From the NCBI GenBank assembly GCA_036267775.1, contig DATAVM010000195.1:1-62441 (forward strand): a DNA stretch of 62,441 nucleotides, given 5' to 3'. Within the stretch, counting starts at the first letter, position 1. The number at the start of each line of letters is the position of its first letter. Below are positions 1 to 62,441 of the stretch, one piece after another. This DNA comes from Gemmatimonadales bacterium (GTDB lineage: Bacteria > Gemmatimonadota > Gemmatimonadetes > Gemmatimonadales > GWC2-71-9). The translations under genes were made by a program, and so were the position numbers. Under the pieces are notes generated by a model. It saw only the letters and a list, made by a program, of their open reading frames with translations, was not told the origin of the DNA and searched no databases.

Positions 1-559
1 CCTTCCGGCCCGACAGCCGCTGACGATACACATAGATGTGCGCCGCGACCCAGCCGCCGGTCCCGGCGTGTTCGGTGATGTTCTGGCACGCCTCCGACAG
101 TGATTGACCAAAGCCTCCCACCACGCTCGACTCGAGGCCGAGCTCATTCGGGAGAATCTGCGCGGCATGCTCGCGAATCCGGTCGACGACTACGTGCACG
201 TCGGCGGCGTTGCGAATGGCCTGCACCGGCACGAGCTGATCGCTCGAATCGTCCGTCTTGCGGCGCGGCACCTTGCCATGCAGTTCGAACAGCGTCTCCG
301 CGTGCCGCATGAAACCGATCTTGGCCCAGTACGATGCCACGCCGTCGCCCGCCGGGAGCGTGAGCTTGGGCTTCGGGAGATTCAACTCCGCGATCGCCTG
401 GCCGACGGTGAGCAATCCGACGAATCCCGCGGGAGAGGCCCATTCCGTGGCGTGCGCGTCGATCAGCAGATGCTCGTCGGGCGGCCACGGGTTGAGTGCG
501 GCGGCGACCTGATCGATCGAGAGATGGTCGAGATGGGTGGGGACCGCGACGACGCGCAT
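1..559 (-). CDS. hypothetical protein, N-terminal ~186 codons only (3' end beyond window start); visible distal part resembles a GHKL/anti-sigma-type ATPase
   Basis: Own translation of the minus strand from ATG 559-557: MRVVAVPTHLDHLSIDQVAAALNPW...SLSEACQNITEHAGTGGWVAAHIYVY, open to nt 1. ATGA overlap with the PfkB stop. Not in the ORF track because there is no stop in the window. Confidence 0.5.
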   Translation of the reverse strand, partial: MRVVAVPTHLDHLSIDQVAAALNPWPPDEHLLIDAHATEWASPAGFVGLLTVGQAIAELNLPKPKLTLPAGDGVASYWAKIGFMRHAETLFELHGKVPRRKTDDSSDQLVPVQAIRNAADVHVVVDRIREHAAQILPNELGLESSVVGGFGQSLSEACQNITEHAGTGGWVAAHIYVYRQRLSGRK

Positions 560-1509
560 CAGGCGATCACCAGGTTGCCGCGCAGATGGTGCGGCAATCC
601 GGTGGCGCCGCGAAAGACCGCGTTGCGCGCCGCCGCCGCATTCGCACGCGCCAGCGCTTCCGGTACGCTGTCACCGGCCAGCAGGCGCGCACAACAGGTC
701 GCACCAAACACATCGCCGCAGCCGGTTGGATCGGTGGCATCGACCGCGGGCGGGGCGAGCAATTCGGTGCGCACAGTGCCCTGCGTCTCGCGGCCCGTGC
801 GATCGGCCAGATGCACAAAACCGGGGCGCGCCACGTACGCCACGCCGCGCGGGCCCAGCGTCACGTTGAGGAGCGACACGCCCGCGCCGAGCGCGGCCGC
901 CGACACGACCAGCGGATCGTCGCCCAGTTCGCGCATCTCTTCTTCATTGAGTTGCACGACATCGAAGAAGGAGAACCATGTTGGTGCATTCGGCAGCGGC
1001 CGCAGTTCGCGCATGCCGTCGGCTCCCATGCCGAGAAAGAGCGAATGCAGATCGGCGTAGATTGCGCCGGCAAAGCCGTGTCGCAGCGCCTCGGCCGTGC
1101 CCAGGCACATCTCGAAACCCGAAATGAAGTTGACGTAGAGCGCATCGAGATCGGCGACCATCGGTCCAAGCTCCGGCCACGTCCACCCTGGCACGCCGCC
1201 CGACATCCGCTCGCAGCGCCGCGCGGCTGACTGATAGCGCAGCGTCACCCGGTTGTTGGCCACCGGTACCTCGATACACCGCGCACCCGGCGCAAGCCGT
1301 TCGAGGCTCCGCAGGAACTCTGCCGCGCGCGGCGCGAGATCGCGGCCGACCTTGATCAGCGGCACGATCTCCCAGTCCGGCGGCAACGCGGCGTCCATGG
1401 CCGCGAGCGCGTAGGCGATGCCGCCCCACTCTTCCACCGGTGCGGCAAGCGGATCGCGGCCGTGGATCTCGTCCCATACGAGTGAGCCGATCACGCCAAC
1501 ACGCGGCAT
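559..1509 (-). CDS. PfkB-family carbohydrate kinase
   Basis: ORF 559..1602 trimmed to ATG at 1509 (MPRVGVIGSLVWDEI). DPTGCGDVFGA and AARNAVFRGATG motifs of the ribokinase fold. ATGA overlap with the ROK gene stop. Confidence 0.85.
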   Translation of the reverse strand: MPRVGVIGSLVWDEIHGRDPLAAPVEEWGGIAYALAAMDAALPPDWEIVPLIKVGRDLAPRAAEFLRSLERLAPGARCIEVPVANNRVTLRYQSAARRCERMSGGVPGWTWPELGPMVADLDALYVNFISGFEMCLGTAEALRHGFAGAIYADLHSLFLGMGADGMRELRPLPNAPTWFSFFDVVQLNEEEMRELGDDPLVVSAAALGAGVSLLNVTLGPRGVAYVARPGFVHLADRTGRETQGTVRTELLAPPAVDATDPTGCGDVFGATCCARLLAGDSVPEALARANAAAARNAVFRGATGLPHHLRGNLVIA

Positions 1510-2489
1510 CAGATCACACCCGACTGTTGTTGTTCGAGAAACGCTCGAGCGGCACCGTACACGCCGGCGAGCCCGCGGAGCGCTCCCGGCACGATCCGGC
1601 ACGAGTCGACCGCCGGCTTGAAGGCGCGCGCGGCGACTTCCCGCTGCAGCGGATCAAAGAGCAGCGCTCCGGCGTCGGTGACTCCACCCAGAATGACGAC
1701 CATATCGGGATTGAAGATATTCAGCAGATTGGCGATTCCGATGCCGAGGTAGCGCGCGGTGTCCGCTGCTACCTGCAGGCCAACGGCATCGCCATTGGCC
1801 GCGGCCTGATAGACCATCTGTGCCGTGAGTTGCGTGTGATCGCCGTGCACCGATTGACTCAGCGAGCTCGGCACGCCTTGCGACAACAGTTCCGCGGCCC
1901 GGCGGGCAATGTTCTTTCCCGAGGCAAACGCTTCGAGGCAGCCGCGATTGCCGCAGCCGCACACCGGCCCATCGAGATCGATCACCATGTGGCCAAACTC
2001 CGCGGCGGCGTCGGCGGCGCCGTGATAGAGCTGGCCGCCGATCACAATGCCGCCACCGATGCCCGTGCCGATGGTGAGTCCGATCACATGCGCTGCGCCG
2101 CGCGCCGCACCCGCCCACGATTCGCCGAGGACGGCGGCGTTGGCGTCGTTCTCGATGGCGGTCGGAAGGCCAAGCCCGTCCGCGAGCAACGCGCGAAGCG
2201 GCAGATTGACCCAGCCGAGATTGGGCGTGAAAAGCACCACACCGCGGCGCGTGTCGAGTGGTCCCGGTGCTCCGGCACCGACGCCGAGCACATGTGCGGC
2301 CGGGTCGGCTTCGCGGAGGGCGGCGAGTGAGGCCTGCGCCATCTCGACCACATCGTGGACGACCGCGTTGGCGCCGCGGCCCGCGTCGGTGGGGCGCGAA
2401 TGATCGCCCACCACGCGCGAACCATCTTCGGCCACCGCACCCGCAACGAGGTTGGTGCCGCCGATGTCGATGCCAAGGACCCAGCGCAT
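1509..2489 (-). CDS. ROK-family sugar kinase (glucokinase-like)
   Basis: MRWVLGIDIGGTNLVAG N-terminus and GHMVIDLDGPVCGCGNRGCLEA ROK/zinc signature. Confidence 0.9.
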   Translation of the reverse strand: MRWVLGIDIGGTNLVAGAVAEDGSRVVGDHSRPTDAGRGANAVVHDVVEMAQASLAALREADPAAHVLGVGAGAPGPLDTRRGVVLFTPNLGWVNLPLRALLADGLGLPTAIENDANAAVLGESWAGAARGAAHVIGLTIGTGIGGGIVIGGQLYHGAADAAAEFGHMVIDLDGPVCGCGNRGCLEAFASGKNIARRAAELLSQGVPSSLSQSVHGDHTQLTAQMVYQAAANGDAVGLQVAADTARYLGIGIANLLNIFNPDMVVILGGVTDAGALLFDPLQREVAARAFKPAVDSCRIVPGALRGLAGVYGAARAFLEQQQSGVI

Positions 2490-3653
2490 TCAGGGGGCTC
2501 CGGTCGGAAGCGGACGTCGGGCAACCACCGCATCGTAGACGGCCAGGACGCGCGGCGCCAGCAGGTCGCCTGCAAAGCGCGCGGCGTGGGCCTGGCCCGC
2601 GGCCCGCATCCGCGTGGCGAGGGCGCTGTCGTCGAGCACCCGGCGGATCGCGTCCGCCAGGGCGGCGGCATCGGTGGCCGGCACGTAGAGCGATGCAGGG
2701 CCGCCCGCTTCGGGAAAGCAGCCGCCGGCGGTCGTGACCACCGGAGCGCCCGCGGCCAGCGCTTCCACGATCGGCATGCCAAATCCCTCAGCCAGCGACG
2801 GATAGACAAAGACCGCGGCACTCTGCATCACGGCCGGCAAGTCCTCGGCCGGCAGATCAGGGCGGATCAGCACGCGGTCCGCGACGCCCTGTTGCCGCGC
2901 AAGTACGGCGAGTTCGTGCGCCATGCCGCCGTCATGTCCCGCGATGACGAGTGGCGGCGTATGCCTGGCGTCGAGGGCCGCGAGCGCCAGAATCGCGACC
3001 CGCTGGTTCTTGCGCGTCTCGAGCGTGCCAAGCGTCAGGAGAAACGTGGCCGGCAGATGGTGCCCCTCGAGCACAGCCGTGCGTCCCGTAGCTGTCACGG
3101 GAATGGCAAAGCGCTCGTCCACGACCGGCGGAATGACGACTACACGCTCGGGCGGCACCTGATAGATCTCGACGACATCGGCGCGCGTCGCGGCACTCAC
3201 CGCAATGATTGCCGCCGCGCCCTTGGCGCTCGCACGGTAGCGCCACGCGTAGCTCGCGCGATCGAACGCGGCAAACCACTCGGGATGCCGGTGAAAGAGC
3301 AGGTCGTGAAAGGTCACGACGCCCGGAATGCCAGTCGCCGCAAGGTCGCGCGGCAATTCGTGGGTGAGGCCGTGAAAGAGCGTGACGCCGTTGCGCGCCG
3401 CGGCGCGCCCCATGCGCGCAATGCGCCAGATCTTGCGCGCCCCCGGCCCGCGCCAGAGCAGCGGCGGCTCGCGCAGTGGTGCCGCGAGCTCGGCGGCAAG
3501 CCCGGCGAATTGTGCGAGCGGTGGCTTGGGGCTGTAGAGCTCGAGCTGGCGTGCGGGGTCGGTGCGATGGATGGCGCGGAGGATGCCGCGGGCGTAGTTG
3601 CCGAGTCCCGTGGTGTTGCCCAACGCGCGAATGGCGTCGTAGCCGACGATCAA
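2490..3653 (-). CDS. glycosyltransferase family 4 (GT-B fold)
   Basis: [26 protein letters not shown] motif. TTG start overlapping the lepA stop (TTGA). Abuts the ROK gene with no gap. Confidence 0.85.
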
Positions 3654-5449
3654 TCGACCTGCAGCACGGCGAGAAACGCCTCCTGCGGGATTTCGACGGC
3701 GCCGATCTGCTTCATCCGCTTCTTGCCTTCCTTCTGCTTTTCCAGAAGCTTGCGCTTGCGGGTGATGTCACCGCCATAGCACTTGGCGAGCACGTCTTTC
3801 CGGAGCGCGGAGATCGTTTCGCGTGCGATCACCTTGTTGCCGATCGCGGCCTGGATGGCTACAGGAAAGAGCTGGCGCGGAATGAGCTCCTTGAGCTTCT
3901 CCGAGATCTTCCGGCCCCACTCGTACGCCTTGTCGCGATGGATGATCACGCTGAATGCATCCACCGGATCGCCATTGATGAGCATGTCGAGCCGCACGAG
4001 CTCGGCCTCGCGAAAGCCCGCCATTTCGTAGTCGAGCGATGCATAGCCGCGCGAGAGCGACTTGAGCTTGTCGTAGAAATCGAGCACGATCTCGCCGAGC
4101 GGGAAGTCGAAGGAAAACTCGACGCGCGCCTGATCGAGATAGGTCATCCCGTTGTACACGCCGCGCCGTTCCTGGCCGAGATTCATGATGCCGCCGATGT
4201 ACTCGGTGGGCGCCATGATCCGCGCCTTCACAAACGGCTCCTCGATCCGCGTGATGCTCGCGGGGTCGGGGAGCGTGCTGGGATTCTCCACCAGCAGGAG
4301 CTCGCCATCGGTGCGATAGACGTGATACTCCACCGTGGGGACGGTGGTGATCAGATCGAGATTGAACTCGCGCTGCAGCCGTTCCTGCACGATCTCCATG
4401 TGCAGCAGCCCCAGGAAGCCGCACCGGAAACCAAAGCCCAGCGCGGTCGACGATTCCGGCTCGTACTGGAGCGACGCATCGTTGAGGCGGAGCTTCTCGA
4501 GTGCGTCGCGCAGATCTTCATATTGCGCCGCGTCCGTGGGATAGACGCCGGCAAAGACCATCGACTTGACCTCGCGGTAGCCCGGCAGGAGATCGCCGGC
4601 GCGATTGTTGGCGTCGAGTACGGTGTCGCCCACGCGCGCATCGCGCACGTCGCGGAGATTCGCGATGCAATAGCCCACTTCACCGGCCGTGAGCGCATCG
4701 GTGCGGCGCTGGCCCAGGGCGAGCACGCCCACTTCGTCGACGCCATAGAGCTCGTCGGGATGCGCGCCGAATGCGATCTGCATGCCGGGCTTGAGCTCGC
4801 CGTCGACCACGCGCACGCTGGGAATCACGCCGCGGTAGCGATCAAAGTACGAATCAAAGATCAGCGCGCGGAGCGGCGCCTCGGGTGAGCCTGTTGGTGC
4901 GGGAATCCGCGCGACAATCGCTTCGAGCAGGGCCGGCACACCGGTGCCGTCCTTGGCCGACACCGCGAGGATCTCATCGCGCTTGGCACCGATCAGATCG
5001 ACCAGTTCCTGGGCGCGCCGTTCGGGTTCGGCGCCGGGAAGGTCGATCTTGTTGAGGACCGGAATGATTTCGAGGCCCGCGTCGAGCGCGAGGAAGAGAT
5101 TCGACAACGTCTGCGCCTGGATGCCCTGCGACGCGTCGACCACCAGAATGGCGCCTTCGCACGCCGCCAACGATCGCGAGACTTCGTAGGTGAAGTCCAC
5201 ATGGCCCGGCGTGTCGATCAGATTGAACTCGTACTCCACACCATCCGTGCCGGTGTAGTTCATCCGGACCGCATTGAGCTTGATGGTGATGCCGCGCTCC
5301 CGCTCCAGATCCATGGTGTCGAGGAGCTGCTCCTTCATGTCGCGCTTGGCCACCGTGCCGGTGATTTCGATCAACCGGTCGGCCAGCGTGGACTTGCCGT
5401 GGTCGATGTGCGCGACGATGCAGAAATTGCGGATCCGGGCTTGACGCAT
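3650..5449 (-). CDS. lepA: elongation factor 4 (LepA)
   Basis: [28 protein letters not shown]..., full-length 599 aa with the characteristic C-terminal [22 protein letters not shown]. Confidence 0.97.
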
Positions 5450-5489
5450 GGGGACAATATAGAGGTAGCGAGCCTATACTTCCGCTCTC

Positions 5490-6386
5490 ATGACCGCCCG
5501 TACGCGTGGCCTTTCCCCCGGCGCCGGGATGCTGCTCCTCACCGTCATCTGGGGCGGCAATTTCACGGCGGTGAAGCTGGCGTTCACCCAGCTCGATCCG
5601 CTGGCGTTCACCGCCATGCGCTTTGCCCTGGCGTCGGTCCTGCTCTGGGTGATCGTCGACCGCACCGAGGGGAAGGCGCCGTTGCCGCCCGGCACCTTCT
5701 GGCCACTCGTCTGTCTTGGCGTGATCGGCAACTCGCTCTATCAGCTCGGTTTTGTCCTCGGACTGGCGCGCACGTCGGCCACCAAGTCCTCGCTCATTCT
5801 GGCAGGCATGCCGGCCCTGGTCACGCTGGCGGCGTGGGCGCTCCGTATCGAGCGCGTATCGCTGCTGCAGCGGATCGGCGTGCTGGTCGCGACGGTGGGC
5901 GTGGTGGTGGTACTGCTCGCGCACGGCGATTCGGTGAGCGCCAGGATCGGGACTGGCGAATGGCTGCTGCTCGCCGCCAACGTGGCGTGGGCCGTCTACA
6001 CGCTGCTGCTCCGCCACTGGTCGATCCCCATGTCGCCGCTCAGGATCACGGCCTGGGTGACGTACACCGGCACGCCGCTCCTGGTGCTCATTGGCATTCC
6101 ATCGCTGATGCACACCGACTGGTCGCGCGTGTCGCTGGCAGGGTGGGGCGGAATGCTCTATGCCGCGGTGCTCTCGCTCGGCGTCGCCTACGTCCTGTGG
6201 AATCGCGGTGTCGCACTGCTCGGCGCGTCGCGCACGGTGGTCTACAACACGCTCGTGCCGCTGGCCGCCACCATTTTTGCAATGCTGGCCTTGCACGAGC
6301 GTCCGTCGCTGCTGCACCTGGCCGGCGGCGCGCTGATTATCGCCGGCGTGCTGGTGACCGCGCGGCCGATGGCGCCGGAGGGCTGA
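5490..6386 (+). CDS. EamA/DMT-family transporter
   Basis: 298 aa, about 10 hydrophobic helices. GGNFTAVK and duplicated EamA-like halves. Confidence 0.85.
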   Translation: MTARTRGLSPGAGMLLLTVIWGGNFTAVKLAFTQLDPLAFTAMRFALASVLLWVIVDRTEGKAPLPPGTFWPLVCLGVIGNSLYQLGFVLGLARTSATKSSLILAGMPALVTLAAWALRIERVSLLQRIGVLVATVGVVVVLLAHGDSVSARIGTGEWLLLAANVAWAVYTLLLRHWSIPMSPLRITAWVTYTGTPLLVLIGIPSLMHTDWSRVSLAGWGGMLYAAVLSLGVAYVLWNRGVALLGASRTVVYNTLVPLAATIFAMLALHERPSLLHLAGGALIIAGVLVTARPMAPEG

Positions 6387-6389
6387 CCG

Positions 6390-6743
6390 TCAGGCCTGCT
6401 GCAGTTCCTCGAGCCGGTCCATCGCGCGGCGCAGATGCGGAATGACAATGCTGCCGCCGACCACGAGCCCCACGCCAAAGATTTCCAGAAACTCTTCGCG
6501 GGTCACGCCCTCTTCGTGACAGCGCACCACGTGATAGGTGATGCAGTCGTCGCAGCGCAGCACCATGCTCGCCACCAGGCCGAGCATCTCCTTGACTTTG
6601 GTGCCGAGCGCACCGGCGTCGTAGGCGCGTGAGTCGAGCGCAAAGAAGCGGTTGATTGTCAGGTTTCCCGCGCCAAGAATCACATCGTTCATGCGGGTGC
6701 GGAAAGCCTGAAAGTCGGCGAGCGATCCCGTGCTGCTGCTCAT
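6390..6743 (-). CDS. carboxymuconolactone decarboxylase-family (AhpD-like) protein
   Basis: ORF 6390..6815 trimmed to ATG 6743 (MSSSTGSLADF), which forms an ATGA overlap with the M28 stop. CDDCITYH CxxC motif. Confidence 0.75.
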   Translation of the reverse strand: MSSSTGSLADFQAFRTRMNDVILGAGNLTINRFFALDSRAYDAGALGTKVKEMLGLVASMVLRCDDCITYHVVRCHEEGVTREEFLEIFGVGLVVGGSIVIPHLRRAMDRLEELQQA

Positions 6744-8350
6744 GGATGTTTTTTCACTGTGATGGGTGGCGGCAGCTGGTCGACCACGATGGTCTGATAG
6801 CTCTGCGGGTTCCACTTGGGGCGCTGTGTCGTGGTCGCGATGTCCATGCCGAGATAGAAGCCGAGGGTCGCAACGCGCGCGAGCTTGCTGGTATCGCTCA
6901 GGCGGACCTCGTCGTCGGCCTGGTGATACTGCGCGTGAATGCCGTTGAAGAAGAAGAGAACCGGCACACCTTTGCGGGCAAAGTTGAAGTGGTCGGAGCG
7001 GGCGTAGAAACCCTGTTCGGGCCAGATGTCGTCGGCGGCAACCAGATGCAACTCGGGATGCGCCGATTGCACCCGTGCGAGTGTCGCGCCCATGTCCGAA
7101 TGTTCCTTGCCGATCACCACAATGGAATCGGGATTGTTGCGGCTGATCATATCCATGTTGATGTCGGCGACGACCAGATCGAGCGGTACTGTGGGGTGGT
7201 TGACGAACCAGGCGGAGCCGAGCAGGCCTTTTTCCTCGCCCGAGACGTTGAGAAAGATCACCGAGCGACGCGTGTGGCCCTTGAGCGCAGCAACGGCTTC
7301 CGCAATGGAGAGAACACCGGTAGTGCCCGAGCCGTCGTCGTCCGCGCCATTGCAGATCGAGTCGGCGCCTTTGGGCGTGCAGCCGCCGACACCATCGCCC
7401 GCGGTGCCGATGTGGTCCATGTGCGCCGAGAAGATCACATACTCATTGCGATAGACCGGGTCATCGCTCTCCATCACGGCCACCACATTCGGTGCTGTCG
7501 CCGACGACACCACTTCGGCCGTCGCCACCAGACTGATCGTCAACCCGGCGACCGCGGGCTGGATCACCGGCGTGTCGGCGTTGCGGAGCGAATTGAAATC
7601 GTGATGCAGCGTGACGGCGTCGTGGCCAAAGAGCGAGTCGTGCGCCACGATCTGCAGGACACCGCTCAGCGGCACACCCTTGACTGCGGGCCGCGCGCCG
7701 CCGTCGTGCAGCGCGTTGGCCACGCGCGCCTTGAAGCTCTCGGCGTCGCCGTTGTCGAGCGTGATGATGGCCAGCGGCGCCTTGGCGACGAGCGCGCGCG
7801 TGACCAGCGGATTGGTCGCGGCTCGCGCGCCATTCGATACAAAGAGCACCACCGCACCGTGCAGGTCGAGCGGCGCGATATCGCCCGGCGTCACCGCGCC
7901 AGCCACGATCGTGACAGGACCGCCGATCGTCTTGCCCGTCATCGGTCCGGACACGATGGCCCAGGTGCCAAAGGTGTAGTGCGCGCGACTGCCGTGTTCG
8001 ACCACGTCCATGCCCGATGTATTGAGCGCGGGACGCAGCCGCTGCACGGTGTAGCGCTGAAACCAGGTGCCGCTGTCGCCGAGTGGCTTGAGTCCCCAGC
8101 GACGGTAGTTGGCGGCCAGGTACTGCGCCGTGAGTTCCAGCCCGCGGCTCGGCGTGTTGCGACCGCCCATCGAGTCGTCGGCGATGACGGAGAGGCGCTG
8201 CAATGCCTTGTCGGGCGTGATGAGTGCGGCGGCCGCATGCAGGTCGGGTTCAGAGGCGATTGTTCCGCCCCGGCGGCCTTGTGCGGCACCCGACGATGTC
8301 AGGAGGGCCAGTAGAGCGGCGACCGGCAGCGCCGTGTGTCGGACCATCAT
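6740..8350 (-). CDS. secreted M28-family metallopeptidase with PA domain
   Basis: ORF 6740..9448 trimmed to MMVRHTALPVAALLALLTSSGAAQ (signal peptide). FSAHMDHIG, NGADDDGSGT and SGEEKGLLGS zinc-ligand motifs. The upstream part of the ORF is antisense to the DUF58/BatA genes. Confidence 0.82.
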   Translation of the reverse strand: MMVRHTALPVAALLALLTSSGAAQGRRGGTIASEPDLHAAAALITPDKALQRLSVIADDSMGGRNTPSRGLELTAQYLAANYRRWGLKPLGDSGTWFQRYTVQRLRPALNTSGMDVVEHGSRAHYTFGTWAIVSGPMTGKTIGGPVTIVAGAVTPGDIAPLDLHGAVVLFVSNGARAATNPLVTRALVAKAPLAIITLDNGDAESFKARVANALHDGGARPAVKGVPLSGVLQIVAHDSLFGHDAVTLHHDFNSLRNADTPVIQPAVAGLTISLVATAEVVSSATAPNVVAVMESDDPVYRNEYVIFSAHMDHIGTAGDGVGGCTPKGADSICNGADDDGSGTTGVLSIAEAVAALKGHTRRSVIFLNVSGEEKGLLGSAWFVNHPTVPLDLVVADINMDMISRNNPDSIVVIGKEHSDMGATLARVQSAHPELHLVAADDIWPEQGFYARSDHFNFARKGVPVLFFFNGIHAQYHQADDEVRLSDTSKLARVATLGFYLGMDIATTTQRPKWNPQSYQTIVVDQLPPPITVKKHP

Positions 8351-8452
8351 GCAACTGCTCCCAGGAAACAACGCGTTCTGCTGCACGGAACTGTTGTGGA
8401 TAATACCCGGCCCGGAGCGGGCGAGGCGCTCTGCGCTTAGCTTTCGCCCCGG

Positions 8453-9361
8453 ATGACGCGTCCGGTGGGTGCCGATCGTGCCGTCCGCCCCGATCTCCTC
8501 CAACCCGCCGATGTCGCACGACTTGGCGGGCTCGAGGTCGTGACGGAAGGCATCGTCGAGGGCTATCTGGCTGGGCTCCACCGATCTCCGCGCCGCGGAT
8601 TCTCGGTGGAGTTTGCGGAGCATCGCCAATATCAGCCGGGCGACGAACCGCGCTACGTCGACTGGAAGCTCCTCGCTCGCACCGACCGCCTCTACGTCAA
8701 GCAGTTCGAAGAAGAAACCAATCTCCGCGGGATGCTCGTGGTCGACGCGAGCGCGTCGATGGGCTGGACCGGCGATCCCGCGCGGTTGACCAAGCTCGAC
8801 TACGCGACGCGGCTCGCTGCCGCCGTTGCCCTGGTGCTCCTGCGCCAGCGCGACGCCGCGGGACTGATCACCTTCGATGAATCGGTGCGATCGCTGGTGC
8901 CGGCGCGTAGCGCGGGTGGCCATTGGGACACGCTGGCGCGGCAGCTCGCGGCGACCACGCCGGGACACGGCACTGCGGCCGAGCCCGCGCTCAGGCAAGT
9001 CGTTGCAGCACTCAAGAGCCGCGGCCTGGTGGTCCTGATCTCCGATCTGCTGCTCGATCGCACCCTCACGCTCAAGGCGCTGCGCTTTCTTCGGCATCGC
9101 GGACACGACGTGCTGGTGCTCCATGTGGCCGATCCCGCCGAGCTGGAACTCCGCCGCGGCGAGGAAACACGCTATCGCGATCCCGAGAGCAGCACCGTGG
9201 TGACGCTCACACCAAATGACTGGGCGGTGGAGTACGGCCGCACCGTGAGCGCCGCGATTCGGGCATGGCGCGTCGCGTGTCGCGCCGCGGGCATGCGTTA
9301 CGCGCTCGTGCCGACCGATCTTCCGTTTGGCACTGCACTCGCCCGGGCGCTGCGGCCGTGA
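8453..9361 (+). CDS. DUF58 domain protein (MoxR/Bat-operon type)
   Basis: HRSPRRGFSVEFAEHRQYQPGDEPRYVDWK followed by a VWA-like VVDASASMGW. Confidence 0.8.
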   Translation: MTRPVGADRAVRPDLLQPADVARLGGLEVVTEGIVEGYLAGLHRSPRRGFSVEFAEHRQYQPGDEPRYVDWKLLARTDRLYVKQFEEETNLRGMLVVDASASMGWTGDPARLTKLDYATRLAAAVALVLLRQRDAAGLITFDESVRSLVPARSAGGHWDTLARQLAATTPGHGTAAEPALRQVVAALKSRGLVVLISDLLLDRTLTLKALRFLRHRGHDVLVLHVADPAELELRRGEETRYRDPESSTVVTLTPNDWAVEYGRTVSAAIRAWRVACRAAGMRYALVPTDLPFGTALARALRP

Positions 9362-11142
9362 TCGGTTTTGCGGTACCGTGGGCGCTGCTCGGACTTGCCG
9401 CCGCCGCGCTCCCGCTGCTCCTGCATCTCGTGCAGCGGCACGAACCACCCGAAGTCGTCTTTCCCGCGGTGCGCTACCTGCAGGATGCCACGCGCGACCA
9501 GAGCCGGCGGCTCAAGTTGCGCAACTGGCTGCTCTTGCTGCTGCGCACATTGCTGGTCGTTGCGGTGGTCCTCGCGGCGGCCGGTGCAACCGTGCGGAGC
9601 GGCGGCACCGGTGCCCATGCGCCGAGCGCGCTGGTGGTGATCGTCGACAACTCCGCCAGCAGTGCCACGGTCGTCGATGGTGTCCCTGTGCTCAGCACGG
9701 TGCTGCGCGCCGCGGATGCCGTGCTGCGCCGCGCCACGTTGGCCGATCGCGTCTGGCTGATTGCGGCCGATGGCATTCCGCGCGGTGGCACGCCGGGCCA
9801 GTTGCGCGCACATCTTGCAGAACTCGCGGCCGAGCCGGTGCGCCTCGATCTGGGGTCGGCTGTGGGCACGGCGCGCGACCTGATCCGCGGTACGGGCCGC
9901 GCCGGCGAGGCGGTTGTGGTGACCGATGGACAGCGGAGCGCATTCAGTGCCGCACGCGGTGCCGGGCCGGTGCTCGTGCTGCATGCCGCCGCGCGTGCAC
10001 CGATCAATCGCGGCGTCGTCACACTCGACGCTGGCTCGCAGCCGTGGGGTCCCGCAGGCGGACGCGTCACGCTCCAGGTGACTTCGAGCGACACCGCACC
10101 GGTACCGGTGACACTCACGCTTGGCGACCGCTCGCTACGCGATGTGCTGGTCACACCGGGTACACCGACGGTCGAACGGATCGGCGCGGTGCCGGTGGGT
10201 TGGACCACACTCACTGCAACGCTGCCACCCGACGAGTTCCGCTGGGACGATACCCGCACGATCGCGCTCGAAGTGTCGCCGCCGCCGTCGGTCCGCTGGA
10301 ACACCGACGATCATTATCTCGCGACCGCACTAGCGGTGCTCGCGGCCGATGGCCGCATCCGTTCTGGCGCCGGCATCACGGTCGGCGATCTCGCGGCCGG
10401 GCCGAGCATTGTCATTCCGCCGAGCGATCCCGCGCGCCTTGGCGCGCTCAATCGGGCGCTGGCGGCGCGCAACGTGGGGTGGCGCTTTGGCGCACTCACC
10501 GTGGCACCTGGCCGCACCGACAGCAGCGCCGTATTGCCGGTGCGCGAGAAGGTTGCGCGGCGGATCACGCTCGAACCCGTGAGCGGTGCCGGCACGGTGC
10601 TCGCAACGGTGGACGGAGCGCCGTGGCTCGTGCAGAGCGGTAACGTGGCGCTCGTTGGGTCCCGCTTGGATCCCGATTGGAGTGGCCTGCCGCTCTCCGC
10701 CGATTTTGTGCCCTTTCTCGAAGCGCTGATCGGCGCGATGGCGCGCGGGGCGATGGCTGCGCCAGATGCTATCGCCGGCGTGCCGCTGCGTCTCCCCGAT
10801 GGCGTCACTGGCCTGGAGCATCTCGGCGCGCGGACGATCGTCGATCCGGCGGTGCTCTGGCGGCCGGTCGCCCTCGGGGTGTTCCACTTGCTCGCCGGTC
10901 CCGATACCTTGGGCGCCGTCTCCGTGCGTCTCGATCCGCGCGAATCCGACCTGACCCGGGCGACCGATCGTGACGTGCGGGCGTTGTGGAGTGGTGCGAC
11001 GGTGGCCGACCTCGACCGCGGTCCGGCGCTGGCGTTCCGGGCAGTCAGCCGGGGTGATCTGCGCGGTGCGCTGCTGGTGCTCGCGCTGTTGTGCGCGTTG
11101 GGCGAAACCGTGGTGGCTGGCCGTGTTTCTCGACGGAGCTGA
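9358..11142 (+). CDS. BatA-like membrane protein (N-terminal double-TM domain plus VWA-like region)
   Basis: GTG at 9358 in a GTGA overlap with the DUF58 stop. VIGFAVPWALLGLAAAALPLLLHL...LRNWLLLLLRTLL; VVIVDNSASS; C-terminal TM helix. Confidence 0.7.
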   Translation: MIGFAVPWALLGLAAAALPLLLHLVQRHEPPEVVFPAVRYLQDATRDQSRRLKLRNWLLLLLRTLLVVAVVLAAAGATVRSGGTGAHAPSALVVIVDNSASSATVVDGVPVLSTVLRAADAVLRRATLADRVWLIAADGIPRGGTPGQLRAHLAELAAEPVRLDLGSAVGTARDLIRGTGRAGEAVVVTDGQRSAFSAARGAGPVLVLHAAARAPINRGVVTLDAGSQPWGPAGGRVTLQVTSSDTAPVPVTLTLGDRSLRDVLVTPGTPTVERIGAVPVGWTTLTATLPPDEFRWDDTRTIALEVSPPPSVRWNTDDHYLATALAVLAADGRIRSGAGITVGDLAAGPSIVIPPSDPARLGALNRALAARNVGWRFGALTVAPGRTDSSAVLPVREKVARRITLEPVSGAGTVLATVDGAPWLVQSGNVALVGSRLDPDWSGLPLSADFVPFLEALIGAMARGAMAAPDAIAGVPLRLPDGVTGLEHLGARTIVDPAVLWRPVALGVFHLLAGPDTLGAVSVRLDPRESDLTRATDRDVRALWSGATVADLDRGPALAFRAVSRGDLRGALLVLALLCALGETVVAGRVSRRS

Positions 11143-14100
11143 ATGAACCTGCGTCCGATCCTCGATGCCTTTGACCGCTGTGCGACCGTTCGGGCGCTGG
11201 CGGAACGGCTTCCCGCGCGCGCTCACCGCGTGGCCCTCGGCGGCCTGCCGGGTTCGAGTGGTGCTGTGCTCGCGACCTGGCTCGCCAGCCGCCTCGATGC
11301 CGGCCGGCTGGTCGTCGTCATGGCCACCACGCCCGCGGATGCCGAGCGATGGCTCACCGACGTGCAGCATCTCGCCGGCGAAGGCGTCGCGCTCTATCCG
11401 CAGCGCGAAGCGCTGGGCGAAGACGAACCGCATTTCGAAATCGCCGGCGAACGGATCGAAACGCTCGAAGCGCTGCTGCGCGGCGAACTGCGCATTCTGG
11501 TGACCACGGCCCGTGCGAGTGCCGAGCGCACCGCTGTGCCGGCGGCACTCGAAGCGCTGCGATTGCGCGTCGCCACGGGCGAGGAGCGGCCGCTCAGTAC
11601 CGTGGTGACTGCGCTCGAAACAATGGGCTATCGCCGCACCTCATCGGTGGCGGAAGTGGCGGAGTTCTCGGTGCGCGGCGGGATCGTGGATGTGTACGGC
11701 TTTGGCATGGCCGCGCCCGCGCGCCTCGAGTGGTGGGGCGACACGGTGAGTTCGATTCGTGCATTCGATCTCACGACACAACGCTCGGGCGCTGAGTTTC
11801 CCGACGTCACCGTGCTGCCGATCACCAGCGCAATGGTGGAACCGGTAATCGCGGAGCGGGGCGAGGTGCAGCGCCGCACGCTGCTCGATCTCCTTCCCGC
11901 GGACACCATCCTCATCGAAGAGATGGCCCACGCCGATGACGAGGAAGTCGACCGCGCGTGGCGCGAGGCCGAGCACCATCTCGACATCGCGCGGCGTCTG
12001 GGCGAAGCGGCACCGCCGCGTGGGGATCTATTTCTCGATCCCGCGGAATGGCGGCAGCGCCGCTCGGCGTTTCCGCGGCTCACGTTGCAGGACGAGCCGG
12101 CCGAGATCCAGATCGGCTTCTTCCCGCCCGAACGCGTGGATCGCGATCTGGGCCGCCTGCGTGCCCTGCTCGGTCACGGCACGCCAACGCTCATTCTCTG
12201 CGACAACGAAGGCCAGCGCGAGCGCCTCGACGAGCTGCTCGAAAACAATGGCTTCCGTCCGGCGGGTACCACGCTCACCGTCGGCGCGCTCGACGGCGGC
12301 TTTGTCATGCCGACCCTCCGCGTGCTCACCGATCACGAGATTTTCCGCCGCGCCCGCCGGCTGCGCCGCACGCGCCGCTATCGCCAGGCCGCGCCGTCGA
12401 CACTGACCGGCACCCTCGCCCTCGGCGACTACGTCGTCCATCTCGAGCACGGCATCGGAATCTTTCGCGGGCTCGACACGATCACTGTCGACGGCGGCGT
12501 CATCGAAGTCGCAATTCTGGAGTACGAGGGCGGCGATCGCCTCAACGTGCCGCTCTATCGTCTCGATCAGCTCGAACGCTACCGCGCGGCCGATGACGAC
12601 GGCGATCAGCCGCCGCCGCGGATTCACCGGCTGGGCGGCACGCAATGGAAAAAAGTCCGCGAAAAGACCCGCCAGGCGATTCAGGCGATGGCGGCGGAAT
12701 TGCTCGATCTGTATGCGCGCCGCAAGGCCGTCGCCGGCTATCCCTTTCCGCCCGACAGCCGTTGGCAGCGCGAACTCGAATCCGCCTTCCTCTACGAAGA
12801 CACCCCCGATCAGCGGAAAGCCACCGAAGACATCAAGCGTGACATGGAACGCCCGGTACCAATGGACCGGTTGCTGGTGGGCGACGTGGGCTATGGCAAG
12901 ACCGAAGTCGCGGTGCGCGCGGCGTTCAAGGCGGTGCAGGGCGGCAAGCAGGTAGCGGTGCTCGTGCCGACCACGATTCTGGCCGAGCAGCACTATCGCA
13001 CCTTTGCCGACCGGCTCGCGGACTATCCGATCACCGTCGAAGTGCTCTCTCGCTTCCGTTCGCTCAAGGAACAGAAGGAGACGGTTGCCAAGCTCGCCGA
13101 AGGCAAGCTCGACGTGGTCATCGGGACGCACCGCATTCTGTCCAGGGATGTGCTCTTCAAGGACATGGGACTCTTGATCGTCGACGAAGAGCACCGCTTT
13201 GGCGTCAAGCACAAGGAGCGGCTCAAGCAGCTGCGGCTGGACGTGGACGTGCTCACGCTCACCGCGACGCCGATTCCGCGGACCCTGCATCTGTCGCTCG
13301 CAGGACTGCGCGATATGACGGTGATCGAAACGCCGCCGCGCGACCGGTCTCCCATTCTCACCTTTGTTGAGCCATGGGACGATGGCCTTCTCGATGAGGC
13401 GATCAGCCGGGAACTCGATCGCGGCGGACAGGTGTTTCTGGTGCACAACCGGATCGAGACGATCGAGACGATTGCCGCGCGGGCTCGGGCACTGGCACCG
13501 CGGGCGCGCGTGGCGATCGGGCACGGCCAGATGGCGGCCGACGAGCTCGAGAACGTGATGCAGCGCTTTGTCACTGGTGATCTCGATATCCTGGTGTCGA
13601 CGATGATCGTCGAATCGGGACTCGACGTGCCGAACGCCAATACCATGATCGTGCATGATGCCCATCGTTTTGGTCTGGCGCAGCTCTATCAGTTGCGGGG
13701 ACGGGTGGGTCGGTCGCACCGTCGGGCCTACTGCTATCTGGTGGTGCCTGACCTGATCGATCCCGCGGCGGAGGAACGGCTGAAGGTGCTGGAGCATCAT
13801 ACCGATCTGGGGGCGGGCTACCGGATCGCGCTCAAGGACATGGAATTGCGCGGGGCGGGCAACCTGCTGGGCTCGGAGCAGTCGGGGCACGCCCACGCGG
13901 TGGGGTTTGACCTCTACCTCCGCTGGCTGGAGGAGACCGTCACGGCGCTCAAGGGCAAGGGCGGGGTCGAGACCCCCCAGCCGCCGGACGTGGTCTTTGA
14001 CCGGCCGGCCCACCTCCCTGACAGCTATGTGCCGGACGATGAGACCAAGCTCGATCTCTACCGGCGACTGGCGCGGGCGGCGACGCCGGGCGACATTGAT

Positions 14101-14415
14101 GGGCTGCGCTTGGAGTTGCGCGAGCGGTTCGGACCCCTTCCGGCCGAGGCCGACGCCCTGCTGGATATGGGCCGGCTCCGGACGATGGGCGCCCGCCTGG
14201 GACTGCAGCATGTCCTGGTGCGCGGCGACGAAGCCCGGCTGACTTTCCGCCAGGGGGCAACCCCGCGGATGGCTGGCCTGACACAGGCGTTGGACGATGT
14301 GCAGCTTGCCGCGGAAGTCCGCCGGACAGTGCCGCTTTCGTTGCGGCTCCTCCGGCTTGGGGGCGAGGCACTCGTACCATCGTTGGTCCGGGCACTGCGG
14401 CAGGTTGCCGCGTGA
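11143..14415 (+). CDS. mfd: transcription-repair coupling factor
   Basis: 1090 aa. LLVGDVGYGKTEVA (helicase motif I), DEEHRFGV, TATPIPRTL, and the TRCF C-terminal domain. Confidence 0.95.
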   Translation: MNLRPILDAFDRCATVRALAERLPARAHRVALGGLPGSSGAVLATWLASRLDAGRLVVVMATTPADAERWLTDVQHLAGEGVALYPQREALGEDEPHFEIAGERIETLEALLRGELRILVTTARASAERTAVPAALEALRLRVATGEERPLSTVVTALETMGYRRTSSVAEVAEFSVRGGIVDVYGFGMAAPARLEWWGDTVSSIRAFDLTTQRSGAEFPDVTVLPITSAMVEPVIAERGEVQRRTLLDLLPADTILIEEMAHADDEEVDRAWREAEHHLDIARRLGEAAPPRGDLFLDPAEWRQRRSAFPRLTLQDEPAEIQIGFFPPERVDRDLGRLRALLGHGTPTLILCDNEGQRERLDELLENNGFRPAGTTLTVGALDGGFVMPTLRVLTDHEIFRRARRLRRTRRYRQAAPSTLTGTLALGDYVVHLEHGIGIFRGLDTITVDGGVIEVAILEYEGGDRLNVPLYRLDQLERYRAADDDGDQPPPRIHRLGGTQWKKVREKTRQAIQAMAAELLDLYARRKAVAGYPFPPDSRWQRELESAFLYEDTPDQRKATEDIKRDMERPVPMDRLLVGDVGYGKTEVAVRAAFKAVQGGKQVAVLVPTTILAEQHYRTFADRLADYPITVEVLSRFRSLKEQKETVAKLAEGKLDVVIGTHRILSRDVLFKDMGLLIVDEEHRFGVKHKERLKQLRLDVDVLTLTATPIPRTLHLSLAGLRDMTVIETPPRDRSPILTFVEPWDDGLLDEAISRELDRGGQVFLVHNRIETIETIAARARALAPRARVAIGHGQMAADELENVMQRFVTGDLDILVSTMIVESGLDVPNANTMIVHDAHRFGLAQLYQLRGRVGRSHRRAYCYLVVPDLIDPAAEERLKVLEHHTDLGAGYRIALKDMELRGAGNLLGSEQSGHAHAVGFDLYLRWLEETVTALKGKGGVETPQPPDVVFDRPAHLPDSYVPDDETKLDLYRRLARAATPGDIDGLRLELRERFGPLPAEADALLDMGRLRTMGARLGLQHVLVRGDEARLTFRQGATPRMAGLTQALDDVQLAAEVRRTVPLSLRLLRLGGEALVPSLVRALRQVAA

Positions 14416-14450
14416 CCCGATTGGATCCTTTACCAGATTTGGGGAGTGCG

Positions 14451-15950
14451 ATGCGTCGGATTGTGGTTCTTTTGGCGGCCAGCGCCGCCCTGCTCACCGC
14501 GTGTGGATCGTTCGCGACTCATTCCGACCTGGCGGCGACTGCTGCCGGCCAGGACCTGTCGGTGCAGCGCGTGACGGACATCATGACGGCGGGCAAGGGC
14601 ATTCCGCTCAATGCGCAGACGGCGTCGCTCGTGGCCGATATCTGGGTGGACCTGACCCTGTTCTCGCAGGCCGTCGCCGACAACAAGCTCACCCTCGACT
14701 CGGGTTTTGTGGCCGAGGCGACCTGGCCGGCGCTGGTGGAGGACAAGGCGCGCCGGATGAAGGATTCGCTGCTCGCCCACGCGATCACGGTGACCGACGC
14801 CGAGATCGACAGCGCCTACAAGGCCGACAAGCTCCGCGTCAGCCAGCATATTCTGATCAAGGTCGACAGCAATGCGTCGCCGGCAGTCAAGGCCGCGGCC
14901 CGGAAGAAAATTGACGATCTGCTCGATCAGCTCCATCACGGCGGGAACTTTGCCGCCATCGCCAAGGCCAACTCCGAGGATGAAGGCTCGGCGGCCGACA
15001 GCGGCATGATGGCGCCGGTGCAGAAGAATTTCTTTGTGCCTTCGTTCGACAAGGCCGCCTGGGCGCTCAAGCCGGGCGAGATGACTGGCGTGATTACCTC
15101 GCCGTTCGGTTATCACATCATTCGCCGGCCCACAGAGGATGAGTCGCGGCGGATGTGGCGCCAGGGTCTCTACCAGCTCAAGGCATCGCAGCAGATGGTC
15201 GATTCCATCTTCAGCAATTACATGAAGAATCTCGGCACGACCAACGATGTGCAGGTCGACAAGGACGCGACCGCCCGCATGCGTGCCGCCCTCGCCGACA
15301 TGGATAACAAGCGCGACGATCATGGCACCATCACCACCTACAAGGGCGGCAGCTTCACGACCGCCGACTTTGTGCACTGGGTGCAGGCCGCCACGTCCAA
15401 TCCGCAGCAGGGCGCGCAGTTGCTGGAGCAGATCAAGTCGGCGCCAGACAGCATGTTCCCGATCTTTGCCAAGGGACTCACCGGCAGCCAGCTCCTCGTG
15501 CGCGACGCCGACAGCAAGAAGATCGGGATCTCGCCGGCCGACTGGAAAGTGCTGAGCGACTCGTTCAAGATCGCCGTGGATTCGCTCAAGGCGACGCTGC
15601 ACCTCAACACGCTCGATCCCAAGGCGAGCAATGGCGAGCGGTCCAAGCAGGCGGCCAAGGATGTCGAGACGTACATCGACTCGATGGTGCGCGGCGCGCC
15701 GTTGCATCTGCCGCCGGGCATGCTGGCGTGGACGCTGCGCGACCATGGCAAGGTGACCATCAACGGTGTGGCGCTCAAGCGCGCCGTCGACCTGGCTCAG
15801 GCCAAGGTCGGTGGCGATAGCGCGAGCCGGCCGCTGCCGCAGGCTCCGCCGATGGATGGCGGCGCCATGCAGCCCGCGCCGGGTGGTCCGCCGGTCCCGA
15901 CCAGCGCCGGCGCCAAGCCGGCCACACCGCCGGCGACCAAGAAGCCGTGA
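14451..15950 (+). CDS. parvulin-type peptidyl-prolyl isomerase lipoprotein
   Basis: ATG 14451 preceded by GGGGAG. MRRIVVLLAASAALLTAC lipobox. PpiC domain (SQHILIKV...GVITSPFGYHIIRR). Pro/Ala-rich C-terminal tail. Confidence 0.8.
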   Translation: MRRIVVLLAASAALLTACGSFATHSDLAATAAGQDLSVQRVTDIMTAGKGIPLNAQTASLVADIWVDLTLFSQAVADNKLTLDSGFVAEATWPALVEDKARRMKDSLLAHAITVTDAEIDSAYKADKLRVSQHILIKVDSNASPAVKAAARKKIDDLLDQLHHGGNFAAIAKANSEDEGSAADSGMMAPVQKNFFVPSFDKAAWALKPGEMTGVITSPFGYHIIRRPTEDESRRMWRQGLYQLKASQQMVDSIFSNYMKNLGTTNDVQVDKDATARMRAALADMDNKRDDHGTITTYKGGSFTTADFVHWVQAATSNPQQGAQLLEQIKSAPDSMFPIFAKGLTGSQLLVRDADSKKIGISPADWKVLSDSFKIAVDSLKATLHLNTLDPKASNGERSKQAAKDVETYIDSMVRGAPLHLPPGMLAWTLRDHGKVTINGVALKRAVDLAQAKVGGDSASRPLPQAPPMDGGAMQPAPGGPPVPTSAGAKPATPPATKKP

Positions 15951-17299
15951 ACCGCTTTGCTGCTCCGGTGCTGCTCGCCGCGCTCCTGTGCCTCGGGAGT
16001 GCGGCGAGTCCGCTTGTGGCCCAGCAGACCGCGGGCGACACCGCCAGCGAGACGATCGATCGCATTGCCGCGGTCGTCGGGGGCAGCGCCATTCTGCGCT
16101 CGCAGGTGGACGAAGAGCTGCTCACGCGCCGCCAGGAAGGGGTGACGCTGCCCAAGGATTCCGCCGGCATCCTGGCGCTCCGGCGGCAGATTCTCGACAC
16201 GCTGATCGCGGTGGAGCTGCTCTACCAGCAGGCGCAGACGGACACCACCGTCAAGGTGACCGATCAGGAAGTCAATGACGGTGCGGAGCAGCAGTATCGC
16301 CGCGTACGGTCGCAGTTCAATTCGGTCGACCAGTTCAACACCGAGCTCAAGGCCGACGGCTTCCAGTCCGGTGACGACTGGCGCGAATGGCTCAAGGATC
16401 AGCAGCGCCGCAACCTCTACATCACGCGCTATCGCAAGTCGCTGGAGGATGACGGCTCGATCAAGCCGATCAATCCCACGGAGAAGGAGATGCGCGCCTT
16501 CTACGACGCGAATCTCGATCATTTCAGCGGCCAGGCCGCGGTCTCGCTCCGGCAGATCGTGATCAGCCCCAAGGCGGATTCCGCCGCACACGCCAAGACC
16601 CTCGCGCTGGCCGATTCGATTATTGGCGAGTTGCGGAAGAAGGGCGCCGACGAGTTTGCGCTCGCCGCGCGACGCTTCTCCATGGACGAGGGCAGCAAGT
16701 ATGTCGGTGGCGACGTGGGCTGGTTCCAGCACGGCAAGATGGTGCCGCAATTCGAGACGGCGGCGTTTTCGCTGCCGGAAGGCCAGATTTCCAATCCGGT
16801 CGAGAGCTCCTACGGCATTCACATCATTCAGGTGATTCGCAAGGCGCCCACCGAGGTGCACGCGCGTCATATCCTGCTCATTCCCGAAGTCGACTCGGCG
16901 GATGCAGCCAAGGCGCACGCGCTGGCCGACTCGATCCATGCCGCACTCGTGCGGGGCGCGTCGTTCGATTCGCTGCAGAAGCTCTACACCGATCCGGTCG
17001 AAGAGCGCGATCTGCCCGAATACCCGATCGACTCGCTGCAGCCCAATTACAAGGCGGCGCTGGTCGGAGTGGATAGCGGCAAGGTGACGCCGGTCTTCAC
17101 GCTGCCGGCCCCCGACAATTCGTTCCGCACCAAGTACGCGATTCTGGAAGTCACCGGCACGGCCGCCGCGGGCGTGCGTCCCTACGAGTCCGAATCGGTC
17201 AAGGCGCTGATCCGTCGCGTGCTGGCCGACCAGCTGGGCCAGGCCGCGTACATCAACGATCTCCGCGCCAAGACGTACGTCGACATCCGCGTGCCGTGA
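15947..17299 (+). CDS. surA: SurA-like periplasmic chaperone/PPIase
   Basis: Signal peptide, SurA_N-like region, parvulin domain (SYGIHIIQV). Followed by pdxA as in the enterobacterial surA-pdxA arrangement. GTGA overlap upstream. Confidence 0.75.
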   Translation: MNRFAAPVLLAALLCLGSAASPLVAQQTAGDTASETIDRIAAVVGGSAILRSQVDEELLTRRQEGVTLPKDSAGILALRRQILDTLIAVELLYQQAQTDTTVKVTDQEVNDGAEQQYRRVRSQFNSVDQFNTELKADGFQSGDDWREWLKDQQRRNLYITRYRKSLEDDGSIKPINPTEKEMRAFYDANLDHFSGQAAVSLRQIVISPKADSAAHAKTLALADSIIGELRKKGADEFALAARRFSMDEGSKYVGGDVGWFQHGKMVPQFETAAFSLPEGQISNPVESSYGIHIIQVIRKAPTEVHARHILLIPEVDSADAAKAHALADSIHAALVRGASFDSLQKLYTDPVEERDLPEYPIDSLQPNYKAALVGVDSGKVTPVFTLPAPDNSFRTKYAILEVTGTAAAGVRPYESESVKALIRRVLADQLGQAAYINDLRAKTYVDIRVP

Positions 17300-18207
17300 C
17301 GGTCCGTCCGCGCCTCGCCGTCACGCTGGGTGATCCGCGCGGCGTCGGGCCGGAAATCGTCGCGGCAGCGCTCGCGCACGGCGTCGACGCCGACATCACC
17401 CTCCTCGGTGCCCGGGAACAGATCGGCGCCATCCCCGCCGCAAAGCACCACGCCACCGGCAGCTGGCGCGAAACGCCCAATACACGCGCGACAGCCGTCG
17501 ACGCAGGACTCATCGCCGGTCGCGCCATCGAACAGGCCGCGCGCCTGGCACTTGCCGGCGACGTCGACGCTATCGTCACCGCTCCGGTCGAAAAACACGC
17601 CCTCCATCTTGCCGGTTTCCTCTATCCGGGACATACCGAGTGGCTGGCGCATCTCGCCGGCGATGTTCCCGTTGCCATGATGCTCGCCAGCGACCGGCTT
17701 CGCGTGGTGCTGGTCACCACGCATGTGGCGCTCCGCGATGTGCCGCTCCTCCTTACCGCCGACCGCGTGGTCCGCACCGGCGAGATCACTCGCACCGCAC
17801 TCCGCGACATGTTCGGCATCGCCGAGCCGCGGCTCGCGATCTGTGCCCTCAATCCGCATGCGGGCGAGCAGGGACTCTTTGGCGACGAGGAGTCGCGCGT
17901 GCTCGCGCCCGCTGCCGCGCGTCTTGGCATCGGTCCCGCACTGCCGGCCGACACGGTCTTTGTGCGGGCACTCCGCGGTGAATTCGACGCCGTGCTCGCG
18001 CCCTATCACGACGTGGGGATGACCGCGATCAAGGTGGCGTCGTTCGGCAACGCGGTGAACGTGACACTCGGACTCCCGTTCATCCGCACCTCGCCCGATC
18101 ATGGCACCGCGATGGATATTGCGGGCGCCGGCCGCGCGGACGCCGGCAGCATGCAGGCCGCCATTGCCCTTGCCATCGACCTGTCACAGCGGAGCCGCTC
18201 GTCATGA
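17296..18207 (+). CDS. pdxA: 4-hydroxythreonine-4-phosphate dehydrogenase
   Basis: [30 protein letters not shown] and TSPDHGTA motifs. Confidence 0.9.
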
Positions 18208-18956
18208 CGCTGCGCGTCTCGATCCTGATCCCGGTGTACAACGAAGCCCGGACGCTCAACACGCTGATCGACCGGGTGCGCGCCGTGCCGCTCGACAAGG
18301 AGCTGGTGTGCGTCGACGACGCGTCGACCGACGGCAGTGCTGCGATGCTCGACGACCTCCTCGCGCGCGGACTGATCGACGCGGTGATTCATCACCCGGT
18401 GAACCGCGGCAAGGGAGCGGCGATTCGCACCGCGATCGGTGCAGCCACCGGCGATGTGATCGTCGTGCAGGACGCCGATCTCGAATACGACCCGATGGAG
18501 ATTCCCCGGCTGCTCGGCCCCATCGCAGCCGGGGAAGCCGACGCGGTGTTCGGGTCGCGCTTTCTGGGCGGGCCGCATCGCGTGCTCTACTTCTGGCACT
18601 CGGTCGGCAATTCCATGCTGACGCTGATGTCCAACATGCTCACCGACTTGAACCTCACCGATATGGAAACCTGCTACAAGGTGGTCGTCTCGCCGCTGAT
18701 GAAGAAGCTGATCTTCACCACCGATCGCTTTGGATTCGAGCCGGAGATCACCGCACGCTTGGCCCAGGCGCAGGCGCGCATCTGGGAGCTGCCGATTTCG
18801 TATTCGGGCCGGACGTATGAAGAGGGGAAGAAGATCGGCTGGAAGGACGGCCTCGCGGCGTTCTGGCACATTCTGCGGTTCAATCTTCTCCCGCCCAGGA
18901 ATCGTGTGGTGCGCCAGCATCCGCGCGATCATTTCGACGTGCGGGGGCGGCGCTAG
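18204..18956 (+). CDS. glycosyltransferase family 2 (polyprenol-phosphate sugar transferase-like)
   Basis: [33 protein letters not shown]. Confidence 0.85.
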
Positions 18957-20302
18957 GCGGGCTCCGCCTCGCCGGATTCGATCGGTCCGGTGAGGGTGTG
19001 CACCTTGACCGTGTGCACGCGGCGTCCCGACATCGCGGCGATCTCGAAGCGGTGGCGCGCCACGGTCACCTGATCGCCGGCGCGCGGCAGACGTCCCAGC
19101 TGGCCAAAGAGAAAGCCGCCCAGCGTGGTGTAGTCCGCGTCATCCAGCTCGGCGTGAAAGCGCGTGTTGAATTCGCTCAGCGGTGTGGCACCGCTGATGA
19201 TCGCCGACCCATCGGCCGTCGGCATGCTGGCTTGCCGCACCGGATCGTGCTCGTCGAATATCTCGCCGACAATCTCCTCCAGCAGATCCTCCATCGTCAC
19301 CAGTCCCGCGGTGCCGCCGTATTCATCGAGCACCACCGCCATGTGCGTCTTGAGGCGCTTCATGTCGGCGAGGACGTCTTCCACCTCGCGGGTACCCGGC
19401 ACAAAGAGCGGCGGACGCATGATTTCCTTGACCGTCACCCCGGGAGTTTCGCGCAGCGCGCGCAACACGTCCTTGGCGTGCACCACGCCCACGATCTCGT
19501 CGCGCGAGTCCGTGTAGACGGGATACCGGGAACGGCCCGCGCTCGCGACCACATCCGCCGCGGCCGCGACGGTGAACGACGCGCCCAGCGTCACCATCTC
19601 GGTGCGCGGCGTCATCACCTCCATTGCGGTCTTTTCGCTGAACTCGAAGACGCCCTCGAGGAGCCGTGCGTCGTTGCGGGCGAGGGCGCCGCCTTCACCG
19701 GACTGCTCGACGAGGATCCGCAATTCCTCGGGGGAGTGGAGCGGCTCGCGATCGGACAGCGGCTTGAGGCGCATCAACCTGAGCAGGCCGTTGGCGGAAC
19801 CGCGGAGCACGGCGATCGGATAGTGCATCACCCAGGCAAAGCCGAGTAGCGGCGGCGCCAGCCAGGCCGCAACACTCTCGGCGTGCAGCAACGCGATCGC
19901 CTTGGGGACGAGCTCACCGAGGATGATGTGCAGCATGGTGATCGCGCTGAAGGCGATCGCCACCGCCACGCCGTGCGTGGCCACCTTGGCGAGCGTGGCC
20001 GGCAGGCCGCGGAAGGCGTTCTCGATGAGGGCGGCGATGGCGGGCTCGCCGACCCAGCCCAGGCCCAGGGAGGCGAGGGTAATCCCGAGCTGGGTCGCGG
20101 AAATGACGCGGTCGAGGGATTGGACCGCCCGCAACGCCAGCATAGCTTTGCCATCGCCGTCGCGAGCCATCTCCTCGAGCCGGCTGGTGCGGGATGAAAC
20201 CAGCGCGAATTCCGCCGCCACGAAGAACGCGTTCCCAAAGACCAGGGCAAGGACGACGATGACGCCAAAGGCGGCCGACGGGGCATCCGCGGAGGGGGGC
20301 AT
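18953..20302 (-). CDS. CNNM/TlyC/CorC-family protein (DUF21-CBS-CorC_HlyC)
   Basis: ORF trimmed to ATG 20302 ([36 protein letters not shown]); ATG 20323 is also possible. CBS pair and C-terminal CorC domain. Its stop shares CTAG with the GT2 stop. Confidence 0.85.
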
Positions 20303-21239
20303 AAGCCCAAAGGTTAGCGGCATTCCCGCCAAGCTCGCCATTGTCCTTGCCCTGACCGCCGTTTTTACCCTGGTGGAAATCGGCGGGGGAATCCTCAGTA
20401 ATTCCCTCACCCTGATGGCCGATGCCAGCCACATGGGCACCGACGTGGCCGCCCTGGCGCTGGCGCTGATCGGCTCGCGCATTGCCCAGCGCCGCGATGG
20501 CGCCGCCAACCGCTTCAGCAATCTCCGCTGGGAAGTGCTCGCGGCCATGGTGAACGGCCTGGCGCTGTTCATCATCGGCGCCTGGATCACCGTCGAGGCC
20601 GTGGGGCGCTTTGATCATCCGCGCGTCATCGACGCGACGCTCTTTGGTACCGTCGCGTCGGTCGGCCTGATCGTCAACCTGATCTCGCTGCGCGTGCTGC
20701 ACGGACACCACGAGCACAATCTCAATGCCCGCGGCGCCTACCTTCACATTCTTGGCGATGTCCTCGGCTCAGTCGGTGCGATCGTGGCGGCCATCGCCGT
20801 GCACTACACGGGCTGGACGCGGATTGATCCGATCGTCTCGGTGCTCGTCTCCGTCCTGATTCTGCGGAGCGCGTGGCGCCTGGTGCGGGAGAGCGCGTTC
20901 ATCCTGCTCGACCGCGTTCCCGAGCGCATTTCCCCGGCCGAAGTGGAGCAACGCCTGCTTGCCGTGTCCGGGGTGACTCGCGTGCACGACATGCACGTCT
21001 GGACGGTCACCAGCGGGCTGGTGGCGCTCAGCGTCCATGTGGTGGTGCCCGATCTGGCGGCACATCACGACGTGCGTGTCCGGCTCGAACACGAAATGGC
21101 GCGTCTCGGTATCGGACACGTCACCATCCAGCTCGAAACCGACGACGACTGCGAAGCGGCCGGCTGTGGCGAGGACGAGGTGGCCTTTGCCGGAATCCAC
21201 GCGGGTCACGATCACAGCCATCACGGGCATTCCCACTAG
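20259..21239 (+). CDS. cation diffusion facilitator (CzcD/ZitB-like) transporter
   Basis: AKLAIVLALTAVFTLVEIGGG...ADASHMGTDV...HILGDVLGSVG, His-rich C-terminus. The nearest canonical start upstream of TM1 is ATG 20259 (AAGGA 6 nt upstream). The start is uncertain. Confidence 0.8.
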   Translation: MTPKAADGASAEGGISPKVSGIPAKLAIVLALTAVFTLVEIGGGILSNSLTLMADASHMGTDVAALALALIGSRIAQRRDGAANRFSNLRWEVLAAMVNGLALFIIGAWITVEAVGRFDHPRVIDATLFGTVASVGLIVNLISLRVLHGHHEHNLNARGAYLHILGDVLGSVGAIVAAIAVHYTGWTRIDPIVSVLVSVLILRSAWRLVRESAFILLDRVPERISPAEVEQRLLAVSGVTRVHDMHVWTVTSGLVALSVHVVVPDLAAHHDVRVRLEHEMARLGIGHVTIQLETDDDCEAAGCGEDEVAFAGIHAGHDHSHHGHSH

Positions 21240-21264
21240 CCGCCTGCCATAACCCCACCGCGCC

Positions 21265-21293
21265 TTGCCAGCGCCGCACGTGCCGCATATATA
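21265..21293 (+). promoter_or_regulatory. candidate sigma-70-type promoter of typA (TTGCCA-N17-TATATA)
   Basis: Read directly: ttgcca 21265..21270, a 17-nt spacer, tatata 21288..21293. This is the only AT-rich patch in the 99-bp gap. The typA TTG start is about 45 nt downstream. Confidence 0.5.
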
Positions 21294-21338
21294 TGCCGCG
21301 CGTGAAGGCCGAATGGACGCCGGAAGGGGCTGCTGGAC

Positions 21339-23192
<1,854 letters not shown>

Positions 23193-23251
23193 CACGCAGG
23201 ACTGTTGCATTGGATGTTGTTCACCCCCAAGCGGGAACCGTGGAGGTCATC

Positions 23252-23479
23252 ATGTCGGCGTGGGAGGCGTCTCTCGAAGCATCGCCGGAAATCACCGGTC
23301 GGCGGCGATTTGACGAAGACGAGGAAGAGAACTTCGAGACCGAGGACTTTGACTTCGAGGAAGAAGACGAGGACTTCGAGGACGACGAAGCGGAGGATTT
23401 TGACGAGGAAGACGACGACTTCGAGGACGAAGAGTTCCAGGGGGACTTTTCGTTCGACGAGGAAGACGACGACGGCTGA
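23252..23479 (+). CDS. small hyper-acidic Phe-periodic protein (75 aa), function unknown
   Basis: ATG 23252 four nt after GGAGG. MSAWEASLEASPEITGRRRFDEDEEENFETEDFDFEEEDEDFEDDEAEDFDEEDDDFEDEEFQGDFSFDEEDDDG. Followed by a strong hairpin terminator. Confidence 0.6.
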   Translation: MSAWEASLEASPEITGRRRFDEDEEENFETEDFDFEEEDEDFEDDEAEDFDEEDDDFEDEEFQGDFSFDEEDDDG

Positions 23480-23510
23480 GCCCTCCACCGCATCCCGGGC
23501 CTGAAATGCG

Positions 23511-23534
23511 ACGCCCCGCAACTTCGCGGGGCGT
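23511..23534. terminator. hairpin terminator between convergent acidic ORF and flgM (possibly bidirectional)
   Basis: ACGCCCCGC-aacttc-GCGGGGCGT, followed by tggtgttgg on the plus strand and cgcatttc on the minus strand. A second small hairpin GGCAGG-catt-CCTGCC sits at 23542..23557. Confidence 0.6.
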
Positions 23535-23580
23535 TGGTGTTGGCAGGCATTCCTGCCGCTTGTCCCTTCCTATTAGATGC

Positions 23581-23901
23581 CTATGAGCCGAGCGCGTCCG
23601 GCGAACTGAGCAGCTGCCCCGCAATCCGGTCCTGCACCTCCGGCGTGTCGTAGGCACCGCTCGCCACCCGCTGAGCAATCGCCTTGAGGCGCTCGGGATC
23701 GAGCGTTCCCGAAGGCACGGCATCCGTGCCGGTCAACGCCGCCGCCGCAGGCGACAGGTCGAGCTGGTCGGCGGCAGCGACCTCGGTGCGCGGCTTGGCC
23801 GGCGTGGTGTCGGCGCTGATCGCTTCACCCCGCAGGGTCTCATCGGCGCGCGACAAGCCGGGCCGCGGCATGCCGGGGGAGTTCAGCGGATCGATCGCCA
23901 T
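23581..23901 (-). CDS. flgM: anti-sigma-28 factor FlgM
   Basis: 106 aa. C-terminal ERLKAIAQRVASGAYDTPEVQDRIAGQLL is typical of FlgM. GAGGAGG 7 nt upstream of the ATG. Confidence 0.8.
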   Translation of the reverse strand: MAIDPLNSPGMPRPGLSRADETLRGEAISADTTPAKPRTEVAAADQLDLSPAAAALTGTDAVPSGTLDPERLKAIAQRVASGAYDTPEVQDRIAGQLLSSPDALGS

Positions 23902-23975
23902 GCCATGCCTCCTCGCGGTTCAACCGTCGGGCGGGAGAATAGCGGATTGGTCCGCCCTCTACCACCGTGTTCCTG

Positions 23976-24004
23976 TTATCGGTCGATGCGGCGAGCATCT
24001 GAGC
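23976..24004 (-). promoter_or_regulatory. sigma-28 (FliA)-type promoter of flgM
   Basis: Minus strand GCTCA-N17-CCGATAAC (tgagc 24000..24004, ttatcgg 23976..23982). Same architecture as three other sites in the window. Confidence 0.6.
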
Positions 24005-24007
24005 CCG

Positions 24008-24466
24008 TCACCCGCGGCGGTCGATGACGCTCGGCGGTGCGGCGCCCGGACCGTTGCCATACCCGCGCATCAAGACCCCGAGTTGCTGGCTCGCGACCCG
24101 GATCTGCGCGGCAATCCGCGTGCTGTCGCGCTCGGTGGTCCGCGCCAGGTCAAGGGCAGCCGCCCCCGCCTCCGCCTGCTCCCGCGCGACCTTGGCGCGA
24201 AGCTCCGCCAGCGGCCGCGAGCTTTCGGGCTCGGGTTGGCCCATCGTCGCGGCCGTCGCGCGAATGGCCAGGAGCCGTACCTCGCGGGCCGAGATGTCGG
24301 CGACGATGCCGGCCGCTTCACTGGCGAAGATCTCGATCAAGCCGGCGTCTTCCATCCGCAGCACCGCGCGCTGGGCCTCGATCACCTGGCGGTAGCGGGC
24401 CAGATCGGCCAGCTGTCCGGCAAGAAGATCGGCAGCTTCGGCGGCCGGCGGTCGATGCGGAGGCAT
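24008..24466 (-). CDS. hypothetical flagellar-locus protein (helical, FlgN/FliT-like position downstream of fliS)
   Basis: ORF trimmed to ATG 24466 (MPPHRPPAAEAADLLAGQLADLARYRQVIEAQRAVL) in an ATGA overlap with the fliS stop. Coiled-coil-like composition. Confidence 0.55.
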   Translation of the reverse strand: MPPHRPPAAEAADLLAGQLADLARYRQVIEAQRAVLRMEDAGLIEIFASEAAGIVADISAREVRLLAIRATAATMGQPEPESSRPLAELRAKVAREQAEAGAAALDLARTTERDSTRIAAQIRVASQQLGVLMRGYGNGPGAAPPSVIDRRG

Positions 24467-24861
24467 CAGGCGCTTCCCACCGGCGGTCCGAGCAGCTGGG
24501 CGGCAGCACCTTCCCACGCCTCATGCAACTCGCCCACGATGCGGATCACCGCGTCGAGCCGGGTGAGGTCAGGCCGGCTGTGGATCGCGGCAAACTCGCG
24601 GAGCAGCCAGGCGTACAGACTCGCCAGTTGCTGCGCGAGCTGTCCGCCCGATTCGCGATCGAGTGTGACCGTCAACTCGAAGACGATCTCCTGCGCCTTG
24701 ATGATTCGTTCGCCGCGACGCTCGACCTCGTTGAGCTCGATGTGCCGGCGCGCCTGCCGCAGCAGCACGAGCAAGTGGCTGTAGATCATCACCAGCCGCC
24801 GCTCGGGCGGCAGCGCCATGATCTCCATCTCGCGATACCGGCTGTTGGTCGGATAGGTCAT
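24466..24861 (-). CDS. fliS: flagellar export chaperone FliS
   Basis: 131 aa, LVMIYSHLLVLLRQARRHIE...IIKAQEIVFELTVTLD... four-helix FliS pattern. ATGA overlap with the fliD stop. Confidence 0.9.
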   Translation of the reverse strand: MTYPTNSRYREMEIMALPPERRLVMIYSHLLVLLRQARRHIELNEVERRGERIIKAQEIVFELTVTLDRESGGQLAQQLASLYAWLLREFAAIHSRPDLTRLDAVIRIVGELHEAWEGAAAQLLGPPVGSA

Positions 24862-26873
24862 GACGAGCTACTGGATGAGGTTGACGGCGCGGCGCCAAGG
24901 GCCGTCGATGTCGCGGTCGACGACGTGCCGAGCAGGCCGGCGGTGGCACTCTTGAGCGCGGCGATCGCCGCCTCCATCGCGGAGTACTTGGCCACCAGTG
25001 CCAGGCGCTCGTTCGCGAGCCGTTCGTCGATCTGTGCGACGCGGTCCACGAGGTCGCTGTTCTGGTCGGTCAGTGCGGTGCCGCGCTGTGCCAAGAGACC
25101 GGTGTTGGGATCGGTGTAGGTGTCCATGATGCGCTGAATGGCAGCACCCACACCCAGGCCAAGCGTGATGTTGCCCATATCGCCGGTGTCCGTGCCGGTG
25201 TACTGGAGCGACAAGCCGGAAGCGCCGGTGCCGCTGGCTCCCACAAGTGTCTGTCCCGCGCCGGTCGCGGCAAAGCCGCCGATGGTGCCCTGCACATCGG
25301 TACCATCGGTGGTGCTTCCGGCGGCCCACGCTTCGGATGCACCATCGCCAGTGCCGGTCACCGCGAGGGTGATGCCGGAGTGGCTGCCGTAGGACTGCTG
25401 CGTGAGTTGAATGTCGTTGCCGTTCGCGGTGGCTGTGATCCCCAGGCCGTTCGCGGCGATCGCCGCCTGCAATGCGGTGATGATGTCGCTGGTGGTCATC
25501 CCGGTGGTCAGCGCGATCGTTGCGTTGTTGCCCGTCACCGTGTCGGTGACGGTGAGCGAGTCCGGCGTGGTGCCGGCATCGTAGGTGCCGCTGAAGCCGC
25601 TGGTGCTCACCGACGCCTGCGTCGCCGCCGCGGTGATGTTCACGTCCCACGTGCCGCTCGACGTCGCGGTGCCGCTCGACGTGAAGTTGACGTTCGCGTT
25701 GTCCGCCGTGCGCGTTTCGCCAAAGACCGCCTGCAGGTCGTTGAAGTGATTGTTGAACGCGTCGGCAAAGGCGGTCGAATCAAAGGTCAGCGTGCCGTCT
25801 TCGGCGAGCGAGACGCCGGCACTCGCCGCGGTCGGCAACGTGCTGGATGCACCGAGGATGGGCTGCAGCAACGTCTGTGGCAGGATCGACCGCACGCTGC
25901 GGATCAGCGAATCGCCGTAGAGCGCCGGTACCGTCGTCGTGCTCGTGCTGCTGTCGGTCGGATCACTGGCGCTCTGGGTGACCGTGCCCTGCTGCTTGAG
26001 GAACCCTACCAGCGCGTTATACGCCGACACAAAGACCTGCATTCCATCGCTCGCGGTCGTCTCGTCACGCGTGACGGAGAGATCGGTCGAGGCGGTCGTA
26101 CTCGCGTTCGTCAACGTCAGTGTGACGCCGCTGATCGCATCGGATACCGTGTTGCTGGAGCGCGTGAGCGCAATGCCATCAATCGTAAAGGCGGCGTCCA
26201 CGCCAGCCACGAGCACGGCGCTGGTCGGGACGGCGCCGATGCTGTTGAGCAAACCCAGCGACTGGAGCGTCGTGCCGGTGGTGTCGGCCATGGTGATGCC
26301 GGCGGCACCGGTCGTGGTGCTCGTGAGCAGCAGACGATTGTCGGTCGGACTCACCGAGAGGATGCTCGCACTCACATTGATTGGCGTGCTGCCGGTGTTG
26401 AGCGCGTTGATCTTGTCGCGGATGCTGGTCAAGGTGTCGGTTGAACTGATCGTGATGACCTGGCCGTTGAGTGTGATGGTGCCGGACTGGCCCAGGGCGG
26501 TGGTGGCGCTTGCGACGGTGGTGCTGCTGTACTTGGCGGCGGCGGCGAGCTTGCTCACTGTCAGGGTGTAATCGCCGGTGACGGCCGCCGACGAACTCGT
26601 CGCGGTCGCCAGCGGGGCGGAGCCCGTGATGGCAGTGGTGTTCGCCGCCGTGTTGCCAAAGGCGGTGCCGTTTTCGAGGGCGGTGGCTGCGGCATCGACC
26701 GCTTGCAGGAGCGGCTCGTACTGCGCGAGCGCGGCCTGCTGATTCTGGATCGTGGTTTCCCGCGCTTCCATCGCTGCGGCCGGTGCCCTGTCCTGCGCGA
26801 TGATCGCGTCGATCAGCGATGACGTGTCGATGCCCGAGATCAGACCGGAGATGGAGGTGAGCGGTGCAGTCAT
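24858..26873 (-). CDS. fliD: flagellar filament cap protein FliD (HAP2)
   Basis: ORF trimmed to ATG 26873 (MTAPLTSISGLISGIDTSSLIDAIIAQDR, canonical FliD N-terminus). Ser/Thr/Ala-rich middle, C-terminal RYSAMEAAIAALK-like region. Confidence 0.9.
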   Translation of the reverse strand: MTAPLTSISGLISGIDTSSLIDAIIAQDRAPAAAMEARETTIQNQQAALAQYEPLLQAVDAAATALENGTAFGNTAANTTAITGSAPLATATSSSAAVTGDYTLTVSKLAAAAKYSSTTVASATTALGQSGTITLNGQVITISSTDTLTSIRDKINALNTGSTPINVSASILSVSPTDNRLLLTSTTTGAAGITMADTTGTTLQSLGLLNSIGAVPTSAVLVAGVDAAFTIDGIALTRSSNTVSDAISGVTLTLTNASTTASTDLSVTRDETTASDGMQVFVSAYNALVGFLKQQGTVTQSASDPTDSSTSTTTVPALYGDSLIRSVRSILPQTLLQPILGASSTLPTAASAGVSLAEDGTLTFDSTAFADAFNNHFNDLQAVFGETRTADNANVNFTSSGTATSSGTWDVNITAAATQASVSTSGFSGTYDAGTTPDSLTVTDTVTGNNATIALTTGMTTSDIITALQAAIAANGLGITATANGNDIQLTQQSYGSHSGITLAVTGTGDGASEAWAAGSTTDGTDVQGTIGGFAATGAGQTLVGASGTGASGLSLQYTGTDTGDMGNITLGLGVGAAIQRIMDTYTDPNTGLLAQRGTALTDQNSDLVDRVAQIDERLANERLALVAKYSAMEAAIAALKSATAGLLGTSSTATSTALGAAPSTSSSSSS

Positions 26874-26900
26874 CGACGTGAGCCCGGTTGAAGGAGGGCG

Positions 26901-26922
26901 GGGGACCGCCGGAGCGATCCCC
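26901..26922 (-). terminator. candidate attenuating hairpin between fliC and fliD
   Basis: Minus strand GGGGAUCGC-uccg-GCGGUCCCC (one G-U pair). No clear U tract, so partial termination or a processing site at best. Confidence 0.3.
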
Positions 26923-26948
26923 ACGCCATCAATTCACTGCGCTGCGAA

Positions 26949-28058
26949 CTAGTGGAGCAGCGACAGCACCTGCGATGCCGACTGGTTGGCCTGTGCGATC
27001 ATGGCCATGCCCGCCTGCTGCAGGATGTTGTACTTGGTGAACGCGGTGGTCTCCGCCGCCATATCGGCGTCACGGATGGTCGACTCCGCCGCGGTCGTGT
27101 TCTGGGTGATCGTGTCGACGTTGGTCTGCGCAAAGCCGATCCGGCTTTCCGCGGCGCCGATCGAACCGATCGCCGTGTTCACGTTGTCGGTCGCGGTGTC
27201 CAGCGCCGTCAACGTCGCCTGCGCGCTCGCGGCCGTGTTCAGGTTGAGGCCGGTGAGTCCCAGCGCCGACGTGGTCAGGTTGATCGAGTTGAGCGAGATC
27301 AGGTCGTTGCCGGCATAGTTGCCGCTGGACGAGACCATGAACTTGCCGCCCGAGCCGCTGACGACGACGTTGCCGATCGCCGCGTCCTGCACGTAGGCGT
27401 TGCCGGTGCTGATCGAGAGGCCGAACGCGGAGAAATCCAGCGTCTGCGCACCGCCCGCATTGCTGATCGTCTGCGACAGCGTGCCCGCAGAGTTGGTCAT
27501 GGTCAGCTTGTGGGTGGTGGTGTTCGCGGTGATCGTGTACGTGTCCGCCGCGGCGCCGTTGGTCTGGATCGGGCCGACGCTCGCAACGGCGAGCACCGTG
27601 CTGTGGCCAGAGGTGGATGCCGTGTCCACCGTTGCGCCGAACGTGCCATTGATCAGACCGCTGCCCTGGTACTGCGTGGTGGCAGAGATCCGGTCAATTT
27701 CCGCGCTGAGCTGCTGGAACTCCGCGTCCAGCTTGCCGCGCTGCGAACCGATCGAGTCCGAGTTGGACTCGGTCGCCAGTTCCTTCATCCGGTCCAGGAT
27801 GGTGGAAATGGTGTTGGTGGCACCGTCGGCGATCTGCAGCATCGAGTTCGCCTGCGAGGCGTTGCGCGAGGCAGCCGTCAACGACTGCGCCTGGCCGCGG
27901 AGCTTGTTCGCGATCGCAAGGCCTGCCGCGTCATCGCCCGCACGGTTGATCCGGAAACCCGACGACAAGCGCGCGATTTCCGTGTTGAGGTTCATTCCGG
28001 CCGCTGAGGTGTTCAGCAGCGCGACGTTCGCCCCAATGTTCGTCTGAATACTCGCCAT
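26949..28058 (-). CDS. fliC: flagellin
   Basis: MASIQTNIGANVALLNTSAAGMNLNTEIARLSSGFRINRAGDDAAGLAIANKLRGQ... and C-terminal ...TAFTKYNILQQAGMAMIAQANQSASQVLSLLH. Confidence 0.93.
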   Translation of the reverse strand: MASIQTNIGANVALLNTSAAGMNLNTEIARLSSGFRINRAGDDAAGLAIANKLRGQAQSLTAASRNASQANSMLQIADGATNTISTILDRMKELATESNSDSIGSQRGKLDAEFQQLSAEIDRISATTQYQGSGLINGTFGATVDTASTSGHSTVLAVASVGPIQTNGAAADTYTITANTTTHKLTMTNSAGTLSQTISNAGGAQTLDFSAFGLSISTGNAYVQDAAIGNVVVSGSGGKFMVSSSGNYAGNDLISLNSINLTTSALGLTGLNLNTAASAQATLTALDTATDNVNTAIGSIGAAESRIGFAQTNVDTITQNTTAAESTIRDADMAAETTAFTKYNILQQAGMAMIAQANQSASQVLSLLH

Positions 28059-28066
28059 GATGTGTT

Positions 28067-28104
28067 ACTCCCTAGATGGTTGCCCGGTGCATCCTTGCTC
28101 CGGG
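28067..28104 (-). promoter_or_regulatory. two candidate CsrA binding sites in the fliC 5' leader (loop GGA hairpin plus SD-overlapping GGGAG)
   Basis: mRNA sense: CCCGG-AGCAAGGAUGCA-CCGGG (28104..28083) presents CAAGGAUG in a hairpin loop. CUAGGGAGU (28075..28067) is the Shine-Dalgarno. Confidence 0.55.
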
Positions 28105-28144
28105 GACAGCACGAATGGCGACCCGATGTGGTCGCCACCGTCCG

Positions 28145-28173
28145 TTATCGGTCGGGAGGGTCCTACCATGAGC
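28145..28173 (-). promoter_or_regulatory. sigma-28 (FliA)-type promoter of fliC
   Basis: Minus strand GCTCA-N17-CCGATAAC (tgagc 28169..28173, ttatcgg 28145..28151), in the fliW-fliC gap. A 5' stem-loop GGCGACC-acaucg-GGUCGCC (28136..28117) lies just downstream. Confidence 0.65.
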
Positions 28174-28175
28174 GA

Positions 28176-28622
28176 TCAGGGGTGGAGCGTGGGGCGGGGC
28201 GGGGCGAGGAGACGTTCCAGGTCGAACGGAACTGCCGTGCCGTAGGGGCTGTCGGTCTGCACCACCTGGCGCCCCAGATTGAGCACCATGTCGATCAGCA
28301 CCGGCGCCTGCAGGTTGGCCGTGGCCGGCCCGGTTCCGTGCGGCAGCGTCACGATTGCCCAGCTCTCTGCCGTGCCGGCGTGCGGTGGTTCCGGCAGTGT
28401 CGCACGTTGCACCATGAGAAAGGTCAACGCCAGATCGTCGAGTGACTGCAGCCACGCCAGCGCGGGCACGTTCGCCTGAAAGAGTGTAAAGCGCTGGGCG
28501 TCGGGAAAGCCGGGAATGCCATCGGCAAATACAATGACGTCCTCGTCGGCGACGAACGCGCGGCCAAAGAGCCGAGTGACGACCCACGTTCCTGACGACA
28601 CATTGGGCAATACTGCGGTCAT
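28176..28622 (-). CDS. fliW: flagellar assembly factor FliW (CsrA antagonist)
   Basis: 148 aa. VIVFADGIPGFPDAQRFTLF and TANLQAPVLID match the FliW family. AGGAAGGA upstream. Confidence 0.9.
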   Translation of the reverse strand: MTAVLPNVSSGTWVVTRLFGRAFVADEDVIVFADGIPGFPDAQRFTLFQANVPALAWLQSLDDLALTFLMVQRATLPEPPHAGTAESWAIVTLPHGTGPATANLQAPVLIDMVLNLGRQVVQTDSPYGTAVPFDLERLLAPPRPTLHP

Positions 28623-28673
28623 GTCAGTCCTTCCTGCGATGGAGAGTCGAACGCCGGCACGGTGCGTCGGGCG

Positions 28674-29564
28674 TCAACTGCTGACCGTGCCGGTGGTGAG
28701 ATAGTTTGCCAGCGAGAGGTTGAGCACTTTGGTCGTGGCCAGTATTCCCGCCTGCAGCGCGTTCTGCACATTGGCCAGATTGAGCGCGGCCTCGTCCGTG
28801 GGGATGTCGGCCAGCGTGCTGCGCGTGTTGGCGAGTTCCGTGGTCTGCGTGGTGAGGGCTGAGCCGGCCGCGGTGAGCGCGTCGCTGCGCGCCCCGACTT
28901 GCGCGAGCGTGGTCTGCGTGCTGTCGAACGCCGTGCTGAGGGTCGTCAGCGCGTTGCGAACACCGGTGACGTCGTTGCTGTTGAGCGCGTCACGCAAGGT
29001 CGACAACGAGCTCAGGACTCCCGAGTCGACAAAGATCTGCTGACCGGTGTGCGTCGCGGTGATCGTTTCGCCCTGGTTGATGACGGTCTGCCGGGCATTG
29101 TTGTCGCCGATATACGTGCCGTCCGTCTCAAACGGCGGCGCGGCGGTGGCGCTTCCGCCAAAGATGTACTGATCACCAACCTGCAGATTCCCCAGGGAAA
29201 TTGCCTGCTGCAGGATGGCATCGACTTCGGCGCCGGACGCCGCGCGGCCCGATGCGGTATCGGTATCGGTCGCACCGGTCGTTGCCAGTTCCTGCGCGCG
29301 CGACAGCAGATCGGTCAGCTGATCGAGCGTCGACTCTTCCGCGTTGGATTGCGCGGTGGCCGACGTGATGTTGCGCTGATACTGGGTCACTTGACGATTG
29401 GTGGTGTCAATCTGAAGCACCTGATTTCCCGCCGACGGATCGTCCGAGAGCTCGGCGTTGCGGGTGCCGGTGGTGACCTGGGCCGAGGCGACATTCAGGG
29501 CGGCATACTGATTCTGGAGCCGGAGCAGTGATTGTGAGTAGACCATGCTGTCGGTAATTCGCAT
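28674..29564 (-). CDS. flgL: flagellar hook-filament junction protein FlgL (HAP3)
   Basis: ORF 28674..31115 trimmed to ATG 29564 (MRITDSMVYSQSLLRLQNQYAALNVASAQVTTG). The upstream part is antisense to the sigma-54 activator gene. Confidence 0.88.
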   Translation of the reverse strand: MRITDSMVYSQSLLRLQNQYAALNVASAQVTTGTRNAELSDDPSAGNQVLQIDTTNRQVTQYQRNITSATAQSNAEESTLDQLTDLLSRAQELATTGATDTDTASGRAASGAEVDAILQQAISLGNLQVGDQYIFGGSATAAPPFETDGTYIGDNNARQTVINQGETITATHTGQQIFVDSGVLSSLSTLRDALNSNDVTGVRNALTTLSTAFDSTQTTLAQVGARSDALTAAGSALTTQTTELANTRSTLADIPTDEAALNLANVQNALQAGILATTKVLNLSLANYLTTGTVSS

Positions 29565-29598
29565 CGCAAGCTTCTCCGGACAATTGGCGTTGGGCGCA

Positions 29599-29627
29599 TT
29601 ATCGGGTAATTTTGTCCGACCCTGAGC
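29599..29627 (-). promoter_or_regulatory. sigma-28 (FliA)-type promoter of flgL-fliW
   Basis: Minus strand GCTCA-N17-CCGATAAT (tgagc 29623..29627, ttatcgg 29599..29605), 34 nt upstream of the flgL ATG. Confidence 0.6.
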
Positions 29628-29672
29628 GGAGGCGCTGAATGGTTCGAGAAACGGTGAGGATTTCTCACTCCG

Positions 29673-31085
29673 GTGAGTGAACCAGCGGCGACCTGTACCG
29701 TGCTCTGTGTGGACAACGACCCGGCGGCATCGGCGTTGTACGAGCATGCGCTCATGGCACTCGGCTACGACGTGGTCCTTGCCAGCGATGGACCCGAAGC
29801 GTTGCAGATTGTTGCCTCCCGGCCGATCGACCTCATTCTTGCCGACTGCGCCACCCCGCAGATGTCCGGCCTGGAACTCATCGGCGCGCTTGAAGAGCAG
29901 GGCCATCACGTGCCGGTCGTCATCGTCGCCGGCCATTCCAGTATTGAACACGCGGTGCTCTCGATGCGGCGCGGCGCGGTGGACTATCTCACCAAGCCGG
30001 TCCGGATCCAGACGCTCGAGATCACGCTCCAGCACGCCCTCGACTTTGCCAGGCTGCGCCGGGAGAACGAGACGTTCCGGCAGGAAATCACTCGCATCCA
30101 GGTGCGCCGCAAGATGGTTGGCCGGAGCCGCATCGTGCGCGAGCTGCACGAAGCCGTGGCCACGGTAGCCGCGACGCGCGCTTCGGTGCTGGTCGAAGGC
30201 GAATCGGGGACCGGCAAGGAGCTGGTGGCGCGTGCCATTCACGACCAGAGCCCGCGGCGCGATCAGCCGTTCATCACGGTCAACTGTGCCGCTCTTCCGG
30301 AAGGGCTGGTCGAAAGCGCGCTCTTTGGTCACGAGAAGGGTGCGTTCACCGGTGCAACGGCGCGCGCTCCGGGTGCCTTCGAACGTGCCCACGGTGGAAC
30401 GTTGCTGCTCGACGAGATCTCCGAGATGCGGCTCGATCTGCAGTCCAAGCTGTTGCGGGCCATTCAGGAGCAGGAGTTCGAGCGAGTGGGCGGGCGCGAT
30501 CTGATCCGCGTCGATGTGCGCATCGTGGCGACCACCAACCGCCAGCTGCGCCAGGAGGTCGAGGCCGGGCGTTTTCGTGCCGATCTCTACTATCGCCTGC
30601 AGGTCGTACCGCTCTACACGCCGCCGCTGCGCGAGCGGCGCGAAGACATTCCGCTGCTGGTGCAACACTTCATGCAGCGCGCGTCGGAATCCGCGGGCGT
30701 CGCTCCGGCCACATTGCCGCCGGAAACAATGACGCATCTGCAGGAATACGCCTGGCCGGGCAACGTGCGCGAGCTCGCCAACGCGGTGGAACGCGCCATG
30801 ATTCTGTCCCGCGGTCGCCCGCTCACCGCCGATCTCTTTGGCCTCACCAGCCGTACGCCCACCGGTCCGGTGACGCCGGTGTTGACGCTCGACCTGCATC
30901 GTCCGGTGACGGTGCCGGTGGTGGAGCCCGAGAACAACCAGCCGATCAACCTGGCCGACCTCGAGCGGATCGCCATCCAGCGGGCCCTCACCGCCACCGG
31001 TGGCAACCGTACCCGCGCCGCGCGGCTCCTCGGTATCAGCGAACGCACCCTCCGCAACAAGCTCAACATCCCCGCCCTCAACTAG
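29673..31085 (+). CDS. sigma-54-dependent response regulator (NtrC family; FleR/FlrC-like flagellar activator)
   Basis: REC domain, then AAA+ domain ([48 protein letters not shown]), then Fis-type HTH ([20 protein letters not shown]). Confidence 0.92.
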
Positions 31086-31168
31086 ATCGCGGCAACGACG
31101 GCTCGAAGTCGGCACTTTTTTCCGGCTCCCCAGGTTTCAGGTCTCGGGTCTTCCTGTGCGTCAATCGT

Positions 31169-31179
31169 TGTAACCCATT
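31169..31179 (+). promoter_or_regulatory. TGTAACCCATT box upstream of the flgB sigma-54 promoter
   Basis: Exact 11-mer also at 51885..51895, at nearly the same distance from the -24 element. Confidence 0.4.
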
Positions 31180-31212
31180 TATTGATAACGACTTGAGTTG
31201 CGTGTACCGCAC

Positions 31213-31228
31213 CGGTACAAGCCTTGCG
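31213..31228 (+). promoter_or_regulatory. sigma-54-type promoter of the flgB operon
   Basis: cCGGTACaagccTTGCg: GG 31214-15 and GC 31226-27 with N10 spacing. Lies inside the long TTG-31198 version of flgB, which favours the GTG 31264 start. Confidence 0.55.
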
Positions 31229-31263
31229 CTGGGGCCGTTCGAACCGTCATCTCGGGGGATGCC

Positions 31264-31554
31264 GTGGTTCCATCACTGTTCGGGGCGGGTACGCTGACGA
31301 ACGATCTGCGCGGAGCGCTCGACGAATTGAGCGCCACGCACCACACGATCGCCGACGATGTCGCCAATGCGACGTCGCGGAGCGCGAGCACCGGCTTTGC
31401 CGGGCAGCTGCAATCGTCGATGACGAAAACGGACGAGAATCTCACGCGTGACATGGCATCGCTGGCCGACACCGAGACGCGGTACGAGGCGGCCGCCAAG
31501 CTGTTGCAGAAGTCGTACGCCGACCTTCGCGCCGCGATCACCGGCAATGGTTGA
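31264..31554 (+). CDS. flgB: flagellar proximal rod protein FlgB
   Basis: GTG 31264 preceded by GGGGGA gives (M)VPSLFGAGTLTNDLRGALDELSATHHTIADDVANA..., length and motif position typical of FlgB. The ORF track starts at TTG 31198; the start is uncertain. Confidence 0.75.
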   Translation: MVPSLFGAGTLTNDLRGALDELSATHHTIADDVANATSRSASTGFAGQLQSSMTKTDENLTRDMASLADTETRYEAAAKLLQKSYADLRAAITGNG

Positions 31555-31966
31555 TCCGATCCAGATGTTCCCGCGGCCATTGCGCCAGTTGCTCGGCCCC
31601 CTCGGCACCAGTGCGACCGGGATGTCGAGGCAACAGGAGTTCATGGAAGTGATCTCCAACAACATTGCCAACGCCAACACGACCAAGGGCCCGGACGGCA
31701 AGCCGTACCAGCGCGAGATCGCCGTGGCGGGAATCGATCCAAGAACGGGCGCGCCAACCACGACAGTGGTGCACGACACTTCGCCCGATCGGCTGGTGTT
31801 GGAGCCGGGAAATCCCGACGCCGACGCGAACGGCTACGTCCACTATCCCAATGTCGATCTCGCGAACGAACAGGTGGACCTGATGATTGCGAGCCGGATG
31901 CACGAGGCCAACGCGACCGCCTTTGAGGCGGGCAAGGCCATGCTGCACAAGGCGCTGGACATTTGA
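31547..31966 (+). CDS. flgC: flagellar rod protein FlgC
   Basis: ATG 31547 (MVDPIQMFPRPL...MEVISNNIANANTTKGPDGKPYQRE...YVHYPNVDLANEQVDLMIASRMHEAN). Confidence 0.9.
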   Translation: MVDPIQMFPRPLRQLLGPLGTSATGMSRQQEFMEVISNNIANANTTKGPDGKPYQREIAVAGIDPRTGAPTTTVVHDTSPDRLVLEPGNPDADANGYVHYPNVDLANEQVDLMIASRMHEANATAFEAGKAMLHKALDI

Positions 31967-32208
31967 GCGCCATTCCTCCGATCGGGTCCAGTGCGATCCC
32001 GGCGCTGGGCGGTGTTGCCGCGACGGCGCGCCCGTCAACCGCCGCTGCCAGCAAGAGCGCGTCGCCGCTGTGGGATGTGCTGACCGATGAAGAGCGCGCG
32101 TATTTCGCGGCCGTCCAGGCGCTGGGGCCGGTGAGTTACGGTGCCAACGGCGCACCGCCGGCGAGTCCGGCCGCTCCCGTGGGCCAGCGCATCGACGTGC
32201 AGGGCTGA
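31963..32208 (+). CDS. hypothetical 81-aa protein between flgC and fliE
   Basis: TTG start in a TTGA overlap with the flgC stop. High GC3. (M)SAIPPIGSSAIPALGG...SPLWDVLTDEERAYFAAVQALGPVSYG... No family recognised. Confidence 0.5.
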   Translation: MSAIPPIGSSAIPALGGVAATARPSTAAASKSASPLWDVLTDEERAYFAAVQALGPVSYGANGAPPASPAAPVGQRIDVQG

Positions 32209-32211
32209 GCG

Positions 32212-32523
32212 TTGACCACACCGATTCGCCCCGACCTGCCCATCATCTCGCCGATCGAACGCGGCGATGGCGTGCCGCTCGATCCGACTATTGGTGCCGG
32301 CGGCGACAAGTTCGGCGATCTCCTGGGCCAGGCTCTTGGCGGTGTCGAGCAGATGCAGACGCAGAAGGACAATGTGATCGGCGCGTTCCTGCGCGGCGAG
32401 CCGGTGGAACTCCACCAGGTCATGGCCGCGGCGGAAGAGGCGTCGCTCTCGTTGCAGTTGCTGGTGGAAACGCGCAACAAGCTCACCGATGCCTATCGGA
32501 CCATCATGAACATGCAGATCTGA
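32212..32523 (+). CDS. fliE: flagellar hook-basal body protein FliE
   Basis: 103 aa. FGDLLGQALGGVEQMQ...ELHQVMAAAEEASLSLQLLVETRNKLTDAYRTIMNMQI. Confidence 0.9.
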   Translation: MTTPIRPDLPIISPIERGDGVPLDPTIGAGGDKFGDLLGQALGGVEQMQTQKDNVIGAFLRGEPVELHQVMAAAEEASLSLQLLVETRNKLTDAYRTIMNMQI

Positions 32524-32527
32524 CGCG

Positions 32528-33964
32528 ATGCGCGACGCTTTCCTTCGTCTCGATTCCAATCGCCGCTTTGCGCTGATCGCGCTGGTGGGCGGCCTGCTCA
32601 TGCTCGCCTTCGTGCTCGCGCGGCGTGCGTCGACGCCCGACTTTGTGGTGCTCTTCCGCGGTCTTGATCTGGCCGAGGTTGGCAACATCACCGATCACCT
32701 CGGCAAGGCGTCGATTCAATATCGGCTCGATGCCGGCGGTGCCGACGTGGAAGTGCCCGAAGCCGACGCGGCGCGCGCGCGTGTGCTCCTGGCCAAGGAT
32801 GGCCTTCCCGCCAACGGCCGCCCTGGGCTCGAGTTGTTCGACAAGCCCACGTGGGGCATGACCGATTTCACCGAGCACATCACCTACCGCCGTGCGCTCG
32901 AGGGCGAACTCGCTCGCACCATTGGTACGCTCCGCGGTGTGACCCGCGCACAGGTGCATCTCGCCATCCCTGAAACCACGCCACTCCGCAGTGACGAGCA
33001 TCCGGCCGAAGCGGCGGTGGTGGTCTCGCTCGCGTCGGGCGTGACGCTCTCGGCGGATCAGGTGCAGGGCATTGCGCGCCTGGTGAGTAGCAGCGTCGAG
33101 CAATTGACGCCCGACCACGTCACCGTGCTCGACGACAGCGGCCGGCCGCTCGCTGGCGCCGAGGGTGATACCGGCAGCGCCGGACTCACTGCGCACCAGC
33201 TCGATGTGCAGCAGACAATCGAGCAGCATCTGGCGACCAAGGTGGAGCAGCTGCTCGCCTCCGCCGTGGGCCCGTCCGATGCCAAGGTACAGGTCGCGGC
33301 GCGGCTCAACTTTGATCAGGTCGAGCGCAGCATCGACACGTACGATCCGCAGGGCAAGGTGCTCTCCAACGAGCAGCGCAGCTCCGGCGGCGGCAGCGAC
33401 AGTGCCGCGGCGGGGCAGGCCCAGACGATCATCAACAACACCTATCTCAACTCGCGCAAGATCGAGAAGATCATTGGCGAAGTGGGCAACGTGACGCGGC
33501 TGACCGTGTCGGTGATGATCAACAGCCACGCGCTCAAGACGGAAGGATCGGCGCAGGACGACCAGCGCGCCGCGCTCGCCACGCTGGTGCGGAACGCGAT
33601 CGGGATCGACAGCACGCGCGGCGACCAGTTGTCCGTGGTCGCGGTACCGTTCAACGATCCCGTGCCGGTCAAGGCGGCCGCCGACAAGCCGGTCGCGGTG
33701 CCGCTCATCGAGCGGGCCGCTCCGTGGGGTCTGCCGGTGACGTCGGTGCTCGCGATCGTCGTCGCCCTCGTGCTCGGCCTGCGCGTGCTCAAGACCGCGC
33801 CCGCCGCGCCGGCGCAGCTCACCGCCGGAAGCGTCGACGGTGCGGCCCCCGCCGGCGTGCAGAACGAGATTGGCACGCGGCGCTCCACGCCGTCGATCGA
33901 GCATGCCGCCGGTCCCGACGCGGCCGCGCGCGTGATTCGCGCGTGGCTGGCTGAGCCCTCGTGA
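32528..33964 (+). CDS. fliF: flagellar MS-ring protein FliF
   Basis: 478 aa. N-terminal TM, YscJ/FliF domain (LELFDKPTWGMTDFTEHITYRRALEGELARTI), C-terminal TM. Confidence 0.92.
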   Translation: MRDAFLRLDSNRRFALIALVGGLLMLAFVLARRASTPDFVVLFRGLDLAEVGNITDHLGKASIQYRLDAGGADVEVPEADAARARVLLAKDGLPANGRPGLELFDKPTWGMTDFTEHITYRRALEGELARTIGTLRGVTRAQVHLAIPETTPLRSDEHPAEAAVVVSLASGVTLSADQVQGIARLVSSSVEQLTPDHVTVLDDSGRPLAGAEGDTGSAGLTAHQLDVQQTIEQHLATKVEQLLASAVGPSDAKVQVAARLNFDQVERSIDTYDPQGKVLSNEQRSSGGGSDSAAAGQAQTIINNTYLNSRKIEKIIGEVGNVTRLTVSVMINSHALKTEGSAQDDQRAALATLVRNAIGIDSTRGDQLSVVAVPFNDPVPVKAAADKPVAVPLIERAAPWGLPVTSVLAIVVALVLGLRVLKTAPAAPAQLTAGSVDGAAPAGVQNEIGTRRSTPSIEHAAGPDAAARVIRAWLAEPS

Positions 33965-34992
33965 CCGCACTCGCATCACGCACTGGCCGCGCCGCCAGTC
34001 TCACAGGATCGCAGAAAGCCGCGATCCTGTGCATGGCACTTGGGGCAGAAGCCTCCGCGCGCATTCTGAGCAAGCTCGCACGCGAAGAGGTCGAGGCAAT
34101 TTCGCGGATCATTGCGCGCACGCCGGCCGTCCCGGCCGACGTGATCGACTCGGTGCTGCATGAATACGCCGACGTCGCTCGCGGCATGGCGTCGATGGCG
34201 CAGGGCGGCGAGGAATACGCCCGCGAAGTGCTCGAGATGGCGCTCGGCATTCCGCGCGCACAGGGCGTGCTCGAACGCATCCGCAGCGAGCCCGATGGCA
34301 CGGAGAAGAGCCCGCTCAAGCGGGCACCGCCCGATGTATTGCAGGCGGCGCTCCGCGGTGAGAATCCGCAGACGCTCGCACTGGTGCTCGCGCATCTCGA
34401 CCCCAAAGTGGCGGCGACGATGATCGCCGGCATGGACGCCGAGGTGTCGGGCGAGGTGCTGTATCGCGTGGCCAGCATGGACCGTGTGTCGCCGGAAGTG
34501 CTGCAGATGGTCGAATCGGCGATCGCGCGCGAATCGCAGCTCGCTGCTGCCGGCGACGGTCCGGCCGTGGGTGGTCCGGCGGTGGTCGCGCAGTTGTTGA
34601 ATCAGTTGCCGGTGGGCGGCGATGTGGCGCTTCTCGAAGCGGTGCGCAGCCGCCGCGCGGAACTCGCCGACACCATTCGCGATCTGATGTTCGTCTTTGA
34701 GGATCTGCGCCGGCTCGACGATCGTTCGATGCAGCGCCTCCTGCGCGATCTCGAGAGCCGTGAGCTTGCGGTCGCACTCAAGGCGGCGAGCGAGGAGCTC
34801 AAGGCGCATGTGCTCAAGAACATGTCCGAGCGCGCCGGAGCGGCCCTCAAGGAAGAGCTGGAGATGCTCGGCGCGGTCAAGGTGAAGGACGTGCAGGCGG
34901 CCCACGCGAATATCATCGCGGCGGCGCGCGGACTGCAGGACGCCGGCGAAATCACGATCGAACGGGGCGGCGATGATGACGTCATCGCCTAG
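33961..34992 (+). CDS. fliG: flagellar motor switch protein FliG
   Basis: 343 aa. GSQKAAILCMALG, FVFEDLRRLDDRSMQRLLRDL, NMSERAGAALKEELE. Confidence 0.93.
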   Translation: MTALASRTGRAASLTGSQKAAILCMALGAEASARILSKLAREEVEAISRIIARTPAVPADVIDSVLHEYADVARGMASMAQGGEEYAREVLEMALGIPRAQGVLERIRSEPDGTEKSPLKRAPPDVLQAALRGENPQTLALVLAHLDPKVAATMIAGMDAEVSGEVLYRVASMDRVSPEVLQMVESAIARESQLAAAGDGPAVGGPAVVAQLLNQLPVGGDVALLEAVRSRRAELADTIRDLMFVFEDLRRLDDRSMQRLLRDLESRELAVALKAASEELKAHVLKNMSERAGAALKEELEMLGAVKVKDVQAAHANIIAAARGLQDAGEITIERGGDDDVIA

Positions 34993-35578
34993 CGCGCCCG
35001 GTCGGCGCGCGCCTCCCGCCGTGGCCGCCTGGCACCCGCCCGATCTGGCCGTGATACCCGCGGCGGAACCGGCGGGAATGGATCCGTCGCCGGACGAGTC
35101 GGCGCGGCAGGCTGCGTGGCTCGAAGGTCATGCCGCCGCAATGGCCGAACGCGATGCGAGTGTCGCCGACGCGGGTGCCGCGCTGCAGGCCGCCCAGCGC
35201 GCACTGCGCGAGACCACGCAGCAGGTGCACAGCCGTGTCGCGTCGACGGTGTACGCACTCGCCGTGGCAATCGCACAGCATCTGATCGAGCGCGAGCTCG
35301 CGCAGGATCCATCGGTGGTGCAGCAGCTCGTGGCGCGCGCGCTGATTCTGGCACCGATGCACGGCGTGGTCACCGTGCGGGTGCATCCCGACGATCTCGC
35401 GGCACTGCACGCCCTGGGCGGATTGCCGAGCGTCAGCGATACCGGTGTCGATCTGCGGTGGACCCCGGACCAGACCCTGGTGCGCGGGAGCTGCGTGGTC
35501 GAAGGGCCCAGCACGCTGATCGACGGCCGGATCGATCGCGCGCTGCTCGACATCTACGAACGCATCAGCCATGACTGA
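34973..35578 (+). CDS. fliH: flagellar export protein FliH
   Basis: 201 aa between fliG and fliI. C-terminal FliH/NtpE-like region (VHPDDLAAL...SCVVEGPSTLIDGRIDRAL). Confidence 0.75.
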   Translation: MMTSSPSAPGRRAPPAVAAWHPPDLAVIPAAEPAGMDPSPDESARQAAWLEGHAAAMAERDASVADAGAALQAAQRALRETTQQVHSRVASTVYALAVAIAQHLIERELAQDPSVVQQLVARALILAPMHGVVTVRVHPDDLAALHALGGLPSVSDTGVDLRWTPDQTLVRGSCVVEGPSTLIDGRIDRALLDIYERISHD

Positions 35579-36914
35579 CACGACCCTCCTCGAGCCGGCG
35601 CTCGCGCGCCTCAAGCAGGTGCCGCGACTGGCGATTCTGGGGCGCGTCACGCGCGTGATCGGCCAGGTGGTCGAAGCGTCGTCGTTGCCGGTGGCGGTGG
35701 GCGAGGTGTGCCGTGTGTCCACCGCGTCGCGCAGCGTGCTCGCGCTCGTGGCGGGATTCCATGAGCGCGGCGTGATGCTGCTGCCGGTGGGAGAGCTCGA
35801 AGGGATTCATCCCGGTGCCACCGTCACACCACTCGGGCGCTCGCTGTATGTCGCGGCGGGTGATGGATTGATCGGCCGCGTGCTGGATGGCCTTGGCAAT
35901 CCACTCGACAACCTTGGTCCAGTGGGACCCACGGTATCGCGTCCGCTGCTCGGCGCTCCGCCGACACCACTCGAACGCACGCCGGTCGACACGGCATTCT
36001 GCACCGGCGTGCGCGCCATCGACGGCCTTGAAACGTTCGGCCTCGGCCAGCGCGTCGGGATCATGGCCGGCAGCGGTGTGGGCAAGAGCGTGCTGCTCGG
36101 CATGATTGCGCGCGGCGCGTCGACCGATGTCAACGTGATCGCGCTCCTCGGCGAACGCGGGCGTGAAGTGCGCGAATTCATCGAGCGCAATCTTGGCGCC
36201 GAAGGCCTGGCGCGCTCCGTCGTGGTGGTGGCGACGAGCGACCAGTCGGCCGTGCTGCGCGCGACGGGCGCACTGGTGGCGACCGCCATCGCAGAGCACT
36301 TCCGCGATCAGGGCCGCAACGTGCTGCTCCTGATGGATTCGGTCACGCGCGTGGCGATGGCGTGGCGCGAGGTGGGATTGTCGGTGGGCGAGCCGCCCAC
36401 GACCAAGGGATATCCGCCGTCGGTGTTTGTCGGATTGCCGCGGCTCCTCGAGCGCGCGGGGACGGCGGCGGTCGGCAGCATCACCGGGCTCTACACCGTG
36501 CTGGTGGAAGGCGACGATTTCAACGAACCGATCGCCGACGCTGCGCGCTCGATTCTCGACGGGCACGTCGTACTTGCGCGGCGCCTTGCATCGGCGCGCC
36601 AGTTTCCCGCGGTGGATGTGCTCGAGAGCGTGAGCCGCGTGCGCGATTCCGTGATCGACGCCGAACACCACGCCGCCGCCAACGCGCTGATCCGGCTCGA
36701 GGCCGCGTACCGCGCGCATGAGGATCTCATTGCGGTCGGCGCCTACAAGAGTGGCGCCGACCGTCTCGTCGATGCCGCGATCGCGGTGCGTCCCGAGATG
36801 CTCGCGTTTCTGACCCAGCGGCCGGATGAGATTGTCGGCTTTGCCAGCACGCGTGCGGCGGTGATCGCGCTCGCGGCCCGCGCTCGTCTGATTGAGAAAG
36901 GACCCGGCCGATGA
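35571..36914 (+). CDS. fliI: flagellum-specific ATPase FliI
   Basis: GIMAGSGVGKSVLLGMI Walker A, LLLMDSVTR Walker B; 447 aa. Confidence 0.95.
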   Translation: MTDTTLLEPALARLKQVPRLAILGRVTRVIGQVVEASSLPVAVGEVCRVSTASRSVLALVAGFHERGVMLLPVGELEGIHPGATVTPLGRSLYVAAGDGLIGRVLDGLGNPLDNLGPVGPTVSRPLLGAPPTPLERTPVDTAFCTGVRAIDGLETFGLGQRVGIMAGSGVGKSVLLGMIARGASTDVNVIALLGERGREVREFIERNLGAEGLARSVVVVATSDQSAVLRATGALVATAIAEHFRDQGRNVLLLMDSVTRVAMAWREVGLSVGEPPTTKGYPPSVFVGLPRLLERAGTAAVGSITGLYTVLVEGDDFNEPIADAARSILDGHVVLARRLASARQFPAVDVLESVSRVRDSVIDAEHHAAANALIRLEAAYRAHEDLIAVGAYKSGADRLVDAAIAVRPEMLAFLTQRPDEIVGFASTRAAVIALAARARLIEKGPGR

Positions 36915-37360
36915 AGCGATTCACCTTCCGCCTGCAGGGGCTGCTGCATCTGCGCGAGGCCATGGAGCGCATGCACGGCCGCGCGCTTGGCCACGCCGAG
37001 CAGCATGCGCACGGCAGGCGCAACGAGTCGGCGGAAAGCGATTCGCAGCTGGCCGATGTGCAGGCGCAGGCCGGCGACGATGGCGCGGTCCGCCCTGCCG
37101 GCATGTGGCACGCGTTCTCGCTCAGCGTCGAGGCCGCACGCACGCGGGCGGAAGCCGATGCCAAGGCGCTGGCCGATGCGGACGCGGCGCACGCGGCGGA
37201 ATTGCAGCGGTTTTCGGAGGCGCGGATCGCCCGGCGGGCGCTGGAGCGCCTGCGCGATATCAAGGTGAGTGAGTGGGGAGTCGACGTCGTGCGCGCCGAA
37301 CGCAATGAGATGGACGAAGTGGCCCGTCGCCGGTCCGCGCAGCAGCAGGACAGCCAATGA
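36911..37360 (+). CDS. fliJ: flagellar export protein FliJ
   Basis: 149 aa coiled-coil (MKRFTFRLQGLLHLRE...), directly after fliI. Confidence 0.75.
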   Translation: MKRFTFRLQGLLHLREAMERMHGRALGHAEQHAHGRRNESAESDSQLADVQAQAGDDGAVRPAGMWHAFSLSVEAARTRAEADAKALADADAAHAAELQRFSEARIARRALERLRDIKVSEWGVDVVRAERNEMDEVARRRSAQQQDSQ

Positions 37361-37827
37361 AGCCGATGATCGTTGGCGGCGCGGCATTTGTCATCGGACT
37401 GGCCGGGTCCACGGTGGTGTCCATGCGAGCACCAGCGGCACCGGTGCCGACGGTGGTTCCGCTCTCCACAGTGGCGCATCTGCCGGCAAACGATTCCGCG
37501 AAGGCACCGGTGCCCACCGATTCGGGGAGCACGACCGCGACTGCGCCGGCGCCCGCGGCAACGGTCGCTGCCGCGGCACCACCTGTTGCGGCGCCGTCTG
37601 CCGACAAGGCCGCTGTCCCGGACACCGCGCGCCTCGCCGCGGTCTTCCGGAAGCTGGATCCCGCCGACATCGCCCCGCTGGCCGCGCGGCTCAGCGACAG
37701 CGATCTCAAGGTCATTCTGCGTGGCGTCGATGTGACGCGCGCGGCAGCCATCATTGGTGGACTCCCCAAGGCACGCGCGCATGTGCTGAGCAAATGGCTG
37801 CTGGCGGCACCGGCAGGCACGCGATGA
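37357..37827 (+). CDS. MgtE_N-like flagellar-locus protein (ylxF position)
   Basis: N-terminal TM, Pro/Ala linker, LAAVFRKLDPADIAPLAARLSDSDLKVILRGV...AAAIIGGLP. Sits between fliJ and fliK as ylxF does in Bacillus. Confidence 0.6.
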   Translation: MKPMIVGGAAFVIGLAGSTVVSMRAPAAPVPTVVPLSTVAHLPANDSAKAPVPTDSGSTTATAPAPAATVAAAAPPVAAPSADKAAVPDTARLAAVFRKLDPADIAPLAARLSDSDLKVILRGVDVTRAAAIIGGLPKARAHVLSKWLLAAPAGTR

Positions 37828-39287
37828 TGATCCGTCCGACAGGGGCGGCGTCGCCGCATGCGGCAACACGGCTGACGCACCCACCCACCGCTGCGAACGC
37901 CGCGAGCGCATTCCTCGCGGCCTTGCAGGCGTCGGTGGCGCCCGCGGCTGCGGCTGCCGTTGCTCCGCCATCGGACGCCGCGGCCGCCGCAGCTGCCGGC
38001 GACGTGCCCGATGCCGCCGCAGCCGGCAATGCGGCGGCGACGGATACTGTGCTCCTCAGCAACGCTGCGATGCTCGCGACTGCGCCGCCAACCGACCTCA
38101 CGACGTTGCAGCGCGCCGCGGTGCATGGCGGCGGCGGTCACCACGGCCATGGCGGCAAGCTCATGCCGGTGGCCGCGGCTGGAGACGAGATCGATGCCGC
38201 GAGCGAAACGGACGATGACATCGTGCCCGCGGTCGCCGGCGTCGTCGAAGACGACACGACGAACGACTCGGGCACTGACGACGCGACGGGTGCAACGGCA
38301 ACATCAGGCGACCTTTCCGCGATCGCCGATCTCGCGGTAGCTCTGGCCACCGGCGCCACGGTACCGCGGACGCTTGCCGTGCGCGTGCCGCGGCCGCCGG
38401 CACAGGGATCCGCGAATGCCACCACGGCGGCATCCGCTGCGCTCACCCGCCCGGTCCAGCTTCCGGGCACGTCGATCGCCACGGCGAGCGGTGGGGACGC
38501 AGACGGTGTTGATAGTGCCGCGCTTGCGAATGACGGCGACAGCGATCCCGTGCTTGGCGGCAATGGTCACCCGGCGGTCTTCGACATCGCGCCGCAAGCC
38601 GCGGTGCATGTGCATGTGGCAGTGCCGGCCATGTCGTCGGCGCAGCAGGGTCCTGGCGATCAGTCGTCGGGCGGCGCGCCGGGCAGTGGCAAGCATCACG
38701 ACGCTGCAGATGCGTCTGTTGCGCCGACATCGCGCGGCACACCGCCGACGGCGCCAGGCGCGGTTGCCCCGCAGGCGCTCGCGGCCACTGTGGCTCCGCC
38801 CGTGCTTGCCCGCGTGGTCGGCGGCAGTGCCGCTCCCGCAGAAGCGGCGTATGTGCCGCGCAGCGCAGACGTACCGGTGCCGCAACCGTCCAGTGCGCAT
38901 GTGACGGTGGACCTCGACGGCCAGATCGCCGGTGCCTCGCGTATCCGCGTGGCGGTGCAGGGATCTGCCGTGCAGGCCACGATCATCGCCACCGATGGCG
39001 CGAGTGCCGCGCTCGATCGCGCACTTCCCGCACTCCGGCAGGCGCTGGAAGATCGCGGCTTCTCGGATGTCAAGGTCGCGGTGCGCGTGCAGGAATCCGC
39101 CACGCCCGCAACGATCAGCACCACGGCGGCGCCGGCCGTTGGTGAGACCGCGAACACCAACGCGGGTGCCGCGCGGCGGGAGCAGGCCGGCGACCCGCGT
39201 CAGCAGCCGCGTACTTCCCAGGACGATCAACCCTTCAATCGGGACCCGCGCGGTCGGCGGCGCCCATCGCAGGAGCGTGACGCATGA
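37824..39287 (+). CDS. fliK: flagellar hook-length control protein FliK
   Basis: ORF 37269.. trimmed to ATG 37824 (ATGA overlap). Ala/Pro-rich ruler region. C-terminal Flg_hook-like domain (HVTVDLDGQIAGASRIRVAVQGSAVQATIIA...LRQALEDRGF). Confidence 0.8.
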   Translation: MMIRPTGAASPHAATRLTHPPTAANAASAFLAALQASVAPAAAAAVAPPSDAAAAAAAGDVPDAAAAGNAAATDTVLLSNAAMLATAPPTDLTTLQRAAVHGGGGHHGHGGKLMPVAAAGDEIDAASETDDDIVPAVAGVVEDDTTNDSGTDDATGATATSGDLSAIADLAVALATGATVPRTLAVRVPRPPAQGSANATTAASAALTRPVQLPGTSIATASGGDADGVDSAALANDGDSDPVLGGNGHPAVFDIAPQAAVHVHVAVPAMSSAQQGPGDQSSGGAPGSGKHHDAADASVAPTSRGTPPTAPGAVAPQALAATVAPPVLARVVGGSAAPAEAAYVPRSADVPVPQPSSAHVTVDLDGQIAGASRIRVAVQGSAVQATIIATDGASAALDRALPALRQALEDRGFSDVKVAVRVQESATPATISTTAAPAVGETANTNAGAARREQAGDPRQQPRTSQDDQPFNRDPRGRRRPSQERDA

Positions 39288-40000
39288 CTGCACCGGTAAC
39301 CAATTCGCCGCTGGTGACCAACACCGCGCCGACCACATCGGCCGCCGACGCCGGCGATCCCACCGACGGTCAGCTGCTGGGCGAGAATGACTTTCTGCAG
39401 CTCCTGGTGACGCAGATGAAAAACCAGGATCCGATGAATCCGATGGACGGCACGCAGCTCGCGACCCAGCTGGCGCAATTCTCGACCGTCGAGCAGCTCA
39501 TCACGCTCAATTCCAAGATGGACGCGCAGACGTCGGCCACGACCCAGGCGCAGCTCGCACAGCAGGAGCAGTTCGGCGCATCGCTCATCGGACGCAGCGT
39601 GGTCACGGACGGTGCCAACGTCACGGTGGCCGATGGCCAGACGCCGACGATCAGCGTCGATCTCGCCAGCGCCGCGCAAACTCTGCATGTCGATGTGATC
39701 GGCAGCGACGGTTCCGTGGTCGGGAGCCAGGACTTCACCAACGTGGCGTCGGGGAGCAGTCTCCTCAACCTCAATCTCGACAAGGTGTCGGCCGGTACGT
39801 ACACCTATAAGGTGACGGCCACCGACAGCAGCGGTGCGGCCGTGACTGCCACCGGTTCGACCGTGAGCCAGGTTCTCGGCACGCTCTTCCAGAACGGCCA
39901 GGTGATGCTGCAGCTCTCCAGCGGCGCCGTGGCGATTACCGATATCTCCGAAATACTGCCCGCCGCCGGCACTGCGGCTTCCACTACCACCCAACAATAG
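39284..40000 (+). CDS. flgD: flagellar hook capping protein FlgD
   Basis: DFLQLLVTQMKNQDPMNPMDGTQLATQLAQFSTVEQL plus an Ig-like C-terminal part. Confidence 0.92.
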   Translation: MTAPVTNSPLVTNTAPTTSAADAGDPTDGQLLGENDFLQLLVTQMKNQDPMNPMDGTQLATQLAQFSTVEQLITLNSKMDAQTSATTQAQLAQQEQFGASLIGRSVVTDGANVTVADGQTPTISVDLASAAQTLHVDVIGSDGSVVGSQDFTNVASGSSLLNLNLDKVSAGTYTYKVTATDSSGAAVTATGSTVSQVLGTLFQNGQVMLQLSSGAVAITDISEILPAAGTAASTTTQQ

Positions 40001-40012
40001 GAGGATCCCCAG

Positions 40013-41266
40013 GTGCTCAGTGCGCTCTATGCGGCCGTCTCCGGGCTCGAGAATCACCAGACCCGGCTCGACGTGATCGCGAACAACATTGCCAACGTCA
40101 ACACGACGGCCTTCAAGGCATCGCGCGTGACGTTCAAGGAGGCGTTTGTCCAGCTCTTGCAGGGCGCGTCCCGTCCGCCAGGCGACCTGGGTGGTGTGAA
40201 CCCGATGCAGATCGGCTCGGGGATGAACATCGGCAGCATCGACCAGTTGATGACGCAGGGCACCCTCGAATCGACGGGGCAGAACACCGACCTTGCGATT
40301 CAGGGCGACGGCTTCTTTGTCGTCTCCAACGGGTCGCAGCAGCTCTACACGCGCGCCGGCAATTTCCAGCTCGACGCCGACGGCCACCTCATCTCGGCCG
40401 ACAACGGCTACATCGTGCAGGGCATCAATGCCGACACGTCGGGGAACATCTCGTCGTCGTCAAGCATCTCGAACATCGCGCTGCCGATCGGGCAGAAGGC
40501 CGCGGCCAAGGCGACCGCCAACATCACGCTCACCGGCGATCTCGATGCCAGCGCCGCGGTCGGCGATACGCACGACATGAGCGTCACGGTCTACGACGCA
40601 CTGGGCGCCGCGCACACGCTCGACATGACCTTTACCAATACGGCACCCGGCGCCTGGAGCTGGTCCGCCACGTCTCCCGATGCCGACGTCAGTACCGGCA
40701 CCGGAACGGCCACCTTTGACGGCACCGGCAAGCTCCTGACCTTTACCGCGCCGGGCACCGGGACCTCGCTCACGATTACGCCGTCCAACGGCGCCGATCC
40801 ATTCGATGTGAACGTCAACGCCGGTACCATCGGCGACATCGACGGCCTGGCGGGCTTTGGCCACAGCTCCAACGCGGTGATCAGCCAGCAGGACGGCTAC
40901 ACCTCGGGCGATCTGGAATCGATCAGCGTCGACGCCCAGGGGGTCGTCACGGGAGCGTTCTCCAACGGTGTCTCCCATGCGCTTGCCCAGATCTCGCTGG
41001 CGGAATTCAACAATCCGTCCGGCCTCCTCCGGCAGGGCGACAGCACGTATTCCGAGTCGGCCAACTCGGGGTTGCCGGTGATCGGCTTTGCCGGCACGAG
41101 CAATACGTCCACCATCACGCCGGGCGCGCTGGAGAACTCCAACGTCGACCTGTCCGCCGAATTCACGGACATGATCGAAACCCAGCGCGGCTTCCAGGCC
41201 AACGCGCGCGTGATCACGACGGCCGACGAGATGCTGAGCGAACTGGTGAACATGCAGCAGCGCTGA
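40013..41266 (+). CDS. flgE: flagellar hook protein FlgE
   Basis: MLSALYAAVSGLENHQTRLDVIANNIANVNTTAFK... and C-terminal LENSNVDLSAEFTDMIETQRGFQANARVITTADEML. Confidence 0.93.
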   Translation: MLSALYAAVSGLENHQTRLDVIANNIANVNTTAFKASRVTFKEAFVQLLQGASRPPGDLGGVNPMQIGSGMNIGSIDQLMTQGTLESTGQNTDLAIQGDGFFVVSNGSQQLYTRAGNFQLDADGHLISADNGYIVQGINADTSGNISSSSSISNIALPIGQKAAAKATANITLTGDLDASAAVGDTHDMSVTVYDALGAAHTLDMTFTNTAPGAWSWSATSPDADVSTGTGTATFDGTGKLLTFTAPGTGTSLTITPSNGADPFDVNVNAGTIGDIDGLAGFGHSSNAVISQQDGYTSGDLESISVDAQGVVTGAFSNGVSHALAQISLAEFNNPSGLLRQGDSTYSESANSGLPVIGFAGTSNTSTITPGALENSNVDLSAEFTDMIETQRGFQANARVITTADEMLSELVNMQQR

Positions 41267-41283
41267 GCATCCACCGCTCACGC

Positions 41284-41331
41284 GTCGAGGCGGTGGCGGG
41301 CTCCAATCCGCCATCGCCTCGACGGCTTTTT
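41284..41331 (+). terminator. rho-independent terminator after flgE
   Basis: 16-bp stem GTCGAGGCGGTGGCGG / CCGCCATCGCCTCGAC (one G-U pair), 8-nt loop, then GGCTTTTT. Confidence 0.8.
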
Positions 41332-41393
41332 GGTCCCGGCAAGTATCGCCATCCAGTCGGCATTATCTGCCGCTGGTGATCCCGGTTCGCGGT

Positions 41394-41416
41394 CCCGCGC
41401 CGACCAACGGCGCGGG
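41394..41416. promoter_or_regulatory. perfect inverted repeat CCCGCGCCG-accaa-CGGCGCGGG, candidate enhancer (UAS) for the fliL sigma-54 promoter
   Basis: 9-bp arms; centre about 67 bp upstream of the -24 GG. No U tract, so it is not a terminator. Confidence 0.3.
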
Positions 41417-41469
41417 AAATCCATGCTAAGTCCTTACCCATCAATCAGATAGAAGCACGCCTGTCCCCT

Positions 41470-41485
41470 TGGTACGGGCGTTGCC
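41470..41485 (+). promoter_or_regulatory. sigma-54-type promoter of the fliL operon
   Basis: TGGTACgggcgTTGCc: close match to TGGCAC-N5-TTGC. GG 41471-72, GC 41483-84. About 40 nt upstream of the fliL GTG. Confidence 0.7.
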
Positions 41486-41524
41486 TAACCGGGGACCAAT
41501 GACGCCCCCGATCCGGCACTTCTA

Positions 41525-42019
41525 GTGGCCACACCCACCGCGCCCACAGCGGAGGCCGTGGCTCCCGTCGCGCCCAGCAATGTCCAGACAATTGGTCTGG
41601 GCGTGCTGGCGCTCGCGATCGGTGCAGTGATTGGCACGCTTTTCATCGGCCCGCGGTTGCGTCCCTCGTCGCTGGCGGCCGGCGCCCAGGCGTCGGCAGC
41701 AGCGCCCAAGAAGGAAGAGCCGGCGCGGATCTTCCGGCTCGACAACGTCATCGTCAATCCGGCGGCGTCGCAGGGGCAGCGCTTCCTGATCGTGTCGGTG
41801 GCGGTCGAAGTGCGGACGCCGGAAGCGGAAGCGCATCTCAAGGAATCCGAGGTCGCGTTCCGTGACGCCGTGATCGGCATCGTCGAGCGGATGACGCTGG
41901 AGCAGCTTTCCCAGACCGGTGCCCGTGATTCTCTGCGGCAGATCCTGACGGCGTCGGCAATTCGCTTTGCCCACGACAGTGCGCTGCATGTGTATCTCCC
42001 GCAATTCCTGATTCAGTAG
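41525..42019 (+). CDS. fliL: flagellar basal body-associated protein FliL
   Basis: 164 aa, single TM. FRLDNVIVNPAASQGQRFLIVSVAVEV...RDAVIGIVERMTLEQL...VYLPQFLIQ. Confidence 0.88.
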   Translation: MATPTAPTAEAVAPVAPSNVQTIGLGVLALAIGAVIGTLFIGPRLRPSSLAAGAQASAAAPKKEEPARIFRLDNVIVNPAASQGQRFLIVSVAVEVRTPEAEAHLKESEVAFRDAVIGIVERMTLEQLSQTGARDSLRQILTASAIRFAHDSALHVYLPQFLIQ

Positions 42020-42020
42020 G

Positions 42021-42944
42021 ATGGCCACGGTCGCGCCCAGCCTCGACGTGCGGCCCTATGATTTCCGCGCCGCGCCACGTCTTGGTGTTCCCGAAACGGC
42101 GGCGCTCGCGGCACAGCAGGCCGAGTTTGCCGACGCGCTCCAGCCGATCTGGGGCGCCCGGCTGCGGCGTCCGGTCAAGCTGCAAGCGGGAGCGGCGAGT
42201 CCGCTCTCGCACGCCGAGTATCTGCAGGCCGTCTCGAATGCGACGCCGCGCTTTCTGGGCGCGGTCGGTGGCACGGCCGGTGTCGCGGTTCTGCTCGTCC
42301 TCACGCCGGAACTCGCGGTGTTCGCGGTGGACCGCTTGATGGGCGGTCCCGGCAACGCCGCCGCCACGCCGCGGCCGCTCACACCGCTCGAGCAGACCGT
42401 GCTGGGCGACCTCCTGCAGCGCGCCCTCGTGCCGCTGGGCACCGCCCTCGCGATTGCGCCCGGCGCAGCGGCCGCCGGCAGCGTGATCATGGTGACCGAC
42501 GATACCGCGCCGCCGATCGTGGCGAGTGACGAGAGTGTGCTTGCACTGCCCTTTGATGTCGAGTGCGGCGATGTGACCGGACGCCTGACCGTGATGGTGG
42601 CGCGGCACGCCGTGCACAAGGCGCCTGCCGGTATCACGTCGGCGCCGCAGTCCGCGGCGCAAGCGCGCGAACTGATCGAACGCCATCTGGTGTCGGCGCA
42701 GGTGCCGGTGATGGCGTGCATCGGCTTTCAGTGGGCCGCGGCGCGCCTGGCCGGCATGCGTCCGGGGCAGGTGCTCGACACCGGACACGCCAGTCGCGGC
42801 GCGGTGGAAGTGCATGTCAACGGCCGGCCACTCTGTGCCGGCATGCTCGGACGACAGAACGGCCATGTGGGCGTGCGCGTGTCGCATCCCATTGCGCCCG
42901 ACACGAGTGAACCCCCTGTCCTGCGAAGGAAGCGCGCGCCATGA
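42021..42944 (+). CDS. fliM: flagellar motor switch protein FliM (short N-terminus)
   Basis: MATVAPSLDVRPYDFRAAPRL..., FliM middle domain, C-terminal SpoA domain. An in-frame TGA at 42009-11 rules out a longer N-terminus. Confidence 0.9.
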   Translation: MATVAPSLDVRPYDFRAAPRLGVPETAALAAQQAEFADALQPIWGARLRRPVKLQAGAASPLSHAEYLQAVSNATPRFLGAVGGTAGVAVLLVLTPELAVFAVDRLMGGPGNAAATPRPLTPLEQTVLGDLLQRALVPLGTALAIAPGAAAAGSVIMVTDDTAPPIVASDESVLALPFDVECGDVTGRLTVMVARHAVHKAPAGITSAPQSAAQARELIERHLVSAQVPVMACIGFQWAAARLAGMRPGQVLDTGHASRGAVEVHVNGRPLCAGMLGRQNGHVGVRVSHPIAPDTSEPPVLRRKRAP

Positions 42945-43300
42945 CCGACTTGAGTGCAGCGGCTGCGGAAGCCACGGCGGCGATGGCCGATCCCCAACTC
43001 GATGAACTGGGCCAGGGCGCGCAGCGCGTCGGCGGCGCCACGCTCGACACGCTGCTCGACATGATGCTGCCGGTGCGCGTGGAATTCGGCCGCACCACCA
43101 TGTCCATGCAGGACGTGCTCGATCTGGGCCCCGGCTCGGTCATTCAGCTCGACCGTCTCGTCGGTGAGCCGATCGACATCTACGTCAGCGATCGGCGGCT
43201 GGCCGAGGGCGAAGTGGTGGTGATCGGCGAGACATTCGGCATCCGGATCACGCGGATCGTCACGCCGGCTCGCGACGGCGCGCGCGCGACCGGACGCTGA
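42941..43300 (+). CDS. fliN: flagellar motor switch protein FliN
   Basis: 119 aa. LLDMMLPVRVEFGRTTMSMQDVLDLGPGSVIQLDRLVGEPIDIYVSDRRLAEGEVVVIGETFGIRI. Confidence 0.92.
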   Translation: MTDLSAAAAEATAAMADPQLDELGQGAQRVGGATLDTLLDMMLPVRVEFGRTTMSMQDVLDLGPGSVIQLDRLVGEPIDIYVSDRRLAEGEVVVIGETFGIRITRIVTPARDGARATGR

Positions 43301-43303
43301 GCG

Positions 43304-44434
43304 ATGTGGCTGGCGTTTGCGGCACTCCTCATCACCATCGGCGTCATGGCGCTGGCACTGCGCCTGCTCGGGCGCATGCATGGCGTGCCGATGCGCGGCA
43401 ACCGTCCGCGAAGTCTCGATCTGCTCGACCGCGTATCCACCGGACCGCGCCAGGGTGTGGTGTTGCTGCGGGCCGGTGAACGCGTGCTGATCGTTGGTGT
43501 TGGCGAAAGTCACACGCTGCTGGGTGAACTGGATGGCGCCGATCGCGCGCTCGCGCTCCAGGAGAGCCGTCCGGCGGCCGGGACCGCGCCGCTGGGCTTC
43601 CGGAGCATCCTGGCGGGATTCGGTCTGCTGATCGCGCTGATGGCGCTGCCGGCCGTGAGTCATGCCCAGATCATCACGGCACCGCCGCCGACTCGTGCCC
43701 GCACCACATCAGGTGCCAGTGGTCCCGCGGCACCACAGGTCCACGGTCCGGCCGCGCCGACCGTGAACGTCAGCGTCGGCACGCCGGGCGACCAGCTCCA
43801 GCTCACCGGCGCCGTTGGCGTGGTGGTGCTCATGGGCGCGCTCACGCTGCTGCCCGCGATGTTCATGCTGATGACGGGCTTTACCCGCATCGTGATCGTG
43901 CTGTCTTTTCTTCGCTCCGCCATGGGCACGCAGACCGCGCCACCCACCGCACTCCTCGTGGCGATCGCGGTCATCATCACCGGCGTGGTGATGCGTCCGG
44001 TGCTCGAGGCGGAAAATCACGACGCGCTGCAGCCCTATCTCCGCGGTGAGATCACCCAGGTGCAGGCATACGATGCGGGCATCCTTCCGCTTCGCAAGTT
44101 CATGCTCGCCAACACGCGCGATCGCGATCTCGCGGCGATGGCCGGGATGAGCAACTCACCCCCGGCCGCCACCATCGCCGATATCCCGACCATGACGGTG
44201 ATTGCGGCCTTCGTGATCGGTGAGCTGCGCACGGCCTTCCAGATGGGCTTTGTGATCTTCCTGCCGTTTCTGGTCATCGATCTGATCGTGGCGTCGGTGC
44301 TGATGAGCATGGGCATGTTCATGCTCCCGCCCGTGATGGTATCGCTGCCATTCAAGCTGCTGCTCTTTGTGTTGGCCGATGGCTGGATGCTGGTGGTGCA
44401 GAATCTCGTCGCCTCGTTCCGGGTGCCGGTGTGA
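43304..44434 (+). CDS. fliP: FliO-FliP in a single reading frame (export-gate protein FliP with N-terminal FliO-like module)
   Basis: Residues 1 to about 95: TM plus LDLLDRVSTGPRQGVVLLRAGERVLIVGVGESHTLLGEL (FliO-like). Then a signal-peptide-like FRSILAGFGLLIALMALPAVSHAQ, then canonical FliP (MLMTGFTRIVIVLSFLRSAMGTQ...). No stop and no in-frame ATG/GTG/TTG before the FliP signal peptide. Confidence 0.85.
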   Translation: MWLAFAALLITIGVMALALRLLGRMHGVPMRGNRPRSLDLLDRVSTGPRQGVVLLRAGERVLIVGVGESHTLLGELDGADRALALQESRPAAGTAPLGFRSILAGFGLLIALMALPAVSHAQIITAPPPTRARTTSGASGPAAPQVHGPAAPTVNVSVGTPGDQLQLTGAVGVVVLMGALTLLPAMFMLMTGFTRIVIVLSFLRSAMGTQTAPPTALLVAIAVIITGVVMRPVLEAENHDALQPYLRGEITQVQAYDAGILPLRKFMLANTRDRDLAAMAGMSNSPPAATIADIPTMTVIAAFVIGELRTAFQMGFVIFLPFLVIDLIVASVLMSMGMFMLPPVMVSLPFKLLLFVLADGWMLVVQNLVASFRVPV

Positions 44435-44700
44435 ACCCCCAGCTCGCCATCGACCTGATGCAGCACACGCTGACACTCACGCTCACCGTGGCGGGGCCCC
44501 TGCTGCTCGCCGCACTTGCGGTCGGCATTCTGATGTCGCTGCTGCAGGCAATCACGCAGATCCAGGAGCAGAGCCTCACCTTCATTCCCAAGCTGGTGGT
44601 GGTGGCGCTGGTCTTTGTGCTCACCTTGCCGCTGGCACTGCGGCTGATGGTGCAGTTCACCATCGAGATGTTCCGCTCGCTGCCCTCGGTGGCCCGCTGA
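44431..44700 (+). CDS. fliQ: flagellar export-gate protein FliQ
   Basis: 89 aa. LLLAALAVGILMSLLQAITQIQEQSLTFIPKLVVV. Confidence 0.93.
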   Translation: MNPQLAIDLMQHTLTLTLTVAGPLLLAALAVGILMSLLQAITQIQEQSLTFIPKLVVVALVFVLTLPLALRLMVQFTIEMFRSLPSVAR

Positions 44701-45497
44701 ATCCGCACTCGCTGATCGACGCGCTTCAGCCGCTCAACTGGCCGGTGCTCGTGCTGGTCACCGCACGCGTGGCCGGAGTGATGCTGATCGCGCCGATCTG
44801 GTCGATGTCCGGCATTCCGACCACGGTGCGCGGCGCCATCGCGGTCGTGGTGAGTCTCGTGCTTCTGCCGTCCGTGCCGCATGTCGACGTGTCGATCGAC
44901 GCCGCGAGCGTGGTGGTCCCGCTGCTGACGGAAATGATGCTCGGCGTTGCCATCGGGCTTTCGTCGGCCGTCTTTCTCTCCGGGATCTCGGTGGCCGCGG
45001 AGGTGATCTCGCTGCAGATGGGACTCTCCCTCGGTCCCGCGATCGGTGGAATGAGTGACACCGGCAGTCCCGGTGTCGGCCAGCTCGAGTCGCAGGTGGC
45101 GCTGATGGTCTACGTCTCGCTCGGCGGACACATCGCGCTGCTTGGCGCGATCGCGCGGAGCTTTCACGCCGTGCCGCCCGGCGCACCGCTTGCGTTGAGC
45201 GCCGGCGCACGCTCGCTGCTCGAGCTGGGCGGCACCGTGTTTGTGGTCGCCGTGCAAGTGGCCGCACCAATGCTGGTGGCGCTGCTGGTGACCAATCTCG
45301 GGCTCGCCATCCTCAACCGCGCGGTGCCGCAGCTCAATACCATGATGGTGGCGGTGCCGATCACCGTGAGCGTCGGCCTGATCACCATCGGCGCCGCGTT
45401 GCCGTACACCGTGCGCCTGATGGCCAACTGGGCGATGTCCACCGGCCCCGCCGCCGATGCGATGGTGCGCGCACTCACGCCCGTCGTGGCGCACTAG
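44697..45497 (+). CDS. fliR: flagellar export-gate protein FliR (start codon unresolved)
   Basis: ...LNWPVLVLVTARVAGVMLIAPIWS... through ...LTPVVAH. No ATG/GTG/TTG near the expected N-terminus. CTG 44697 (CTGA overlap with the fliQ stop) or GTG 44745 are candidates. Confidence 0.8.
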   Translation: MNPHSLIDALQPLNWPVLVLVTARVAGVMLIAPIWSMSGIPTTVRGAIAVVVSLVLLPSVPHVDVSIDAASVVVPLLTEMMLGVAIGLSSAVFLSGISVAAEVISLQMGLSLGPAIGGMSDTGSPGVGQLESQVALMVYVSLGGHIALLGAIARSFHAVPPGAPLALSAGARSLLELGGTVFVVAVQVAAPMLVALLVTNLGLAILNRAVPQLNTMMVAVPITVSVGLITIGAALPYTVRLMANWAMSTGPAADAMVRALTPVVAH

Positions 45498-45500
45498 CCG

Positions 45501-46595
45501 ATGGCCGAATCGAGCGCGCAGGAAAAGACCGAACGCCCGACGCTGCGGCGCCGCACGCAGGCGCACGACGACGGCCAGGTCCCGCGCAGCCAGGAACTTT
45601 CCGGCGCGGTGGTCGTGATGGGTGGCGCACTGGCGCTGGCGTTCTTTGGCGGCTCGGCGATCGCGCACGGTGTGGTCGCCACACTCCGCGACCAGATGAG
45701 CACGTTGAGCCACGGCCCCATGACGGTGGGCGATGCGTCCGATCTGCTTCGCACGCAGACCGTGGGAATCTTCACCGCACTCGCGCCGTTCCTGCTGGCG
45801 GTTTTTGTTCCAGCGCTCGCTGTCAACGCCATTCAGGCGCGCGGCGTGCTGTCCTTCAAGCCCATCACGCCGGACTTCTCGCGCGTGAGCCCGGCGTCGG
45901 GCCTCAAGCGCCTCCTCAGCGGACAATCGATTTTCACGCTCTTCAAGGCGATCGTCAAGCTCACCATCATCGCGACCATCGGCTGGCTCGCCATTGGCGA
46001 TGCGTGGCCGCGGATCGCGAGCCTGACCGGCGGCGATCCGGGTGCAGTGGTCGACCTGATTCGCACGCTGGCGTTTCGTTTGGTGCTTCTGTCCGGTCTC
46101 GCCTTTCTCGCGCTCTCCTTGCTGGACTACGGCGTCGCCGTGTGGCGGCACGACCGCCAGTTGCGGATGACGCGCGAGGAAGTGGTGCAGGAGTTCCGCG
46201 AGACCGAGGGCAACCCGCTGCTCAAGAGCCGGATGAAGTCGCTCGGGCTGGCGCTGGTGCGGCGGCGCATGCTGCACCGCGTCAAGGAAGCCGACGTCAT
46301 CATCGTCAACCCGACGAGCATTGCCGTCGCGATCCGCTACGACGGCATTTCGCCGGCACCGGTGGTGCTCGCGATGGGTCGGCGCAAGCTGGCCGAGCGG
46401 ATCGTGCTGCTCGCACGCGCCGCAAATGTGCCGGTGATCCAGAACATTCCAGTGGCTCGCGCGCTGATCGCCAGCGCCTCGGTGGGCCGGCCCATTCCGC
46501 CGGCGCTCTATGCCGCCGTGGCTGAAGTACTCGCGTTCGTCTACCGGCAGCGCGGCCGGCTGCCGCAGGCGCTCTCCAACGTGAAGCTCGCGTGA
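45501..46595 (+). CDS. flhB: flagellar export switch protein FlhB
   Basis: MAESSAQEKTERPT...; four TM helices; REEVVQEFRETEGNPLLKSRMK; cleavage-site region VIIVNPTSIAVAIRY. Confidence 0.93.
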   Translation: MAESSAQEKTERPTLRRRTQAHDDGQVPRSQELSGAVVVMGGALALAFFGGSAIAHGVVATLRDQMSTLSHGPMTVGDASDLLRTQTVGIFTALAPFLLAVFVPALAVNAIQARGVLSFKPITPDFSRVSPASGLKRLLSGQSIFTLFKAIVKLTIIATIGWLAIGDAWPRIASLTGGDPGAVVDLIRTLAFRLVLLSGLAFLALSLLDYGVAVWRHDRQLRMTREEVVQEFRETEGNPLLKSRMKSLGLALVRRRMLHRVKEADVIIVNPTSIAVAIRYDGISPAPVVLAMGRRKLAERIVLLARAANVPVIQNIPVARALIASASVGRPIPPALYAAVAEVLAFVYRQRGRLPQALSNVKLA

Positions 46596-48766
46596 CGGCG
46601 GTCAGCGCTCCAGCGGCTCCCGCGCTTCGCGGCACCGACGCCGGTGGTCGTGGACCAGTCCCACGGCCCGCGGTCCGGACCGGTGGTGGCAGTCCGGCGA
46701 GTCGCATCGCCGCCAGCCTCAAGCTTGGCGCCGGTGCCGAGACGTGGCTCGCGATCGGTGTGGTCGTGATCGTCGCACTGCTGGTGGTACCGCTGCCGCC
46801 GCCGGTGCTTGACGCGCTGCTCACCCTGAGTCTCGGCCTCTCCATCGTGGTGCTGCTGGTGACGCTCAACACGATCGATCCGATCGAGTTCAGCAGCTTC
46901 CCCACGCTGCTTCTGCTGATGACGCTGCTGCGCCTGGGGCTCAACGTGAGCACCACGCGCCTCATTCTCGGCCGCGGTTACGCCGGCGAAGTGATCAACG
47001 CCTTCGGCCATTTTCTCATCGGCGGCAATCTCGTTGTCGGGCTCGTGATCTTCCTGATTCTGATCGTCATCAACTTCATGGTGATCACCAAGGGCGCGGG
47101 GCGCATCGCCGAAGTCGCGGCGCGCTTTACTCTTGACGCCATGCCCGGCAAGCAGATGGCGATCGACGCCGACCTCGGTGCCGGATTGATCGACGAGACG
47201 GAAGCGAGGCGTCGCCGGAGCGAGGTGGCGCGTTACGCCGATTTTTACGGCGCCATGGACGGTGCGGCCAAGTTCGTGCGCGGCGATGCGGTCGCGTGCC
47301 TGGTGATCACGGCGATCAATCTCGTCGGCGGCTTTGTCATCGGCATGGCGCAGCAGGGACTGAGCATGACCGAGTCGATGTCGACGTACACCACGCTCAC
47401 AATCGGCGACGGGCTCGTCACGCAGATTCCGGCGCTCATCGTCAGCACCGCGGCCGGCGTGATCGTCACGTACGGTGCGTCGTCGTCGGGCGCGGGGCTC
47501 GCGCTTGCCACGCAACTCACCCGGCAACCGCGGGCGCTCGGCATGGCCGCCGCCATTCTCGGCGGACTCGCCTTGCTGCCCGGTCTGCCGGCCATTCCGT
47601 TCCTGCTGCTGGGAGCAGGTGTCGGCGCGCTGGGTTGGCGGAATCGCACCATGCCCAAGACCGCCGCGGCCGCGGCGCGCACGCCGGCGCAGGCTGCCGC
47701 CGCGGCACCCGCCGCCCAGATGAAGGAACTGCTGCAGGTCGAGCCGCTCGAAGTGGAGATTGGCTACGCGTTGATTCCGCTCGTGGACGAAGCGCAGCAG
47801 GGCGATCTCCTGCATCGCATTGGCATCGTGCGCCGGCAGGTGGCAATCGAGCTCGGGATCATCGTGCCGCCCGCGCGCATCCGCGACAACATCCAGCTTG
47901 CGCCCACGGAATACGCCATCAAGTTGCGCGGCGTGCGCGTGGCCGGCGGCGAGATCATGCCGCGCTATCTCCTGGCGCTCGACACCACCGGCAAGGCCGG
48001 GCCAGTCGAAGGAATTCGCACCACCGATCCGACGTTCGGCATTCCCGCGCTCTGGATCACATCCGACAGGCGCCTGGACGCGGAGACGGAGGGCTACAAC
48101 GTCGTCGAAGCGCCGACCGTGTTGTCGACGCACTTGATGGAAACCATCCGCCGCCACGCCGGCGACATTCTCGGACGCCAGGATGTCCGCCAGCTCGTCG
48201 ACACCCTGCGCGAAGTGCATCCCGCGCTGGTCGACGATCTCATTCCGGCCAAGGTGTCCCTCGGCACACTCCATCGCGTGCTGCAGCGCCTGCTGCGTGA
48301 AGGGCTGCCGATCCGCGACCTCGTGACCATTCTCGAAGCGCTCGCCGACGCCGCCGAGACCAGCAAGGATCCGGAAGTGCTGACGGAGCAGGTCCGGCGC
48401 GCACTTGCCACCGTGGTGGCGCAGCTCTTTGCCGATCCCGATGGCACGGTGCGCGGCATCACCATCGGCTCCAGGCTCGAGGCCGCACTCATGCAGCTCT
48501 TTGCCCCGCGTGCCACGCGCGAAGGCCATGTGCCGCTGGAACCGGATCAGCTCACCATACTGCTTCGCACGCTGGGCGACGAAGTGAAGAACCTGCGACG
48601 CGAAGGTCGCTCGCGCCCGCTGATCACGCCGCCGGCGCTGCGGGTGGGTATCCGCCGCCTGGTCGAACCGATCCTGCCCGATCTGTCCGTTATTTCGCTC
48701 GGGGAATTGCCACCGCCAACGCCGGTCAAGAGTCTGGCGATCTGGGAGCTGAACCGTGTCTCTTGA
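46592..48766 (+). CDS. flhA: flagellar export-gate protein FlhA
   Basis: FPTLLLLMTLLRLGLNVSTTRLIL, FVRGDAVA, a large cytoplasmic domain. GTGA overlap with flhB. The N-terminal approx 40 residues may be shorter. Confidence 0.93.
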   Translation: MTAVSAPAAPALRGTDAGGRGPVPRPAVRTGGGSPASRIAASLKLGAGAETWLAIGVVVIVALLVVPLPPPVLDALLTLSLGLSIVVLLVTLNTIDPIEFSSFPTLLLLMTLLRLGLNVSTTRLILGRGYAGEVINAFGHFLIGGNLVVGLVIFLILIVINFMVITKGAGRIAEVAARFTLDAMPGKQMAIDADLGAGLIDETEARRRRSEVARYADFYGAMDGAAKFVRGDAVACLVITAINLVGGFVIGMAQQGLSMTESMSTYTTLTIGDGLVTQIPALIVSTAAGVIVTYGASSSGAGLALATQLTRQPRALGMAAAILGGLALLPGLPAIPFLLLGAGVGALGWRNRTMPKTAAAAARTPAQAAAAAPAAQMKELLQVEPLEVEIGYALIPLVDEAQQGDLLHRIGIVRRQVAIELGIIVPPARIRDNIQLAPTEYAIKLRGVRVAGGEIMPRYLLALDTTGKAGPVEGIRTTDPTFGIPALWITSDRRLDAETEGYNVVEAPTVLSTHLMETIRRHAGDILGRQDVRQLVDTLREVHPALVDDLIPAKVSLGTLHRVLQRLLREGLPIRDLVTILEALADAAETSKDPEVLTEQVRRALATVVAQLFADPDGTVRGITIGSRLEAALMQLFAPRATREGHVPLEPDQLTILLRTLGDEVKNLRREGRSRPLITPPALRVGIRRLVEPILPDLSVISLGELPPPTPVKSLAIWELNRVS

Positions 48767-49697
48767 AATCTTTACTGGCAACAATCTGCCGCAGCTGCTC
48801 ACTACGATTCGCACCGCCATGGGGCCCGATGCCTGTGTGGTGCAACTCCGCCGCAAGGGCGAGCAATTCGAACTCATCGCTTCTGATGGAACCGGCCAGT
48901 TTGCCGCACCCGAAGCGTCGCGCATCGCGGAGCCGGTGCGACGCGCTCCGGCACCGGTGGTGCCAGCCGCACCGCGGGCGCCGATCCAGCCCGACTTTCG
49001 CGACGTGCTTGCCGATCGCATGGAGGAGCTGCCGGTCGCGCGTCCGACGCCGCGAGCGGTGCCAGTACAACCGGCCGCGGCCAAGGCGGAGCGCCCGGCC
49101 TACATGGTGCGGCCCTGGATTGTCGCACTCGTGGGACCGACCGGCGCGGGCAAGACGACCACGATCGCCAAGCTCGCCACCAACGCCGACGGCTTCCTCG
49201 GCTCGCGCGTCGGCCTGCTCGGTCTCGACACCTATCGCATTGGTGCGGTCGAACAGCTCGAGACCTACGCCGATCTCGCCAATCTGCCGGTGGAGATCGT
49301 CTACAGCACCGCGGAGCTCGCGCCGGCGCTCGCACGTCTCAACGATTGCGAAGTGATTCTGGTCGACACTCCCGGCCGCAGCCCGCGCAACGCCGCCGAT
49401 ACCGAGACGATCCGCGGGTGGCTTGCGCAGATCGCGCCCGATGAGGTGCATCTCACATTGCCCGCGGGACAGCTGGCCGCGGTGAGTCGCCGATCGATGC
49501 GCTCCTTCGCATCCTTCGGTGTGACGCACCTTCTCGCCACCAAACTGGACGAGAACCCCACGGAAACGGTGCTGTTCAACCTCGCGGCGGAACATGGCCG
49601 TCCCATGCGCTGGATCACCGATGGACAGGAAGTGCCGGCCGATCTGCGTACCGCCGTGGTTCCGGCTGCGGCCGGTGCATGGGCTGGGGCCGCGTGA
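48756..49697 (+). CDS. flhF: flagellar SRP-type GTPase FlhF
   Basis: VALVGPTGAGKTTTIAKLA, DTPGRSPR, TKLDE. Confidence 0.9.
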   Translation: MSLEIFTGNNLPQLLTTIRTAMGPDACVVQLRRKGEQFELIASDGTGQFAAPEASRIAEPVRRAPAPVVPAAPRAPIQPDFRDVLADRMEELPVARPTPRAVPVQPAAAKAERPAYMVRPWIVALVGPTGAGKTTTIAKLATNADGFLGSRVGLLGLDTYRIGAVEQLETYADLANLPVEIVYSTAELAPALARLNDCEVILVDTPGRSPRNAADTETIRGWLAQIAPDEVHLTLPAGQLAAVSRRSMRSFASFGVTHLLATKLDENPTETVLFNLAAEHGRPMRWITDGQEVPADLRTAVVPAAAGAWAGAA

Positions 49698-50536
49698 ACG
49701 ACCAGGCCGCCAGGCTTCGCCTGGTGTCGCGTGATACCACGCCGTTCCTGGCCGCGGAGGGCGGCCCTGCCACGCCGGCACTCGTGGTCGGCAGCGGCAA
49801 GGGTGGCGTCGGCAAGTCGCTCATTGCCATCGGGATGAGCGCCGCACTCGCCGCGCGCGGCCGCAAGGTCCTGCTCGTCGACGGCGATCAGAACCTCGGC
49901 AATCTCCACGTGCTGCTCGGCGTGCGCCCCGTGCTCACGCCCGCGTCGCTGCTGCACGACGCCGCAACACCGGAAGAGTTGCTCATTGCCGTCGCTACCA
50001 ATCTCTGGCTCCTGCCTGCCGATTCAGGGTCCGAGAGCATGCACGGCCTCGGCGCCACCGACCGCGCGCGCCTGCATCGTCGCATGACGACCGTCTATCG
50101 CAACTTCGACACGGTCATTGTCGATGCCGCAGCCGGTCTGGACAGTGCGTTGCGCTGCGTGTCCTTGCATGCGACGCGACTGGTGGTGGTCACCGTCCCC
50201 GAAGCTACCGCACTGACCGATGCGTACGCGCTGATGAAGATCGTGCATGGCCGACTGCCGAGCTTGCCGCTCGATGTCGTGGTCAACTCGGTGCGCGGTG
50301 AGCACGATGGCACCACCGCGTATGCGCGTCTGGCCGAGGCGGCGCAGCGCTTTCTCAATCGGACGCCGCGTTATCTGGGAAGTGTTCCGGAAGATGCAAC
50401 GCTGCGCGGCGTGGCCAGCACACCGCACCGTCTGCTCGGACCTGCCGAGGGTGGCATGGCGCTCAGCGCGATCGCACGGATCGCGCTGGAAGAACTTGAC
50501 GCTCCGGTCCCGGCATCCGTGGCGGCGGTGTCGTGA
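49679..50536 (+). CDS. flhG: MinD/ParA-type ATPase FlhG (FleN/YlxH)
   Basis: VVGSGKGGVGKSLIAIGMSAALA deviant Walker A, VLLVDGD. Start ATG 49679 or GTG 49694. Confidence 0.88.
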   Translation: MGWGRVNDQAARLRLVSRDTTPFLAAEGGPATPALVVGSGKGGVGKSLIAIGMSAALAARGRKVLLVDGDQNLGNLHVLLGVRPVLTPASLLHDAATPEELLIAVATNLWLLPADSGSESMHGLGATDRARLHRRMTTVYRNFDTVIVDAAAGLDSALRCVSLHATRLVVVTVPEATALTDAYALMKIVHGRLPSLPLDVVVNSVRGEHDGTTAYARLAEAAQRFLNRTPRYLGSVPEDATLRGVASTPHRLLGPAEGGMALSAIARIALEELDAPVPASVAAVS

Positions 50537-51300
50537 CGTCAACCCGGCCGCCGTCCGCGCGCGAAGCGCTCTGGCAGCGTTACCACGATACGGGCGACGC
50601 CGAGGCGCGCGCGGAGCTGCTGTCGCAACATCTGGGGCTGGTGCATCACGCGGTGCGACAGATTGCCGGGCGCGTGGGCGATGCTGTTGGTCTCGAGGAC
50701 TTGATTGGTGCCGGATGTCTGGGGCTGCTGCGCGCGTTCGAGGGCTTTGATCCGTCCCTGGGAGTGGCGTTCACCACCTACGCCACCCAGCGCATTCGTG
50801 GCACCGTGCTCGATGAATTGCGGTCGGCCGATCGTTTGCCGCGCAATCCGCGAGCGCAGGCGCGTGCCGTGCAGCGCGCTACCAACGCCGTGGCGCAGCG
50901 GCTGGGCCGCAAAGCCACGCCAGGTGAGGTCGCCGCGGAACTGTCGGTCGATCTGCCCACCTACTGGGAGTGGTTTTCGCTGGCGGAGAGCGGCGCCACC
51001 GTCTCACTCGACACGCCCCGCGCCGGCGACGATCACACCATGCGCCTGGCCGACCAGCTCCCCGATCCCAATGCGGCGGTGCCCGGTGCTACGCTCGAGC
51101 TGGCAGACCAGCGGACGCTGGTGCGCGAAGCGATCGCCGACCTGCCGGAGCAGCAGCGCGTGGTCCTGGCGCTCTGCTACGATGAAGGATTGAGCCTGCG
51201 GCAGATCGCCGAGGTGCTGCATGTGACTGAATCACGGATATCGCAGGTGCGATCGGCTGCCCTGCGCGCATTGCGCGCCCGTCTTGCGGAGAACGCCTGA
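50533..51300 (+). CDS. fliA: flagellar sigma factor FliA (sigma-28)
   Basis: 255 aa. Regions 2-4 (HLGLVHHAVRQI, FTTYATQRIRGTVLDELR, LSLRQIAEVLHVTESRISQVR). Confidence 0.93.
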   Translation: MTSTRPPSAREALWQRYHDTGDAEARAELLSQHLGLVHHAVRQIAGRVGDAVGLEDLIGAGCLGLLRAFEGFDPSLGVAFTTYATQRIRGTVLDELRSADRLPRNPRAQARAVQRATNAVAQRLGRKATPGEVAAELSVDLPTYWEWFSLAESGATVSLDTPRAGDDHTMRLADQLPDPNAAVPGATLELADQRTLVREAIADLPEQQRVVLALCYDEGLSLRQIAEVLHVTESRISQVRSAALRALRARLAENA

Positions 51301-51821
51301 TGAATCGTCGTCTGATGATTGTGCTCGTGGCCGTGATCGCATTGCTGACCGTTGCGCCGCACCTGCCGGCGTGGGTGCCGCTCGCGTGGGCCGCCGTGCG
51401 GAGCGCGGACTACGCCGCGCTCGCCGCGACGGCGTTGCAGCAGCGCTGGCTCATTCCTGCCGGTGTGGCGGCGAGTGGTGTGCTGCTGCTGGGCCTGCTG
51501 GTGCAGTTGATCCGGCGACGGCGCCGCGAGTCGGCACTGCCGAGCGTGGTGCCGGCGCGCGCTCCGCGGATGGCGGCGTGTGAGGTTCTTCCCAAGCCGA
51601 TTGAAACAGCAGCAGCGCCGGTGACGGTGCCGGCGGCGTTGGTTGAGCCCTCGAAGTGGGCCAGGGCAGTGCCGGCGCGAACCAGCGCGCGGCGCGAATC
51701 GGTGCGCCGGCTGTCGCAACAGGGGCGCTCGGTGGTGGAGATCTCGCGTGCCACGCGCATCGGGCAGGACGGCGTCCGGCTTCTGGTCTCGCTTCCCCGG
51801 ATCGCGGCCGATGCGCGTTAG
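51300..51821 (+). CDS. hypothetical membrane protein with C-terminal HTH-like segment (swrB position after fliA)
   Basis: ATGA overlap with the fliA stop. Two hydrophobic helices, an RRRRR stop-transfer, and C-terminal VRRLSQQGRSVVEISRATRIGQDGVRLLV. Confidence 0.55.
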   Translation: MNRRLMIVLVAVIALLTVAPHLPAWVPLAWAAVRSADYAALAATALQQRWLIPAGVAASGVLLLGLLVQLIRRRRRESALPSVVPARAPRMAACEVLPKPIETAAAPVTVPAALVEPSKWARAVPARTSARRESVRRLSQQGRSVVEISRATRIGQDGVRLLVSLPRIAADAR

Positions 51822-51884
51822 CCAAGCCAGGCATGAATTGCCGGTCAGAGTTGCCGCCGCCGTGAGTGACCCGGGCCGCGGCGC

Positions 51885-51895
51885 TGTAACCCATT
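51885..51895 (+). promoter_or_regulatory. TGTAACCCATT box upstream of the flgF sigma-54 promoter
   Basis: Exact copy of 31169..31179. GTAACC pairs with GGTTAC at 51907..51912 as an inverted repeat. Confidence 0.4.
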
Positions 51896-51926
51896 GCCAC
51901 AACGCCGGTTACAAAATGGCACTCCG

Positions 51927-51942
51927 GGGCATGGCGATTGCG
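51927..51942 (+). promoter_or_regulatory. sigma-54-type promoter of the flgF operon
   Basis: gGGGCATggcgaTTGCg with GG 51928-29 and GC 51940-41 (N10). An overlapping TGGCAC at 51917 has its GC one nt out of register. Confidence 0.45.
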
Positions 51943-51968
51943 ATTGCGCCATTGATCGAGGAGTCGAC

Positions 51969-52667
51969 ATGACACTGCCGGCAATCGTCAACACCGCGCG
52001 CACGCTGTCGTACTACAGCACGCTGCAGGACATCACGGCGAACAATCTCGCCAATGCCAGCAGCGACGGCTACAAGGCCGACCTCGTCACCGCGCATCTC
52101 ACCGCGGGGGAGCAGTACCCCGAGGTGTTCCAGAGCATCAACCTCACGCAGGCCGATCTGCGCGACACCGGCCGGCCGCTCGACGTCGGGTTGCAAGGCA
52201 GCGGCTTCACGGTCGTGCAGACGCCGGACGGCGAGCGGCTCACGCGCGGCGGGAGCTTCGCGCTCAACCAGGCCGGCATGCTTGTCGACGGCCAGGGCAA
52301 CGCGGTGCTCGGCGTCGCCGGTCCGATGGTGATGCCCAATGCGCGCAAGATCACGATCGATCCCGACGGCACCGTCACCGCCGACGGCACGGTGGTGGGC
52401 AAGCTCAAGCTCGAGAACGTCGCGGATCCGAGCACGCTGCGGAAGGAAGGGAACGGCCAGTTCTCCGTGACCGGTGGTGCCAGCACGCCGGCCGCGCCGG
52501 CGGATGCAATGGTCCATCAGGGCACCATCGAAGGCAGCAACGTGTCGGCGCTGCTGGGCTCGGTCGACATGATCATGATTCAACGCGCGTATGCGGCGAG
52601 TGTCGACGCGCTCAAGGCGATGGACGGCGTGCTCGATACCATCAGCGGCGAAATTGGCCGCGTCTAG
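51969..52667 (+). CDS. flgF: flagellar proximal rod protein FlgF
   Basis: ATG 51969 five nt after GAGGAG. MTLPAIVNTARTLSYYSTLQDITANNLANASSDGYK... C-terminal IEGSNVSALLGSVDMIMIQRAYAAS. Confidence 0.85.
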   Translation: MTLPAIVNTARTLSYYSTLQDITANNLANASSDGYKADLVTAHLTAGEQYPEVFQSINLTQADLRDTGRPLDVGLQGSGFTVVQTPDGERLTRGGSFALNQAGMLVDGQGNAVLGVAGPMVMPNARKITIDPDGTVTADGTVVGKLKLENVADPSTLRKEGNGQFSVTGGASTPAAPADAMVHQGTIEGSNVSALLGSVDMIMIQRAYAASVDALKAMDGVLDTISGEIGRV

Positions 52668-52694
52668 GACTCACAAGCTCAAGGAACGGAAGCC

Positions 52695-53477
52695 ATGGAT
52701 CCGGGACTCAGAACGTCCGCGAGCGGCATGATCGCGCAGCAGAAGATGGTCGACGTCATCGCGAACAATCTCGCGAACGTCAACACCACGGGCTTCAAGC
52801 GGAGCCGCGCGTCGTTCGAGGACGTGCTCTACGAGACGGTGCAGGGGCCCCACACGGCAGGCGGCGACAACATCGTCGGACCGATGCAGATCGGCCACGG
52901 CGTGCGGCTTGCCGCGGTCAATCGCATTGACGGCCAGGGCGGGCCGCAGGTGACCAACCGGCCGCTTGACCTCGCCATCAACGGCGAAGGCTACTTCCAG
53001 GTGCAGATGCCCGACGGCAGCACCGCCTACACGCGCGACGGGTCGTTCACGCTGTCGGCCACCGGCCAGCTGGTGACCAACGACGGCAACGCGCTCGTCC
53101 CCAACATCGTGATCCCGCCCGATTCCACCGCGATCACCATCGGACCCGACGGCACGGTGTCGGTGACGGGCGGCAAGACCGCACAGACCGTGGAAGTGGG
53201 CAAGATCGAACTCGCCCGCTTTGCCAATTCCACCGGTCTCATCAACCTCGGCGGCAATCTCTTTGGCGAGACGATCGCATCGGGCGACGCGACGGTCGGT
53301 CAGCCCGAAGTCGACGGATTCGGTTCGCTGCTGCAGGGCAATCTCGAATCCAGCAACGTGGAAGTGGTGCAGGAAATGACCGACATGATCGCGGCGCAGC
53401 GAGCCTACGAAATCAACTCGCGCGCCATCAGTGCCTCGGAAGACATGGCAAAGTCGATCAATGATCTGGTGCAGTAG
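52695..53477 (+). CDS. flgG: flagellar distal rod protein FlgG
   Basis: MDPGLRTSASGMIAQQKMVDVIANNLANVNTTGFK...LESSNVEVVQEMTDMIAAQRAYEINSRAI. Confidence 0.93.
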   Translation: MDPGLRTSASGMIAQQKMVDVIANNLANVNTTGFKRSRASFEDVLYETVQGPHTAGGDNIVGPMQIGHGVRLAAVNRIDGQGGPQVTNRPLDLAINGEGYFQVQMPDGSTAYTRDGSFTLSATGQLVTNDGNALVPNIVIPPDSTAITIGPDGTVSVTGGKTAQTVEVGKIELARFANSTGLINLGGNLFGETIASGDATVGQPEVDGFGSLLQGNLESSNVEVVQEMTDMIAAQRAYEINSRAISASEDMAKSINDLVQ

Positions 53478-54126
53478 TCTCCTCGCCGCGGGCCTGGCAT
53501 TCGCGCCGGCCCACGCGGATTCGGTCCCACGCGCAAACCTCGTGGCAGCGGTGCGCCGCGAGATCGCCGCGCGGTGGAGTGTGGACACCGCCGCGCTGCA
53601 GCTTGAGTGGGGACTCCTGCCGCCCATGCCGGCCGATTCCGCGCTGCCGCCCTTTCACTTGAGCGGCGCCGGCACCGATGGCTGGTTTGTCGTGATCATG
53701 ACGCCAGCCCACGGCGGAGCACGTGCGGCGCGCGTTCGCGCGGGGGTCGTCCGGAGTGTTCCGTCTGCTGCGCGCGATCTGCACATTGGCGATCACATCA
53801 CGGCGGACGCGGTGGTGCTCAAGCAGCAGGTCGTCTGGGGCATCGCGTCCGTGGCACTTCCCGCGAGTCTCGCCGGCTGGGAAATGCGGCGCGATCTGCA
53901 TCAGGGCGAAGCCTTTGCGCCCATGTTGATCACCGCACCCCGTCTGGTCAGCGTCGGCGATCATGTGGTGCTCACCTGGGATCAGCGTGGCGTGCACATC
54001 GAGCGCGACGCTGTCGCACTCACCAGTGCCCGCCTCGGTGAACTCGTGCAGGCCCGCGCCGGCACAGTGCGCCTCACTGCACGCGTTACGGCCCCGGATA
54101 CGGCGCTCGCCGAGGGTGGCCAGTGA
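53461..54126 (+). CDS. flgA: flagellar P-ring assembly chaperone FlgA
   Basis: ATG 53461 (MIWCSSLLAAGLAFAPAHA signal peptide). SAF-like domain (DLHIGDHITADAVVLK). Precedes flgH/flgI. Confidence 0.75.
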   Translation: MIWCSSLLAAGLAFAPAHADSVPRANLVAAVRREIAARWSVDTAALQLEWGLLPPMPADSALPPFHLSGAGTDGWFVVIMTPAHGGARAARVRAGVVRSVPSAARDLHIGDHITADAVVLKQQVVWGIASVALPASLAGWEMRRDLHQGEAFAPMLITAPRLVSVGDHVVLTWDQRGVHIERDAVALTSARLGELVQARAGTVRLTARVTAPDTALAEGGQ

Positions 54127-54764
54127 GCCGGCGCGCGATCGTCGCATCGTTCGGCGCGCTTGGTGCGCTGCTGCTCGTGTGCGCACCGCTCAGGGCACAG
54201 GCCAAGACCGCCAAACCGCCCAAGAATGCCAAGGGCGCCCCCAAGGACACCGTGGTGGTGCCGCCTGCGCCGGTCGGCCGCCTGTCGTGGACCTCGGACA
54301 GACGGCCGTTGCGGGTGGGCGACCTTCTCACGGTCGTTGTCGATGAATCGACCGTGGCCAACGAGAGCAGCACCACGCAGGCGCATCTCACGCGCAGTCA
54401 GAACGGCACGCTCAACACCGATCTCGCGCCCGCCAAGCTCAAGTCGGTAGGGATCGGATACGGTGCCCAGTCGGATGCAGGCTCCACCGCGGGGCGGAGC
54501 GGCGATCTCACGTCGATCGTCAGCGTCCGCGTGACGTCAATCGAACCCGGCGGCATCGCGCATGTGTCCGGCGACAAGACCGTCACCGTCGACGGGCGCA
54601 AGCAGCAGGTGCGTCTGGTGGGCGTTGTCCGCGCCGAAGACATTGCGGCGGACAACACCGTGGCGTCGAGCCGCGTCGCTGATGCCGTGATCAGCTATCA
54701 GGGCAAGAAGATCGGTCCCACCACCGGCATCATCGGCAAGTTCCTGTCGATCCTGTGGCCGTGA
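54123..54764 (+). CDS. flgH: flagellar L-ring lipoprotein FlgH
   Basis: Signal peptide ending LLLVC. RPLRVGDLLTVVVDESTVANESS..., VRVTSIEPGGIAHVSGDKTVTVDG, IADNTVASSRVADAVISYQGKG-like. Confidence 0.9.
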   Translation: MSRRAIVASFGALGALLLVCAPLRAQAKTAKPPKNAKGAPKDTVVVPPAPVGRLSWTSDRRPLRVGDLLTVVVDESTVANESSTTQAHLTRSQNGTLNTDLAPAKLKSVGIGYGAQSDAGSTAGRSGDLTSIVSVRVTSIEPGGIAHVSGDKTVTVDGRKQQVRLVGVVRAEDIAADNTVASSRVADAVISYQGKKIGPTTGIIGKFLSILWP

Positions 54765-55816
54765 TCGCGGCGGGTGTGCGGCGCACGGCGTTGACGCTCC
54801 TGGCCGCATGCGGAGCGGTCTTGCCGCTTGCCGCGCAGGCGCGTGTGGCCGACCTCACCACGCACGGCGGCGATGTGCCGGTGCGTCTGGTGGGCTATGG
54901 TCTCGTGGTCGGTCTCGAAGGCACCGGCGATCGAAGCTTCGGCACGTCGTCGGGCGCGGTGCAGACCGTCCGCTCGGTCACCAATCTGCTCCGCCGCTTC
55001 AACATTGAAGTTCCCGACGATCGGATCAGGCTCCGCAACGTCGCGGCGGTGCTGGTGACGGCCGAGGTGTCGCCGTATTTGCGACCCGGCGGGCGCTTTG
55101 ATATTCAGGTTGCGTCGCTCGGCGATGCGACGTCGTTGCGTGGAGGCGTGTTGTGGGTGACACCGCTGCTGACGTCGCCCGATGCGCCGCCGATCGCTTC
55201 GGCCCAGGGTGCCATGCCAATTCAGCCCAACGACCGATCGTATCCCGGCAGTCCCGGCATGGTGAGCGGACGCGTGTCCGATGGCGGTGTGCTGGAGATG
55301 TCGTTGCCGCTGGTCGTGGCGGAGACCACGCCAACACTGGCCTTGCGGGCGCCGGACATTGGCACGGCGTCGCGCATTGTCGCGGCGATCAATGCCGCGC
55401 ACGGGGCGGGCACCGCCAGGGTGGAAGACGCCGGCTCGGTCGCGCTCAAGCTCCCCGCGGCCGACAGCACCAACAGCGCGGCGGCGTTCCTCGCGGCGAT
55501 CGATACGCTGGCCGTCGCGATGCCTCCGGTCTCGCGCATCGTGATCGACGCGCACAGCGGCGTGGTGGTAGCGGGTGGCGAGATCCATGTGGCGAGCGCG
55601 GTGATCTCCCTCAAGGGAATCACGGTGCGCGTGGGCGATTCGATCAGCGCCAACGCGACCGCCACGCCGGGTGTTCTTGCCCTGGGCTCAGGCAGTTCGG
55701 TGCGTGACATCGCCGTGGGATTGCAGGCGCTTGGAGCACTGCCGTCGGAGGTCGCGACCGTCTTTGACGGGCTCAGGGCGGCCGGTGCGATCACCGCAGC
55801 GGTGGTGATCCGATGA
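54755..55816 (+). CDS. flgI: flagellar P-ring protein FlgI
   Basis: RVADLTTHGGDVPVRLVGYGLVVGLEGTGD..., LRGGVLWVTPL, ...GAITAAVVIR. Confidence 0.93.
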   Translation: MAVIAAGVRRTALTLLAACGAVLPLAAQARVADLTTHGGDVPVRLVGYGLVVGLEGTGDRSFGTSSGAVQTVRSVTNLLRRFNIEVPDDRIRLRNVAAVLVTAEVSPYLRPGGRFDIQVASLGDATSLRGGVLWVTPLLTSPDAPPIASAQGAMPIQPNDRSYPGSPGMVSGRVSDGGVLEMSLPLVVAETTPTLALRAPDIGTASRIVAAINAAHGAGTARVEDAGSVALKLPAADSTNSAAAFLAAIDTLAVAMPPVSRIVIDAHSGVVVAGGEIHVASAVISLKGITVRVGDSISANATATPGVLALGSGSSVRDIAVGLQALGALPSEVATVFDGLRAAGAITAAVVIR

Positions 55817-56145
55817 CGAGCGGTATTCCGCCCACCGCGACGCCGGCGCCGGGTTCGCCGCAGGCGCGCCTGCTCGACGCCGCGCATCAGTTGCAGTCGA
55901 TCTTCTACTCCCAGCTCTTTCAGGCCATGCGCGACGCCGAGCCTGAGGGCGGCATGCTCCAGCAGTCGACCGGCGAGAAGATGTTCACCGGCATGCTGGA
56001 CGACAAGATTGCGGCCCTTGCCAGCAACCAGACCGACCGAGGACTTGCCGACGCCATGTATCGCCAGCTCAGCCGTCAGATCGCGCCCGCGTCCGCAGCC
56101 GCGGCGCCCGCAGCAGCAGCGCCGGCAACAGCGGTCAAGCCATGA
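55813..56145 (+). CDS. rod-binding protein (FlgJ N-terminal-domain-like, no muramidase domain)
   Basis: 110 aa. LLDAAHQLQSIFYSQLFQAMRDA...MFTGMLDDKIAALAS...GLADAMYRQL. Confidence 0.75.
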   Translation: MTSGIPPTATPAPGSPQARLLDAAHQLQSIFYSQLFQAMRDAEPEGGMLQQSTGEKMFTGMLDDKIAALASNQTDRGLADAMYRQLSRQIAPASAAAAPAAAAPATAVKP

Positions 56146-56651
56146 CGATCGCGCCGCAACTCGAACAGATCATGATTCCCGAAGAGCTCGTCGCCGCGCT
56201 CAAGGCCGAAGAGCGCCTGCTGCGCGAGCTCGGTACGGCACTCGGCCGGCAGCGCGCAGGGGTTGCCGCGGACGATCCCACCGCCATCGAGATGGCCACG
56301 CACACCATCTCGCGGATCGTGCTGACGCTGGAAGAGGCGCGCCGCCGGCGCGAGCGGTTGATGCAGCTGGGCAATGGCGGCATGCCGGCGTCTCTCGAAC
56401 AGCTCGATGCTACTGCCGGTGCGGCCGATGGGCTCGCGGCCGCGCGCCTGGCGTTGCGCGATGCGGCGGTCGCCACGGTGCGCGATCTCACCATCAACCA
56501 GAAGATCCTCCGTGGCGCGCTCCGCGCGGGCGACGCATATCTGCAGGCGCTCTTCTCGTCCGTGAGCGAAGCGCTGCCTGCCTACAGTCCGGCGGCCATC
56601 CTGCCCGAGCGCACGACCGCGCGCGGCGTCGTCGTCAACCGGAACGCCTGA
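56142..56651 (+). CDS. FlgN-like flagellar export chaperone
   Basis: 169 aa helical protein immediately upstream of flgK. LVAALKAEERLLRELGTALGRQRAGV pattern. Confidence 0.6.
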   Translation: MTIAPQLEQIMIPEELVAALKAEERLLRELGTALGRQRAGVAADDPTAIEMATHTISRIVLTLEEARRRRERLMQLGNGGMPASLEQLDATAGAADGLAAARLALRDAAVATVRDLTINQKILRGALRAGDAYLQALFSSVSEALPAYSPAAILPERTTARGVVVNRNA

Positions 56652-56653
56652 AC

Positions 56654-58024
56654 ATGGCCGGCCTCGTCGATCTTCTCAGTATCGCGCGCAGTGCGCTCAT
56701 GACGCAGCAGCGGGCACTGAATACCACGGGCACCAACATCGCCAACGCTTCGACACCCGGCTACGTGCGCCAGACGCTCAACCTCACCGAGGCTGTGCCG
56801 CAGAACACGCCCAACGGCCCGCTCGGTCGCGGCGTGACCGACACCGGTGTCACCGCACAACGCGACGTCTTTCTCGATGCGTCGTACCGCGAAGAGCAGG
56901 GCACCTACAACGCCGCCAATACGCTGAGTGGCATGGTGAGTCAGGTGCAGACGCTCTTCAACGAGCCCACCAGCGGCGGCCTGGGCGCTTCGATCGATAC
57001 CCTGATTGGCGCGTTTGGCGATCTCGCCAACGATCCGTCGAATGGTGCCGTCCGCAACACCGTGCAGGCCGATGCCCAGCAGGTGATCCAGCAATTCCAC
57101 TCGCTCGACGATGGGCTCAACGACACCGTTGGCAATGCCCGTCAGCAGTTCAGCGCGGATGTGGATCAGGTCAATCAGATCGCGACACAGGTGGCGGAGC
57201 TCAACAAGCAGATTGTGGCGCAACGTGCCGGCGGGCACGACGCCCCCGATCTCGAGACCCAGCGCGGCGTGCTGCTCGATCAGCTCTCCACGCTGGGCGA
57301 CACGCGCGTCCTCGATCGCACGGATGGCTCGGTGGGCGTGGTCTTTGGCGATACGATGCTGGTCGACAGCGGCACGGCGCAGCAGTTTTCGGCGAGCGCC
57401 AGCGGCAGCGGGATGGTCGCCACGGTGGTGGGAGACACCCGCACGGTGCAGATCTCCAGCGGCTCGCTCGCCGGGCTCGAGAACATCATGACCACGGCAA
57501 TCCCCGACGTCCGCGCCGGGCTCAACCAGTTGAGCGCAGCGTTGGTGAGCGCCGTCAATACCCTGCACGAAACCGGCACCACGCCCGGTGGAGCGACGGG
57601 CACGGACTTCTTCGATCCCGCCGGCACCACTGCGGCGACCATCGCGCTCTCGAGCACGGTGGCCGCGTCGCCCAGCAACATCGCCGCGGGCGCCAGCTCC
57701 GCGTCGGGCGACGGCAGCATCGCGCTGGCACTCTCCCAGCTTGGCACTGCCACGAATGCGAGTCTGGGCGGCATCTCGATTCCCAACTTCTACGATTCTG
57801 TCGTCACCAAACTCGCGACTACCGTGCAGAACGCGCAGGACGACGCCTCCGCCGCGCAGACCATATCGGCGGGGCTGTCCGCACAGCGCTCGTCGGAAAC
57901 CGGTGTGTCGACCGACGAGGAAATGATCGCGCTGATCACGCAGCAGCAGGCGTATACGGCGGCGGCGCATGTGGTGACCGTGGCGAATGACCTGATGACC
58001 GACGTGCTCAACATGGTGCAGTAA
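56654..58024 (+). CDS. flgK: flagellar hook-filament junction protein FlgK (HAP1)
   Basis: ORF 56009.. trimmed to ATG 56654 (MAGLVDLLSIARSALMTQQRALNTTGTNIANASTPGYVRQ). C-terminal GVSTDEEMIALITQQQAYTAAAHVVTVANDLM. Confidence 0.92.
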   Translation: MAGLVDLLSIARSALMTQQRALNTTGTNIANASTPGYVRQTLNLTEAVPQNTPNGPLGRGVTDTGVTAQRDVFLDASYREEQGTYNAANTLSGMVSQVQTLFNEPTSGGLGASIDTLIGAFGDLANDPSNGAVRNTVQADAQQVIQQFHSLDDGLNDTVGNARQQFSADVDQVNQIATQVAELNKQIVAQRAGGHDAPDLETQRGVLLDQLSTLGDTRVLDRTDGSVGVVFGDTMLVDSGTAQQFSASASGSGMVATVVGDTRTVQISSGSLAGLENIMTTAIPDVRAGLNQLSAALVSAVNTLHETGTTPGGATGTDFFDPAGTTAATIALSSTVAASPSNIAAGASSASGDGSIALALSQLGTATNASLGGISIPNFYDSVVTKLATTVQNAQDDASAAQTISAGLSAQRSSETGVSTDEEMIALITQQQAYTAAAHVVTVANDLMTDVLNMVQ

Positions 58025-58290
58025 TGCTGGTCCTCAACCGGCGCGAGGGGCAGGCGGTCATTCTCGATGGCGACATCAAGGTCGTGGTGCTGTCGTGGGA
58101 TCGGCGCGGCGTCCGCCTCGGCATCGAAGCGCCCGAAGCAAAGACGATTCTCAGGGAAGAACTGATTCAGGAAGTCGTGGCGGAAAACGAACGGGCGCGT
58201 GCGGGAGATGACACCGCGGCGCTCGTGGCGCGCTTGCCCGGCCTATCGCCCCGCGCTGCTCCGGCTCCGGGCGGGACGCCACTGCCGTAG
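58024..58290 (+). CDS. csrA: carbon storage/translational regulator CsrA (FliW-partner type, extended C-terminus)
   Basis: MLVLNRREGQAVILDGDIKVVVLSWDRRGVRLGIEAPEAKTILREELIQEV. ATG overlaps the flgK TAA (TAATG). Confidence 0.92.
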   Translation: MLVLNRREGQAVILDGDIKVVVLSWDRRGVRLGIEAPEAKTILREELIQEVVAENERARAGDDTAALVARLPGLSPRAAPAPGGTPLP

Positions 58291-59061
58291 CGAAAGCACA
58301 AAGCGGGCGCCACGCTCGCTGGTGGGATCGTAGCGCAAGTCTCCACCCATCTGCACTGCCAATTCACGAGCGACGGTGAGACCGAGTCCCAGATGGTCGC
58401 CCTTGGCGCGCGTGGTGACAAACGGATCGAAGGCGCGCTTGCGCACGCCCGACGACACGCCCGGCCCATCATCCTGCACCACCAGGTAGATCAACTGATC
58501 CTGCTGCACCGCTCCAATGCGGAGTGTGGCACTCGCGCTGCTGGCCATCGCGTCGCACGCATTGCTGACCAGCGCAAACAGAATCTCCTGGATTGCGCCA
58601 TAGTCACCAGCCACCGGTGGTAACTGCCGTGAGACATCGGTCAGCACCTTGAGCTTGCAATGTCCGGTGGTCCGCTGGGTGAAGGGAGTGATCCACGCCA
58701 CCGCATCGGCCAGCGAAATCGGCCCGTCGGTCGGTGGCTCCGCAAACGCCGTCAGCGCCTCGATCTGCGCCTGAAGCGTCGCGTCAGCCCGCAACATCGC
58801 GTCGTTGAGCTTGGTCGGAATGGACGTGGACTGCACCTTGCCGGCGCGACCGAGACTCATGGCCTGCGCCACGGCGCGCAACTGCTCCGCGGCCACACTC
58901 GCGAGCGCCTGGCCCATGCGGGCGCGATGCGCGGCACGCAGCAGCTCAAAGCTCGCGAGGGTCGGTGGAGCCGTCGTCGCGGCACGACCGCGCCCCGCCG
59001 GATACTTGGCGGACTTGGGGCGACGGGGAGCCGGGACGCGCTTGCGGCGGGTGGGCCTCAC
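58243..59061 (-). CDS. histidine-kinase-like ATPase lacking the canonical phospho-acceptor His
   Basis: N, G1, F and G2 boxes present (ILFALVSNACDAM, VQDDGPGV, FDPFVTTR, GLGLTVA). The H-box position reads MGQALASVAAEQLRAV. GTGA overlap with the upstream gene. Basic N-terminal 30 aa. Confidence 0.75.
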   Translation of the reverse strand: MRPTRRKRVPAPRRPKSAKYPAGRGRAATTAPPTLASFELLRAAHRARMGQALASVAAEQLRAVAQAMSLGRAGKVQSTSIPTKLNDAMLRADATLQAQIEALTAFAEPPTDGPISLADAVAWITPFTQRTTGHCKLKVLTDVSRQLPPVAGDYGAIQEILFALVSNACDAMASSASATLRIGAVQQDQLIYLVVQDDGPGVSSGVRKRAFDPFVTTRAKGDHLGLGLTVARELAVQMGGDLRYDPTSERGARFVLSLRQWRPARSRSSAGR

Positions 59062-60200
59062 TGAATATGCCGCCGGGTCAGCACGCCATGCACGATCGGA
59101 TCGGTGGCGTGTCGCTCGCGGATCAAACGCAATGTGGTCGGGGTCAGCACGGTGCCGGCTGACAGCAGTTTGACCCCGGAAGCGGTGTGTAGATCGGTGT
59201 CGAGCATCAAGCCCTCGGTCAGATGGTCCACGCGGATGGCTTCCACATGTAAGCCCGATAGTGCATCGGGGCCACGAGAAACAATCAGCTCCAGAGCGGA
59301 CACAACCACAGGGTCGTAATACGTCCCGCTATAACTCCACACCTTTTGGTGATTCTCACCAGTGTTCAATATGTTGACGTTCAATTCCTGACGCAAGAGA
59401 TCGTTAGCCGTCCTCAGAATGCGCGACCGAAGTGGAATCTGACCTGCCGCCGTTCCAACTGGAATCCCGGACCCGTCCCAGTTGGCGGCCATTCCGTCGA
59501 TCAGTTCCGCGGTCTCCGTCAGGAAGGGAATCCGCCCAAGCACCCGTGCCGACGCGGCCGGGATCTGGGCGGAGCCCAGGGGTTCGGTGGGGAGCGTGAG
59601 TCGGCCGACCTCATGAAGGCGGGCGGCGCGCACCATATCCATATGCATTACCACGGGGACGTCCAACTCCGTCGCAACCACACTCGCCAACTCGCCCAGC
59701 GTCTCGCCCCGCGCCCGTGAGCCCGGATGAATCGAGTCCTGCAGCGTCACCAGCAGCTCGGTGAGCTGCTCGGCCAGCACCACGCGATAGTCGTTGGCGG
59801 ACTGGAGATCGCGCGCGTCGGCCACCCGGCGCTCGCACGCCCGGACGCACGCGGCGAGCTCCGCCTGATCCACCGGATGCGTGAGCACCGCGTCGATGTC
59901 CATTTCCCACGCCATCGAGCGAATGCCGTGACTTTCCGGCGCGCTCAATAGAATGAACGCCAGCATTTCTTCGTTCGGGAGTTCGCGCTTGCGATTGAGC
60001 AGCGCCAGGCCGTCGGCTCCGTTGACGCCTTCGTCGCACACCACGATGGTGATGCGGCCATGATCGAGCGTGCGCCAGCCATCGGCTACGTCGCTCGCCG
60101 TCTCGACGCGATAGCCGCTGTGCGCGTTCAGCGCAAAGGCCATGGTGTCACGCCGGTGCGTGTGGCCATCAATCACGAGCACGCTGGTGAGGGATTTCAT
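59058..60200 (-). CDS. receiver domain plus degenerate HD-GYP-like domain protein
   Basis: ORF trimmed to ATG 60200 (ATGA overlap with the motB stop). REC-like MKSLTSVLVIDGHTHRR...IVVCDEGVNGADG...LTHP. HD-GYP-like AARLHEVGRLTLP...MAANWDGSGIPVG...IPLRSRILRTAND. Confidence 0.8.
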   Translation of the reverse strand: MKSLTSVLVIDGHTHRRDTMAFALNAHSGYRVETASDVADGWRTLDHGRITIVVCDEGVNGADGLALLNRKRELPNEEMLAFILLSAPESHGIRSMAWEMDIDAVLTHPVDQAELAACVRACERRVADARDLQSANDYRVVLAEQLTELLVTLQDSIHPGSRARGETLGELASVVATELDVPVVMHMDMVRAARLHEVGRLTLPTEPLGSAQIPAASARVLGRIPFLTETAELIDGMAANWDGSGIPVGTAAGQIPLRSRILRTANDLLRQELNVNILNTGENHQKVWSYSGTYYDPVVVSALELIVSRGPDALSGLHVEAIRVDHLTEGLMLDTDLHTASGVKLLSAGTVLTPTTLRLIRERHATDPIVHGVLTRRHIQ

Positions 60201-61039
60201 TGGCTCGCCGGTGCGGCCGGCGGCGGCGGCGGCGGGGGGGGTGGCGATGCGGCGGTCGTGCTGGTGCCGTCGTCCTTGGGAATGCTCACGAGAATTGTCA
60301 CGCGCCGGTTCTGCGCGGCATACGGATCGCTCGGCACGCGCGGATCGCGGTCGGCAAAACCGCGCACGGCCTGGATCTGCTCTTCCGTCACACCGCCATC
60401 GTTGAGCAGCCGGCGTGCGGCATTGGCGCGATCGGCGCTCAGTTCCCAATTGGTGTACGCGTCGTGCGCCGGATACGGCCGGGCATCGGTGTGACCTTCG
60501 ACCGTCACCGGATACGTCGCGGCCGCGAGCACTGCGCCAATTGCCTGGATCAGCTTGGCCGCGCGCGGCAGCGGACGCGGACTGCCGGTGGCAAAGAACA
60601 CACCGTTGGAATCCTCGAGCAATGAAATGCGGAGACCATCCGGTGTCATTTCAATCGCGACATGGCCCTTGAGTCCCGCCAGTGCCGCGTCCTTGTCCAG
60701 CGCCTGGCGGATCTGTTCGGAGAGCTGCAGCATGCGATCGCGGTGGCCGTCGGCGGGCTGAATCTGAATGGTGGGATGCGTCGGAACCATCGACTGTCCC
60801 TGGCCGGGCATGATCGAGTTGCCGAATTCCTTGTCGCGCCCCAGCGGATCCTGAAAGTAGCCGGCGATTGCCGAGCGAATCTCGGAGCTCTGCGTGATGA
60901 GCCAGAGCACCAGAAAGAGCGCCATCATCGACGTCATGAAGTCTGCGAACGCGACCTTCCAGGCACCACCGTGGTGGCCCTTGTGCGCGCGCTTCTTCTT
61001 GACGACGCGAATGATCGGCGCTTCACGTGCAGACTTCAC
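60197..61039 (-). CDS. motB: flagellar stator protein MotB
   Basis: GGAWKVAFADFMTSMMALFLVLW (channel Asp present), OmpA-like C-terminal domain (EGHTD...NWELSADRANAARR), poly-Pro tail. Confidence 0.92.
   Translation of the reverse strand: MKSAREAPIIRVVKKKRAHKGHHGGAWKVAFADFMTSMMALFLVLWLITQSSEIRSAIAGYFQDPLGRDKEFGNSIMPGQGQSMVPTHPTIQIQPADGHRDRMLQLSEQIRQALDKDAALAGLKGHVAIEMTPDGLRISLLEDSNGVFFATGSPRPLPRAAKLIQAIGAVLAAATYPVTVEGHTDARPYPAHDAYTNWELSADRANAARRLLNDGGVTEEQIQAVRGFADRDPRVPSDPYAAQNRRVTILVSIPKDDGTSTTAASPPPPPPPPPAAPASQ
60218..60241 (-). repeat. simple-sequence tract: C8 plus (CCG)5-6 on the coding strand, at the motB 3' end
   Basis: Plus strand reads ccggcggcggcggcggcgggggggg. Encodes the MotB poly-Pro tail, about 20-40 nt before the motB stop / downstream ATG. 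Confidence 0.9.
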
Positions 61040-61902
61040 GCGGCCTTCTCGAGCTTGGTCGTCTTGACGGCCGTTTCCATATCCACAAAGCTCGGCCGGT
61101 CTTCCGCGGTGATCGCCTTGCGCGCGAATTCCACCGCGACCATGGGCGGCAGGTTCTTGGCGAGCGCTACGATCGCGGCCTTGAGCACAAAGTAGAGGCG
61201 CGCCTCTTCGGCATTGCGGCCTTCCATGTTGGACGCAAGCGGCGCGACAAAGCCGTACGACAGCAGAATGCCGAGGAACGTGCCGACGAGTGCGGAGGCG
61301 ACGTGGTGGCCGATCTGTTCAATCGGGCCGCCGAGGCTCTGCATGGTGACCACGATGCCGAGGACGGCGGCGACAATGCCGATGGCGGGCAGCGCGTCGG
61401 CCACGCGTTGCAGCGCGGCGACGGTCTTTTCGTCGGCATCGTGATGGACCTCGATCTCCATCTCGAGCATCGATTCCAGGTCGAACGGCGGCACGCTGCC
61501 CACGAGCACGGTGCGGAGGGCGTCGCAGAGGAATTCGACCGCGTGATGATGGCTGAGGAAGTCGGGGTATTTCTTGAGGATGCTGCTCTCGTCGGGGCGT
61601 TCGATGTGGGATTCGATCGCGATCAGGCCGTCGCGGCGTGCGGTCTGGAAGAGCTCAAAGAGGAGCTTGAGCACGTCGACGTAGAAGGCGCGCTGCGATC
61701 CGCCGCCCTTGAACGTCTTGGGGATCTTGATCAGGAGCGCCTTGAGCACGCTGGGCGGGGTCGAGACCAGGACCGTGCCGAGGCCGGTGCCGCAGATCAC
61801 CACCCATTCCGACCACGCCATCATCACGGCGAACGGTCCGCCGGCCATGGCGAAGCCGCCGAAGACGGCGACCAGTACCACCACGAATCCCACAATCGCC
61901 AT
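61036..61902 (-). CDS. motA: flagellar stator protein MotA
   Basis: MAIVGFVVVLVAVFGGFAMAGG... like the enterobacterial MotA N-terminus. ATG 61902 preferred over GTG 61938 because the sigma-28-type -10 lies at 61945..61951. Confidence 0.9.
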   Translation of the reverse strand: MAIVGFVVVLVAVFGGFAMAGGPFAVMMAWSEWVVICGTGLGTVLVSTPPSVLKALLIKIPKTFKGGGSQRAFYVDVLKLLFELFQTARRDGLIAIESHIERPDESSILKKYPDFLSHHHAVEFLCDALRTVLVGSVPPFDLESMLEMEIEVHHDADEKTVAALQRVADALPAIGIVAAVLGIVVTMQSLGGPIEQIGHHVASALVGTFLGILLSYGFVAPLASNMEGRNAEEARLYFVLKAAIVALAKNLPPMVAVEFARKAITAEDRPSFVDMETAVKTTKLEKAA

Positions 61903-61944
61903 CACAGGCCGGCTCCAGTCCGTCGGGGGGAGAGTCACGGGCTG

Positions 61945-61973
61945 TTATCGGTCGGATTGTTGTCACCCTGAGG
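61945..61973 (-). promoter_or_regulatory. sigma-28 (FliA)-type promoter of the motA operon
   Basis: Minus strand CCTCA-N17-CCGATAAC (tgagg 61969..61973, ttatcgg 61945..61951), in the 46-bp gap after the lipoprotein gene. Confidence 0.6.
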
Positions 61974-61984
61974 GGGCGATCAGG

Positions 61985-62425
61985 TTACGGCAGCCTCCGG
62001 CACGGAATCGGCCGACTTGCCATGGGTGTGCGGCGCCAGCGGTAGCAGTCGACGGGGCGGGGAGCGGGGACCAGGCGGACGTAGCGCGGCCAGGGGTTCA
62101 TGGCGGTGAGGATGGCGAGGGAATCGGGCTCGAGGGGCGGATCGGGGATCCACATGTCAAAGACGCCGTCGAGGCCGTAGTCGGAAATCTGGGCCCTGGG
62201 ACTTGGGGCTTGAGGTGTGAGACTGGAGACGTCAGGTGTGAGACGTGAGACCAGAGGGGTGATCGCGAGTGCGGTGCCGTAGTGCTTTGCGGCGTCGCCG
62301 GTGGGGTGCAGGACTTGTACGACCACTGGTATCGGCGGCGCGGTCTTGCTGCAGGCCGCCAGCGTTGTGGTCAAACTCGCGATCACGACGGTCCGGCGGA
62401 ATTGCATCATCACCCGTTTTGTCAT
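61985..62425 (-). CDS. hypothetical lipoprotein
   Basis: MTKRVMMQFRRTVVIASLTTTLAAC lipobox; 146 aa; no family recognised. Confidence 0.55.
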   Translation of the reverse strand: MTKRVMMQFRRTVVIASLTTTLAACSKTAPPIPVVVQVLHPTGDAAKHYGTALAITPLVSRLTPDVSSLTPQAPSPRAQISDYGLDGVFDMWIPDPPLEPDSLAILTAMNPWPRYVRLVPAPRPVDCYRWRRTPMASRPIPCRRLP

Positions 62426-62441
62426 TCTGAGCGCAGCGAAG

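Follow-up and report, generated by a model that had tools for sequence, protein, structure and literature searches.

In a Gemmatimonadales-like soil bacterium, the gene directly behind the stator genes motAB encodes a receiver/HD-GYP-like regulator that, by sequence comparison, is a member of an undescribed family genetically tied to motAB across Gemmatimonadota and Candidatus Eisenbacteria. Given its placement behind motAB in almost every relative from the two phyla, this protein is probably a dedicated regulator of the motor. We give about even credence to the reading that it is a non-enzymatic, stator-dedicated regulator whose ancestral control by phosphorylation would here have been replaced by a phosphorylation-independent partner, the kinase-like protein encoded by the next gene.

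The motAB operon and its relatives

The window (the whole stretch of DNA analysed, 62,441 nt) carries on its minus strand motA, motB, the regulator gene and the kinase-like gene, in this order and joined by three stop/start overlaps of 4 nt each. The motB start lies within the motA stop (GTGA, 61036-61039), the regulator start within the motB stop (ATGA, 60197-60200) and the GTG start of the kinase-like gene within the regulator stop (GTGA, 59058-59061). MotA (61036..61938, minus strand), the stator channel protein, has the Pfam domains MotA_N and MotA_ExbB, and MotB (60197..61039, minus strand), the peptidoglycan-anchoring stator protein, has MotB_plug and an OmpA-like domain, the domain composition of a proton-type stator. 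MotA passes the cut-off of the NCBIfam MotA1 model (353 bits against 304), and because this model begins at residue 13, the ATG at 61902 (M13) is a likelier motA start than the listed GTG at 61938. MotB scored 213 bits against PRK09041, under the model's cut-off of 277, and has a poly-Pro tail at its C-terminus. The regulator locus has csrA and flgK as neighbours in addition to motAB.

Upstream of motA, at 61945..61972 on the minus strand, we detected a FliA (sigma-28)-type promoter, CTCAGG-N14-ACCGATAA, with a -35-like CTCAGG (61967-61972), a 14 nt spacer and the -10 sequence ACCGATAA (61945-61952). It is one of four CTCA-N17-CCGATAA sites in the window, compared to none in 100 shuffles; the remaining three are found ahead of flgL, a flagellin gene and a 106-aa ORF. 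A gene for a FliA-like sigma factor is located at 50533-51300. In the motA upstream regions of relatives, CCGATA[AC] was present in 64 of 69 and both boxes in 55 of 69, against about 1 and 0.1, respectively, when these regions were shuffled. The four genes appear to form one late (sigma-28) flagellar operon and are presumably co-transcribed.

At all but one of the 70 Gemmatimonadota and Candidatus Eisenbacteria loci with enough upstream sequence (69 of 70), the REC/pseudo-HD-GYP gene comes immediately after motAB in the same orientation, all counts being raw, with kinship among the loci ignored. A fully canonical receiver is encoded at 26 loci, and for 18 of them a small downstream kinase with an RGxAHDLR H-box is present. 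The phospho-Asp is missing at 44 loci, 26 of which have no kinase. At 13 loci a receiver without phospho-Asp is accompanied by a His-containing kinase, which suggests that the kinase need not act solely through this receiver. In one relative (L001), a HAMP-GGDEF gene is found near motA. Our literature search found no description of a motAB-regulator-kinase arrangement. These results bear out a preliminary description of this DNA, which had proposed the stop-start chain of four genes, the FliA-type promoter before motA, a direct linkage to the stator and an arrangement unfamiliar among motAB operons.

The receiver and HD-GYP-like domains of the regulator

The regulator (380 aa; 59058..60200, minus strand) matched Pfam Response_reg and HD_5 and has about 65 relatives. 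Its pseudo-receiver is followed by a pseudo-HD-GYP domain and, at the C-terminus, by a further conserved domain. Its AlphaFold model has a pLDDT of 89, and Foldseek matched the model to the HD-GYP structures PA4781, PmGH and DvhD as well as to REC domains. The receiver-like domain (aa 5-120; 59841..60188, minus strand) scored 43.5 bits against Response_reg (cut-off 30.2), with target-normalised TM-scores of 0.8-0.9 for REC domains in Foldseek. A phmmer alignment to PleD together with the family columns, with codons checked, identified the active-site quintet as D11, G12, D56, S86 and H108. D11, the phospho-Asp D56 and S86 are retained; the second acidic residue (equivalent to D13) is replaced by G12 and the Lys (equivalent to K109) by H108. 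The phospho-Asp is gone as well in the close relatives P0109 and P0110 (S or A), and L003 has Ser in this column. Among the loci of the clade with a His-less kinase, D56 is retained in six of seven.

The degenerate HD-GYP domain (aa 158-315; 59256..59729, minus strand), which was aligned with the canonical HD-GYP proteins P0174-P0181, scored 58.5 bits against HD_5 (cut-off 27.2), and PA4781, PmGH and DvhD were matched at a Foldseek probability of 1.0. Compared to P0174-P0181, H196 is the sole metal ligand kept: HD reads H196-E197, HHE reads A238-A239-N240, and neither the first nor the third metal-binding His remains. The GYP motif reads G-I246-P, and its Tyr position varies in the family (I, S, V, M, H, F, Q and others). 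The domain retains WDGSG.P (WDG[ST]G.P in the family), IPLRSR.LR, YDP and D267, the Asp of an "ND" pair, which is family-invariant, adjacent to the column of the last metal-site Asp and may stand in for it. The canonical phosphodiesterases RpfG, PmGH and PA4781 share the fold (HD_5; Foldseek 4r8z, 4mcw) and the WDGSG.P, IPL.R and YDP scaffolding with the regulator, and RpfG and PA4781 also share the REC + HD-GYP architecture. The regulator differs from them in the replaced E/H, Asp of HD, third His and HH ligands, in the variable Tyr of GYP and in two family-specific Arg residues, R258 and R263.

These ligands are replaced in all of the about 80 family members, also where the receiver is fully canonical and the kinase contains its His. 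The HD-GYP degeneracy is thus, judging from the alignments, ancestral to the entire regulator family and did not arise together with the loss of the phospho-sites. With nearly all metal ligands lost family-wide, the regulator is predicted not to be a c-di-GMP phosphodiesterase. Public gene calls give it that name, which the residue analysis contradicts.

Of the 38 near-invariant columns of the family, 24 fall within the pseudo-HD-GYP domain, 13 within the C-terminal domain and one within REC, and the near-invariant residues include R164, R258, R260, R263, W241, D242, D267 and Y295. By residue conservation, the core of the regulator is the Arg-rich former active-site pocket together with the family-specific C-terminal domain. 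The latter (aa 316-380; 59061..59255, minus strand; consensus L..GM.LA.DL.T.SGVKLL.....R....P) gave no Pfam match, with PilZ absent at E <= 10, and its sole match among PDB sequences was marginal, to an RNA polymerase beta' hairpin (E = 0.04). Across the regulator and the kinase-like protein, no PilZ domain was found at E <= 1, and the Pfam domain search detected no GGDEF domain.

The His-less kinase-like protein

The kinase-like protein (272 aa; 58243..59061, minus strand) matched HATPase_c and no other Pfam domain, HisKA included. Residues 1-33 form a basic, disordered tail, residues 34-107 a DHp hairpin and residues 117-260 the CA domain. The AlphaFold model (pLDDT 80) has DHp helices at 34-75 and 83-107, and Foldseek matched it to the DHp-CA proteins HK853, ZraS, CckA, DivL and NifL, the first three of which also support the DHp hairpin. 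The ATP-binding CA domain (58282..58713, minus strand) scored 67 bits against HATPase_c and has intact N, G1, F and G2 boxes. N167 (N), D197-G199-G201 (G1), F211 of FDPF (F) and G225-G227 (G2), all with codons checked, are invariant in the clade. The gene is cut short in public gene calls.

The phospho-acceptor His is lost at A58-E59 (58885..58890, minus strand). A profile of 31 orthologous His-kinases places E59 in the phospho-His column, whereas a PDB profile alignment to ZraS places A58 there, and an H-box His is absent in both registers. Of these two residues, E59 is more likely to occupy the phospho-His position. In seven His-less relatives, the column has Asp in six and Gly in one. The clade-invariant H45 (58927..58929, minus strand) lies 14 residues N-terminal to the H-box column, at a position that is Asp or Asn in most orthologues; the intermediate relatives L010-L012 and P0199, which still have the H-box His, share it. 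The DHp residues L61, R62 and Q66 are invariant in the His-less clade as well. The His-less kinase is retained in at least 8 loci at 35-44% identity, the relatives keep its N-terminal extension and the 4 nt overlap with the regulator gene, and the two genes are coupled in every case. With the H-box His missing from the kinase-like protein, and the second acidic residue and the Lys from the receiver, the residues make it very probable that the two proteins do not form a functional phosphorelay.

Every degenerate motif string quoted in the preliminary description is present in the sequence, and its account of the receiver (a DG pair, His for Lys, Asp kept) agrees with ours. Of the HD-GYP signatures it listed as degenerate, HE, AAN and GIP stand, but the Asp of "ND" (D267) is invariant and may still serve as the last Asp. 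The loss of the phospho-acceptor His also stands, although the replacing residue was given as Ala, as in the ZraS alignment, and not as the Glu of the ortholog profile. The description went too far in calling every catalytic signature degenerate, as the ATP boxes are intact and D11, D56, S86 and D267 are kept. Nor does the family show everything degenerating together: the HD-GYP metal site is dead in all members, and the ATP site of the kinase-like protein is intact. The roles put forward there, a c-di-GMP sensor, a brake or clutch, or an assembly factor, are putative.

Possible roles at the flagellar motor

For the reading of a stator-dedicated regulator, we envisage that the regulator core would serve the stator or motor as a regulator or adaptor without enzymatic activity, perhaps gated by a ligand, for which c-di-GMP is the obvious candidate. 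NosR and HnoD, which are degenerate HD-GYP regulators working via protein contacts (PMC12570481), are precedents. Ancestrally, a small histidine kinase lacking a sensor, from the gene next downstream, would have switched the output of the regulator by phosphotransfer. This switch would have been replaced in the window lineage, with the kinase His changed to Glu/Asp and the second acidic residue and Lys of the receiver lost. The kinase-like protein, with its DHp docking helix and ATP-binding site retained, would, much like NifL or DivL, most likely be a binding partner, here for the pseudo-receiver, that depends on nucleotide and not on phosphorylation. We infer the partnership between the two proteins, the ligand binding and the action on the stator. 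DivL (Caulobacter) and NifL (Azotobacter), both Foldseek matches, share the DHp-CA fold and a nucleotide-binding domain with the kinase-like protein, and signal by partner binding rather than by phosphotransfer, as is presumed here. However, in DivL the His is replaced by Tyr and long PAS arrays are present, and NifL has kept the His, whereas the kinase-like protein has Glu/Asp in this column, is minimal (basic tail and DHp-CA) and has as its presumed partner a pseudo-receiver from the overlapping upstream gene.

Second-messenger signalling is also linked to the motor by other soluble proteins, among them the PilZ-type c-di-GMP brakes and clutches YcgR, MotI/DgrA and FlgZ and the Campylobacter response regulator CbrR. 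CbrR carries a diguanylate cyclase annotation, binds c-di-GMP and is a repressor of motility (PMC8779298). In contrast to these proteins, no PilZ or GGDEF domain was detected in the regulator and its ligand binding is putative, and descriptions of them do not include a constant place in the motAB operon. A more specific version of our reading, which we regard as possible but doubtful, is that the pseudo-HD-GYP domain is a PilZ-independent receptor of c-di-GMP or a related ligand that sits on MotAB or FliG and gates torque or stator occupancy, with the His-less kinase adding an ATP/ADP (energy-state) input by binding the pseudo-receiver. Such a stator-embedded brake or sensor across Gemmatimonadota and Eisenbacteria would have evolved from phospho-control, with an acidic residue permanently at the phospho-His position.

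It seems to us rather unlikely that the regulator instead binds a genuine diguanylate cyclase or phosphodiesterase and not the stator, with its placement in the motAB operon a matter of timing only, even though control of the c-di-GMP network timed to motor completion fits the synteny and co-regulation equally well. HnoD (Shewanella) and NosR (Burkholderia), which likewise combine REC with a catalytically degenerate HD-GYP domain C-terminal to it and have a sensor-less histidine kinase partner, are thought to work by protein-protein contacts and to affect motility and biofilm (PMC12570481); the same paper, citing Plate and Marletta 2012, reports degenerate HD-GYP response regulators acting as such adaptors. 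The NosR model (NF053512) is the top NCBIfam match of the regulator, though with 104 bits it is far under its cut-off of 400. The conserved WDGSG.P loop corresponds to the GYP loop, and the HAMP-GGDEF gene of L001 lies close to motA. However, HnoD and NosR are not encoded with motAB, have canonical, phospho-accepting receivers and no extra C-terminal domain, and are partnered by H-NOX or NosP sensors, genes for which are absent from the operon. The near-universal slot right behind motB in two phyla, often with overlapping codons, is also tighter than co-timing by itself would need.

The same synteny and sigma-28 evidence would be consistent with a pair that helps MotAB units insert, dock or stay in place without any braking, and the translational coupling suggests a stoichiometry matched to MotB. 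Such an assembly, localisation or stabilising factor is nevertheless unlikely, as the signalling domains (REC, HD-GYP and DHp-CA) and the ancestral canonical phospho-sites point to switchable regulation and not to a constitutive chaperone, and the models show no membrane segment in either protein, solubility being predicted for both.

The D56 of most His-less loci and the invariant H45, already present in relatives beside an H-box His, leave room for unconventional phosphorylation, and with intact ATP boxes the kinase-like protein could autophosphorylate on another residue, such as H45, and transfer the phosphoryl group to D56. We consider such a cryptic phosphorelay quite improbable. H45 is about four helical turns above the H-box and probably beyond the reach of the ATP lid, the receiver is without the Mg-binding second Asp and the Lys, and in L003 even the phospho-Asp column has Ser. 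That both downstream genes are functionless relics on the way to becoming pseudogenes is highly improbable: the kinase has been lost outright in many related lineages, but here the ORFs are intact, both AlphaFold models are confident, the regulator family keeps its near-invariant columns, and the His-less kinase persists across diverged loci that all keep its coupling and the invariant residues of its DHp hairpin and ATP boxes.

What is known of second-messenger control of assembled flagellar motors involves PilZ proteins, together with a small number of effectors confined to certain lineages, and comes mostly from work on Proteobacteria and Firmicutes. If the regulator is indeed non-enzymatic and stator-dedicated, a regulator gene inside the stator operon of two little-studied phyla would offer a new way into motor control, and its domain would be among the few degenerate HD-GYP domains with an obvious physical target. 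The family would also provide a natural series of a two-component pair turning phosphorylation-independent, in three states: a canonical receiver with a His-kinase, a dead receiver with no kinase, and a dead receiver with a His-less kinase.

The motAB operon and its surroundings

The four genes lie on the minus strand in the order motA (61036-61938), motB (60197-61039), a 380-aa ORF (59058-60200; the regulator) and a 272-aa ORF (58243-59061; the kinase-like protein). A Pfam domain search matched them to MotA_N and MotA_ExbB, MotB_plug and OmpA, Response_reg and HD_5, and HATPase_c alone, respectively, with no HisKA match in the kinase-like protein. Consecutive genes share 4-nt stop/start overlaps (GTGA, ATGA and GTGA) exactly where the preliminary description had placed them, and it is these overlaps that suggest transcription of the four genes as a single unit. 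Since the NCBIfam MotA1 model aligns to the listed motA ORF only from residue 13 onwards, translation of motA probably begins at the ATG at 61902, which would give a ~40-nt leader downstream of the promoter. The C-terminus of MotB (60197-60260) is a nine-proline run (PPPPPPPPPAAPASQ) right before the overlapping regulator start; elsewhere, this MotB was found on a single 1.4-kb contig only.

The strict E. coli (enterobacterial) sigma-28 consensus, TAAA-N14-16-GCCGATAA, had no match, and a generic sigma-70 scan returned nothing in the operon region. A local consensus was instead drawn from the window and related genomes. CTCAGG-N14-ACCGATAA precedes the motA ATG by 43 nt. Four sites in the window, all on the minus strand, fit the pattern CTCA-N17-CCGATAA, compared with none in 100 shuffles: upstream of motA, of a flgL-like gene (site at 29599-29626), of the flagellin gene (site at 28145-28172, gene at 26949-28058) and of an ORF of 106 aa that lacks a Pfam match (site at 23976-24003, ORF at 23581-23901). 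In related genomes, CCGATA[AC] is present in 64 of 69 motA upstream regions (~1 in shuffles), and a correctly spaced TCAAG-like or TAAT-like box in 55 of the 69 (~0.1 in shuffles). Given these counts, a FliA-type promoter upstream of motA is well supported. Together, the four sites outline the consensus of a local sigma-28 regulon, and the uncharacterised 106-aa ORF is a candidate late flagellar gene. A lipoprotein-like ORF (61985-62425), likewise on the minus strand and with a signal peptide, a LAAC lipobox and no Pfam match, terminates 12 nt before the -35 box, so that read-through into motA may occur. This ORF may or may not be real, since its third-codon-position G+C equals the gene-calling threshold of 0.78.

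A complete flagellar cluster fills the rest of the window, which has a G+C content of 65-70% and whose closest relatives are Gemmatimonadales metagenome-assembled genomes (MAGs). The cluster includes genes for a sigma-54 activator, flgBC, fliE-J, flgDE, fliLMNOPQ, flhBA, flhG, a FliA-like sigma factor, flgF-L, flagellin, fliD, fliS, fliW and csrA. The csrA gene (58024-58290, plus strand) is convergent with the kinase-like gene, their 3´ ends overlapping by 48 nt; an overlap of 27-39 nt is also found at three related loci (L001, L083 and L086), and antisense or termination interplay could result. The FliW gene (28176-28622) adjoins the flagellin gene, and a CsrA-FliW-flagellin circuit is therefore probably present.

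A regulator with a non-canonical HD-GYP domain

Foldseek matched the confident AlphaFold model of the regulator (pLDDT 89) to the HD-GYP structures PA4781, PmGH and DvhD as well as to many receiver domains. Alignment with canonical HD-GYP proteins from the same search (P0174-P0181) revealed that the metal-binding site has been lost: neither the first E/H pair nor the third His is present, HD has Glu197 in place of its Asp, the HH of HHE is replaced so that the motif reads Ala-Ala-Asn, and the Tyr position of GYP is occupied by Ile in the window and is variable among relatives. The motif losses noted earlier are real but not specific to the window: the same metal-site losses are seen in every one of the ~65 related proteins and of the 79 genome loci. 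They are ancestral, and unlinked to the loss of phospho-sites. The reading of ND at the final Asp is ambiguous because Asp267 sits beside the last metal-binding Asp column and does not vary in the family. With almost no metal ligands left, we infer that the regulator is not an enzyme. An active phosphodiesterase was rejected on the absence of these ligands, and a PilZ-type brake because no PilZ domain was found.

The former active site retains a conserved scaffold (PG...R, AA.LHE.G, WDG[ST]G.P, G.IPLRSR.LR...D and G..YDP), in which R258 and R263 are conserved throughout the regulator family and absent from canonical HD-GYP proteins. The presence of four invariant Arg residues together with a Trp and a Tyr makes nucleotide binding by this pocket plausible, with c-di-GMP as the obvious candidate. 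After the HD-GYP fold comes a C-terminal domain of ~65 residues (aa 316-380; 59061-59255, minus strand), which has 13 near-invariant columns compared with one in the receiver and equals the pocket in conservation. A Pfam search with this domain gave nothing meaningful and a large protein search only short fragments of the same family, while the sole match of its profile to PDB sequences was a marginal one (E = 0.04) to an RNA polymerase beta' hairpin (residues 832-868 of Francisella RNA polymerase). A beta-beta' module motif has been reported in RNA polymerase inserts (PMC2939025), and the match is reminiscent of it, as a lead only. The conservation pattern suggests that the pocket and the C-terminal domain are the working parts of the regulator. 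As for the receiver, alignment to PleD and other regulators identified Asp56 as the phospho-acceptor and His108 as the replacement of the conserved Lys. Gly12 takes the second acidic position, as VIDGH in the window aligns to LVDDD in canonical family members.

The kinase-like protein

The AlphaFold model of the kinase-like protein comprises a disordered basic tail (aa 1-33), two helices (34-75 and 83-107) that form a DHp hairpin, and a CA domain. HK853, ZraS and CckA were the top Foldseek matches; further matches included DivL and NifL, likewise kinase-like proteins, which signal without phosphotransfer. None of the N, G1, F and G2 boxes is degraded, and all four are invariant in relatives. 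The view that every catalytic signature is degenerate thus went too far, given the intact ATP site and several intact receiver residues.

In public gene calls, the kinase-like gene begins at Met49 (P0001, 224 aa; P0197 in a relative), a start that would delete the basic tail together with His45 and the upper part of the DHp helix (58915-59061). We rejected this short form and preferred the 272-aa form, which overlaps the regulator stop codon, because the segment F.LLRAAHR.RMG and an N-terminal RRK motif are kept in all relatives, as is the 4-nt overlap with the regulator gene (in five relatives). The tail (58963-59061) is strongly basic, with conserved RRK and [KR]-Y in all eight members of the His-less clade (the window protein and seven relatives). 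One paper mentions that some CheY-like proteins bind c-di-GMP through Arg-rich tails (PMC12448109).

A profile of 31 kinases from the same genomic position in other genomes matched the window protein along its whole length (171 bits) and put the phospho-His on Glu59, with L61, R62 and Q66 corresponding to the L-R and Q conserved after the His. In a profile search against PDB sequences, ZraS was shifted by one residue, with its His on Ala58 and its Glu on Glu59. The orthologue register is favoured since it has more anchors. In either register, the H-box contains no His, as first described; the proposed substitution by Ala holds in the ZraS register, and by the orthologue profile the column is Glu in the window and Asp (six) or Gly (one) in the seven clade relatives. 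An acidic residue in seven of the eight members suggests a fixed state, not random decay. The preliminary description had also raised His45, within AAHRARM, as a potential H-box His; this was rejected, as the profile alignment puts it 14 residues upstream in a conserved Asp/Asn column. His45 is invariant in the clade and already present in relatives with an H-box His (L010-L012 and P0199). The loci L010-L012 are intermediate, with a receiver that has neither the phospho-Asp nor the Lys and a downstream kinase that has both the H-box His and His45. The clade is small: a search of 1.8 billion representatives with the His-less kinases returned ~7 close clusters (50% identity) and then generic kinases. 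In P0258, a related small kinase, Gln occupies the H-box His column (GVAQELRN) and the F box is degraded; here the phospho-His was lost a second time, independently.

Linkage to motAB across genomes

With each species represented by one genome, a pattern scan identified 79 loci, all from Gemmatimonadota or Candidatus Eisenbacteria MAGs except for a few labelled "bacterium" or "uncultured bacterium". For one further locus, labelled Burkholderiaceae, the flank matches were identical in coordinates, identities and scores to those of an Eisenbacteria locus from the same study. Among the 70 loci with at least 1.9 kb of upstream sequence, MotA and MotB were encoded directly upstream on the same strand in 69, confirming the regulator-motAB linkage. 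L029 (6001-7164) is the sole full-flank member with neither motAB upstream nor a kinase downstream, and its receiver is fully canonical. At L001, a locus of a close relative, the strand opposite motA carries a HAMP-GGDEF (diguanylate cyclase-type) gene (2885-4195) at a distance of ~1 kb.

The states of the receiver and of the downstream kinase vary together. In raw counts of loci, uncorrected for shared ancestry, the 26 receivers with all five active-site residues canonical are followed by a His-containing kinase in 18 cases, a His-less one in none, no kinase in five and a contig end in three; the 44 without the phospho-Asp by 13, one, 26 and four; and the 11 that, like the window, keep the Asp and lack other residues by two, six, three and none. 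The kinases beside canonical receivers are small, with the H-box RGxAHDLR, and where there is no kinase, csrA often directly follows the regulator gene. Each His-less kinase that could be placed (window, L001, L003 and L083-L087) is encoded immediately after the regulator gene, in most cases overlapping it by 4 nt, and has the same neighbours, csrA and flgK.

Being almost never found away from motAB and probably made with them, the regulator likely acts on or with the stator. Ancestrally, it would have been switched by a cognate sensor-less kinase. The lineage of the window would have abandoned phosphotransfer chemistry, with the two proteins still working together, as suggested by the DHp region, normally the receiver-docking part, which is conserved better than anything else in the kinase-like protein except the ATP site. 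The operon with its degenerate pair stands as first described, with three corrections, and the comparative evidence supports the proposal of a phosphorylation-independent, stator-wired module.

NosR and HnoD, also degenerate HD-GYP regulators, are reported to act via protein contacts (PMC12570481). It is conceivable, though rather unlikely, that our regulator acts like HnoD, tuning c-di-GMP enzymes, and shares only its timing with the motor. The tie to motAB would also fit a stator assembly or localisation factor, to which we give slightly less weight. A cryptic relay from His45 to the retained Asp56 seems improbable, with His45 lying outside the H-box. That the two genes are decaying relics is unlikely, as the conservation of both speaks against it.

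Another response regulator tied to motility is CbrR, which carries a diguanylate cyclase annotation; it binds c-di-GMP and acts as a repressor of motility (PMC8779298). In the literature on HD-GYP proteins, motA/motB, stators, degenerate domains and Gemmatimonadetes, we found no motAB-linked family of this kind. Each element has a separate precedent, and the assembly is a new arrangement of known kinds of parts. The regulator family is a phylum-wide candidate motor regulator.
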